64,000 bases of DNA, taken from positions 16,802,001 to 16,866,000 of the forward strand of contig CM059448.1 of the NCBI GenBank assembly GCA_030390025.1. The letters run 5' to 3'. The notes beneath the pieces are model-generated. The model did no database searches and was not told the origin of the DNA. It saw nothing but the letters and a program-made list of their open reading frames with translations. How positions within the stretch are numbered: the stretch's first letter is position 1; every line of letters starts with the position of its first letter. The translations under genes were made by a program, and so were the position numbers. Positions 1-64,000 of the stretch are shown one piece after another. Origin of the DNA: Squalus acanthias (Eukaryota).

Positions 1-3000
1 CTTACTATAGCAAATTTTCTTGAATGGGTTCTACCATTTACATACCCTCCCTATGCAACTTCAAAGGTTGCAGGTTCAAACAGGAAGTTATGATTGCTGT
101 GCCAAATTTTGAAGGAGACACACAATATTTGTATGTTTGGGTTTAAGATTGGCTTGCATAACTTTTACATGACCACGCAAGACTTCAGATATTTCTCTGT
201 CGGATTAATAAGTCTACAGGTGACTCAAAGTATCCTCAAAAGTCATTCCAGAAATGTTGGCCTATATTGTACACTTTTTTGAATTACATACTTTGCAAGA
301 CGTGGGACTACATAGATTAGAGTTCTTAAATTCTACCTGTTTAATGAGAGTGAACTTTTTTTTATGGCATGAGATACGCACTCTTGAGAGCACAGAGTAA
401 ACTTTGAGCGCAGTGATTTAATGTTTGGAAAATTTGGCATTCTATAGTCTTGGCCGATACATCTCTCTTTGCTGTCTTTCATTGCTCCTGTTGCAGTTTG
501 TTGGAAGCTGGAGATTAATTTTGGCAATCCTAGAGTACTGTAGCTCCCCTCAACTTTAATAAAATTAGTGTTATGCTTGTAGTAGTCGCAGAGGTTGATC
601 TGTTCTTTAATTTTCACAGTTGGTGTTTCTGAGTGGTGTCGAGGGCATTAAATTATTGCACTAGCAGGGATAGTGATCTTTTGACATTGGAGTGGTAATT
701 TTAGTTGAGAAGTTCTTTTGAGGAGAAGGTGCTAGTTAAAATATCTGGGAAAGATATTTTGTGCAACTGAAAGATTTGTCGATTTTTGTTTAGTAATAGC
801 ACCTATTAACAAACTTTCCAGTGAACATTAGTAATGCAGCGGGAGCAGTGATCTTTTTCAAGACTGCATTCCGATTGCATTGAGGACTGCAATAGTGTTT
901 CTGCATCAAAATTAATTAGGTAACCAGATGGTTAAGTCGTCTTACCCTTGGATTCTGTAGCTTCCATTTTAAACCTTTGTCTTTGGAAACTAATATAATC
1001 TGTTGTGCAGAGTGTTTACAAAAGTTGTGATGAAAAGAAAAGCTGGAAAGTGAAGGGGAGATAATTTTGTGGGGCATAGAGCCTCTATAGTGGTGAATGT
1101 GGTAGTGGAGTTGGGCCCATTTACAGCCCTATGTTTTTGACCCACAGTCACCACTAGCAAGGCCCTATACCGAGATTCACACTTGGCAGAATTACCTCCT
1201 GAAGAAAAAGAACTGCAGGTCAACTAGCAAGAGAAAATGGTCAACATTTTAGCTGTGACACTTCATCATACAAAGGAACCTGCCTGAAAGCTACTTTTTC
1301 TCTTCAGATGCTGACTGACTTACTCTGTATTGCCAGCATATTCTGTTACTTTATAAAAGGTTAATTTGGGGTTGGTTTTTATAAAGGGTTAATTATGTAA
1401 TTTGAAAGCCAAAACCCTTCTAAGTACTCGAGGATTAACCTATAATGAGTCCCCATTATCACCTGTTGCATCATAATATGCTATTGATGCATTGTAGCTA
1501 GTTCTGCACTATAGAACAGGTGTATTCAAATGATAAAGCAAAACCCAGAAACATCTTTGACATAAAACTAAAAGGGATTGAAAGACCCTACTTATTAAGG
1601 ATATAGCTTACATAAATACAGAAGTCTACGTGTTTGTTTGATGACACAGTTAACATTTATCCTTTGGTCAAGTTCACCGATTGTGTTCATTTCAGGCATT
1701 TGTTCATTTCAGGCAATGCCACAAAGGTGGTGACGATAACAGAGGTCATTGTGACCATGACTAAGATGGTGACGTTTAATTGTATTGTGAAGTTACTTTG
1801 TGTTTTGCCACTTTGCATCTTTTCGGTTGTGAACGGGACAGTTTCGATACTCTAAACTGAACAATTTCAGGCCTTTCTTTGAGGATTAAAAAAAAATCTG
1901 TGCAGAAAATAATGTTTTGTGGACTGTTAATAACGGTTTTCCAACAATTGAAAGCAATGCCACATTTGTTGAGGCTTTTTAAAAGGTATTATTTTGCTGA
2001 AATATCTAATAGCTGAAGGTATATTGGATCATGTAACTTGAAGTTTCACTAGATTATTTTTGAAGACCGTAGGAAAAAATGTGTATGCTCTTGATTAAAA
2101 GTTTGTGTTCTCATCCACGCATTTGTCAAATAAAGTAGAGTGCAATAAAGCTATAGAATTCAACAGAGGAAAACAGTGCAGAATAGTTCTGTTTTCATTG
2201 AACAAAATAGAGCATTATATTGAAAGTTTATTTGTCTGTGTCTGTTTTTTAAAATTAGATAGTTTGGTAAGTTTAGTTGGAGTTTGAGATTGATTCTTAG
2301 ATTCTTTTGCCATGGCTTTATCAGAGTTTAAGAAAATGAGCACTACATCAGAGTATCTGCCTTAATTATCAACATAGTTTAATGTCATTTTTAGGAAAAT
2401 GCAGCTGTTAGTTTTTGGTTCCTTGATTAGAATAGCTATTTTTGTTTTTAATGTTGGAGCTAAAACAAACAAGACTGTTGGGAGCAATTGGGTGATGAAC
2501 AGGGCTAATCTGACTATCTCTCAGTTCATTTGAATACTCTACACTGACTATTTGGTAAGTGGTACTTTTTAAAAATTTGGCCAAAATTGATGATTATGGT
2601 GTCGCTGGACTGCTGCATGAACCTAAATAATGTGTCTTGTGGTTTGTTAGCTAACTTTGTGACTTGCAATGCAGAAAACGAAAAACTGCCCCAAGGCCAC
2701 CTGTCAAGAAGACCCACTGGTGGCGCTAGCACCACATTAACTCCGGCATAAAAGCAGCTATTATTTAGGCCATGAATCTTTAAACTTTTTTGTTGGCCTT
2801 TTGGATCTGTACTGTGGAGTATTGAAGGACATATATAAAGTTTAAATCCATGTTCCCATTAACTTGCATACACCTCAAATTGTTGATACTGACTGAACTT
2901 GCTGATCTGATTTAAAATTTATCCATAACTGATGGAACAATGCTGAAAACAGCCCTTTCCCAACCTACAGACCCACAAAATAAAAACATAAGCACAAATA

Positions 3001-3289
3001 GGACTCCGTTACCTGGGCTTTGAGGGCTGGGTTGCCAGGGATTGGGGGCTACGTTTGGCCTAGGATAATGGGTTGAACACTCTTGGTGTAGGTGCGCACA
3101 ATAAAGGCTTACTTGGTGCTGGAAAATTACTTTCACTGGTGGTCCTGTGTTCCATTGAGTCAGTGCCCTTAGTAGGAGGGGAAAAGTTGATTACAAAATA
3201 CATATTTTGTGCTTATTAAAAAGTTTGTTGAAAAACAAGTATTTTGCATGTTGATGGCATAACCAGGTTTCTGTTGGAGTAAAGTACAA

Positions 3290-3957
3290 ATACACAAATC
3301 ACTAAAAGTAGTGACACAGGTTAACAAGGCCATAAAAAAAAAAACAAGCACTAGGGTTTATTTCTAGATGGATACAATTGAAAAGTAGTGAAGTTATGCT
3401 AAACTTGTATTGAACCTTGGTTAGACCACATTTGGAGTACAGTGTACAATTCTGGTTGCTATATTATAAAAAGGATATAGAGGCACTGGAGAGGGTGCAG
3501 AGATTTACAAGGATGATACCAGAAATGTGAGGGTACAGCTATCAGGAAAAGATGAAAGGCTGGGTCTCTCTTTCTCTTGAAAGAGAGCTGAGGGGTGACC
3601 TAATAGAGGTATTTAAAATTATGAAAGGTTTTGATAGAGTAGATACAGAGAGTGTGTTTCCACTTGTGGGGAAGAGCATAACTAAGGGCCATCAATATAA
3701 GATAGTCACCAAGAAATCAAATGGGGAATTCAGAAGAAACTTCTTTACCCAGAGAGTGGTGAGAATGTGGAACTCGCTACCACAGGGAGTGGTTGAAGTG
3801 AATAGTATAGATGCATTTAAGGAATGGTTAGATAAGCATATGAGGGAGAAGAGAATAGAGGGTTATGCTGATAGAGTTAGATGAGGAATGACGGGAGGAG
3901 GCTCGAGCATGGACTGGTAGCGCCTAATGGCCTCATTCTGTGCTGTATATCCTATTT
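3290..3957 (+). mobile_element. CR1 LINE 3' fragment
   Basis: ORF 3552..3884 LRGDLIEVFKIMKGFD...FFTQRVVRMWNSLP is a typical CR1 ORF2 C-terminus; tail atcctatgtaa continues at 4229-4245. Confidence 0.9.
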
Positions 3958-4228
3958 TTAAATTCATTTACAGGATGTGGACTGCTCCGGCAAGGCCAGC
4001 ATTTATGCCCATCCCTAATTGCCCTCGAAGGTGGTGGTGAGCCGCCGCCTTGAATACAACTAAGTGGCTTGCTAGGCCACTTCAGAGGGCAATTAAGAGT
4101 CAACCACATTGCTGTGGGTCTGGAGTCACATATAGGCCAGACCGAGTAAGGACGGCAGATTTCCTTCCCTAAAGGACCTTCGTGAACCAGATGGGTTTTT
4201 ACCACAATCCGGTAGTTTCATGGTCACC
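3958..4228 (-). mobile_element. 5'-truncated SINE with a Zenon-like LINE-derived tail
   Basis: Tail matches 14490-14590; body matches the older copy at 53705-54030. Confidence 0.8.
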
Positions 4229-4589
4229 ATGTAATCCTATGTAAAGTGTCCCAAGACTTCGAATGCAGCATAACCTGGAAACTTTGGGAGCTAAGTTCTA
4301 GAAGCCAGATAACCACATAATGAAATAATTATGACATTTACTTTTCTTTAAAGGTTTTTAAAGTTTATAATCACTATGATGACTTTTAGTTTATTATGCT
4401 TTTCTTACGATTTTCATTACTTGGTAGTCTTTGAACACATTATGATTTTCTTTTGCGATGTTAATGTAAAGAAACACATTTGGACGTGAGTCTTTCTGGC
4501 AGTATAGTCCAACAAAGCCAATCTAGACTGAGTGCAAATCATGCAAAAAAGAGAAAAAGGTCATTGCCGTAAACAGTTCAGTTTCCTAT

Positions 4590-4785
4590 TTTTTTCACCT
4601 CGATGATCAAATGTTCTTCGGACCCCATGTTTTCTCCATCACAAAGACCACCTACTTCCACTTCCGTAACGTCACTTGTCTCCGGTGCTGCCTCAGCCCA
4701 TCTGCTGCCAAAATCCTCATCAGTGCCTGTGTCACCTCCAGACTTGACTATTCCAATGTTTTCCTGGCCAGCCCTTCATCCTCCA
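4590..4785 (+). mobile_element. L2 LINE internal fragment
   Basis: Translates YFHFRNV...ACVTSRLDYSN; homologous to 45960-46140. Confidence 0.8.
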
Positions 4786-6788
4786 CAGCGCTCCATAAAT
4801 TTTTGCCGTGCGTTTTTCACAGTTCAAGTGGACATAATAAAGGAATTTCACGTGTTCATTGTTACACTGGACTGTTACCCAAAAGTCATCTAAAACTCAC
4901 ATCAGTGTTTTGCATCTAATGGTTCAATGCTCGTATGATCTACAGTTTAAAAAGTTAGTGACTTGGAAAAGTTTGCTGCTGGTGATCAGTTTGTGTTTTA
5001 AACTGTTATTTTAGTTCCTGAATTGATTGATTTTTGTGATGAACCACATTAAGCTCTGTTACAAGGTAGAAAATTGGGTGCATCTCTTGCTTAATGTCAA
5101 TAGCCTCCTAGTTGTTTTCATTTGCATTCAGTACTGTACTGAGTAAAAGCAGCAATAAATTAATAGTTGTGTTCTCATACTGTCAGTCTTAAACCTATAT
5201 ACAAGCAGTAAGGTTGTGTGTGCCGGGTTCCTGCAGAACCTGGTACTGGTGCTGTGTGAACGTGTCTGACCAAATACTCGTCTTGTCACCCCACAGTCCT
5301 TCATGATGAATGGATGTGTTCTGTGATTTGATAGTTTTAGCATCATTGTGTGAGTATTATATAGAGCATGTTGCTACATTGCAATTGTGAGCAATAAAGA
5401 TCAAATGTAAAATGTTTTTGGATTACACTGTCTGCACAACCTGAATCAAATCAAGGTTGATAGGTATATCTGTGTTACTGTCCTGTAACTATTTACCTGT
5501 TCTAGAAAAGACTGCATGGTGCTTCAGTGTTCTAGGTTTGTGATTAATTTGACCAAGTGATAATGTTGCCAGCGTTGATTAGAGACTAGGATCTTCACAG
5601 CAGAGAAAGTCTTCCAGCATCTAGTAGCCTACTTGAAAGCAGTGGAACTTGGGGAACATATTGTTTGTCCATCCTCTTGGCCAGTGTATCATGCAAGATG
5701 TAGAAGAGATGAAAAGCAAAACTAGAGTTTTTTGAGGAGGCTGTCGGGCATGGCCTTCGAGAAAACTTTCATTTTTGACACCATATCGATATAGGGTGTT
5801 CACTTCCTGTCCACAAACTACTTCCTTGTACGATTTTTTGTCAGTGCTTCCTATTCAATTTTGCTATGTCAAATAATGCAGTTGCGGTCTCTGGGTACTG
5901 GGTACTAGTTGACTTCAGTGAGTTTCTGAAGCCTTTTGCATACATGAAAGATATATGACTGGACAATACCGAAGGCAATATTGGGATTTCTTGTGATGTT
6001 CTGTGAAGTTGGTGTAAGAGAATCTGAAAAGAAACAAACAAAAGAAATTTCCCCAAATGTGACAGAAACCTAATGTAAGCCTGTCTTAATTTCTCGCAGT
6101 TCTGCGCAGTCTGGATAAAATGGCTTAGTGGTCTAAAACCAGACTCTGGTTTGCCGTTTGCCTACACGACAACCTTCTGGTAAATCTCTGCTAATGCCAT
6201 TCTCAATTGTCTACAATGAGCTGTGTAACGGTATGACATGGGTTTCCATCCAGATCTGTTAAAGCTGCTTTATTTTTAATTTATTTATTTCTATTTCAGT
6301 TAGGTTCTATATGTACAAAGCAGTAAACTTAACAATTTTTTAGATTCTGCTTGAAGGTACTATGCACATTTTTCAATGTTGTTGAAAGTATGATTAACAG
6401 CATTGAGGTAACCAGTTCCAATAGTAGACAATGTTTAAAACAGAGTTAAATTGTTTGGATGATATAATGCCTTTCAGCAGGTGGTTAGAAAAACTGAAGT
6501 TGGTTCACTTGTGTAGTTTTAATTTATATTAAACATTTGTGTTAACTGCTGAATGCTGTATATTTCAACAGCTCTCCAAATACCTGCTGATTGAGGCTCA
6601 AAACACTATTTGATTATCGGAGCTGTAAGTGTAGTGAGAAAGTATCCCTCCAAGATTACAATCATGGGCAAATGTAGGAACTAGATATTTCACAACAAAA
6701 CTTGCTTTAGTGTTCTAATTTGACTAATGTAATGTGAAAATGTGTTATCACAGCTTGTATTTAATGGGTTGGCTAAACTTCAAATTGA

Positions 6789-6943
6789 GGGTTGATTCTA
6801 ATGTATGCTCAGCTGCTTTTAAGCTGTCATAGCTCATTCTGTTTCACTGGGATTCAGGGAACATAAATTACCGAGCAGCTCAAACGGAGCCATGCTGGTG
6901 GTTTCTGATTTTACTGATCAATAAAATCAGGAGAATCAACTCC
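6789..6943. mobile_element. Small MITE-like element
   Basis: Terminal inverted repeat gggttgattct...agaatcaactcc; internal hairpin ctgattttactgatcaataaaatcag. Confidence 0.5.
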
Positions 6944-7552
6944 AGTTCTGTCCATAAAGACATGTGGATGTTTCCCATCACCTGCCCTCAGAGCAGATGC
7001 TCCCACTTGCCCTTCTCAAGAAAACTCTTTGCTTCTCAGCCTCTCACCCAAGTTTGCCACTTTTAACTAAGGTTCTTACTTTTTCCCTCCCAACACCATA
7101 ATTGCTTGCTACAACTCTTCAATTTTTAAAAAAAAGCAACTGAACTTGTCAAAAGCCTTCAGCAAGTGCTGCAGGTTTTGCCTATGATGCATACATTTGT
7201 GTTTGGTTTTTTTGGAACCAGAAAATAGAATACTGAAAAAGCCCGTTCTTTATAAACTACTTTCTCTCTTGCTTGTGTTTGCAATGTACTTGGACTTCTG
7301 AAAAGGAAGCTAAGGTAACTTGCAGTGCAATCTTGATAACTGTAACTTACTTTATGAGTCGAGGTCAAATGAGAAAGATGTGATGGAATTCCTTCATGAA
7401 TCTGCTAAGGATTCCAAGAGTGTGTATTAAAAATCATATTGTAGTTGTGTTCAGAAATAAATGTGGAATATTCCAGGATTGCTTATTTATGAAATTTGAA
7501 GAACAGCCAATTCAAGTTGGGCTAAACTATAATGCTTCATTTACCTCTGTCA

Positions 7553-7875
7553 GCAACAACAGCTTACATTTATATAGCATCTTTATGCAGTAAAACATCC
7601 CAAGGCGCTTCACAGCAGTGTTATAAACAAAATTTGACACCGAGCCACATGAGATATTAGGACAGATGACCAAAAGCTTGGTCAAAGAGGTAGGTTTTAA
7701 GAAGTGTCTTAAAAGAGAGGTGAGGAGGTTTAGGGAGGAAATCCCAGAGCTTAGGACCGAGACAGCTGAAGGCACGGCCGCCACTGGTGGAGCGATGAAG
7801 ATCGGAATGCGCAAGAGGCCAGGATTGGAGAAGCGCAGAGCTCTCTGAAGGTTGTCGGGCTGGAGAAGGTTACAC
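7553..7875 (-). mobile_element. L2 LINE 3' end
   Basis: Reverse complement matches the L2 3' end at about 46320-46647, including the (CAA)n/tatataaatg tail. Confidence 0.85.
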
Positions 7876-8269
7876 TACAATTCATAGTTGGCATCTGACC
7901 AATCACCATGCGTTGCCTATTTCAGTATCTTTTAGCGACTTGATGGCCCTTATCTAAATGTGGCTTTACACTCGGTTTGGGGAGCCGGCCGTATTATGGG
8001 TCTACAAATTTCCTGTCTACAGTCGCCTGTTCCTGTAAAGTAAACATGGGAGCTGATTCTCATGTGAATTCAAGATTATCCTCAAATTAGTTCCTAAAGC
8101 CCCCTCTATTAGATGATGTGACATGCAGTGTCCCACTGGAAATGCTGTGAGGGTACCAACAGCTTTATTTTGTTTTTAAAAAGTAACCCCACATCTCTAC
8201 TAAATTGCTACCCCATGTATCTGTACAGCAACAATGCCCATGACACTGAATTCTCCAGTTAATAAATGT

Positions 8270-8832
8270 AGCGCCACACCTGGAGTACTGTGTACAGTTT
8301 TGGGCTCCTTGCCTAAGGAAGGGTGTGCTTGCCTTTGAGGGGGTGCAACAGAGGTTCACCAGAGTGATTCCTGGGATGAGAGGGCTGTCCTATGAGTAGA
8401 GATTGAGTAGAATAGGCCTATATTCTCTGGAGTTTCAAAGAATGAGAGGTGATCTCATTGAAACGTATAAAATTCTTAGAGGGCTTGACTGGGTAGATGC
8501 TGAAAGGTTGTTTCTCTTTGCTAGTAAGTCTAGAACTAGGGGACATAGTCTCAGGATAAGGGGACGGCTATTTAGGACTGAGATGAGAATAAATTTCTTC
8601 ACTGAAGGTTGTGAATCTTTGGAATTCTCTACCTCAGAGGGCTGTGGAGGCTCAGTCGTTGAGTATATTCAAGACAGAGATCGATATAGAGTTTTGGGCA
8701 CTAAAGGAATCGAGGGATATGGGGATAGGATGGGAAAGTGGAGATGAGGTAGAAGTTCAGCCATGATCTTATTGAATGGCGGAGCAGGCTCGAGGGGCCG
8801 TATGGACTACTACTCATTCTTATGTTCTTATA
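8270..8832 (+). mobile_element. CR1 LINE 3' fragment
   Basis: ORF 8403..8747 GLYSLEFQRMRGDLIETYKIL...TRGHSLRI; tail ttcttatgttcttat. Confidence 0.9.
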
Positions 8833-9072
8833 AACAGGAGAGTGGTGCTTGGAGATCACTTTACCCAGACTACAACGCAGTTGTCAAAATACATTGCACT
8901 TGACTGACTGCTGGCTTTTTGACGTCGAACAGTTGAGCCTAAATAAACCTTTTTAACAAAATATACTGGTACATCTTTTATGGTGCTTTTATTTTTGTAT
9001 TATCACTGATATTTTAGCATCCTCTCCCCTTTTGAACTTCCTTGCTTGTGCCTGCACAAGTAACAGAGCTGA

Positions 9073-9130
9073 AATAAAAACAGAAAATGCTGGAGATACT
9101 CAGCAGGTCAGGCAGCATCTGTGAAGAGCT
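9073..9130. mobile_element. Fragment of a common elasmobranch hairpin repeat (Penelope-like terminus)
   Basis: aaaacagaaaatgctggagatactcagcaggtcaggcagcatctgtg; related decayed copies at about 1230-1345, 32045-32190 and 32260-32365; family assignment from recall. Confidence 0.55.
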
Positions 9131-9914
9131 GTAACAGAGCTGATGTTTATTCTGCTTGCAGCAACCTGACCTCGCTGGAATCAATATAAACATTTCAAAT
9201 ACAAGCTATATTAAAACATTTAACTTTATATTATCGAACATGTGAACTACTTCTCTCGATTGTGATTTATCATGTCGGCCAGCTAATGGGTTGTATATCG
9301 TAACCCTTGGCTGCTTGACTATCTTTTATAAATAAGTATACCTTATGGCAGTGAAAAGTTGTTATAAAACTTACTGCTTTGCTTGTACACCAGTTATTTT
9401 TGGAGGCCCTCAAGTTCATCCATATAGTCATACTATTCCATTTCCATATAATATAATTTTGTTCTTGTACTAAGCTTTTGCATTTCATAAATTAGACCTA
9501 AAGATCTGAACTTATGGTATACTTTTTATTTAATCTGTTATCTCTATAAATTATGCTCTGTCATGATTTAGTATTTTCCTCTTGTGAAACTCCAAAAGTT
9601 ACAAATGTAATCTACCTCAAAGCTTAGACTTTTTTCTGTTTAATTGTTCACTGTTGGAAGCGAAAATTATTTATTTTAGTGTAAGTGATGGATACATGAA
9701 GACCTAATTAGGGAATAAATTTCAGAGTTGATTTACTTGCATTCGAGCTGTTTGCCGTGTTGTCCGTTATGTTATGATGACTAAAGCAAGTTGAATGTAG
9801 GGAAGAGTGAAAATTGTCAGGGTGAGCTTTCTGCCTCTGACCAATGCCCCCCCCCCCCCCACCCCCCAAGAAAAAATCAAGTAGAGAGTAGAAATTAAAT
9901 TGCTCTCCCATATA

Positions 9915-10261
9915 CAGGAAACTCTTTCGTATCCGGGACCGGGATGGTGCCGGTTGATTAAAAATTCCAGATAACAGAGAGGTATATCTACCGAGGCTAT
10001 TTTTAACAAACAAAAATTTTTTAAAAATCAAGAAATGTGCAGTATAATTGGGTACTCCCCTACAGAATGTTGTTAAATGGATGGTGGAAGATGCTTGATT
10101 AAGTACAGTAATGCCAGTTGAGGGTAATCCATAACTCTTTAATTACTTAACAGTAAAACAAAACTTATAAGCGACTGTATACTATAGTTTTCAGAGTATG
10201 AATTCTGCCGGTTATTAGAGAGTTCTGGATATTTAGGTGCCGTTTAAACGAGAGTTTCCTG
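9915..10261. mobile_element. Tc1/mariner-pogo (Tigger-like) MITE
   Basis: TA|CAGGAAACTCT...AGAGTTTCCTG|TA: perfect 11-bp TIR, TA target duplication, internal tgccggtt repeats. Confidence 0.75.
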
Positions 10262-11634
10262 TACTTTATGCAAAAGGGGCTACGGTGGTTAAAAACAATG
10301 AAGTTTAAAAATAAGGATAAGTTGTATTGGCTTTGTATAAGTTCACAAAGGTTGGGATTCTGTAAACTTGAATCTTCATAAGTTTAATGGAATTTGGAAG
10401 GTGCAGTTTGTTTAAACTGTCAAAAGTCCTATTTTGGAAATGGTAGGCTGACATTTGGAAAGGCTGTACTGCCAAGCATTAAGTTTGGGATTTTGTTTAT
10501 TAAAAATTGAGAATAAATCCATTCTTCATTCATGTCTCCTTTTGTTTGCTTCCTCCCCACAAAAGTAGTATTGCCCAGCTGAATGCACTGCTATGGTCAT
10601 GGATGAAAAATAATCAGTACTTCCCCCTTCCCCCCACTAAGTGCTAGAAAGGTGACTGAGAAAGCAGTCAGGATCTCTCTGACCTGTAGAAGCAGATCTC
10701 TAATCATAGTCGTTTAATTCCTGCCGTGAGACTTTCGAGTAAATGAACTGTCTTGCTTTGCTAAATGGAAAAGTATGTCATTCTAAATCCTCCAAATTAC
10801 AGTTGATGGTGTCACAATCAAGATTCACTGCTGAACACCCAAGTTCTTGCTGAGTTCCTCTGCATGCTTACTAGTTTCAAAGTGCTCATTAGCTTCTTCC
10901 ATACTGCCTACTAATTGTGGAAGAAATAAAAATTCTGTGCGTGCATACATTGTATAGCAGTACCAGTATAGCCTTGTGGAAAAATTTGCATGTTTTGATA
11001 TCCCATGGCAAGATTGCATAAGTACCTAAGATTTTTGTTTATATGTATTTTTAAAAAAAATATTAAGACATGAGTTTAAAATTTAGGGTCCCTGAAGTTT
11101 CAAATTTGGGGTGGAGGAATTTGCACAAATTTCTCACGGATACAAGGCCAGTGCAGGCACGATTTAAGAAATTTTCAGTGTAGATATCATGTACACTAGA
11201 GGAACCCTTGTTTATGTTACCGCTCTTCTTTCTCAAGTCTGTTGAAGCTCCCTAGCTTTTCAAAACTGAAGCGCAATATTGAAGGAAAAGGAAAATCTAG
11301 AGCACGCATTTCTTTGTTCAAAATGCTCTTCTATTTCTATAACATAATACAGCTAACCATCAATTTTCTCACCTGGCATGGAGATCTGCTAGGTTGGGTC
11401 TTTAAGCTGAAGCAGACTAGCAGTGATATCATTGTGGAGAGTCTTGAAGACCCTTGAAAGCAATGGGAGCTATTACTTTGGCCCAGTCTGCAGCTTCCTG
11501 ACCCAGAAAAGCATGCTTGCAACTCTGGAAAAACCTCTGTCTAAACCTACATTTGTCAGATGAGGAAATTGGGTTTTATTTTAAGAATAAAGCCTCTTTT
11601 GGTGATGGGATACTATTCTTAACCAAAAAGTACT

Positions 11635-12040
11635 TGCTTACTGCCTTTCCCAGCCAATGAAGTACTTTTGAAGTGTAGTCATTGTTGTAATGTAGGGAAA
11701 CGCAGCAGCCAAATTGTGCATGGTATCACAAGCAGCAACAAGATAATTAAAGAGATAAGCTATTTTAGTGATGTTTGTTGAGGCATTAAGTTTGACCAGA
11801 TCACAGGAGAGCTCCCCTGCTCCTATTTGAATCATGCCATTGAATCTTTTAAGTGGGAGAGCAGGCGAGACTTCGGTTTACTATCTCATCCAAAAGACAG
11901 CACCTCCGACAGTGCAGCACTCCCTCAGTACTGCACTGAAGTGTTGGCCTAAATTATGTGCTCAAGTCTCTGAAATGAGCCTTGAACCCACAACCTTCTG
12001 AATCAGAGGCGTTAATGCTACCACTGAGTCGAGGCTGACC
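11635..12040 (-). mobile_element. tRNA-headed Deu-domain SINE (SacSINE1/AmnSINE1-like)
   Basis: Minus-strand head with A/B-box-like ctcagtggtagc and gggttcaagg; body homologous to 36540-37265. Confidence 0.8.
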
Positions 12041-13250
12041 CCTACAAGTGTCTAATGAATTTTTTGCCTTTTATGGTAAAACCTGAGAATCAAATTCTAA
12101 CCACTGGCAAGTTAACAGAGAAAGTTTTATGGGCAAGGGAAGATACTGATATGGCCATAGCAATAATGCACAGGAATTCTTGCTGCGTCCACATAGAAGC
12201 AAACGTTCCAACAGATTGGCATTGTGGAAGGCACAGCATGTTATGCTAACCTAGGAATGGAATTGAATACGCAGTGTCTTCTAATCCTTCAGCCTGCAGC
12301 ATAGACTGAGGTTTCTTCCCAATTAACTAGTTTCAGTGTTGCTCTGCAGGATTTTGACAATCGGTTCCAAAGCTTGTGAATGGTGAAGAGTTTTCACAAT
12401 GCTGCTTGGGTTTTATCCATGTAGTTTAAATTTGCAAATCCCTTGTGTCACTGTGTACATAAGAGCTACATATGCAAAGTTACCATATTTTTAAACAACA
12501 ATTATGGCATTGACTACCGTTTTCTGATTTTTGGGTTTCATTTTTTTCCCCCTGAAAGCCCAGGACATTCATCTATATGCAAACCAATTCATTCTTTTTC
12601 AGGAAAAAATAAAAGTGTTTATAATCACACAATTTTGGGTTTTGTTATTTTTTAAGGAACAAATGAAGTAAACTCTTAGAGCTGTCTTTGGAGTGTAATG
12701 CCAAAAGGAGTTGATGTACTTGATTAACTGTATCTTCAATGCTTCCTGCCCAATGCAACTTCACTCCGCCATCTCTATGCAATGCAGGCTGCTGAAGGTG
12801 CCAGAACTGCCATTGGTGTGGAGATTTGAAATGTTTGTTTCTTGTTCCAAATGGGGAAAGCAATTGTGTGCATCACACCAGAACTGCAATATGCCAGTGG
12901 CGTGTTTGTTTTTTATCTGGGGAATAATTACCTGGCTTAACCCTAAAATCAGAATGCTTACATTTAATAAGTCTGTTTTTTTGTGCATCGATGTTATAAA
13001 GTACTTCATTAATTCTTGCAATTCTGCAAACTGAAAGGCACTGGTACTTGCTGTTAGTGATTGGCAGGAGGTGGGATAGATTTGCAGGTATCGCCAGGAC
13101 TGGCCATTGTGCATGAAAAATCATGGACTGCCTTCAACCCATGGTAGCATTTTTGTATGCAAACTTGCTCTGTTTTCAGTATGTAATGGAATGCATATAG
13201 CTTGAAGCTAAGGCATGTCCAAATCTCACCATATGTTTGTACCATATGAG

Positions 13251-14596
13251 AGTCTACTCTCAATCATCAGCAAAGTGATGGAAGGTGTCATCGACAGTGC
13301 TATCAAGCGGCACTTACTCACCAATAAACTGCTCACGGATGCCCAGTTTGGGTTCCGCCAAGACCACTCGGCTCCTGAGCTCATCACAGCCTTGGTCCAA
13401 ACATGGACAAAGGAGCTGAATTCCAGAGGTGAGGTGAGAGTGACTGCCCTTGACATCAAGGCAGCATTTGACCGAGTGTGGCATCAAGGAGCCCTAGTAA
13501 AACTGAAGTCAATGGGAATCTGGGCAAACGCTCCACTGGCGGGAGTCATACCTAGCACAAAGGAAGATGGTTGTGGTGATTGAAGGTCAATCATCACAGC
13601 CCCAGGACATGGCTGCAGGAGTTCCTCAGGGCAGTGTCCTAGGCCCAACCATCTTCAGCTGCTTCATCAATGACCTTCCCTCCAACATAAGGTCAGAAAT
13701 GGGGATGTTCGCTGATGACTGCGCAGTGTTCAGCGCCATTCACAGCTCCTCAGATAATGAAGCAGTCCATGCCCGCATGCAACAAGACCTGGACGACGTT
13801 CAGGCTTGGGCTGATAAGTGGTGAGTAACATTCGCGCCACAGAAGTGCCAGGCAATGACTATCTCCAACAAGCGAGAGTCTAACCACCTCCCCTTGACAT
13901 TCAACGGCATTACCATTACCGAATCCCCCACCATCAACATCCTGGGGGATCACCATTGACCAGAAACTTAACTGGACCAGCCACATAAATACTGTGGCAA
14001 CAAGAGTATTCTGCGGTGAGTGTCTCACCTCCTGACTCCCCAAAGCCTTTCCACCATCTACAAGGCACAAGTAAGGAGTGTGATGGAATACTCTCCACTT
14101 GCCTGGATGAGTACAGCTGCAACAACACTCGAAGCTCGACACCATCCAGGACAAAGCAGCCTGTTTGATTGGCACCCCATCCACCACCTTAAACATTCAC
14201 TCCCTCCACCACCGGCGTACCGTGGCTGCAGTGTGTACCATCTACAAGATGCACTGCAGCAACTCGCCAAGGCTTCTTCGGCAGCACCTCCCAAACCCGC
14301 GACCTCTTCCACCTAGAAGGACAAGGGCAGCAGGCGCATGGGAACCCCACCACCTCCAAGTTCCCCTCCAAGTCACACACCATCCTGACTTAGAAGTATA
14401 TCGCTGATCCTTCATCGTCGCTGGGTCAAAATCCTGGAACTCCCTACCTAGCAGCACTGTGGGAGTACCATCACCACACGGACTGCAACGGTTCAAGAAG
14501 GCGGCTCACCACCACCTTCGCAAGGGCAACTAGGGATGGGCAATAAATGCTGGCCTTGCCAGCGACGCCCAGATCCCATAAGCAAATAAAAATAAA
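13251..14596 (+). mobile_element. 5'-truncated non-LTR retrotransposon, CR1-Zenon-like, frameshifted RT
   Basis: RT motifs ALDIKAAFDRVWH, GVPQGSVLGP, MFADD, then HSLHHRRTVAAVCTIYKMH, split across frames; A-rich tail. Clade label less certain than LINE identity. Confidence 0.88.
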
Positions 14597-14934
14597 CCTT
14601 GAATAAATGATTTTCACTATTGTGTCCAAGACCGTATCAAATGCAGTGGCCTACTTCTGCTGGCTTGGCACATAACTGCAAGTTCGTCTTGTGTTTCTTA
14701 TTCAAAATTTGTTTGTAGGGTGTTGCATTTTGCATCTTCCATTTTGGAAATTAAAAAAAAAAATTCTGACACCAAATGGACGCCAAGCTTAAAAAGGCCC
14801 AGGAAATCCTACAGGATAGTATTGGGTGCCAGCTTTCCTTTTTGGCATAAAGGGTATTGCCAGATAAAAATGTAGTGATGATTAATATTATGACATCACA
14901 ATGCATCTTCCTCTTTACTACACCGTCAAAGATT

Positions 14935-15305
14935 ACAAGATCATTACAATTGAGGAAGGGCATTTGACCCATCTTAATTCATCGACCCAGAAAGACCCTA
15001 CGTCCCCAACCCAATTGCTACATCTAATTTTTTCTTAAAGGATTCCAGGGTTCTCACCTCTACGACTCTGTCTGGAAGTCCATTCAAAGTGTTGATCACT
15101 CTTTTGTATGAAGAACGGCTTCCTGCTATCCGCCCTAAATTTGGCGTTTACTAATTTGAACTTGTGTCCACTTGTCGTACTCTTGCAATTTAACTTAAAG
15201 TAGTATTTACCTTTTCCACTTCCTTAACTATCTCTTGTACCTCTAAGATCACCTCTCGGGTTTCTTCTTTACAGGCTGAAAAGGCCAAGTTTCTTCAGTC
15301 TGCCT
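14935..15305 (-). mobile_element. Old CR1 3' fragment
   Basis: Minus-strand SYEGRLKKLGLFSL and a decayed CR1 3'UTR. Confidence 0.7.
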
Positions 15306-18300
15306 TCATAACTCCTGCCGTTGCCTTTTTCTGCATTTCCTTCAGCCCTTGAATATCTTCCTTGCTTCTCAGTGACTGGGATTACGATTCTGGCTATGTA
15401 GTTGGCTTTGTTAATTGAATTTCCTGCTAGTGCTGGTTCCATTTTTGTTTTTGGCAGATACATATATTTGGGGTAGGGAGCACAATCTCGATTTGCTGAC
15501 AACACAGAATTATGAGGTTTGGCAAACAGCGAGATGGATGATAAAATACCTCAGGATTAAACACATTGGTGGCTGATACTATTTAAGTGTCAGTCTAATG
15601 GCTGTTGCTGCTGACTTTGACATGGAATATGATGGAAAGAAATTGGTGCCACTACATCACCTTCAAAGCAACAAGGGAATATACTTGAGAGGTTGAAGAG
15701 ACTGTCAGTTTACAATGCACATGCTTGATGCGTTCAGCATCCTTTCTGTGACCCACCAAAGGGACAGCTAGATCCTCATTCTCTCTCTTCCCGAGACCCA
15801 TTAACATTCTGAAAGTATGGTATGTAATTTAAAGCTTTGTTCCCTTGTATATGTGTCCAGCAGGTTTTTTAAATGCCGGACTACTAATTATGTGGCTACT
15901 TGTTTTAAAAAGAAACACATACCCAGGTAACTTTCGACCTCTCCAACAAGAACGTTCATTTAGAATATTGGAATTTGTACCCTTTTATAACTTTGTTCCT
16001 TAGATCAGTATTTTGGGTCTTTTGTTTCATTTTTCTTTTTATAGTTTTAAATAACTATGTACTGATTTGTCTTTTGAGCATTTTTCCAAATTGTCCTGAG
16101 GCAGGTGTACTTAATTTTATGCTCCTACAAATTGGTTGGATACCTTTGTTATTAACCAGAGGAATTTCAATGGCATTCTATTAGCTTAACCAAGAGTGTA
16201 GATGGTTCAATATGCCTGCTTTTTTGGGATAAGGCCAGGAAAGTTTGGGTAATGACTCAAAAAAACAGGTGTCTTCTGTTACTGTGTGTTTCTTCTAAAG
16301 ATGTAGGAATTGGCAGATTTCATCTGATCCGAGCTCCTCTTTCCTCTACCTGTCACTCTTTCAGTTTTAATCGAAGGCCAGTTTTTAGAGTCGGTAGGCT
16401 CAAATAGAAAATGTGGCCATTCTCTTCAAAGCTGGTTTGCACCCTGCATTTTGTTTTTTGGGGACAGGCTGAAGAAATTTAGTTTTTAATTTAAAAAAAA
16501 GAACTTAACAGTAGCTTTTTTCCCTTCTAAACTGCAAATTTCTACAACGTCCTTGTGCAGATGCAGATGCAAAAGTAAGGGCAAAATCAGCCCGTAGTTG
16601 TGATCTGTCTGTGGAAGGGCAGAATTAGAGTGTAAATTCTGGAGGCCATGGTCTTAAAGACCTGAAGTGACTTGGGCAGTCAAATGGCCCAGTTGAGCTT
16701 TGAATATTTACTGTTACAAATTGATGTCTGTTTTGAGGATATTAGTACATGAATGTGATTTCTGGAATACTGATTAGGATAAGAGAAGGAGTCCTTTAGA
16801 CCCACCTGTTTAACCTTTGGATTGCCATCAGGTTTTTTCCTTCCACTTCTGTGAAGTGTTTGGATGTTTTTCTGTGTTAAAGGTGCTGTATAAATGCAAG
16901 TTACTGTTTTTTTTTTGTGTCTACATCCACATCAATTATATGTGGCAAATTAAAGGTTGCAGCACAGTACAGTCCACTCCTGCAATTCAAAGTTGTTTAA
17001 TTTAAATTATCTGAAATTTCTTTAGTGCTATATTCCCACTTTGCTGTTTTATTTATGTTGCTTAATTTAAATTATTGGATAATTCAAATTTTGTAATACA
17101 ATTTTTTCAGGTGTAAGCTTGCCTGTACGAATCAGTATGCTAAGTGGCACATGGAAAACTGACTATGTTTGAGCAGAATTGATGGACTTAAGTGGATCTT
17201 TTGAGGGGGAAGTGGAAATAGGGAGGTGTTGTCTATAAAACTTAAATTTGAGGGCTGCATTTTGACTAACTGGGGTTGATACCTTTGCTGCATTTCAAAG
17301 GCTCACCACAGAAATGTATAGTTTGTTACAGAACTTCAGCTTGTATTTGCTCACCACCCTACCCACGACTGATTTAAAAAGCCGTGAATTAGCAGTGGAA
17401 TGTTGTTTGCACCCAAACTTCAGATGCCAGACCCTGTGGGAAACACCAGCCACGTTATGGTCAATCCGTTTTTAAGACTTAATTTCTTCTCTGCCCCTAC
17501 CTTCTTTTCTCTCTTCCAAGTTGTCTGTGAGTATAGATGGGTTATTTGATTGTGGGAAGGAACAAAGACAACTCTTACTTGTCTAACCCAACACACCGCT
17601 ATGAGCACGTTCTAAAAGGGGGTCACTGAATAGATTCTGGGTGACCTGATTCTTAGTTTTCCCTATTCTTTCGTGCTCTTGCGCGCCCCCCCCCCCCCCC
17701 TTTCAGTGAGTTATTGGGATGCTACTTTGCATTTTTAAAAAGAAAAATATGTGAGGATCCATTGTATGTACGAGTAATTTATTGTGCCATTGTAAAGACT
17801 TACCTGAAGTATTTATTTCAGAACTTGTGAACAGTTTAATACTTGATTTCAGAGGAAAATAAAGCTGCATTGTAGGAGTTGAAGGTGGCTTAAAAAGATT
17901 TGGTTTATTTGCCTGTATTTCACCACAACAGGATTTTATGTGATCCAACTGTAAGATGGCATTCAAAATTGAGGCTAGAAAACGTGTTCTAATTCGCAAA
18001 CTAAAATTGTGTTTACTGTGCATTTTAGTGTATTAGCCAGCAGGAGGAGTTGTTTTTGCAATAGTGATCCTCCAGAGTTGTGCTGCTTCGCGTAGTATTT
18101 CGCTGCACTTGGCTCTTTAACAGATAACTTTGCGTATATTGTCTGCACTTACTTTCCATGTGGAGTGTGGCAAGTAATATTTCACTTTTTTTTAGAAAGA
18201 TCTGATTGTTCAATTTACTGAACATGTGTAAATTCATCTGATTTTTATATGTAATAAGATGGCTCTATCTCCATTAAAGGGAAATAAAGAGATGAATCTG

Positions 18301-20519
18301 TATGGACAAGGAAACTTGTCAAATGATTCCTTTCAGGCGTCTCTTTTTTAAAAAAGAAAACAAACTTGGTATATGACTATAAATATTTCCATTTTATTTA
18401 CTCTAATGGAAGTGGAGGGATAGATTTATGCTGTGCGCTTTTGACACTGACTAACTGACTAATGGAAAATAATCTTATCATTTACAGTATATGGTTCTGG
18501 GTTTTGTAAATTGTCGGCTGAGAATTGTGTGTATCTATGAAGATTGAGGAACCAGCTCAAGGACTTAAAATGCTTCATGTGATCTAAAGCGCGTGTCCCA
18601 TGCGGGTTGAAGGGGCGGCAAAATACAGCCAGCAAGCTCCTTTGCTCCAGCCCACAAAGTCCCTGCCAGTTCTTTCTTTGCATGCTTGTGCACAAAGCCA
18701 ATTTTGACTTCATGCCTGGAACTTTAAAAAGCTGGAAGAATGGAAAAGGCTGCTTCCTGATTGGATTTTGACAAATCAGGAAGCATCCATTTTACCTGAA
18801 TTTAGAATCAGCCTTTACAAGTTCTCAAGGCCTGGGAAGCTTCCAACTTTTCAATCTAAATGGGATTCTTCACATTTTGTTTGAGGAGGGTGTTGCTTTT
18901 TTGTACATGGGGAATCGATTTCTTTGTGTATGGGGGTGGGGAGGGCAAGGTCTCGCTGTGTAATGGGAGGTTCTTGCTTTTTTTGGGTTATGGAAAGGCA
19001 TTTTTGTGGGTTGGTTCTTCAATTATATAATTTATTAGTATGGCTTACTTCTCTAGCTTAACTTGTAACTATAATTAAAGCAGGTCTTGTACTTGTTTTC
19101 TCTTTGATTTAAATGGTGTTGCGATTTACCGCCAGTGTTTTTGGTGTTCAGTCCTTCAGCAGCATGTGCTGAGGGTTGCTGCAACTTCAATGAAAGTCTT
19201 TTCATTGTCCCACTTTATGTTGCCATTGGTTGATGTCGGCAGCAGCAGCACATCCTGGCATCATGTTCCCGCATTGACTTCTAAAAGCTTTGGCACATTT
19301 TGTGTTTGATTGTGAAAGTGCATGCAGGTTGTTTGCCACTACTTGATTCCCTTTAAAAATAAACTATTGTTTTCCTAATGCTTGCTCAGCCTTGCCTTTC
19401 TGTATGGACAGCACCAAAAATGTTCCCCATCAGAACAAAACCAAAGGCAAACTCATTACCTGGCAGTGAATGGTTAAATAGATACTGGGATGTATTTAGT
19501 ATTGATTTTAGCTGGTTGAAAGCTACCAAGCAAAGAAAGGGTGCATATACTTGGAGTTTAGCCACATCATGGCCACATCTGAGATTAATTTGTTTGTGGA
19601 AGTTGGACAAAGTAATGTGCTTTTGGTATGGTTCTATCCTTTGTAGTTCAGCCTTCATATACAAAGCTTTTTCTGGCTCCTCTTCATTCTCTGTCTGACT
19701 TGGATTGTCTGATTTGAATCACTTGGAGCTTATCATTTTTGTGGCGTCTGCCTCATTGTATTTGCTACCTGATTTTTTTTCTGCTACCATCACCAGTACT
19801 ATAAAAGATATGAGGTGCGGATCCAGAACAGGGCCTTGTACACACCATGGCTAGGGTGAGATTATTCAGCTCTCCTCAGTTTAGCTTTTTGTTGCATAGT
19901 CTGATCTTTTCATATAAGCAGGGATGGCTGATGAACCTAAAATCTGTAATACATTTCCTGTGTGGTTAATTGTGTGATGAGCAATGAACTGAGAATGGAT
20001 AATGCTTCAGCTGTCCAAATATAATTTTTTTTGTTATCGATATAGATTGTTTGTCTAGCTTATCAAGAGTAAAATGATTCACTGCGTTGAATTAAGCATA
20101 CTGTTGAATAACTTGGATCTAAATTGTTTGCCTATAAGTGGAAGTTGTACATTTGCCTGCAAGAAAGATGAATATTTAACAGTTAAACAGATTGCTTAAA
20201 TGAAACTTATCTGCCATCAGATAGCTGTTGCTCAGTTTCACAGTTTAATAAAAACTGTAGGGGCCACATGCACGATTTTTTTTCTTAAAGGTGCTGTGTG
20301 TGTTTAGTGGAGTAAATTGAGCTCCATCTGCCCTGTATTTTATATAGTTACCCATAGATTAAAAAGATGCTCATTGCAATCTGCAACCATGAAGATATTT
20401 GCCTTAATACAACATTTGTAATCTCTGTAAACCCCAGGTAATGAAAGTTTGAAATCGAAGCAGAAAAATGTTAATGTTGGTTTTGTTGCAAAAAAAAAGT
20501 TGCGATACTATATATATCA

Positions 20520-21270
20520 GTATAAGAAATTGACAGGCAGGGAAAGGCCAGCGGGTTCATCAAGCCTGCCCCACACCATGATGGCCAGACCATCATGACT
20601 AAACACTTCTTCCCTCCCACCTACCCCTCAAGCCATGTAATTTCCTGGGAGAGGTGGAAAAAACCCCAAGGACAATAAAGGAAAAAATACTTGGAAAATT
20701 CCCCTCTGAGCCCCTCAGGTGATCGAAACTAGTCCCGGAGATCACATGGACCGAGTGTTATCTATAAAGACACTTGCCTTCTATATGATGATATCTCTGC
20801 CCCAGTCAAGAACCGGTCCAGCTCCCTTTGAAGGCAGACAGAGAATCAGCACCCACCGCACCAGCCGGCGGTCAATGTATTCCAGAGGCTCACTACTCTC
20901 TGCGAAAAGGAGAACCGCCTAATATTCAGTCTATTTCTGCTCTTACATAGTTTAAAATCGTGTCTCTTGGTCCTGCCCAATCTGTTAAACTAGAATTGCC
21001 CATCAATAGAGACACTATCCAGCCCTTTAATTTATTTATAGACCTCTATCCGGTCACCTCCAAGTCTGTGCTGCTCTAAACTAAATAGACCAAGATCTTT
21101 GAGCCTATCTGAGCAGCTGAGGTTCGTTAAGCTAGGTATCGTTCTTGTAGCTCTCCTCTGGACATTTTCCAAGGCCACTATGTCGCCCACCATGTAGGGG
21201 AACCAAAACTGGACGATGTACTCCAAATGCGGTTTGATTGGCCCTACCAACATGCATGACACTACATTTA
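20520..21270 (-). mobile_element. CR1 LINE 3' fragment (family with longer 3'UTR)
   Basis: ORF 21032..21262 PHLEYIVQFW...LENVQRRATR...LGLFSLEQHRLGGDRIEVYK. Confidence 0.85.
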
Positions 21271-21394
21271 TCTATATATCTACATATTCCTCCAAAAGAA
21301 CAACGCAGTTGCAAGCAAAATTCCACATATTTCAGCACTTGGTAACAGCTGTCGCAGAGGGATTGGAATTCTTGTTAAAATGTCAGCTGATGCT

Positions 21395-21670
21395 CCTGAG
21401 TGACTCCGAGTTTATCCAGTGAGTAGCTTAACCATACAGACCAGAAAAGTTCCAAGATTCATCGCTGATCTCGGTGATGGGGGGTGCAGCAATTAGCTTC
21501 ATTATTTTTGAGTTGGAAAGGGAGAAATGGACCATCATTCCTGTGCCTAATTGCAGTCAGTGACCCCTACTGGAAGTACCAGTGTGTGGATGTCTGCTAA
21601 GATTGTGATGCTCATGCAGCTGAATTGCCTGCTGATGTTTACTGTCACAACTCACAAATAATGGAGAGTG
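21395..21670 (+). mobile_element. Old tRNA-derived SINE family (MamSINE1/Meta-domain-like)
   Basis: Shares blocks (ccatacagaccag, gctgatctc, cctgattgc...agtgacccct) with copies at about 22425-22715(-), 26910-27180(+), 27830-28200(-), 34170-34560(+), 35570-35645(-); family name from recall. Confidence 0.55.
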
Positions 21671-21787
21671 GAGAAAAAATTAGCACAGTTTCAATATCAT
21701 CTGTGCTTATTGAGTGAGTTTATTCAATTTTTAGCAGTGTCTCGATGTGGTGGGGCTGGATTGTTGGAATACTTTATCCTGAAAATG

Positions 21788-22018
21788 ACTTGAATTTATA
21801 CAGCATTTTATCATGTCGCAGAAGCATCCCAAATACAGTGAATACCACAACATCATGCAGGGCCTCGTCTGAAGGACAGTACCTCAGACAGTACACCATC
21901 CCATCAGTATTGCACTGGAGTGTCAGAATAGTTTTATGCACTCAAGTTGTGGAGCAGAATTTAAACCCACGACCTTATGACTCAGATTTGCAAGTGCTGT
22001 CAGTTGGCCTAAGCTAAC
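21788..22018 (-). mobile_element. Internally deleted Deu-type SINE (head and L2-like tail only)
   Basis: Head homologous to 11890-12040, joined almost directly to an L2-type tail. Confidence 0.65.
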
Positions 22019-22294
22019 ATCTCAAGGATGGAAGAATTAAGCAGGCTATGTCCTGCTTTTTAGAACACAGCTCCTGTTGGGTCTATTGAGCTGGATGTAA
22101 TTTGCTGAGTTTCCAGTTCCAGCACTGCATCATTAACATATTCTAATTGATGTATCAGAATTTCCATGTTGTTTTCCATTATCTACAAGGAATGCCATAA
22201 TAAGTTTGAATTTAGGTTGTACCGTGCATCTGTTTGACCATTAAACTGTATTAAGTTCTGAATGCGACTAGCTGACCTGCTTTCTTCGTTACAG

Positions 22295-22367
22295 TAACCC
22301 TCCGCTCAGTGAGGAGATGCTTCCACCTGGGGACTGGATGTGTCATAGGTGCACAGTTCGCAGAAAA
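22295..22367 (+). CDS. PHF12: PHF12 coding exon (human exon 3 equivalent), C-terminal half of PHD1
   Basis: ttacag|T AAC CCT...AGA AAA|gtaagt; 73 nt; translates (C)[24 protein letters not shown], nearly identical to recalled human PHF12. Confidence 0.96.
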
Positions 22368-23199
22368 GTAAGTAGGTCTGTTTTTTAAAAAATGCACAGT
22401 GCTTTACTGATGGGGGAGGGAATATTAACTCTTCTCGTGCCCTTTACCGCCTTCTCTCCCAAAGGCAGTTTCATCGGAACTTGTAGCCCTCTGTTAATTC
22501 ATACCAAGTAGCCATTCTCGTATGTGATTCTAGGCAGTGAGGTTCAGCAGGCTGTTTTTTCATTACATGAGGTATCATGGTTAAACCCTATTCAGTTATC
22601 AAATGATGTGCGCACACATGCACTTTCTGCCAGTGATCACTGGAAGACAATCAGCTTTTCTTTCCCCCTAGAATGCTTCCTAACTCGGGGACACTGAGGC
22701 CACCCGTGATGCTTACACCAAGAGATCAGTGCGCCATTTCAGCCGTGATGTCATTGGATGCTGAAGTTTAGTGCATAAAAAAAGCGCACAGATCACCATC
22801 CTGTCCCCCACTACTCCCATGCTTCCACATAAAAATTGTTGAGACTGGATTGTATTTCAAAGACTATTAGGTAATCTGTTGTTTAAAATTGGACTATTTG
22901 GAACATTTTTTAGCAATTTGTCCTTAATTGTACAATGGCGGTAAATTCTTCAAAATCTACGTGGTGCCTAAACTACGCGTGAGTGGGAATTGGAGATAAT
23001 CCATTTGTTCTGTTCGCATAATTATGAAGTCACTTGATCTTGGGCTCAATTCAGTTAAATATGTCAATTTTGAAGCATTTTAGCTTTCTTGGTTTTTCTT
23101 TTTGTTAACTGCCTCAGTCACATATTTGTTACCCCTCTCATACTTTGTATTTCTTAGAACTCTTTTGGCGAATAATTAAAATGTTCTCCCTTTTTGTAG

Positions 23200-23617
23200 A
23201 AGCAAGAGAAAAAAGAAAGACTAGGCCAAGTAAATGGAGTTATGGACAAGCAAACGGTTAAAAGGACAGCATCCCCTACTGTGGAAATTGAATTCCCTGA
23301 CAGAACCCACAGTAAAGCATTGGATTCCAGGGTGGACAGTAACTGTAGATCATTTGCACAAGCAAAAAATTTGGAGAGGCGTGTTAGCCGGCCCGGCACG
23401 CCGACGTCGAATGCAAGCACTGACACACCCACTTCTGAGCAGAATGAGGTGGACGATGACCTGATTGATGTGGACGATGAAAATGCTGCCATGGAGATGG
23501 ACTGCTCACAATTGCAAATAAGGAATCCATTTGAAATACTTATAGCAGCAGCTATGGAGCGAAATCCAACTCAATTTCAACTTCCAAATGAACTGACATG
23601 TACCACAGCACTTCCAG
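23200..23617 (+). CDS. PHF12: PHF12 exon 4: SIN3-interaction (SID1) and MRG15-binding FxLP region
   Basis: tttttgtag|AAG CAA...CTT CCA G|gtgagg; 418 nt; contains [19 protein letters not shown] and [31 protein letters not shown]; phase 0 to 1. Confidence 0.96.
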
Positions 23618-26129
23618 GTGAGGGAGTCAGTGCAACTGCACATAATGAGTTGCTTATTTTCTTAGTGAGAATCATCATGCCTTCATCTTGTACGTTCCAA
23701 TATCACTCTTGCAATCTGTTAACAAATACAGTGCAAGCATAATTAAAAATTGCAGGTTGTATATATTGTACAAATTATAATGGTCATTAGATCATTCCAG
23801 ATAAATATTTGAATACAGTTGCCACATGCAGTTTCCAGGTGTGTGAATAACTTTGCATCAGTACAAGCATTGTTTAACCATATCTTAGATGTATATGGAT
23901 TTTATTTTGGACAATTGGATCATGGCGATGATGCAATTGGTTTGCCAAGATGTTATATTTGCATCAGGTTTGCATTTATCCAGCCTTCCCTTTAAATCAT
24001 TAACACGCTGCAGTATAAAACTGGTATCCCACTAGTGTGTTAGAGTAGAAGTTGTAAACTAAAATTAGTATACATTCTAAATTAACCAAGCCCTCTGTTA
24101 AATGGCATGCTAATGAGCCTCGATGAACATGTCATTCCTGGCTCCTATATTCACACTGAATATTCAAAAGGGAACTTCATCCACATTGGATGCATTCACA
24201 CTAAAGAAATGAGCACTAGATTAGGTTCAGCAGCTGCTGTGTTGCTGTTTCTTATATGGTAATTTTTAGTGGGTGTAAGGAATCCCTTGATTTGAGATGA
24301 CTGTGTTTTCGCAGTTGATGCCTCTTTCAATCATAGACTGAGAAACTTCACACAAGACTGGCCGTGTTTATTATTTTTACAGTTTTTAGTTATTGGTTAC
24401 TCATCTGTACAGCATCCGCACCGATCAACTTCAGCATTGTGCAGCTGTACATCAGTGGGAATTGAGTCTTCCTTTATCAGAGGGAATAAATTGCAAAATG
24501 GCTGATCCCGAATTGGTGGGGTAGTCTTCAGCTGTATGTAGTGTAAGAATATTACAGAATTTCATGTAGCTTGGTGCCACTGGAAGGTCAGACCAAAGGC
24601 CAAGAGGACAGTTTTAGTATAGTACTGTTCTTGAAGCTTCGACAGCAAATAAACATGAAATGTACTGTAATATGATAAACACTTTTGAAAAGCAGCTAGT
24701 GAAGCTGGCATTAGTGTAGCAAAGTTAACTTCTGGGTGTACCAGTCCCATCAGAATGCACTGCACACACAGATCTTTTGCGAGATGTTCAGATTTCAGTG
24801 GAAATGTGCAAGGCCATGAATATAAAGCTTTAGTGCATCTTTGGGGTGTTAGTTATGTTCTGACTACCCAGTTGAATCCTCGTTCAGTTCAGTTCAGTTG
24901 CACTATTTGAATTTGTGTTGCAGCTGACAGGCTGGGCAGTGGAGAGCAGTAAGCATGGAAAGAATGTTTGATAGAATTACTGACCTCATGGTGTGTATAA
25001 AGGGGTAATATGTACCAACTAGATTAATGGAACCCAGACTTGTGCCTTTGGATTTTTTTTTAGTTGCAATCTGAACACTGACCCTAGCGTGGAATGGGGT
25101 CAATGCTTCTAATCTATAGTAGTTTTATGGTTGAGCTGGTTTAGAACTCCTCTTCCCTTTCCCCCACCCCCAAATAAGTATTTTTTGGTGTTGTAAAACA
25201 ATTAGCAATGCAGGAGAATCCTGTTTTATACCAAAGTCGTAGACTGATTTAAAACAAACCAATTTATAATTGCAAATTGCAGCATAGTCTAATTTATCTC
25301 GAACATTTTTTTTGGAATTACAGATCTATGGATTAGTCAACTTGAGAGGGTGTAAAGCAACACATTTTTAGGCTAATGTCGGTTGCTGGGAAATGCATGG
25401 AAAAAGTATTGGCTGAATTTCCCCCCCTATGATTAATCTCCTTTCTCACTGCTGCTACTGTCAAGCACTTCCATTAAACCTGCATTTTCTTGAACAAAAG
25501 AATGGTGTAGAGTAGTGCCCAGATAATCTGATTGTATTTAAAAAATGCCCAGATCGTTTCAGCATTGTTTCATGTGGTTTTTCCATCCTGTTGTATTGCA
25601 TGTGCAACAATACCAAGTGGTTATGTACTGTAATGTGAAGAGCGAATGGGGGAGGATCTTCTATATCATATCTATATTTGGCGAGATGTGTTTCCCCTCA
25701 CCAAGAAAATAATTGTCTTCAGGTCTGTTTGCCCTTCTGCCAATGATTGGTTAGAAGACAACACTGGTCGAGGCCTGCTGCGTTACAAACAAAATGATTC
25801 ATTTTATTTGAAGCAAAACAACTGTATTTGTCTAATACCTGTGGGAGGAAATAACCACATAATCCCATGTTGAAATACTTCAGCCTTTGTTTTTGTGGCG
25901 TAGCAGTAGTTGCTGACAGCCATTGAGGATAAAGATGGACAAGAAATTAGAAAAATAATTAATAATTCAGTTACCCCCTTTGTCAATTTACAAGATAAAT
26001 GAGCCTTAAGATTTTTAATGCCTTAGTCAACATATATTTCTTTTAGAGTGTATTCTGCCTGATTTCAACAGATTACTACATCAAAATACATACTATCTCC
26101 CCATGAAGCAATTCAGTTTAATGTATCTG

Positions 26130-26760
26130 AGCCATAGAAATTTACAGCATGGAAGAGATTATTCAGCCCATCGTATCTGCGCTGGCTGTTTGCTAGAGTA
26201 ATCCAAGACTAATCCCACTGCCCGCTTTCTCCCCATCGCCTTCTACCTTCCTCTGCTTCAAATATTTACCCAAGTTTCCCGTGAAACATAGTGATCTCTG
26301 CCACTCCATGGCAACACATTCCACGCTCAACAACCATCTGTGTAAAGACACTTCTAACCTCTGTCCTCCATTTTCAGTCATTTTAAATTGTTAATCCCTC
26401 GTCAGTCAGAGGAGATAGTCTTGTCCAATATACTCGATCAAAACTTCATAATTTTATACCCTCTATTAAATCTCCTCTTGGCATTCTCTGCTGCAGTGGA
26501 AATAGTCCCAGTATCTTCAGTCATTCCTTATAACTATAGCTTCCCGTCCTTGACATCATCCTGTTGAATCTGTTTATGTTCTATATGGCTTTAATGCTCA
26601 TTCTATAATGAGATGCCCAAAATGGCATACGTTTCTAACTGTGCCCTCACCAATGTTTTGAATAATTCATCATTACATCTTTATTCTTCTACTCTATAGC
26701 TTTATCTACCTGCACATGCACTTTCAGTGAATTGTGTATTTGAACCCTTAAGTGTCTTTC
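26130..26760 (-). mobile_element. Old CR1 3' fragment
   Basis: catagaaatttacagcatggaagag...cagccc tail and decayed ORF2 end on the minus strand. Confidence 0.75.
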
Positions 26761-26909
26761 CATTCAGTGATTATTTCTATATTTAGTAGTGTTTTGGTTT
26801 CATGTATAAAATGTGGCATGGCTCCAGTGTGAAACTGTCCTGTTGTCACCTCAATTACATAACATTTTTAAAAAGATAACAAGGCTTTCCTAATCTGTTT
26901 AATTGGCTT

Positions 26910-27180
26910 ATCTCGGTCATGGTGGGGCTAGACTTGACCTCGGGTGGGGAAGTTACCAGGGTTCCTGTTCCTGATTGCTAATCAGTAGCTGAAAGTATAT
27001 ATACATATAAGGTATCCATTGAGGGGATGTGATCCTCCTACCTACCCACGAGACCCATAGTCCGCCAACACTTGTCAAGACACGCACAATGGCCACTTGG
27101 GTGAGGTACCGGAGGGCACCTGTAGAATAATGGTCCAGCAAGGAGTCAGTGCCTTGGAGGAAGGGGAGAAAATTGGCAAG
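26910..27180 (+). mobile_element. Old SINE copy (same family as 21395 and 34170)
   Basis: Shares aatggccacttggg...aggtac and cctgattgc blocks with 34170-34560. Confidence 0.6.
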
Positions 27181-29396
27181 AAAAAGATTACATTTTTAAA
27201 AAGGCTAACTTGTACACTTTACCAACCGTAGTGACTTTCTCTTATCAGTCTTTCACAAAAGGTTATGCTGAGATCCATATGTCTTTAATTGGTCCTTACA
27301 ATAACTTTGCAACCTTAGTATTTTCTGAACTTTTATTCTTTGTATAAAAATAGTCTGGACATAACCATGCGAGAGGCTTTTGCTTTGATGTAAGGAAAGG
27401 CACATAGTTAGTAACGTGATATTTTATAGACCTTCATTTCTCAAAGGCTTACTTATCTAACAAAATACAAAAGCAAATAGATCTGCAGTCAAAAGCAAAA
27501 TTCTTTTTTATTAAAAATAACACTTCACATCAAAACCTACCAAGAGTTTGAAAAGAGGCAGACCACCTTTTGTTTGAGCATCCATAAATATTGCTTTCAT
27601 ATATTTTCAACAAATATTGGCTTTGGTTTTTCTGCTTCTTTTGAAAACTGGAAAACTAGTATTTTTGTAACATCTTTGTAATATACCATACAGATTTGTG
27701 ACACTGATAATTTATTGGATGGTTACCAAAAGTAAAGCCGCATATTAAAAAGCCCCATCCCCCTGTGCCACAACTCCAGGTCCATTTCTTTTCCTCCTCT
27801 AGTTCAATCTTTGATTTTCCTGCTTTACCTTTCACTTCCTAAACATAGCAGCTTTTGAGGGTTACAGTTCCATGGTTGCCAACAGGGCTCTCGCACCATG
27901 CTCAGGTGTCCATTCTTTGTCCATGAGTCTGGACAGTAAGTTTTAGTGGGATGTGCATCTGAGGGGGCTGTTGCAACTAAGCTTAATCCTATCTGCACAT
28001 GTGCACTTTCACGAGATAACGATTAGGAGAGGAAATCTTGATTCCTGCCCCTGGCCCAGAGATGTGAAGACAAATTATGGTCCTCCCTCTACTCCAGGTT
28101 GAAATATTTTAATTCTGCTCAGACCAGGAATTGAACTAGGGACCACCTGAATCCGTACGAGCCAATTCCATAGTGCATTTAGGCACTGGGCAATCAGTGG
28201 GGCACTCAGTATTCCTTTAATCCATCTTAGTCACTTTCAGACGTGAAAGGGTGTAGATATATACAGTTAGAACAAATCAGAAATGTCTACAATAAAATGG
28301 CCATGGTTAAATGTGAACTCATTTTGTGCGTTTACATCTTAAAACTGAGGAAAAGCTTCTTTATAAATGTTAAATGAGAATTTTAAAAGCTTTGCTAATG
28401 TATTAAGGACTAGAGTATTAGTGTATTGAAGTATCATTATTGGAGGGAACGAAAATAGCTGGCCTCATCACAATAGTTTCTGGTTACTGCTCCCAAAGAA
28501 CCACTAAAACACAGTATGCATACAGTGGCCTATCAGCTATACTGGTGGAGTACTGATCTCTTCATCAGAGGCATTGGTTGAAATCACAGACTTAAGTGAG
28601 GTTTAAACTTTACTATCATCAATGGGCAGGTTTCCATTAGCTCTGTGCTAGGTTACTTGTTAATGGACAAAGTGCTTATTTGAGGGCCTGGGAAATAATA
28701 GCCCTGCCTTGCCAAAGCACTCTTTGGTTGCCGCCCATGCAGGGAAGCTTAGACCTAACTCTCGATTGGTTGTAAGAGGCTGCTGGCAGTGGGTGCTCAA
28801 ATTGAAGGGTAAGGTATAAATTTGCAATTGTTTTTCACACCAATTTGTTACTGGACCATTAACATTCCCATTAAATGTAAAAAAAAAAAATTCATTTTGG
28901 AACTTTTTAAAAATCAACTTTTGTTTCTTTTCCTTTCTTGCGCCCCCCCCCCCCACCACCACCTGACCCCCAACCACTCTGGAAAAATATCTAGACTGAG
29001 CCTGCAGGTTAAACTTGCACTGCTTGCTGCGTAATGGAGCGGAAAGTGGCCAATTATGAATTGGGAAGCACTTGGCGTGCATTTCTGTGGTTTCCGGTTC
29101 AGGTCACAGCAAAGACAGGTATTCCAATTTGATTGCAAATGTGCCTTGCTGGGCCACTAATTTGTGTCTGGTATCCTGCGTCACCTGTAGCAAGCCATGG
29201 ATGGAAGATTCCTGCTACCTTTTATCCTGGCTATAGAATTGTGATGGAATCCCTACTTCCGTCTGCTTGCTGTCTTGCAGAGTTTGTGGTGTTGGAGCAA
29301 AAAAAGTTGAAAGAAATCTAACCATGGGAGTAGAAGTAGGCACGTAAATCAAAACCAATCTTTGCTGCAGATAATGACACAAACTGTATTATGCAG

Positions 29397-29517
29397 GTAC
29401 CAGTAAAAGGAGAAGAAAAGAGGAAACAACAGGGAAGAATGTGAAGAGGGCACAGCATGAACTAGACCACAATGGCCTAGTCCCATTGCCTGTCAAAGTT
29501 TGCTTCACTTGTAACAG
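29397..29517 (+). CDS. PHF12: PHF12 exon 5: basic KRRRK stretch and start of PHD2
   Basis: atgcag|GT ACC AGT AAA...AAC AG|gtgggg; 121 nt; (G)[39 protein letters not shown](R). Confidence 0.95.
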
Positions 29518-29922
29518 GTGGGGATTTAATTTCTACATTTTTCTTCTTGCATATAAACAGCTGAATCCCTAGATACAAAAATGAACGTGTGAGCAAAGTG
29601 GGCTGCAAAAAATCTTTCTGCAGTTTTGAGCACTCAAACCTGACTTGTTCAACCTTGATGTCAGTAATGTGCTAGATAATTTAAAGTTGTGTGCAAATTT
29701 GCTAAGATCCTTTGTGAACTGTAACTTATTTAGTTGTGTATCTGCATGACGACAGCCCACCTGTTGAAGAATCTGTCTGTATACTCAGTAATTCTCAGGA
29801 AACTGTATGCAGCTGGCAAACTGTAAATGGTTGACTGTGGTCTTTTACGATGCTGGGCAGATGCAGTTTTTTTTTCTTTTGTTCCATTTCTTCCCCAGCT
29901 CTTCCCCCCACCCCCTCCCCCC

Positions 29923-29947
29923 CACACACACACACACACACACACAC
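29923..29947. repeat. (CA)n microsatellite
   Basis: About 12 CA units after a C-rich tract. Confidence 0.9.
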
Positions 29948-31559
29948 CCTGACCTGGAAGGATGGAAAGGCAACTTATTCTGCTTTGCTTTATGTCTGCT
30001 CGAAGATACATATGAGCAGCCAGAGGTGATTCAACTGAATGCTTTATATATTTTTTAAAATCTCTGGCATGGGATGCCTGGCCTCCACACAGTATCTGTC
30101 TTCAGAATTGCAGGTTTGAAACTGCAGCCCCCACTTTGTGCTCAAGGTAAACCAACATGCTGCACCATTGAGCCACTAAACTACTGTATTTCAATGACTG
30201 CTAGGTGCTAATTTTACATATTATTAAAAAAAAATCTACTGGATGTTCCAAATGTGGATAAATAAGTAAATTATATTGCATTGAACAAAATGAAGACTTT
30301 TTACTGTGACTGTTTTTGAAATGGTAAACATAAATGCTGTATTTTGACTAATGATTTAAGTGAAGGAATTGTAATTTTCTTTCAGTGGCCATTGACATCG
30401 TGCCTCAATACCCTGTATCTTCTAAAAGCTTTCTCCCATTTAAAAAAAAAACTTGATATGTGACTTCTTTGCTTCAAATACCAGGTTCCCATTTTGAAAA
30501 TGGGTATGCTAGGAAATACAGTTCAATAAATGCTAAGCAATCATCGCAATAATGTAATCATTGGAGCACAATTAAAGAATGATTTAATCTGGGTCTGATT
30601 ACACTTCCAGCCCTGTCCACGAGATAACTCCCTGATCTGTTCTGGTTTAAACTGTGACACTCCAAAAGGCCAAAAATTGATCTCGCTGCATCTGTGGCAT
30701 GACCATTTGATTTTTTACAGGCAATATCCTCAATTAGCTGAAAAACTAGCCTTTGGGCTGGCTTCAACCAGTCTGCTCAGTTCTTTTGAAGAGATCCACC
30801 TCTCAAATTAATTTAGAGGCTCTGGAAATGTATCAAAAATAAGTGCAAACTTTCTATTGGGAGTAAAAAAATTGAATAGGGTGCATATTTTTTTCCAAAA
30901 AGGAAGAATGGGGAAAAGGAAAGATTGGGCAAACAAAAGTTTTTTTTAAAGTTTAGTTTTTAAATTGTCTTTAGCATATGGTTAATACATCTTTAATAGA
31001 GAGATAATATTACAGGAAAAGCTACTTTGGTCGTCCAGAATTATTTCGTTGTCACAGTGCACTGGACCAGGGAAGCTGGAATTCTCTAGAGTTCCTATCA
31101 ATCAGAGTTTCTTTAAAAAAAAATATTATTTTCTTTGCCTGAATTTCACAAGCTTTTAAGTATGTCACTAAACTTGATTAAAGTCAAGTCAAATGACATA
31201 CTTAAAAGTTAAACTGTCTTGAACAGCGCTCCATCTATGAATATGTGCTAGTGAACTTTGACTGTCTAAACTCAGAATCCCTAATCCGTTGTCACAAAAT
31301 CTGATCCATAACTCAATTCTTATATTTAACACTCTTTGACCCCCACCTCTGCTTGTTCTGTTCGTCTGCAGATTCTCTTTAAACACTGGCCTGTCACTTG
31401 AGTAACTCAAAAGCTGTTTTTTTTCCAACAAACTGCATTGTGCTGTTAATAGCCAGTATGTACATCACAAGTTTTATATAGGGTTGTAAGTCGTGCTTCC
31501 AGGTGCTCAAGTAACTTAAACATTTTTTTTAGGATGGTGTGATTTTCCTTCTGAAAATC

Positions 31560-31955
31560 AATAAAATGTATCTGGAGCCCTTTGCCTAGTGACCACAGCT
31601 TCACTGACCCAAGCGCACCAAATTTAAAATTCTTATTATTGTGTTTAAATCACTATCTCTGTAACCACCTCCAATCTTACAACCCTGCCCCCTGAATACC
31701 CCATTCCTCTGACTCCAGCCACGAATGCATCAACTCATCTTCGTCCCACCATTGTTCCTTCAGCTGCCTTGGTCCCACTCTCTGGAATTCCTTTCCTAAG
31801 CCTCTCCTCTTAAAATCTACCTCTTTGTCAAAGCTTTTGATCAACCCTACTAATCGCTCCTCCCTTGGCTTGATGTCCATTTTCCTCACTGATCTGTGGA
31901 GTGCCTTTTGGATGTTTTTCTACATTAAAATCAATATAAATGCAAGTTATTGTTA
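31560..31955 (+). mobile_element. Old L2 3' fragment
   Basis: Homologous to 46200-46647; tail atataaatgcaagttattgtt. Confidence 0.75.
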
Positions 31956-32078
31956 CAGGGTACAATCTAGCCCACTCTGTCAGAACATTTACCTTGTGAG
32001 AACAGGCAAAAACAGAACCGTATGATGGAAATATGAAATTAGAAGAAACTGTCTGAAAATGCACAGCAAGCCAAATCG

Positions 32079-32168
32079 CATCTGAAAAGGAAAAGACAGA
32101 ATAACGATTGCGGTTGGGATTTTCTGTCGCAGCCTGAAGCGTTAATCTGTTTTATTCCTTTTCAGATG
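32079..32168. repeat. Inverted repeat within a decayed Penelope-like hairpin element
   Basis: catctgaaaaggaa / ttccttttcagatg, perfect 14-bp stem with further pairing inside. Confidence 0.7.
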
Positions 32169-33146
32169 TTAATGCACCTGTTAATTCCATCATATAGTGT
32201 ACTGTTAACATGCAAGAACCCTTTACTTCACCTGCTGTTAGCACATCTTTATAAAATAAATAAAAATGGGAAATGCACAGCCGGTCACTTAGCTTCTGTC
32301 AAGAGAAAAGACAAGTTATGATATTTTAGATGTGTTACTCCTTCATCAAGCATTTGTGTTTTTTTTTAATTTGAGAACCTTGTAGACTTATAGACTTAAA
32401 GAAATTGTCTTTGTAGCGACAAAATGCCATTACTTTAATAGACCACAGTTTTCATGGTCTAGCAATACTGAAGTGCATCTTTCTATATCTTATATTGGGC
32501 AATTTTAAGTCCTTTTTTGAGCTCTATAGCAGTGCATACACTTTCTTTTAGCTCTTTTTAAATTAGATCAACACATTTTATATTCTATCCCTTGTCCGTA
32601 CCCTTTATATAGTATGCAGTATGGTCTTTTTAGTAAATGTGCTTTAGCACTGTAATGTTTCAACGCCTTTCTTTAGATTATTAATAAATAATGTTTGTTT
32701 AAACTGCGTTTTGGCTTTTTTTAATTGAAGAGCAAAATGACTTTGGATAACAATGGTGTCTTGTAAGAATCAAGAGAACATGGAGAATAGGAGAATAGTA
32801 TTGTTGTGATAAAGATTCTCTGTATATAAACTTGACTACGTACATTCAGGACTGCCTAGAATAACTATTAGAAATTACTTTGACTGCCAGGCACCTACAC
32901 TTTAACGTATTATACGTTATTTATAATTGTAGTCGAAGGGATCCTCAATGGAACCTGGAAAATGTTTTTCATTGACAGTTAACAGCAGCCAATGTGATCC
33001 ACATGTCCCTCCCAAACAGTGATATGACTATAGTTTAATTCTGGACAAAAGCTGAAAGGTCTGTCTTGTCAGACTGAAAATGAGCCAGCTACACCGGTGG
33101 CCAACTCTGGGTAACCAAGGTTTTCCACTGAAATTCCCCTGGTAGA

Positions 33147-33167
33147 TGGTGTGTGTGTGTGTGTGTG
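33147..33167. repeat. (GT)n microsatellite
   Basis: About 10 GT units. Confidence 0.9.
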
Positions 33168-34169
33168 AGACTTCCTGGACTCTGTGAAGGAACTTATTAA
33201 TTGCATATTTCTAAGGCAGTAAAGGGACTAAAAATAACCTGGAACACACAGGAGTATGTACTTGCCCATTAAGTTGCCTTCTCCTTTAACCTCGCATTTA
33301 AGTTTATACTGGATTTGGTTTCATAGCTGTGCAGTGTGGAAGAAATGAGCACATACAGTACTGTAAATGAAAGTCCAGCCTAACCATTTCATCAGCCAGA
33401 AATTCAAAACATGTTCCCTGTTTTTCTGTAAATATAATAGGCCAGTGAAGAGTTTAGGAAAAGTTTCATCTTTTGAAAGTAAAACATCTGAATTTTAAAA
33501 ACACAGCAATTTGAGATTTTGAAGGGTTTTGTAACAAGAATTGTAGCACTTTATAATTTGCTGTCTGTGGATTGGAATATTGCAAGGCAGTAAACTAATG
33601 GAAGTGTGTTAATAAATCACAGCAACTGTTTGGCTAGATCATTCACACTCCAATTATGATACAATAGTCTACTGCTTTGCTTTAAAAAAAAATGTTGAAT
33701 TAACCAGTAATTCAAATAAAACAGTAAAGAGCAATTTCTGCTTTATTTCAATTCAAGTTAATAGATAATTTGAATTAAGCAGCTTTTAACTGAAGAGCAG
33801 ACTGTACTTGTGACTCATGCCAGAGCAACTGTTATTTTGTTTAATATATGGTACCTCTGAGATTTTGTAGTGGAGGGTTTTGATGCTGTTGTGCTACCAT
33901 TGCCTGCTGTAGGTGATGTTTGGATTTACAAGACAGAATGAGGGATATTGGGGCAGTAACAATTAGGAAAAGTAGGGTTTTTTTTTTGTTTCTCAGAGCA
34001 GATCTGCCATTGGGACTTCTTAGGCAAAATCTCGCCATGTAGAAATTTGTAGTATGATCGTGCTTCACCAAATGACTTTGATCAGAGTCCTTGAGTAGAT
34101 CTTGCCAAGTGCAGAAACTCCAATGATGTAGGAATATTTTTGTCACTGCATTACCAGAAATGTACAGGC

Positions 34170-34560
34170 TCCTCTAAAGTTTCAGTGAGTAAATGCAAGA
34201 CCAGGTGAGGTAAAGAGCAAACAGGAAGTTCCCAGTTTTAATTCCCAATTTGTATTAATTTCTGTAGTCTCAGAAATATAATATATACAGTTGGTATGAG
34301 AGCTTTTTAGGCAAGAGACTGGAAAAATCAGCCCCAGTTTTCATTCCTGATTGCAATCCAATAAGTTGTTTCTGGGAAGTGCGTATATGTGGTAAGCCGA
34401 GGGTTGGGCTCGTGTATGACATCACAGCCAAATAACCCTTCTACGCTCGCTGCCTGTGGTCACACAAAAACAATGGCCACTTGGGAAGGTACTGTAGGCC
34501 CTCTGATGTTCGTGAACCATACCCCAACATAAGTTTACAGCTTTAGGAGACGAAAGGGAG
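34170..34560 (+). mobile_element. Old SINE copy (same family as 21395 and 26910), near full length
   Basis: Head tcagtgagtaaatgca, body ggaaaaatcagcc...cctgattgc, and aatggccacttgggaaggtac. Confidence 0.6.
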
Positions 34561-36539
34561 CAGATTTTCTGTGTGAACACTCCCGGCATGGAGCCTCACC
34601 TGCCGGGAATGTATCATGGGAAATTTGGGCTGTGCAAATGCAAATTTCCTGATGTGTGCACTTGGTGGGTTAGGCTGCGCATCTACTGCATGTAAGTGTA
34701 AAATATATCCATTTTTAAATATTTTTCTTTAATCTGTAAGAGATGACTAAGTAGTGCAGTTGCTAACCTTTGACCCAGGCACAAACCTCTGAGTAATAAT
34801 TTCTTTTGAGGCATGGAATTTGAAAACAAATTGCACATGTCCCAGTATATTATGATAGATACGACGCATTATAATCAATAGCAAGTGGATTAAAAGACCC
34901 TATAGAGAGATCTCCTCCTGGACAGAGCATATTGAATGTTGTAAGTACTTCTCTGATGTATTAAATAAGTGTTTTTCATTCTAATCAATTAGTTTTAATT
35001 TTTAATGATAACACCACATTAGTTGAAATTCACCAAGATTTACGTTAAACTTGATAGTTGTCATCTCGACTGGGTTAATGTATGCATTTGCCATGCTCCA
35101 AATCTGAAAAAAGAAACTAGTTTGCTCAAGCAAAGTATAGTATTTCAAAAACTAGGCAAATCCAGTCCTTCCTATCATGAGTTCCTCGTCAGTATCAGTC
35201 TGTGTATCCTTTCATTCTTGGTAACTATTCTGTGGTGAAAGAGGAAAATATTTTGGTTATCTTGCAGCAAATTTGACATGCCCTTTTGGCTTCCTAATAT
35301 TACACCGGTCAGGTCGCATAACACTTTCATGCATGCAGACATATTTATCTGAATTATGCAAGACTGGTTCTTGCTGAACTTAAGGATCTTCCCCAGACAG
35401 CGTATTTTTTAAAAATTAAAAGATATAAACTCGCATTAGTACTCTGCTTGACTGTTGACTCGTCCTCCCATATATCTCTGCTGAATTGGCATCAAGCCCA
35501 AAGTGCTCAAACACTTAGCATTGTACAAAACATGCAATTAAAAATAATGTGGGAACTTTGGGATCCTAACTTTTTTTGTCCTCACATGCTTGGGGGATAC
35601 CGAGGGCAGTTTTAGTGCCCTTCCAGCTGCCCGAGCTGAGATCACAGTAGTAAAGAGTCAATGTGAGAAAATAGTACGAGTAAAAATTGGAAGTGCGCAC
35701 ACTAACATTTGAGCTTCAAGAAAATACTATTGCAAAACTTTGCATTTAGGCTCTTTTGTACATTACAGATAAGGAAATGTGAAACTTCTGGTGATGCTTT
35801 TAAATAATTTTTCATATCCGCAATAAATTTCAGCGCAGGATTTTTGAGTATTTGTTCACTTTGTCTTTTATTTTGAATACCTTATTCCTCTTACTAATAA
35901 TAAAGTGCTTTGCACTATTAATTTTCTCTTTGAGTTGTTACATTGAGAATTTAATGTTCCTGAGATTTTAATTTGACTTCTGAAGTAGCTTCATTTGTAT
36001 ATTTTTAAATCGTACAGGGAGCAATTTTGGTCAGAATCAGTATGCTTTAGTTCTTTTTCTGCATTCAGAAAACCGAGGTGGCTTTGCCAGTTTCACGCAG
36101 AACAACAGGTCATCCTCTCAAAGCTTTATTAAATTTGTACAGTTTTTAAAATTATTTTCGCCTCTTCCCAGTGAATTGTCCATCTCCTCTTACTCCCCCC
36201 GCCCCCCCCCCCCCCCCCTGAATTAAACCACTAGAAAGTGCTTGTGGTGTTATTTCTAAGGTGTTTTGTTTCCTACTTTTCCGTTTGGTCCAGCATCTCA
36301 TCCTCCGGAGAGATTGGCTTGCCAACCCAGGTCTCTAGATATAGTGTTGTGCACCATTTTTATTGAAGTTTTGCTCATTTAACAAATGTCCATGCTCTCT
36401 CAGTAAATGCATTAAATTGCTACGATAGAAAGCTCTGAAATGAAACACATCCAGTTTTTGCTTAGACGCCACACAAGTGTCACTAACATTTGCATTTCCC
36501 CATTTTTCCTTTCGATGGTATCCACATGGGATGAGTAAG

Positions 36540-37265
36540 CTTAGCTGAGTTGGTGGCACTCTTGCCTCTGGATCAGAAAGTTGTCGGTTTGAGCCACTAC
36601 TCCAGGACGTGGACACACAATCTAGGTTTATATTTCAGTACAGTACTTGGAGGAGCACTGTATGTCAAATAGCATCTCTGACTGCTGTTTGCTTGAATAT
36701 TTAGTTCCCTTTTTCTTATCTGGGTGTCTCTTCCCAAATAAAATGAAAAACATTAAGTGGAGACCCTATCTGCCTGTTAGATTGGCTCAGATGGATGTTC
36801 AAGTTCTCATAGGATTATTTGAAGAAGAATGGGGAGTTCTCCTGCTGCCCTGGACAATATTTCTCCCTTAACCAGCACTACCAAAAAGCTGATTCATTTG
36901 TCATTCACCTTATTGCTGTTTGTGGGATCTTGTGTGCAAAATAGTTTTCATATTTGCCTGCATAACAGTAATTTCAAAGTATGCGCTCTCGGGTGGATGT
37001 AAAAGTTCCCATGGCACTATTTCTTGAAGAGCCAGGGGAGTTATCCCGGTATCCTGGCCAATATTTATCACTCTGCTATCATCGCTAAAACAGATTATTT
37101 GGTCATTATCACATTGCTGTTTGTGGGAGCTTGCTGTGTGCAAATTGGCTGCCGTATTTTTTACATTACAGCAGTGACTCCACTTCAAAAGTACTTTATT
37201 GGCTGTAAAGCGCTTTGAGACGTCCGGTGGTCGTGAAAGGAGCTATATAAATGCAAGGCTTTCTT
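36540..37265 (+). mobile_element. Two tandem Deu-domain SINE copies (older 36540-36980, younger 5'-truncated 36983-37265)
   Basis: Repeated core ggatgt...gaagag...ggggagtt...attgctgtttgtggga; L2-type tail gctatataaatgcaag. Confidence 0.8.
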
Positions 37266-38559
37266 TCATGCAACTGACAGTAGACACAGTGACTTTAATG
37301 CCTTTGGACTACTAGCAAAATCTGTTGATGCTTTTTAGATCGAGATAACAATGGTCCAATGTCTGAAATAGACCGAATCTGATAGTAACTGAAGCTACCA
37401 AATGCAAGAAACATAAATTGGACCACAAATCTTTCAATTTCCATTTGCCATCCCACAACTGAGAACATGCAGAAGTTGCCCAAAAAACTGAAACAATTTA
37501 CCTTTTAGGTTTGATGTATCTCTGCAGACTGCATCGGATCAATACGCAAGCAGTCAGCATCTTGAAGAATCGTGCCCAGTTCATCTAACGTGGTATTTAG
37601 ACTGTGGCTTAATGAGACATTTGTGCTTTTTAGCAGTGCAACTTCAGTGATCCATATTCCTGCTGCTGCAGCTCTGACTGTTCTGCTGACTGCTGTTTAA
37701 TGTAATTATCAAGCAATATCTTGAGGAACAAGATACTAACCTGCCTCAGAAGTATTTCCTCTGAACCAAACCTTTATGCTGTGCTACCATTGAAGTGAAG
37801 TGACCTGCACTGCTCTTAATTCAGCATTTGTTTAAAAGACCAATTTGTTGCTTGCTCATCAGCGGTTTTGGAGGAATTGATCTTGGTGCTCGACCCTTGC
37901 CTGTTGGAACACTAGTAACGGCAGGGCCATCATCTTCAAATCTCTCAACTTGGAGAAGGAAAAAGGTAAGCATTGGCCTTTAAAAGGGCTCCCTTGGCTC
38001 AGCATCTGGTCCAGTCTGCTGAGACATTTGAATTCATCATCATAAACACTACCTCAGTTTTTATTTGGAGTGTGGTTACTGTGGTCAGCCTGTACCAGCA
38101 TAGAAGGGATATAGTTCCCATAATACAGAATCTTGAAAAGTTAAATGGTATTGGATGCAGGCGTTAAGTGGCATACATAATACGGACCGCTTGATGTTTG
38201 TTAAGCAGTAGCACCAAGTCCAATTGCTGCACAATGTTAGGAGTTCTGCAGACTTTGCTTCCTGATCCTACTGCATATGTAGATAGCTGCAGTTCTAGAC
38301 ATAGTGTTATGAATATAAAATGATATGTTCCTTCCAACTCTAAGGTAAAGAAAGTGCTCACCAAGTTCAGATACATGGGATTAACCCCAGGGACAAGATC
38401 TTGGCTTATTGAAAGACTGAATCCATACCATTTCTTTGGTTTGCAATAAGAAAATAAAGGCTGCTGACATCTCTACTGTTAACTCTCCCAGTGACTCCAA
38501 CTGCCTTGACTAGATAGATTAGTAGATTTCCTAAGATCAGTGGGATTCAGTTATACAGA

Positions 38560-38960
38560 TGTTTGGGTGTAGATGGTCTTCTGTAGAACGGTGGCAACAA
38601 CTGGAGTTCGGCTTCAGAGGCTGTTCAACCTCAACAAAAGACATCACCGGGTACCTTGGAGGTATACAAGATATATATAGTATCGACAAAGTAAACCCAG
38701 AATAGGTGCATCAAAGCAGCAGGCCAAGAGGGGACAACTTCAGGGTTAAAAAGAGCAAGTTTAGAACAGCGGACAGAAAATATTTTTTCATAGAGAAGCA
38801 TGATCAACAGCTAAAATGTGATGCCTGGAAGGACATTCGAGACTTGGACAGTTCACGAAACAGCTGAATACTATAACCAGAAGACCGAATCAATATCCTG
38901 GAAAAATGAAATCAAATGCACCAAAGCGTCGTCTTCATCCAAACCCACCTTGTGATCTAT
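38560..38960 (+). mobile_element. Highly decayed CR1 3' fragment
   Basis: gaggtatacaagat...aagagggg(g)aca...agtttagaac pattern of the CR1 ORF2 end. Confidence 0.55.
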
Positions 38961-39496
38961 ACTGTCCGTCTAAAAGAGCTGCTATCAAATTTCAGAGGCA
39001 TTTTGTCATTAGCTTTATGGGGCTTTCTCCATGTATCTAAATAATGCATGGAGGAAAAAAGCGGAAGTGCTCTTTGGGGAGATTCCCCAGAGATCAGATA
39101 CTGGAGCAGAAGAGTTGAGTACTGTTAATTATTCAGGACTTGACAAGTACAGAGAATTTGGTGATACGTATCCTGAACATAGGTGCATATCCTGTGAGTA
39201 AACTTCGAAGAGAGGTGCTATATATTGGAAAGCGGGATATCTTCAGATCCACCTTTTTAAATGTTCTGTACCAGAACTCCACAAGTGCCACACCACTTAC
39301 CGCATAGGAATTCACTTTATTCATTTGCTTATGGGTAAGATTTTGGTCAGGAAAGGACAGCAATCTATGATATTTGTATTAATAAGTCTATCCATGGTAT
39401 CTGGATGATTGTTTCATTTTAATGGAGTACCATATGGAGTCAGATGTTCCTCTTCTTGCTTATAGAAGATCATCTGGGTAAAGCACATTAAAAAAA

Positions 39497-39903
39497 GAAA
39501 ATTGGGCAGGGAAGATCGTATGCCAGTAACACAACCTGCTTGATTTTCTGCCCATTATGGGCTCTGATTTGTTCAACCTCCACTTAGCGCCATAGCGCAC
39601 TGGATTAAATCAACAATTCAGTGACGGTAAGGATTAAAAATATATCCCCAATTGGGGGTGCAATGCGTTGTGTGTCTACCTGAAACCTGAGGGATTTTAC
39701 CATCCAGTGGGTATTGTATATAAATTAAATCATTTACCATAAATGCACCAGAGAAAGTTTCAGTTAACAAATTAGTGGGCAAAAAATTGAGTAGGCTCTG
39801 TTATGAGTGTGCTGTCCTCTCCATCCAATTTTTCTCTGTCCTCTGTGCGCTGCGCCCGGGCGTCCCTCTGTGCCTCACTGCAAGTGGAGCAAAATCTGCC
39901 CCA
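39497..39903. mobile_element. Palindromic MITE interrupted at its centre by a ~209-nt insertion
   Basis: Arm 39497-39557 is a decayed reverse complement of arm 39773-39835; right end gcaaaatctgcccc. Confidence 0.6.
39562..39770 (+). repeat. Direct repeat copy 1 (intron 5)
   Basis: About 16 substitutions and one 2-nt indel versus 40965-41175 by manual alignment. Confidence 0.95.
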
Positions 39904-40088
39904 AGCATTTTCATCATCTCCTACTTTTTGTCTTCCACGTATTCTTTCTCTGTAAATAAAATTGTGTAAGTTGCCAACTAAATTTAAAGGACATGGCATT
40001 GGTGAGGGAAAATCTGTGTCTGCTGCCTGTTGCTTGTTTCTGCTTACAACTAAATGATGACTATAGCAATGTGGTATTTACTTTCTAG

Positions 40089-40221
40089 GAGTTGTAGAGT
40101 GGCGCCCCTTGTCCAGTGTGATTACTGCCCATTATTGTTTCACATGGACTGCCTGGACCCACCTCTTACTGCGATGCCAACAGGGAGATGGATGTGCCCC
40201 AATCACATCGAACACGTGGTG
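40089..40221 (+). CDS. PHF12: PHF12 exon 6: PHD2 core
   Basis: ctttctag|G AGT TGT...GTG GTG|gtaagc; 133 nt; [44 protein letters not shown]. Confidence 0.97.
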
Positions 40222-40964
40222 GTAAGCAATCTTGCACTCCTGCCAAATATCTGCACCAAAATTGCCTTTTTTTAAATTTTATATTTTACAATGTTGAACT
40301 GAATGTGATGATTACCATTTGTACGATATATTTTTTAATTGCTGTATGATTTGTGTAGGCATTGCACAAGTTTGCTAATGTTTTCTAGAGTGGAGTGCCC
40401 AAATTATTTTGCGGAATGTTTGGGGAGACAGGTATTAACATTTCGTAGCATTTTTTAAGAGAGTGCAGAGGGAGCACTTTCAGTATATTTTTTCAAAAGC
40501 TTAAATGTCGTACCTTGTAGAAATTTATCCTCACTTTCAATCTTCATCTCTTCTTCGCCTTACCACCAGCTCCCCCGCCCCAAGCCCTGCAATTGTAGAG
40601 GCATTACATAGAGATACCCTGTCGAGTTACGTGAAAATCGGCAGTAATTTCACAGAGAAACCTGCAAATTAGTGCTTTGAACTAGCCTGATGCTGATCTA
40701 GATATGCCAATGCAGGAAAAGTCAGTAGTGAAAGTAGCTTGTCCTGACTTATGTATTGTTAGGATCAGCATCCATGATAGTAGTACTACATGTACATTTC
40801 AAAAATTCTTCATGGAACCAACTTAAAACTTGGTTATAAAACCCAAAGGATTCTTGTTCTATGTTTTTGCAGGTGCTAATTTTTCTCCCTGTCACCTAGT
40901 CTTGGGCCTCTGCACTGAACTGATCATAAGGAGGTATGGGAGAGTGAGTCAGGAATGACTCTTA

Positions 40965-41175
40965 CTCTGATTTGTTCAACCTCCACTTAGCACCATAGCA
41001 CTAGGGATTAAATCAACAATTCAGTGTCAGTAAGGATTAAAAATGTATCCCCAGTTGGTGGTGTAATGCATTGTATGTGTCTACCTGAAACCTGAGGGGT
41101 TTTACCATCCAGTGGGTATTGTATATAAATTAAATCATTTACCATAAATGCACCAGGGAATGTTTCAGTTCACAA
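40965..41175 (+). repeat. Direct repeat copy 2 (intron 6), hairpin-rich
   Basis: About 90% identical to 39562-39770. Confidence 0.95.
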
Positions 41176-41458
41176 TCTTGACATCTTGGCATTTTTGGAT
41201 TAGTTAGAGTAAAGTTGAAGAAGGGAAGATCTGATTTTCAACGGCATGTCCTTCCTAATATGTCTGGAAAGAGTGGTTTTTAATTTCCTTAACTGCTGAA
41301 AACATTGTTCTAATCTCAGGTTGCCATGATATTCTTTCTCTCTTTCTGTACCCATTTTACATGTTTTAATCCGAGATGAGAAATGCAATTCATGTAAAAT
41401 ATTAATTGTTTGAATCAAAATATCTGTAGAATCTTATTTAAACTTAATTTCCATTCAG

Positions 41459-41623
41459 CTTAATCAGAAGAACATGACGTTAAGCAATAGGTGCAGGATA
41501 TTTGACAAGTTTCAAGACCGAATATCACAGCACGCAATCAAGATAGACTTTCTAAACAAGATCCACAGGAAGCATCCACCCAATCGCAGACTTATGAAGC
41601 CAGTGAAGAGGAAAAATATGAAG
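41459..41623 (+). CDS. PHF12: PHF12 exon 7: polybasic region after PHD2
   Basis: ccattcag|CTT AAT CAG...ATG AAG|gtaagt; 165 nt; [55 protein letters not shown]. Confidence 0.96.
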
Positions 41624-42366
41624 GTAAGTAATATTCTGATAGGAATCGCTTATGGTGCATTTTGCAAGTTGGCATAAGAATATTTAAAAAATCTACTTGG
41701 GATGCTGTATTGATACCCATATAGGTTGGATTGCCTCAAGTTTCATGTAGAGAATAAAGTTGAGAGGTCAGCCATTGCTTTTCTATCCACTTTTGGGAGG
41801 GTTTCCAAAATTTCAGCACTGTTGGTGCCATCTGAAAACGCCAGTGATTAAGCCCCTGAAACATTCGAAGAATATGTGAAAAACATTTTTCTATATATGT
41901 ACTCGAAGTGCAGTGGTTGCAGAGTAGTACATGTACGTATTGAGCTCTGAAAATTGAATATCTAATATTCCTTTCTGGAAAAAAACTCCTGCAGTCATGT
42001 AAACTCATCCCTGCTGAGTTCTGCTTACTCAGCACTACCCAGCAATTTAACCTGGACTTTCTAGTCTGTATGGCTCAGTTACACACAGACTTTACTAACT
42101 TGGACCATCTGAGAGCTGGTATTAAAATCTTATTTCCTTTTTGGTATATAAATAACGTATGCCATGGTAGATTAATGGTGCTGTTTGACAGCATTCTCTA
42201 TATGGCTTTGTTTATTTTTAAAATCAGAGTACTTATTTAAAACAAACACAAAAATTAAAACTTGTGTAGACTTCCTAGTTTGAACCATAATCTTCACAGT
42301 ATTCTTGATGGTGGATGTGGACATGTTTTGTTGGTTGGCCTCCATTCATACTGTTCCCATGCTGCC

Positions 42367-42810
42367 CTATGAGTTTACATAGGATATACAGCACAGAAAC
42401 AGGCCATTCGGCCCAACCATTCTATGCCGGTGTTTATGCTCCACTCGAGCCTCCTCCCGTCATTCCTCACCGAACTGCATAACCCTCTATTCCCTTCTCC
42501 CTCATATGCTTATCTAGCCTCCCCTTAAATGCATCTATACTATTCGCTTCAACCACTCCCTGTGGTAGCGAGTTCCACATTCTCACCACGCTCTGGGTAA
42601 AGAAGTTTCTTCTGAATTCCCTACTTGTTTTCCTGGTGACGATCTTCTATTGATGGCCTCTAGTTTTGCTTTTCCCCCACAAGTGGAAACACTCTCTCTG
42701 TATCCACTCTATCAAAACCTTTCATAATTTTAAAGACCTCTATTAGGTCACCCCTCAGCCTTCTCTTTGCAAAAGAAAAGAGACCCAGCCTCTTCATCCT
42801 TTCCTGAGTG
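42367..42810 (-). mobile_element. CR1 3' fragment (same subfamily as 3290-3957)
   Basis: Reverse complement closely matches 3545-3957; tail tttacataggatatacagcacaga. Confidence 0.9.
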
Positions 42811-44679
42811 GCCAGAAGTAGGATATAATGGGAGCTGGCTAATTTCCTTGGTGATCCTAAAACACAGTAAAGATTGGAAACTTGACTGGTGGGCTACCAA
42901 CCATGTGCTCAGCTTTTGAAACTTGGGTTTTCATTCAGATTTAGCATTCATTGTTTACGTTCCTTAGATTTAATTTTATTTGTGTAAGATACTGTCTCAC
43001 TTTTCACAATTAATATTCTACGCCTGCTGAATGTTAGGAACCTTTTTAAAAAAAAATTATTAAGCAAATACTTTTGTCTTTATATATAATAGCTTCAGCA
43101 ATTCATTGTCAAAAATCACTTTTTAATTCATTTCACGTAGGATAGTGCAGATGACTTGCCACCTGATGTAGCTGGAAACTTCTGATGGCAATAAACAAGT
43201 ACTGGATTCTTTAGTATGGTTTTACCCTTTTAAGGGTCTTAACATTTGCAGAGGAACTAAATGCCTGAGTGGAATTCCTTTTGTTGCAGTTAATATTTTC
43301 TCCATTCAGTTACTGTGAATGTTTAATTGTTGTTCCTCTGATCTAAGCACTCTATGATCATTTATTTAGGCTACCTGGGTTGCCATGACATTTTTCCTGC
43401 TAAGAATTATGGGTAAGTGATCAAGGACACACAGTCCTGTGCAAGTCCCCTTCCCTTCTCTTCCTCCCCCGCAAATGACAAGTAGTTTAATTAGATTAGA
43501 ATGGTAGTCACGAGGAAGAATTTACACATTAATCGTGGGTTGGCTGTGATATGTCGAGCAATGATTCTTAGCAAGGGTAGATATCCCAAGTCAGGTTGCC
43601 TAACCAAGTGAGTGCTTTTACCAGAGGAATGAAAAATGGCTGAGAAAGGAACTGAGGAAGTTTCTCTGAAAAGTGGCACATCTCTGACTTCCTAATTCAT
43701 TTGTATAATTTTAACTCCTAACTACTCGATTTGACTTCATTGGAATTTATAAATATATCAACTTCTGTTTTATATGGAGCTGTTAAAGTTTCTTATGAAA
43801 TTTGAGTATTTGTAGTAGTCTAAATCTTTCACTAGTTTGTCTTTATGCCAAATATTGGTAAAATATGTGTGGGAAATAATTGAATCGCTGCCGCTTTAAA
43901 TGCAGAGCAAAAGTAATTATATAACAAAGAACCAGTGAGATTCAGTTCCCCCTGAAGATTACTCCTCAATCATTCCGAATCCATGAAAACATTTCAAGTA
44001 TCATGATTTTGATGGGAGGTTGTAAATCTGCAGATACACTAAAGTGAAAATTGTCTCTGGGTTTTTACTTTCAATATATGGATAATTTTTAAATGAAGTG
44101 CTTGTGATAGAAACTTAACAGTTGGAGGTTCACCAGACCCAAACTGTAACATTGGCTGGACTGAAAAATTACCAACGAGACCAAAATTGTGTGTTTGGGT
44201 GAGGATGGCGGTATTAGAAACTGCCTTCTCCCCTTCCCACTCGTAGAGAAGAGATCTATATTGTATTTTTAGGTAAAGATTGGGGGATATGATATTTCTA
44301 AGCTATCCAGGAGTGCTCAGCGTACCTTGCATTGTTTTCCGTACGGCTGCATAAATGTAAATATCTTGGGGAGGACGGGCGGATTATAGTAAACTTGGTG
44401 TTTGCGGTAGGAAGTGCTTGAATCGGGAACCTCCTGACTTAGGCTCTATAGCTTTTTCTTACCAGGACTAAAAAAAAATTGCAATAACTATTTTAGAAAT
44501 ACCTGAGTGGCTTGCATATAGCTTCCAATATCAACAGCTGTTCTTGGCTAGACTAAAACAAAAGATGTCCATTGCAGCAAATGACTTTTAAGTCTGTATG
44601 TTTCACAGCTTCAGTTTGGTTGCCCTTTAAACTCAATTCTACGGGTGACTGATTTCAGTTTCATTTACCTTTCTTTAAG

Positions 44680-44838
44680 GTTCCTGAAGCAATTAAGGCC
44701 CAGTACCAGTATCCACCTCCTCTCCTTCCACCGGCAGGAATCCGTGATGGAGAGCTGATATGTAACGAGACTCCTACTGAGTCACAAAAGCACCTTTCCA
44801 ACTATGAGCACTTTGCTACTGAAGAAGAACAACAGGAG
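44680..44838 (+). CDS. PHF12: PHF12 exon 8
   Basis: ttctttaag|GTT CCT GAA...CAG GAG|gtaatt; 159 nt; [53 protein letters not shown]. Confidence 0.95.
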
Positions 44839-45039
44839 GTAATTAATGCGGTGAAGGAGACCAGACAGAGAGTGAAATATGTTATGAAACCTATTCAAAA
44901 TAAATTTTTGTTTCCAATTAATGCTGAAATTAACAAGAGATTCTCCATCCTGAAAAGCTTTGTTGGAACATTGATTTTTTATTGATAAATTTTTATTGAT
45001 AATGCTCTTGTTTAAGCGCCTTGGGAAGTTTTGCTACAC

Positions 45040-46647
45040 CAGTTTCTCTCCGATCTCCCCTCATGATCTCTCTTGCACTCATCTTGTCTGAGACCCACCT
45101 CCTGCTCCCTCGACCCTATTCCCACCAAACTGCTGACCACCCAACTTCCTTTTCTGGCTCCCATGTTAGCTGATATTGTTAACGGTTCTCTCTCCTCAGG
45201 TACTGTCCCCCTCTCCCTCAAATCTGCCGTCATCACCCCTCTCCTCAAAAAACCAAACCTGGACCCCTCTGTCCTTGCAAACTACCACCCCATCTCCAAC
45301 CTCCCTTTCCTCTCAAGTCTTTGAACGTGTTGTTGCCTCCCAGATCTGTGCCCATCTTTCCCGCAATTCCATGTTTGAATCCCTCCAATCAGGTTTCCGA
45401 CCTTGCTACAGTACTGAAACGGCTCTCATCAAACTCACAAATGACATCCTTTGTGACTGTGACAAAGGTAAACTATCCCTCCTCGTCCTTCTTGGCTTGT
45501 CTGCAGCTTTTGACACGGTTGACCACTCCATCCTTCTCCCAATGCCTCTCCACTGTCGTCCAGCTGGGTGGGACTGCACTCGCCTGGTTCCATTCTTATC
45601 TATCTAATCGTAATCAGAGAATCACCTGCAACGACTTCTCTTCCCGCTCCCGCATCGTTACCTCTGGTGTCCCAGAAGGATCTATCCTTAGCCCCCTCCA
45701 CATGTATGCTGACGACACCCAGCTCTACCTCACTACCTCTTCTCTCGACCCCTCCACTGTGTCGAAATTGTCAGACTGCTTGTCCGACCTACAGTTCTGG
45801 ATGAGCAAAAATTTTCTCCAATTAAATATTGGGAAGACCGAAGCCATTGTTTTCAGTCCCCGCCACAAACTCTGTTCCCTAGCCACTGACTCCATCCCTC
45901 TCCCTAACATCTGTCTGAGGCTGAACCACACTGTTCGCAACCTTAATGTCATATTTGACCATGAAATGAGCTTCTGACCACACATCCGCAGCATAACAAG
46001 ACCGCCTATTTCCACCTCCGTAACATCGCCCTGTCTCCGCCCTTACCTCAGCTCATCCACTGCTGAAACCCACATCCATGCCTTTGTTACCTCTAGACTT
46101 GACTATTCCAACGCACTCCTGGCTGGCCTCCCACATTCTACCCTACGTAAACTTGAGGTCATCCAAAACTCGGCTGCCCGTGTCCTAACTCGCACCAAAT
46201 CCCATTCACCCATCACCCCTGTGCTCGCTGACCTACATTGGCTCCCGGTTAAGCAGCGCCTCGATTTCAAAATTCTCATCCTTGTTTTCAAATCCCTACA
46301 TGGCCTCGCCCTTCCCTATCTCTGTAATCTCCTTCAGCCCCACAATCCCCCCCGAGATATCTGCGCTCCTCTAATTCTGCCCTCTTGAGGATCCCTGATT
46401 ATAATCGCTCAACCTTTGGTGGCCGTGCCTTCTGTTGCCTGGGCCTTAAGCTCTGGAATTCCCTGCCTAAACCTCCGCCTCTTTCCTCCTTTAAGACGCT
46501 CCTTAAAACCTACCTCTTTGACCAAGCTTTTGGTCACCTGCCCTAATTTATCCTTATGTGGATCGGTGTAAAAAATTTTGTCTTAAAATACTCCTGTGCA
46601 GCGCCTTGGGACATTTGTCAAAGGCGCTATATAAATACAAGTTGTTG
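45040..46647 (+). mobile_element. 5'-truncated L2 LINE with frameshifted RT
   Basis: SCSLDPIPT, QSGFRP..STETAL, LSAAFDTVDH, GVPEGSIL, YADDTQLY; tail ggcgctatataaatacaagttgttg. Confidence 0.92.
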
Positions 46648-46897
46648 GCGATTTACAAATTAAATCAGTTCAGTGTGTCATGAATATACCACCAGGTTTT
46701 CTTCTATGAAACCCTGAAGAGTTTTCAACTAACTGCTACACACAACTGAAATTATACCCTATATAAATAAAAGGAGCTACAATAGAATAGAAAGTTATGT
46801 CTGCTGTACAACACTCATTGCCTACCTGTGAAGTACCAAGTACTGTTTTTTTTTCTTGAACCCTTCCTTTTAACAAGTGTTTTTTCTTTTCCTCTAG

Positions 46898-47762
46898 TGG
46901 CTTCGTAGTGTTGTTGCACTTCAATGCAGCATATTCAAACATTTATCTGCTAAGCAGATGCCATTATTTTGGGACACTGAACACCCTGAAAAGGCTGATA
47001 TTAAGCCGTACGTTACAGCCCAGTGTTCAGCAGACAGCTCTTTAAGCAGCGCGCATCAGACAGCTGGAAAGAAACCATCGTCCTCCCCTTCTCCGACATC
47101 ATGCAATGTTACATGCACCTCAGGGACCAATAGCCAGAATTCTTCAGGTTCCTCTGTATCTCAGCAGCCCGGCGCTGCCATTGCACAGGAAGAAAATGCC
47201 CGTAGTTTATATCCAGAGACCTTGTGCAAGACATCAAGTAGTGGAACTTCTAATGGACCTTTGTCAGCAGAGGTAAAAGTAAATGGACCTTTCCCATGCA
47301 CCATTTCATCAGAACCGTCCAGGCAGCTGGCAGATACACAGAGACCAAAGGGACCATTGACACAGGTGCCAAGCCAGATATCTGGACAAGCATGGCTGCA
47401 ATCTCAGCTGAGACCAGCTACGCCACCGGCAGCCAGCAACCTCCAAAATCATTTTGTGGGAGCGCTCGTTAAATCGGAGAATGCAGGAGGACCTGTTTCA
47501 TGCTTGCAGCGAATTCCTGTCAGTGTGACGAGTGTGCCCGCTTCTTTATCTACTTTGTGTGCCAGTTCTGAGATCACCAGCAGCTCACAGCTTAAGAGCA
47601 CCGCCTCAATGCAGATTGCTGGGCGACCGACCACGTTTATGGCAAAGGTTGTTACGACATCCTCTGCTATATGCAGGGCTATTACTCCACCAAGAGCAGC
47701 GGTAGATAGTGTTTCAACAATGTTGGGGCCGCCAAGAAACCTGATTTCACCAGCAGCTACAG
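46898..47762 (+). CDS. PHF12: PHF12 exon 9: large S/T/P-rich, likely disordered exon
   Basis: cctctag|TGG CTT CGT...GCT ACA G|gtgggt; 865 nt; starts WLRSVVALQCSIFKHLSAKQMP, includes EKADIKP, EVKVNGP, VKSENA; matches ORF 46958..47983 up to the donor. Confidence 0.93.
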
Positions 47763-47782
47763 GTGGGTATCTTGTTCTTTGT

Positions 47783-49660
47783 TATAGAGTCATAGAGTTA
47801 TACAGCACGGATAGAGGCCCTTCGGCCCATCGTGTCCGCGCCGGCCATCAAGCCCTGTCTAATCTAATCCCATATTCCAGCATTTGGTCCGTAGCCTTGT
47901 ATGCTATGGCATTTCAAGTGCTCATCCAAATGCTTCTTGAATGTTGTGAGGGTTCCTGCCTCCACAACCCTTTCAGGCAGTGAGTTCCAGACTCCAACCA
48001 CCCTCTGGGTGAAAAAGTTCTTTCTCAAATCCCTTCTAAACCTCCCGCCCTTTACCTTGAATCTATGCCCCCTTGTTATAGACCCCTCTACTAAGGGAAA
48101 AAGCTCCTTAGTATCCATCCTATCTATGCCCCTCATAATTTTGTACACCTCAATCATGTCCCCCCTCAGCCTCCTCTGCTCCAAGGAAAACAAACCCAAT
48201 CTGCCAAGTCTCTCTTCATAGCTGAAGCACTCCAGCCCGGGTAACATTCTGGTGAATCTCCTCTGCACCCTCTCCAAAGCGATCACATCCTTCCTGTAGT
48301 GTGGCGACCAGAACTGCACACAGTATTCCAGATGTGGCCTAACCAGTGTTTTATACAGCTCCATCATAACCTCCTTGCTCTTATATTCTATGCCTCGGCT
48401 AATGAATGCAAGTATCCCATATGCCTTTTTTACCACCTTATCCACCTGTTCCGCCGCCTTCAGGGATCTGTGTACTTGCACACCAAGATCCCTCTGACCC
48501 TCCGTCTTGCCTAGGTCTTACCATTCATTGTATATTCCCTTGCCTTGTTAGTCCCTCCAAAGTGCATCACCTCGCACTTTTCCAGATTAAATTCCATTTG
48601 CCACTGTTCCACCCATCTGACCAACCCATCTATATCGTCCTGCAGACTGAGGCTACCCTCCTCGCTATTTACCACCCTACCAATTTTTGTATCATCCGCG
48701 AGCTTACTGATCATACCTTTTACATTCATATCCAAGTCGTTAATGTAGACCACAAACAGCAAGGGACCCAGCACCGATCCCTGTGGTACCCCACTGGCCA
48801 CAGGCTTCCAGTCACAAAAACAACCTTCGACCATCACCTTCTGCCACTGAGCCAGTTTTGTATCCAATGTGCCAAGGCACCCTGGATTCCATGGGCTCTT
48901 ACCTTCTTGACCAGTCTCCTGTGCGGGACTTTATCGAAGGCCTTACTGAAATCCATGTATACTACATCCACTGCGTTACTCTCATCCACACACCTAGTCA
49001 CCCCCTCAAAAAATTCAATCAAATTAGTCAGACATGATCTTCCCTTGACAAAGCCATGTTGGCTAACCCTGATTAATCCTTGCCTCTCCAAGTGGAGACT
49101 GATTTTGTCCCTCAGAATTTTTTCCAATAATTTTCCTACCACTGATGTTAGGCTCACTGGCCTGTAGTTCCCCGGTTTTTCCCTACTCCCTTTCTTGAAT
49201 AATGGTACTACATTAGTGGTTCTCCAGTCCTCTGGCACATCCCCTGTGACCAGAGAGGTTCTGAATATATGTGTTAGAGCCCCCGCAATCTCCTCCTTTG
49301 CCTCACACAGCAGCCTGGGATACATTTCGTTCGGACCTGGGGATTTATCCATTTTCAGACCTGCTGAAACCGCCAATACCTCCTCCCTCTCGATGTTAAA
49401 ATGTTCGAGTATATCACAGTCCCCCTGCCCTAATTTTATGTCTGCATCGTCCTTCTCCATAGTGAAAACAGATGCAAAAAATTCATTTAGAACCCCACCT
49501 ACATCTTCCGGCTCCACACACAGATTGCCACTTTTGTCCCTAATGGGCCCTATTTTTTCCCTAGTTATCCTCTTACCCTTAACATACTTATAAAACATCT
49601 TAGGATTTTCCTTTATTTTGCTCGCCAGTGTTATTTCATGGCCCCTCTTTGATCTCCTAA
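47783..49660 (-). mobile_element. 5'-truncated CR1 LINE (about 1.9 kb), RT in three frames
   Basis: ORFs 48834..49688, 48511..48867, 47864..48481: NYRPVSLTS, QHGF, DFSKAFDKVPH, GVPQGSVLGP, KLADDTK, PHLEYCVQFWSP; (actctatg)n tail at about 47783. Confidence 0.95.
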
Positions 49661-50874
49661 CCAGCAAAATCTTATATTTTGTGAACAAAAACTTATCTAA
49701 GTTTCAATTGCACAAAAAAGTTATTTTTTAAAAATGTAGTTCAATTAATTTCATGACATTTGGGTAGTGTTGTCTATCAAGAGATCAGGAGACTTGAGTC
49801 AAGCTAAACCTTTGAAAAATCTAGGGCAATTACTGTTCATAATACCCACCCCATCTATGATTGAGCAACATATCCATAAATATATCTACCTGACAATATT
49901 AATTTTCCAGTGCAAGGGACCCTCCCCAGACACTCCTGTCATCAGTTACAGCGACAGGCTGCTTGCATCTCGAAGCAGCTCCAACCTCTTCTCAGACAGG
50001 TGTGGGAACTAATCTGGAGCTGTCCTACCCTAGGAAAACACACTACTGGCAGAATATGTGGCAGTATTGTGGTTTTCCAATTTAATTGATGTGCTTGATG
50101 TTTCAAATTTTAGATTTGGTTGCAGAAAAAGATGCTGCTTGTCTCCCAATGTAGGTTTACCTTGAGACTATATTGTGAGCACAATGTAGCTAAAATCCTA
50201 TTAATAAATATGGGAATTGCACTTTAGAATGATAAGTGGGCGTCAGGCTATTTCACATTTGATTCAAGTTTTCAGATTATAAAGAAAACGGTTGAATAGA
50301 CTAGCATTCGAGGTTGGTTAAATCTTTGTGCAAGTAGTTTTTGGAATCCAGATTCAAGCACATTTTCTCAGCACACTAGCATTATATTAGGGAGTTGTTA
50401 AACTTGGCATGGAGAAGATTGTAGAACAAACACACGAGTTTTCCTGAATAAATAGTTTGGCAATCCTAGCAGTTGTCATTATCATTGTTTGAGTTCTTTA
50501 GCACTAACAGAACTTGTGAGTTTAAAAAAAAAAAGTCAAATAAAATGTTTCTTTGGTCTATTTGAATGTTGTCTGTAATTCAAGGATGTTGCACTCTCAT
50601 AGTGTTACATGATATCTTTCACCTGCACAAGTAAGATAGCAGAGTCAGACACTGGAGTGTTCAAAATAACATTAGGTTGGAAAGTTAGAATACCGGATGA
50701 CTGACCTTCGATGGGCTAAATGGCCTTTTCTCACCCTTGAATCTCATCTGCAGAATCATGGTGTGCGGGGCCAGTTTCTTGACGTGTTATGTTGTGTTGA
50801 AGATAGGCACTGAACTTGAATGGCTTCTGTTCCAAAACTGGTTGTAACTAATATGTACTTTTTTTTCATGAAAG

Positions 50875-51009
50875 GTAAAGTGAGTCCAACTGTGCTGTCC
50901 ACCGGTGTGTCCATGGGAAACAAACCAGTTCCCTTAACTTCTCCATCAAACACTTCAGTTATGTTTGACCTTGCCAACTCTCTGCAGGCAGCTATGGAAG
51001 GAAGTGGAG
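50875..51009 (+). CDS. PHF12: PHF12 exon 10
   Basis: ttttcatgaaag|GT AAA GTG...AGT GGA G|gtaaat; 135 nt; (G)KVSPTVLSTG...VMFDLANSLQAAMEGSG; phase 1 to 1; exact acceptor slightly uncertain. Confidence 0.85.
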
Positions 51010-52607
51010 GTAAATGCTTTGAAAATTCCTGAGCTGATTTTCTCCAGTTGACTTACCATTTAGTAGATGGAAAGATTTGAGCTTTGGGTTACAAATGCAT
51101 TACACACCATTCCTACCAATAGGCCCAAAACTTGTTGCAGAAATGTACAGTGCACATTTTTTTAAATTTTGACTGACCAGGTTTCTCCTTGGAAGCCTTC
51201 ATTTAAGAGAGCAGCTTGTGTAATGGGCACACTTTGGTGATGTACTGTATCGAGTAATCTCCTTAAGGTGCCACCAGACACTTCAAACTTGGTACGTTGT
51301 GCGCGGATCACTTTCGGGTTTCAAAGTACCTATGCGAGTCCCCTCTGCCACCACTGAACTACAGAGAAATGAATTTAGTATAAAACACTACTATGGTCTG
51401 AAACATCAGCCTGGTATAGATTTACTTCCCTCTGCCTGTCAGGCTCTTTCTCTGCTTCCCCCCCCCCCCCTGCCTACATTGATTGATAGCAATGGAGGCA
51501 TAACAAGGTATGTTTGAATGTTGGAAGCAGATGGAAGGTAGAAGATCAGCTCCTTGACTCTCAGTTGCCTGCTCTATCGAGGGAGAAGGTGGAAACTTGT
51601 ACAGTTAATTTATTGTAAATCATGATGAATGGTGACTGACCTTTAATTTCTTTAAACTGAATTTAGGGTTTTGGTGCCCTTCCAGTTATGTTAGTGCCAC
51701 TGCTAACCTCGAGTCTGATTCCAGACACTAGTTGCTGTATGCCTGGGTGATCTGTTGCCACTTAATTAAACTCATCTAGGAGATACCCGAGTAACATTGG
51801 CTGTTAAAATTTATATTTAAACTTGTATTTTGTATTTTCGATCGTTTGATTTTCGTGCAGCTGCTCGGCTGCCGTTATTTTAATAAAGTTTTTAATATTT
51901 AAGAATATGTAATTAGTGATTACAAAAATATCTGCAGGCACATTCTGCTTGTTTTCAGGTTCTGCCTATGGGAAGTCAAGACATTGTTCTACTAACCTCA
52001 GTGTGGTCTTGTACTCAACCGGCTTGTTTTGTTTTTCTGTTTTAATTCAAACGATAGATGAATTTAGTTGTACCAGTACCAAGAGTCTGAGTCATTAATT
52101 AGCTCCACAAAGAAACTAAACTCGCATTTCAAACTGAGGAATTCTGTGGGAAATATCTGCCAGTGCTTATGTAGAGTTGCCTGTCCTCCTCCATGTTCAC
52201 TTTTTAAAATAAAATAGTACGCCAAATACGGTACCAAAACCAAATTTCATGTTGCAGCTTACGAATGGTTAATTTGGTGGGTGGGGGATGGGGAACGAAA
52301 GAGAGAACTTTGTTTAGTAAGTGCCCCATTCTATTCTTTCTGTATTCAGGGTTGATAATTATCAATTAAAATGACATGGGGAGCACACTCATCTGTCATT
52401 GCACTGCAGGTTGGGTGGGGAGGGGAGAACTGCAATCTCTATCAAAAACATTCACAATTAACGATGTGTGCTTACAATTTAGATTACCTCAATAACTTAG
52501 TTAGGTCCTTAGCAATGGCATCACCTTTAGTATATATATATATGTATGTATGTGTTGGAGAGCTGTTAGAGAAACTTCAAATTGGTTTGTTTCTTTTCCT
52601 TTTGTAG

Positions 52608-52757
52608 AGATTGAATTGAGTAAGCTTGATGAAAAGTTGATCCAGGTACTGGCTTGGCAGAGAATTCAGCAACTGTTTCCTCCCAAAGCATCCTCTTTAC
52701 CATCTGTGCTCAGCACCTCAAAAACCCAGACGACTACTGCTACAACGCAGACTGAAG
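52608..52757 (+). CDS. PHF12: PHF12 exon 11
   Basis: ttttgtag|AG ATT GAA...ACT GAA G|gtatgc; 150 nt; (E)IELSKLDEKLIQVLAWQRIQQLFPPK... Confidence 0.93.
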
Positions 52758-52764
52758 GTATGCA

Positions 52765-53410
52765 TTTATTTTGCCACCTCTGTAACATCTCCCACTTCTG
52801 CTACTACTTCAGCCCATCTGTTGCTAAAACTCTCAGCCATGCCTTTGTCACCTTCGGACTCAACAATGCTCTTCTGGCCAGCATACTATCCTCCACCTTC
52901 TGTAAACTTCTGCTCATCCAAAACTCTGCTGCTCATATCCTATCCAGCACGAATTCCCACTCACCAATCTCCCCTGTCCTCACTGAGCTACAATGGCTCA
53001 CAGTCCCCGACACCTCAAACTTAAAATTCTCATCCATGTGTTTAAATCCCTTCATGGTTCCACCGCTCCCTATTTCTAATCTTCTCCAGCCCTATGACCC
53101 CCCATCCCACTCTCTGTACCTCACGTGTGCATCCCTGCCCTCTGTCCGGCCCATCATTGGTGACCATGTCTTCAGCTGCCTACACCCCACGCTCTGGAAT
53201 TACCTCCCTAAATACCCCTGCATCTCCACCTTTTAAGAGCCTCCTTTATACCCACCTCTTTGACCAAGGTTTTGTTCATTCCTCCTAATATTTCCTTCCT
53301 TGGCGCGGCATCCTTTTTAAAAAATTAAACTTCGGTGAAGCGCCTTGGCAGTTTTTCTACATTAAAGTGCTATATAAATGCGCGTTGTTCTTGTAGTAGT
53401 AGTAGTTGTT
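52765..53410 (+). mobile_element. Old L2 3' fragment directly after exon 11
   Basis: Homologous to 46005-46647; HAFVT, IQNSAA, LWNYLPK motifs; tail gtgctatataaatgc. Confidence 0.85.
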
Positions 53411-53704
53411 GTCATTCAGTACTATGCAGCATTCAATTAGATTTAAGTGTTCCCTTATTTCTCCCCCACTCCACCCTAAGAGATGGGATAGAATTGTGTA
53501 AATGTTTAGTAAATTACACACCAGTTTCAATATGCTTTCCCGAGTAGCTAATGAATAATTTGGTGCCACATTTTTTCTTCTTCCTCCACCCACCGCCTGC
53601 TCCAAAATCTCTGGAGCATCCTGAAATGACGCTTGTCTTTCAGGTGCATTCTGTTCTCCTCTTTAAAAAAAAAAAAAAAAAAAAATTCCAATACATATTA
53701 TTCA

Positions 53705-54030
53705 GGTATGGGATTAGTAACCCAGAGCTTGAATTCAGATCCCACCATGGAAAGTTGTGAACTCGATTGTCAATGAATCTGGTAATTTATGGGCTGGCTG
53801 CAGGGAAAAATGACCAAGCTGCAGACTTGCAATAGAAACCCAAATGGGAACACGCTCACTCCAACCTGGTCTGGCCTACATGTGACTTTAGTTAAGACTA
53901 CATGGTTGACTCTTGGTGCCCTCTGAAGTGGCCTGGCCAGTCACATTGATTGATTGTACAAGACCCATCTGTGAAAGCAGGAATAAGCAATAAATGTAAC
54001 CTTGCCAGCATCACCCACGGAGCAGATGCA
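53705..54030 (+). mobile_element. Older copy of the Zenon-tailed SINE
   Basis: B-box-like gaattcagatccc; ggtctggcctacatgtgact...ggttgactctt...gccctctgaagtggcct; tail gcaataaatg..ccttgccagc. Confidence 0.7.
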
Positions 54031-54203
54031 AATTGACCTACATTTGCTGTGCTTGCTGAATATTGTCAGTTACTAATTTATAATAAAATTGTGAGTTTTC
54101 AAATGAATATCTTTGAATTTGGCAAATGTTTCATGATCCAGCACAAAGGCCAAAACTGCATTTTCTGTATGAATAATTTCCTTTTCTCTTTTTTTCTTTC
54201 TAG

Positions 54204-54302
54204 TCCCTGCGAAAGAGGTTCAGGCACGAGCGGTGTTTTATCCCCTTACGGGTAAAGGCCAAGCTGTTAGTATGTGCTACAGAACACTTTACATAGGAAC
54301 AG
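54204..54302 (+). CDS. PHF12: PHF12 exon 12: start of FHA region
   Basis: ctttctag|TC CCT GCG...GGA ACA G|gtaaga; 99 nt; (V)[32 protein letters not shown](G). Confidence 0.96.
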
Positions 54303-54389
54303 GTAAGAAATGAATTGCCTGAAATAGTTACCGGAAAATGGCATGCCTTGCTAGTGGCTGATAATTGCAGTACAGACTGATCTGTGCTT

Positions 54390-54610
54390 TTTTTTCTTTA
54401 ATTCATTCACGAGATGTGGGCGTCACTGGCAAGGCCAGTGTGTATTGCCCATCCCTAATTGCCCTTGAGAAGGTGGTGGAAAGCCGCCGCCTTGAATCGC
54501 TGCAGTCTGTGTGGTGAAGGTACTCCCACAGTCCCGTTAGGTAGGGAGTTCCAGGATTTTGACCCAGCGACGATGAAGGAATGGCGATATATTTCCAAGT
54601 CGGGATGTTG
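54390..54610 (-). mobile_element. Zenon-like LINE 3' end
   Basis: Reverse complement matches 14380-14596. Confidence 0.88.
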
Positions 54611-55910
54611 ACCTGACTTCCCCATTTTACCAGGTGCCCTTTGTAACATTATCTGAAGTCCATTGGTTAATCGGTGTACTTAAAATGTAGCGAGGAAACT
54701 TACTGTTGCTATCCCCCACCCCCCACCAAAAAAAAGTTTATCTGGTTTAATATGAAGAGCTGAATGTTTGACAAATAAATATGTTTGAAGGCAATAGTCT
54801 ACCAAACCCAAAATCATGCTGTTTTATTGGATGTTCAAAACAAAGTCTGTGACTAGTGCATTACTCCCAACTGTAAAGTCCAAACCAATGAGTCTCAGAA
54901 AATTCCTGCAGTGTTCGGAGGCACACCTTAACTTCATACTATTGGGCTCAGGTGAACTACAGACAAATTAAGTAAGAAAGTGCCTGGAGAAACTGATAAT
55001 CGTGTCAGAAAAATCAATGAAATGTGCTTTACTTTTACAACGCTTTGGTTTGAGCAGATGCAGTTTGTCTGGTTTACCTAATTTACCCAAATTAAGCATA
55101 TCCAATATAAGTGGGATATGCTTTTAATAACTAATTGATCTGCCAGTCTTTGGACATATTACATGCTTTCTCCACTCTTCTTTCTCATTGTTAAGCTTCT
55201 TGAACTACCTTTTTTTGTTCTGAACTTCAATTTCTCCGTTACTGCTCATTCTGTAACTTGTAAATTCACTTCTTCTCAATTTGCTGTTTAAATTTTCCCC
55301 TTTTATTTAATTTTTCAGCCCTGGTAGAGCTGAGGGGGAAGTGATTCAGAACTTCGGTGTTCAGTCATGCTAGGCGGGGAGGGGAGGAAAGGTTTAGCTT
55401 GGGCTGCGGAGAGAGGCCGAGAGACCTTTGATGTGAAGTCGTATTGGTTGAGAGATTTGTATCGGGAAGAGCAGACAGGCTGAGCCAATCAGGAGCTGGC
55501 CATGTGGGAGGAAAATAAGTTAGAAGTGCAGAAACTAATTAAAAAGTAGGAAAATAGGGTAAAACTAGTGGGAAGTATAGACAGTTACAAAAAAAACGCA
55601 CCGTGTTCGCATTGACTGTGATGTGATTGGTCTGTGATGACTACACATTGAAAGGGACCAATCAGTAATGTTGGAGGCACTCCAATCATACAATACATTG
55701 AGATGCAAACTTTTTAACATGGATAGATTGGGTGCAAATGGTTCCATGGTGTGTTTATTTCAACAAAAAAAAAGTAACCACATTGGTCACTGAATCTGCA
55801 GCTTTGTTCATGGTACTGATATTCCTTAATGTTCCAAGTAATTTGAGGGCATACAGTAAATTGCACACTGACTATTGTAACTGAGATTTATTTTCTTGGG
55901 TTTTTTTCAG

Positions 55911-55993
55911 GTGCTGACATGGATGTGTGCCTTACAAATTATGGACATTGTAATTATGTTTCAGGCAAACATGCCTGCATATTCTATGATGAG
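55911..55993 (+). CDS. PHF12: PHF12 exon 13: FHA domain
   Basis: tttttcag|GT GCT GAC...GAT GAG|gtaagg; 83 nt; (G)[27 protein letters not shown]. Confidence 0.97.
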
Positions 55994-56216
55994 GTAAGGT
56001 TCATGAGTCTGAATGCTATCCTCTCCCTGATTTGGGGGGGGGGGAAAAACAAAACAAAAAATTGGTAAATGTGCAGTTCTTCAGCTGGGCCAACATCGCA
56101 AATTACTTGAAAGTTTTGTGTGATTGTAGTGCTTGCTGAGTTGGCAGCAAGCTCTACATATGCTATCTGATTTCATGCTAATGCTATTTGATATAATTGG
56201 GTTTCCACAGTTTAGT

Positions 56217-56345
56217 TATAAGAATATAAAAAATAGGAGCAGGAGTAGGCCATTCGGCCCCTCGAGCCTGCCATTCAATAAGATCATGGTTGATCTTCTA
56301 CCTCAACTCCACTTTCCCGCCTATCTCCGCATCCCTTGATTCCCT
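56217..56345 (-). mobile_element. CR1 extreme 3' end
   Basis: Reverse complement matches 8700-8832. Confidence 0.8.
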
Positions 56346-57036
56346 AGGTGTTGCTGTTTTAGCAATCTATATCTAAGCCAGCTATTTGCTTCAGAATAAC
56401 AATTCACCTTGATGCAGCAGGATAATATTTGAAGTATAATGGGTTACAAAATTTAATGTAGAAAATGCGGTTTCAAAGTTGCACATACAGGAAACTTTGG
56501 AGAGCATAATTAACTTAAGTATAATACTGATGTGCTAAACCCTAACTGATTAGGATCTGCAATTGGGCTACTTCCAAGGCAGTTGAAAAGAGCCGGATAT
56601 ATTTGGTAATCGATGTCTTGGGGAAAACAGGATTAACTGGCAGCAAAATGTAAGTAATACCAGGCCAAAAGAATTGGCTAAGTGCTCAGTGGTAAAATAC
56701 TGTCAAAGAATATATTAGTGATAGAGACTCATCAATAGAATGAAATTACACAACCTGTCACACTGAGCAAGAAATTTGCAACCAAATGGGACAAAGAGAA
56801 ACCCATAATTAAGATACTGGAGTGTAACTGTCACAAAGACACTTGGGGAGTGCAACAAATTATTGTCTGTCTTGCGTATTTCATAGCACAGAAGAAAATA
56901 AAAGTGCTCATTGTAGATTGCAACCATATCCGTTTTATAAAGTTACTTTTATTCTACACTCACCAGAATGGACTCCATATAATTAATGAAAGAAGAAAGG
57001 AGATTTTTTGACTTTCAAAAAACTAAATAGTTTATA

Positions 57037-57041
<5 letters not shown>

Positions 57042-57069
<28 letters not shown>
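57042..57069. repeat. (TA)n microsatellite
   Basis: About 14 TA units. Confidence 0.9.
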
Positions 57070-57073
<4 letters not shown>

Positions 57074-57442
57074 GTTTTTGGAGGTGAAGAACTTGTTTGT
57101 ATCTTTTGATTTCTGTAAATTGTTATTAATCGAGGTGATGTTTCTGTTTAAGTGACATGTAATTAACTCCAAGTATTTGCTGTGGTCCCTTGCACTGCGC
57201 AGCAGACCAGGTGGTAATTGATAGCTCATTAACCATACCTGTAATAAGAGCATATAGTTATGATAGATTTGAGCAAGTAGAGTTGCAGTCACAAGAGCAA
57301 AGAAAGGCCAAGGGAGATCAACTAGTAGGGGTGTTCAGTATTTTGAGAGTGTCATTAGTGAAAGATGATATCCACTGGTCCGTAATCAGTAACAAGGGGC
57401 ATAAAGTTAGAATTTGTCTTAGAATCATAAAGGGAGAAATTA

Positions 57443-58200
57443 TGGCCCGGAATTTGTGGTCAGCGGTAAAACAAAGGCATTTGCCGCTGGCCCCGAAGTA
57501 AGCTTCGCACAAGGATCTCGCGATCTCTGTGTCAAAGTTTGGGTTTTCTGATGCGTAGTTCAAATCAAGAGTATAGTGGGGATCCCCTTGTGCGAACTGC
57601 TGTGACGTCAACAAGCTGTCTAAGCAGCCAATCTAAATGCAGAATTCTCAGACAGCAAACAAGGAAGTGAGTAAGCTCTTAAAATTCTAACTTTTTAAAA
57701 ATGTTAGAGAGCAAAACAAAGATTGAAGCTCTCGCATGGGAAAAGGCAAAGCTGAAATAAAGATGAGAATTTTTTTTTAAATTAAGATTTTTTTCTTTAA
57801 GTTTCTTAAATTTAAATTTTTATAAAAATGGCTAAATTTGACACTGCACAAAATTAAAATTAGTTTTTCAGGGCCATAACCTTTGTTTAGCAGTCGATAC
57901 ACTGTTAAACCCCCAGTTAGACCTAATCCCTTTGGGTCTAACTTTTAGTGGGGACTTTAACAGCGGTATTACTGCGGAAGAGCCAATGTTTTCGTTGGTT
58001 TCCCTGATTTGAGAAATTACACTGATTGCCGGCTTTGTGGTGGGAGGGGCACAGTGCAGCCTGTGGAGGAGCAGTGAATGACAGACCGCAACTTCGAGAT
58101 TTGGCACAGGCGGAAATCCTGAAGTTGTGGTCAGTTTCAAAGGCGGAATGACGGCGAACGCTGCCAGTTTGCCGTCTTCCGGGCCCATAAATTTTGGGCA
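57443..58200. mobile_element. Non-autonomous DNA transposon/MITE (PIF-Harbinger-like termini) nested in a decayed CR1
   Basis: Imperfect TIR ggcccggaatttgtgg...ccataaattttgggca; CR1-like sequence on both sides (about 57290-57442 and 58200-58405). Confidence 0.6.
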
Positions 58201-59553
58201 AAGGGTTATTAGAATATGGAATGTATTTCGCCCGAAATGGCTATTGAAGCCAAGTCAATTAAGATATTCTAAATAGTTGAAGAAAAATATTAAAAGGTAC
58301 AGGGAAAGGGGAGGGAAACGAGATTAGAGTCGATTACTCCAATGGGGAGCTAGCACTGGCACAGGTATGATGGACAAAATGGCCTCCTATGCTGAAATTT
58401 TTATCATATCCTAGTGTGTAAATGAGAGTGTCAGTCTTGGGGAACACGTGTTGGCCATTTCTGAGGTTGACCCAAGCTCCAATGTTGTTTTCTATTTTTT
58501 GGGGGGTGGGGGACATCCAATGAAGACTGGTCTGCGATGCAAAAATGCAGTATTGATGACACATTAAATCTCCAGACCCTCGACTTACTTAATTGCTGGT
58601 TATCATTTTGTTTGAGTAGAGATGTGTGGTTATTACGCTCAGTAAATATCCAATTTACAATGTTCCACCAAAGTTCAAGTAAGGTAAATATGAGCTGATG
58701 AACTGATGTAGTTCGCTACTGTAAATGCGCAACTTATAAGATCCCATTCCTGTAGTAGCTTGACTTTTTTTTCTTTTAAATAGACAAAAGACACAAGGTT
58801 AGTGGAATCCAGGGATTCGGGTGATGTTCTAATATCACTATAGTTGCCCTGTGTCTGCCAGTGATCTTTGTCTTGAATTTCGTCAGAATATTTTCTGCTA
58901 AAGCTACTTTAACTTGCTTCCCAGTGACTAGCTGTTTGCATGGCAGTCTATGTGTGTAAGTGTAATGAGAATACTTCGTTTTTAAAAAAAAAAATAAAAG
59001 TAAGCGGAAAGACTGGATATGAACAGGAACACTTTATGGAGAACAAATTTGAATTAAGCTTTTAGTGGGGATAAAATGTAAATATTTACTGTCAATGTTG
59101 ATGAGTCTTTTTCCTGGTGTCGCACTTTAGCTGTTAAATAAAGTTGCAAATGAAAGAGTAATAACAGTTGAGACTGATGTCTGACTTGAAAGTGTCGTTC
59201 ACCTTGTGGCCAGCAGTGTAGAATTACTCGTTTTGTTTGAGCAGAGGAAATTAAAGCTCATAATATACCATTTATAGTGCACTACATCTGGGACGTAGAT
59301 AAGAAAAGCAGTTCTTGTTTGCACAAGTTTACCTGCTATCTTTCCATTTGCTTTTCCTGAGCTGAGCCAGATAAACAGCTTATGCTTGCCTTTTTTGGAT
59401 TTGTCCACATTAAACCTGAGACTTTGGATACGTAACTCCTGAACTGTGGAATGCTTTCATTGCCAATAAACTGAGCCATGTAGTGTAAAAAGCTTTTGCT
59501 GTGCATGTTGTCGGTCTTAAATTTTTGGTAAATTATCTTCTCTTTGTTTTTAG

Positions 59554-59692
59554 AACACAAAACACTATGAATTGCTAAACTACAGTGAACATGGGACAAC
59601 TGTTGACAACGTTCTCTATTCGTGTGACTTCTCTGAGAAAACTTCTCCCACTCCACCAAGCAGTATTGTTGCCAAAGTTCAAAGCGTAATAA
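59554..59692 (+). CDS. PHF12: PHF12 exon 14: FHA domain
   Basis: gtttttag|AAC ACA AAA...GTA ATA A|gtaagc; 139 nt; [46 protein letters not shown]. Confidence 0.97.
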
Positions 59693-60382
59693 GTAAGCAC
59701 TTTTCTTTTTACACTTTCCAAAGTTAATTTAAACTGAATGGATGAACAGTAACTGTTACCACTTAGTACTGTAATAGTATACAAAGATACCATCCAGCCA
59801 TTAATTCTCTAAGCAATTTTGCAATATAATTAAGCATTTTAAACAGTGAAAACGAGTAAGAAAAGCCAGTATACAGTACAATAAAACTGCTGTGATCTGG
59901 GCAACAGAAGCTTAATTATATTGGTAAACAGCCTCACTAACAGAAGTAAGACTCTTTGAGTTCAAACTGTTAGGATGGAGAGTAGCCCATTCTTGTTTAT
60001 TGGGAGCTCATGTTGAAGGAAACAACAACAAAGACACAGGAACCCTCCTAAAGAGTGATTGGCATCTACCACTGTGTTGTTCTTCCCCAGTAAACTTTAG
60101 TAGCAGAGCATAAACAACGGGATTGTCCACTATTAAAGTTGCCAACATCCAATTGACCACAGCACTTGGAGACGTGCAAACATTTTCACTGGACAATTCA
60201 AGTTCATAAAATGGAACCCACTTGGGTATCTTGTGTCATAATCATTTTCTAATGAATTAAAGCTGATTTTAAGTAGAATTTTCTTGTAGACGGTTAAATA
60301 TTCCAACACAGTTTGGAAACACTGGGCAACATTCCATTTACTGTGACCTGTAGGGTAAATATTTTTGATATTTTGTTTGCAG

Positions 60383-60711
60383 AATATTGTAAGAGCAGAA
60401 AGGAAGAGGAGGAACAGGAAGAGACGGTCATGAGTTCCCAAGGCCAGGGACTGCATGGTAAAACCTGTAACTGCAAGGCCAGCAGCTCTAGTCTAATAGG
60501 TGGCAGTGGAGCCGGCTGGGAAGGGACAGCATTGCTGCATCATGGGAGTTACATCAAGCTTGGTTGCCTGCAGTTTGTGTTCAGCATCACAGAGTTTGCA
60601 ATGAAGCAGCCGAAAGAGGAGGAAACCCTAGTACACGATGCTGACTTAGAACAGAAGCATTTGATGAAACTTCATCAAGTGCCAGTGTTACGATCCAACT
60701 CTGTTCCATGA
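60383..60711 (+). CDS. PHF12: PHF12 last coding exon (exon 15) to stop codon
   Basis: tttgcag|AA TAT TGT...GTT CCA TGA; includes [45 protein letters not shown] and the C-terminus PVLRSNSVP*. Confidence 0.97.
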
Positions 60712-61900
60712 GGTTTCTGAAATGTACACAGGACTAAACGGGGAGCCATGAACCGAAGAAGCTGTCTTTATATTGCATGGAATGAAGTATCTTCAGCATT
60801 TTTTCTTTTTTTTTGCTCAGATTTTGTGGGCAGTTGCACATAGAATTTGTATAATGACTTCTCTTTTAAATATGTAACTTGTCATAGTTGTAAATGTTGA
60901 CTGAATGAGAAAAAGAAGCAAGGTCCTATTTGAAGGTCATGGTATAAAGCCCTTTGCAGAACGAACTGGAAAAGCCGAGGATACATTCAGACTGCATCCC
61001 TAAACATGTACAAATAATCAAAGACTTGTTATATTTTGTGCCAGTGACAATAGTTTTTATAAATATGTGCAAAGTTTTCATAAAAGGATATGTTTATCTA
61101 CTCTGATCATTGTTTTATTTAATGTATCTGGAATCCTATGACCCAGATGTTTTCTGCTACTTTTGCACTACAAGTAGCTGCTGTGTACTGATTAAAGAGG
61201 AAAAAAAAAACCTTTCAAATATCAATGGTATTTTATTTGACTGAGAAAGGAGAAGTGTTAAAGTAGAGTCTGTGTTATTGCACCTTTAATGGTGTCAGTG
61301 GTTTTTAAATGTGTAACATGCTAAAAACTTGTGGTATGGCACCAGCTGCCGTTGTGTTGTATTGTAGCGTAAAAGTTTGTCGTAAGCTTGTTAAGGTCCT
61401 TTTTCACACAGTAGTTCAAATGTAAATAGTTAATGTATTGTTTCAGATTTTACAACAGACACTTTCATGTATTCTGTATATAAAAAATTGACTCCAAGTT
61501 CCTGTCTCTGCCTGTCTATTATGACTGTAAATACATCAGATTTTTTAAAGAAAAACTCCTTGTTGCAGTTGAATATTTTAACACCGAGTGCGATCATCAT
61601 TCTTCACCCATTCTCTTCCACATTGGTAGGTAATGATATAAAATGAGATGGACAATTTTTTCAGGATTCCTATTGCTTTAAAACCACACATTATAAACCG
61701 ATCACGTGATCTGAAATGTTCAATTCCATATACACATAGCCTTGTACCGTCTTCAGTTTTTCTCCCTGGTCAATGTTACAGTTTGATATCCCTTGTTTGT
61801 ACCACATTAACTTTCTAAATCTGAGTTTGAAAATTATTTCTAATTTCCAGTCATTTCAAACAAAGTTTTATTTTTTAATAAACAGGTAGATCTTGTCATC
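60712..61900 (+). other. PHF12: PHF12 3'UTR (3' end inferred)
   Basis: Follows the stop codon; AT/U-rich, no recognisable repeats, several TGTA motifs; first canonical AATAAA I found is at 61877. Confidence 0.7.
61877..61882 (+). terminator. Polyadenylation signal AATAAA
   Basis: Canonical hexamer preceded by a U-rich tract and followed by GU-rich tcttgtc...tctctgtgtctgtc; variant signals ATTAAA (61191) and TATAAA (about 61479) lie upstream. Confidence 0.55.
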
Positions 61901-64000
61901 AAATGTAATGGCTACTGGTCTCTGTGTCTGTCAGTCCATTGTGATTGTGCATTGCAGTAATTGTCAGCTTTCATGGCAGTCAAAAAGCCATTATAAGGTT
62001 GGAAGAGATCCTAAAATCAGAGCCTCAGTAGTGATGTCTGACGTGCTTTTGGCTATAAAGTACCCACTTACTCCACTGCTCTTCTTTCCAGATGAGAATT
62101 TAGGTTGTGTTGGAACCACATTGGGAAAAAATATCCCAGAGTTAGGAGAAATGCGGAATGAAGTCCTATTCTCAATGCAGATGGACAATACCACACCAGC
62201 CAATTGGACTGGTTCTAAGCCAGGGATCATCGAAAATGTTGACTACACAAAGTCCTGCTCTCCTGTCAACAGGCAGCAACAGTGGGCTTGAAGCAATAGG
62301 CTACAGCTCACCAACAAACACAGCTGAAGAGCTCAAGCTCACTAGTTTGAAATAATAGAATTGATAATTGACTCAATTATCAATTTGTTCCTCAGAAGCA
62401 ATAGGATCGAGAACAGTTGGGAAAGATGGCCAAAAGTGCTGCTGACATACCTCAGGCTACAAGATAAGTGAATATTTAGGTCAATTTGACTTGCTAGCCT
62501 TCTGTTCATTGGCAGAATCAGTGAGTGATGTGTCCACTGCCTCATTCTCGACTACACGGAGATACCCACCCAATCTCAAATAAAAGTCTGATGGAGAGGA
62601 AGGTGGAGTCTTTCCTAGTTCTTCGGCAAAAGGAAGAATCCCATGCTATTTTCAACAGAATTGCATGAAAAGGAATGTACATTGGGTTTAATATTAAGAT
62701 GCCCATCCTTGAATATTTCGGTGGGGGTGGAGAATGTGATGACCATTCAACCCTTTTGAGATGATCTTTAGAGATGAAGTTCAAATTCTTGAATTCGGTG
62801 GAAATTTAAGCTGTAGGCTGGAGCAGTGGTTTTGAAACATTTCTGTGTAGCAGATCCCCTGAAAACATTGGGCACCCTCTGTCCTAAATTCCAAACAATA
62901 GCTATTTGAAGGACAACAGTGCCAGCAGGCAGAATTTTTTTTTTATCGTATACAATAAAAGTAATGCAACTCAACAAATATGAATAGTTATGAACTTGCA
63001 GACCCCCAGACTTCTTGGACACCAGACTAAAAAAAAATGCTTATTGCCTCAGTTGTCTGAAACAAATTGAGCTAAGGTAGGTGTCTTATTACACTCCCAA
63101 GCTGAGGAGGTGCTTCTAGTCCAGGAATGGTGTTGCTTTTATTTGTTACTGTTATCATTCTTAGTCTGTGACTGTGCAGAATCCTGAAGACTAAGAAAAT
63201 TAAGCCACCACTTCAAAAAGTGAAAGATTATGAATCAATGTCATCACTTAGGCACCGAGGTGGAGATTACTGTATGGTATAAACCTCAAATGTACATCAT
63301 TGTACTTAGCTACTTGCGAAAGCCACAAATACCTTAAGGTTTTGGTTGATGGTTACTAGTAATAAGTATGATGTAATTAAGTCATGACGCACTTTTAAAC
63401 ATTTTTCTGGTGGTGCTGATCCATGTTCAGTTCCATGGGTATTAGTCACCACACCACCCCTCCCCCAAAGTGGCATGTGTGAGCTTAGATGTGATCTTGT
63501 CCTTGCTTCCCCATCTGCTGCTTCAGATGGATTAGGGAATCTGTAGGTCAGAATGGGAATGCCAAATATTGCCTCCCTGATGAATGCAAAATTAACGATC
63601 AGATGGGCTTTGGTGCTGGAGGTCAAAAAAGACCCGACAGCCTGTGCTACACCCACTCTGAACAATAGGTACAACAGATTTGGAGTGTAACAATAATGAG
63701 GTGGTTTCTTTTGGTTGCTTTACTCACCCCTGAGATCTTACAAATCCAGAATACTGGTGAGATGGGACAGTTTGTCCCATTTATTTATTCATTTTTAGTT
63801 ATTTTCTTATTGATAATTGCAATCGTCGTGTTTGACGGTCGTAATAGGGTTGGTAAATGGTAATAACTTATCAGTAAGCATTAGCCTGAGCAACATTTAT
63901 ATACTACTGCTTTGGTGTCTTCAGTAGTTTAAATATTTTTGTTGAACTGGTAACATTTTGACATTGAAATGAGGGTCTGATCAAACGGCTATTCGACTCT

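What the first reader, a model, noticed from the sequence alone, without database searches (positions are those of the whole stretch)
39554..41178. Duplicated ~210-nt structured element flanking the PHD2 exon; possible unannotated small RNA and its inserted copy
Seen: two direct copies, about 90% identical, in introns 5 and 6. By hand both fold into a 5' hairpin (ctga-t-ttgtt / aacaa-t-tcag, an internal loop, and an upper stem that pairs differently in each copy), a small middle hairpin, and a 3' hairpin closed by ctgaaac/gtttcag. Homology stops right after ACA (aACAa / cACAa), where an H/ACA RNA would end. Copy 2 has an extra basal stem (tcttact/agtaagg) whose 5' strand is missing in copy 1. 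Copy 1 sits at the centre of a palindromic MITE, flanked by ATTATGGGC (39554-39562) and ATTAGTGGGC (39771-39780), which resemble a target-site duplication. Inference: copy 2 is the source, possibly an intronic H/ACA-like or other structured RNA, and copy 1 is a 5'-truncated insertion. Caveats: a clear H box (ANANNA) appears only in copy 1, there is no poly(A) tail, and I do not recognise the family.
Basis: partly seen in the sequence, partly recalled or inferred. Interest (0 to 1): 0.7.

Follow-up and report, generated by a model that had tools for sequence, protein, structure and literature searches.

The report
Duplicated shark H/ACA guide RNA candidate
A 212-base stretch in an intron of the shark PHF12 gene likely encodes an uncatalogued small guide RNA, predicted to modify one base of ribosomal RNA, and a second copy of it sits inside a palindromic repeat one intron upstream, with ends suggesting it was pasted in from the finished RNA.

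Summary
The duplication is real: two copies, 91% identical, flank PHF12's PHD2 exon, and no third copy was found in the 3.7-Gb genome. Copy 1 interrupts the centre of a dispersed palindromic repeat; both copies also occur in related organisms. Rfam has no match. Best reading: an unannotated long H/ACA snoRNA. Its 3' hairpin has a pocket 14 nt from ACA whose best target among 1,192 rRNA uridines is 18S U1274, equivalent to Xenopus pseudouridine 1279 (modified in frogs, lizard, zebrafish). The known guide for that site lives in an extra rpl35 intron that this shark lacks. The 3' domain is spared by variants (2 of 36 in 47 core sites; 8 expected). An H box (ACAGTA) follows the 5' hairpin in four other organisms but is mutated in both copies here. 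Against: weak folding, 38% GC, no covariation, overall divergence like the flanks, 5' hairpin damaged in several lineages, no expression data. Copy 1 begins and ends at the predicted RNA ends, 1.2 kb from its source, which points to a cis, RNA-templated patch at a palindrome break.

The parts
40966..41177 (+). Copy 2 (source): predicted mature H/ACA-type RNA, 212 nt, in the intron after the PHD2 exon
   Evidence: ends inferred from structure, not mapped
40967..41024 (+). 5' hairpin; its 3' strand 41012-41019 pairs 8 bp just upstream of 18S U854, but the matching 5' arm is poor
   Evidence: arm-only score reached by 28% of random arms
41027..41032 (+). H-box position: TCAGTA here, ACAGTA (ANANNA) in copy-2-type contigs of organisms C, D, F, G
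   Evidence: 41027 T>A
41033..41084 (+). Variable hinge / middle part; deletions of 7+16 nt (D), 3 nt (G), 2 nt (C)
41085..41168 (+). 3' hairpin: 7-bp lower stem, pocket, upper stem 41113-41120/41147-41155
41102..41111 (+). 5' guide arm, 10 bp (7 Watson-Crick, 3 G-U) with 18S 1276-1285
41158..41160 (+). 3' guide arm GAA, pairs 18S 1271-1273, 14 nt from ACA; positions U1274
41172..41174 (+). ACA box
39563..39770 (+). Copy 1 (insert): same hairpins and guide arms, ACA at 39767-39769, H position reads ACGGTA, alternative AAAATA at 39637-39642
39493..39556 (+). Left arm of the palindromic dispersed repeat (MITE-like), ending GCCCATT
39557..39562 (+). Extra ATGGGC: fold-back copy of the left-arm end, or part of a 9-10 bp target-site duplication
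39771..39836 (+). Centre remnant and right arm of the palindromic repeat
40089..40221 (+). PHF12 exon encoding most of PHD2

Best explanation
Copy 2 likely encodes an intron-processed box H/ACA snoRNA predicted to guide pseudouridylation of 18S rRNA U1274, and copy 1 is a duplicate sitting in the centre of a palindromic repeat one intron upstream, likely pasted in from the processed RNA when a break there was repaired. Shown: two copies, the interrupted repeat, the ACA and stems, the base pairing to 18S, presence in related organisms. Inferred: processing from the intron, dyskerin loading, the modification, breakage of the palindrome, and an RNA or cDNA template. The 5' domain and H box have decayed in this lineage, so I put the chance that either copy still makes a stable RNA in this species at about 0.45.
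For: (1) Structure-fixed 3' pocket: U1274 ranks first of 1,192 rRNA uridines in both copies (scores 28 and 30, next 18 and 22), 14 nt from ACA, the canonical spacing (PMC8763049). Random or shuffled arms reach that score in 4-10% of 3,000 trials and land on that U in 0.4-2%. (2) U1274 maps to human C1317 / Xenopus Psi1279, detected in two frogs, lizard and zebrafish; about 12% of 18S U's are Psi (52 of 424). (3) The published guide lies in an additional rpl35 intron; this genome's single rpl35 match has three introns and no complete H/ACA guide for the site by my scan, yet 18S keeps the U. (4) 47 core sites of the 3' domain carry 2 of 36 variant sites (8 expected, p 0.004; copy-2 lineages 1 of 23, p 0.02); 41157 and 41161 vary on both sides of the GAA arm. 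(5) ACAGTA 2 nt after the 5' hairpin in 4 of 4 other organisms covering it with a copy-2-type contig. (6) Insert ends fall at a 5' stem base and just after stem+ACA: background 4.6% under rules that pass 5 of 5 true shark long H/ACA RNAs, 1e-5 under rules tuned to this element. (7) A random retro-insertion lands within 2 kb of its source with p about 1e-6, so the event acted in cis.
Against: No Rfam match. Folding z -1.05 and +0.69, GC 38%, against z -1.3 to -2.2 and GC 53-61% for five true shark U17/U19 genes. No compensatory pair among 54 predicted; copy differences are not depleted at paired sites in unbiased folds (p 0.67, 0.76). Whole element is no better conserved than flanks against organism G (9/213 vs 22/388, p 0.56) and worse against C (6/171 vs 2/324 events, p 0.02). 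The H-box position is non-consensus in both copies here; the 5' hairpin is broken in C and D. The 3' arm is only 3 bp. I tried five pocket geometries, and the first free scans found nothing above shuffles; with any ANANNA allowed as box, other U's score 27-32. 0 of 5 true controls pass the strict end rule. 13 variant rows were hidden; a worst case gives p 0.05, and gene conversion could also explain the identical 57 nt. Two other pockets for U1274 scoring 28 or more occur in 528 kb of scanned background.
Confidence: 0.6

Rival explanations
1. Neutral local templated insertion: ordinary intron DNA was copied 1.2 kb upstream into a break at the palindrome by template switching; hairpins, ACA and rRNA pairing are chance.
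For: Weak folding, no Rfam match, no covariation, divergence like the flanks. Junction shows a 6-nt fold-back and 1-nt microhomology, as in end-joining repair. Unchecked notes on this genome describe other short intronic templated copies.
Against: Needs several coincidences: ends at stem base and stem+ACA (at most 4.6%), top target on a known vertebrate pseudouridine (about 1% per pocket, about 4% allowing for five geometries; my estimate), spared 3' core, H box in four relatives.
Confidence: 0.25
2. The snoRNA is real but copy 1 was copied from DNA, and its ends match the RNA ends because single-strand hairpins set the switch points.
For: Short distance favours a DNA template; no poly(A) tail; neighbouring-intron copies are thought not to arise by retroposition (PMC1802619).
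Against: No flanking intron sequence was carried at either end; both ends lie within 2 nt of the predicted RNA ends.
Confidence: 0.1
3. The element is a splicing control unit, a 39-nt stop-containing exon (TTAG at 40987-40990, GTAAGG at 41030-41035) duplicated on both sides of the PHD2 exon.
For: Both copies show AG and GTAAGG 39 nt apart with an in-frame stop for the phase of their intron (read).
Against: The one spliced contig skips both; this part is the least conserved half; it does not explain the 3' domain.
Confidence: 0.05

Closest known systems
pug18S-1279 H/ACA guide (Xenopus, lizard, zebrafish; PMC6984369)
   Same: Same predicted target uridine (human C1317 position); intronic; absent from Rfam hits
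   Different: 138 nt and in an extra rpl35 intron, against 212 nt in PHF12; its sequence was not visible to me, so homology is untested
Long vertebrate H/ACA RNAs: SNORA73/U17, SNORA74/U19, SNORA53, Xenopus pugU2-43 (214 nt; PMC5473140)
   Same: 200-250 nt, extra sequence beyond two simple hairpins, ACA near the 3' end
   Different: True U17 (4 copies) and U19 lie elsewhere in this genome and align to the element no better than shuffles; U2-43 pairing not among the top hits
snoRNA cis-duplication into neighbouring introns (PMC2653536; Xenopus table in PMC6984369)
   Same: Paralogues in adjacent introns of one host gene
   Different: Here the landing site is still readable because it is a repeat with intact copies elsewhere
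Type-1 snoRNA retroposons and tailless retropseudogenes (PMC1687206, PMC1802619, PMC5322556)
   Same: Insert limited to the mature RNA, flanked by a repeat-like 9-10 bp
   Different: No A-rich tail, no TT/AAAA site, not dispersed, lands 1.2 kb from the source
Class 2 templated sequence insertions (PMC5110952)
   Same: Tail-less patch at a likely double-strand break with end-joining features; RNA or cDNA template proposed
   Different: Those described come from distant loci; this one comes from the same transcription unit

Membership tests
Box H/ACA snoRNA | Hairpin-hinge-hairpin-tail fold | tested here: inconclusive
   Both terminal hairpins form when folded by domain but z-scores are weak and no pair covaries
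Box H/ACA snoRNA | H box ANANNA in the hinge | tested here: inconclusive
   Not consensus at 41027 or 39624 in this genome; consensus in organisms C, D, F, G; copy 1 has AAAATA 16 nt after the hairpin
Box H/ACA snoRNA | ACA after the 3' hairpin | tested here: met
   ACA 3 nt after a 7-bp stem in both copies; homology ends 1 nt later
Box H/ACA snoRNA | Bipartite pocket placing a target U 14-15 nt from the box | tested here: met
   18S U1274, 10+3 bp, 14 nt; score similar to shark U19 on its 28S target (26)
Box H/ACA snoRNA | Discrete processed RNA bound by dyskerin | not testable with these tools
   Only contigs were served; they cannot show ends, strand or level
Box H/ACA snoRNA | Purifying selection on boxes, stems and arms | tested here: inconclusive
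   3' domain spared (p 0.004-0.05); 5' domain and whole element not
pug18S-1279 | Targets the Xenopus 18S-1279 position | tested here: met
   (predicted pairing only)
pug18S-1279 | Hosted in rpl35, about 138 nt | tested here: not met
   Host PHF12, 212 nt; no similarity beyond chance to the shark rpl35 locus
pug18S-1279 | Sequence homology to the frog/fish RNA | not testable with these tools
   Sequence is in figures that are not held
SNORA73/U17 or SNORA74/U19 | Match to the Rfam model or to the genome's own copies | tested here: not met
LINE-made snoRNA retroposon | A-rich tail | tested here: not met
LINE-made snoRNA retroposon | Target-site duplication | tested here: inconclusive
   9-10 bp repeat if the centre had collapsed; the intact copies seen keep a spacer of about 6-9 nt
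Transposon or SINE | Many dispersed copies | tested here: not met
   2 copies; none in 200 kb of neighbouring DNA; these searches give lower bounds

The most novel reading that the evidence does not exclude
Sharks guide 18S Psi1274 with a long PHF12-hosted H/ACA RNA unrelated to, or relocated from, the rpl35-hosted guide of bony vertebrates, and copy 1 is a fossil snapshot of how snoRNAs spread into neighbouring introns: a freshly processed snoRNA, still at its own gene, is used as the patch for a break in a palindromic element.
Probability: 0.3. Interest if true: 0.7.

Novelty: new member of a known kind. Interest (0 to 1): 0.5.

Why it matters
It would add a cartilaginous-fish guide for an rRNA modification that mammals and birds lost, and test whether one site can be served by different guides in different hosts. 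The larger point is mechanism: copies of snoRNAs in neighbouring introns are common, one paper read here calls the embedding mechanism enigmatic (PMC2653536) and another argues against retroposition (PMC1802619). A copy with RNA-like ends in a landing site whose intact form is known makes an RNA-templated cis route testable.

Tried and rejected
Rfam at gathering and E-value thresholds: nothing on the element. A 16-nt match at 29640 is at shuffle level. One metagenome hit of a 21-mer lies in what looks like a bacterial membrane-protein gene and does not match the model: chance. Long perfect complementarity to rRNA: longest 10 nt in mature rRNA, as expected by chance. Targets in U1, U2, U5, U6, U12: none stands out; U4, U11, the atac RNAs and U3 were not tested. 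U2-Psi43 pairing (pugU2-43 likeness): not among the top hits. An alternative 5' geometry using the basal stem and a box at 41040: no target above shuffles (28 of 40 reach it). Expression: no RNA holder on record was listed; 3 of 7 runs guessed as RNA hold the stretch, were chosen for that reason, and their contigs run 37-94 nt past the predicted end; this says nothing either way. Organism E gave no usable piece. Not in print as far as searched: phf12+snoRNA gave 3 unrelated-looking papers, seen as listing only; phf12 absent from the Xenopus catalogue text and supplement; pug18S / shark snoRNA terms found only that catalogue. Figures, subscription papers and Taoka's supplementary guide predictions for Psi897 were not seen.

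Full report
Observation. Two direct copies lie at 39562-39770 and 40965-41175, with 18 substitutions in 210 columns and one 2-nt gap. The exon between them, 40089-40221, matches human PHF12 residues 280-323; a contig of run X6 joins it to the previous exon (ending near 29517) and to the next across a GT..AG intron. The genome is of shark type (my reading of its repeats; unchecked notes say the same). BLAST, two patterns, nhmmer and a covariance model found no third copy in the genome, the window or 200 kb around it; these are lower bounds. Rfam has no match.

Landing site. The left flank of copy 1 matches 6 other places in the genome at 82-84% and the right flank matches their reverse strand, so the repeat is palindromic. 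Intact copies have a centre CCATT, a spacer of about 6-9 nt, ATGG; none seen has a collapsed centre. At the locus the right junction is the natural spacer remnant plus right arm, and the left junction carries six extra bases, ATGGGC, which are both a fold-back of the preceding GCCCAT and a repeat of the right-arm start. A 9-10 bp target-site duplication is therefore possible but not required. There is no A tail. Copy 2's flanks are unique, so copy 2 is the source. Both copies exist in organism C (contigs 12 and 18) and organism G (contigs 5 and 6), whose intron differs from this one by about 6%; the event is older than that split.

Is the source an RNA gene? Whole-element folding is unremarkable (z -1.05, +0.69), weaker than five true shark U17/U19 genes (z -1.3 to -2.2, GC 53-61% against 38%). 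Folded by domain, both copies give a 5' hairpin that starts 1-2 nt inside the insert and a 3' hairpin closed by 7 bp, 3 nt before ACA; homology ends 1 nt after ACA. Under rules tuned to these ends the background is about 1e-5, but 0 of 5 true controls pass them; under rules that pass 5 of 5 controls the background is 4.6%. The honest figure lies between. Two nt after the 5' hairpin this genome has TCAGTA (copy 2; also organism B) and ACGGTA (copy 1); copy-2-type contigs of organisms C, D, F and G, 4 of 4 that cover the site, read ACAGTA, a consensus H box (consensus from PMC10234308, passages). Which copy D's contig represents is not certain, and the polarity of the A/G difference at 41029 is unknown.

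Target. Free pocket scans against this genome's 18S, 5.8S, 28S, U1, U2, U5 and U6 gave nothing above shuffles. With the pocket fixed by the predicted fold (five geometries tried), the 3' hairpin of both copies picks 18S U1274: arm 41102-41111 pairs 10 bp with 1276-1285 and GAA 41158-41160 pairs 1271-1273, 14 nt from ACA, the usual spacing (PMC8763049, passages). It ranks first of 1,192 uridines (28 and 30, next 18 and 22); shuffled or random arms reach that score in 4-10% of 3,000 trials and choose that U in 0.4-2%. Shark U19 scores 26 on what I take to be its known 28S target. [quoted passage not shown] About 12% of 18S uridines are modified. The one rpl35 match in this genome has three introns (four exons, as I recall for human) and my scan found no complete guide for the site in them; the best relaxed candidate (score 27) has no following hairpin and ACA by my reading. 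The scan's sensitivity is calibrated on one control only. Caveats: the 3' arm is 3 bp; two other pockets scoring 28 or more occur in 528 kb of background; other uridines score 27-32 if any ANANNA is accepted as box. The 5' hairpin's 3' strand pairs 8 bp upstream of U854 (Xenopus Psi859, human Psi897), 15 nt from the H position, with no guide row for 859 in the Xenopus table; but the 5' arm is poor and 28% of random arms score as well, so this is a lead only.

Conservation. Over the whole element the divergence equals the flanks against G (9/213 vs 22/388 listed substitutions, p 0.56) and exceeds them against C (6/171 vs 2/324 events, p 0.02). Differences between the copies are not depleted at paired sites of unbiased folds and no pair covaries (0 of 54). 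The pattern is uneven: the 47 arm, stem and ACA sites of the 3' domain hold 2 of 36 variant sites (8 expected, p 0.004), 1 of 23 for copy-2 lineages (p 0.02), while the hinge is enriched and the 5' hairpin is average. Thirteen rows were hidden and coverage is uneven; a worst case gives p 0.05. The 5' hairpin is damaged in C (41021-41023) and D (41003-41006), each seen in one low-depth contig, and G's copy 1 has 69 unalignable bases in place of 41003-41075. This fits a once-functional RNA whose ACA domain is still or was until recently constrained, and whose 5' half is decaying; gene conversion is an alternative for the identical 57 nt.

Mechanism. Shown: insert, interrupted palindrome, fold-back or repeat at the junction, no tail, 1.2 kb from source. 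Inferred: the palindrome broke, and repair captured a template whose ends match the predicted mature RNA. A random retro-insertion would land this close with p about 1e-6, so the process acted in cis; a processed RNA still near its gene, or its cDNA, is the simplest template. This resembles class 2 templated insertions (PMC5110952, passages) more than tailed snoRNA retroposons (PMC1687206, PMC1802619, PMC5322556; passages), and would be one route to the cis-duplications common in vertebrate host genes (PMC2653536, passages). The argument is partly circular, since the RNA ends are themselves predicted; the target, the H box in relatives and the spared 3' core are the independent supports.

Verdict. 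About 0.7 that the element is or was an H/ACA guide, 0.6 for the full account, 0.25 that all is a neutral DNA copy, about 0.45 that a stable RNA is still made in this species. It works like an H/ACA guide for a known non-mammalian site; membership is not proven without expression, and it is not filed under pug18S-1279, U17 or U19. No report of a PHF12 snoRNA was found; figures and some supplements were not visible. New member of a known kind; interest 0.5.

Noticed in passing
window 39427-39694 joined to 41157-41221 (run X8, contig 8): A 390-nt contig of organism B has copy 1's left flank and 5' letters but copy 2's 3' letters and right flank. It is either an assembly chimera through the 57 identical bases or a real deletion between the repeats that would remove the PHD2 exon.
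   Followed up: no
window 41203-41213: Organisms D and G (and the end of the X8 contig) have AATAAA about 30 nt after the ACA; this genome has a short deletion there and keeps AGTAAA. Could be chance or an intronic polyadenylation signal.
   Followed up: no
window 39589, 39597, 39626, 39667 versus 40992, 41000, 41029, 41070: All four CpGs of copy 1 read CA in copy 2, which has none; organism G reads TG at one. Either copy 2 lost methylated CpGs or copy 1 gained A-to-G changes; two of them complete a GCGC/GCGC stem.
   Followed up: partly
window 40965-41169 (run X9, contig 20): Organism D's 180-nt contig starts and ends almost exactly at the limits of the duplication and lacks 23 nt of the hinge, which may mean its two copies are identical.
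   Followed up: no
window 39493-39836; L010-L015, L038: A short palindromic dispersed repeat (arms about 60 nt, 6-9 nt central spacer) is common in this genome and in organisms C and E; I did not name the family.
   Followed up: partly
window 29640-29726: A 15/16 match to the element's start and a 13/14 reverse match to its end lie 120-200 nt after the previous exon; scores are at shuffle level.
   Followed up: yes
L026-L030 (G000 C16 60745589-60748966; C9 12019336-12019513): Four U17/SNORA73 copies lie in two close pairs, and a weak fifth match sits on another contig, possibly a decayed retrocopy.
   Followed up: no
window 45170-46400 and 47864-48517: Reverse-transcriptase-like open frames of LINE remnants lie in later PHF12 introns (family recognised from memory).
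   Followed up: no
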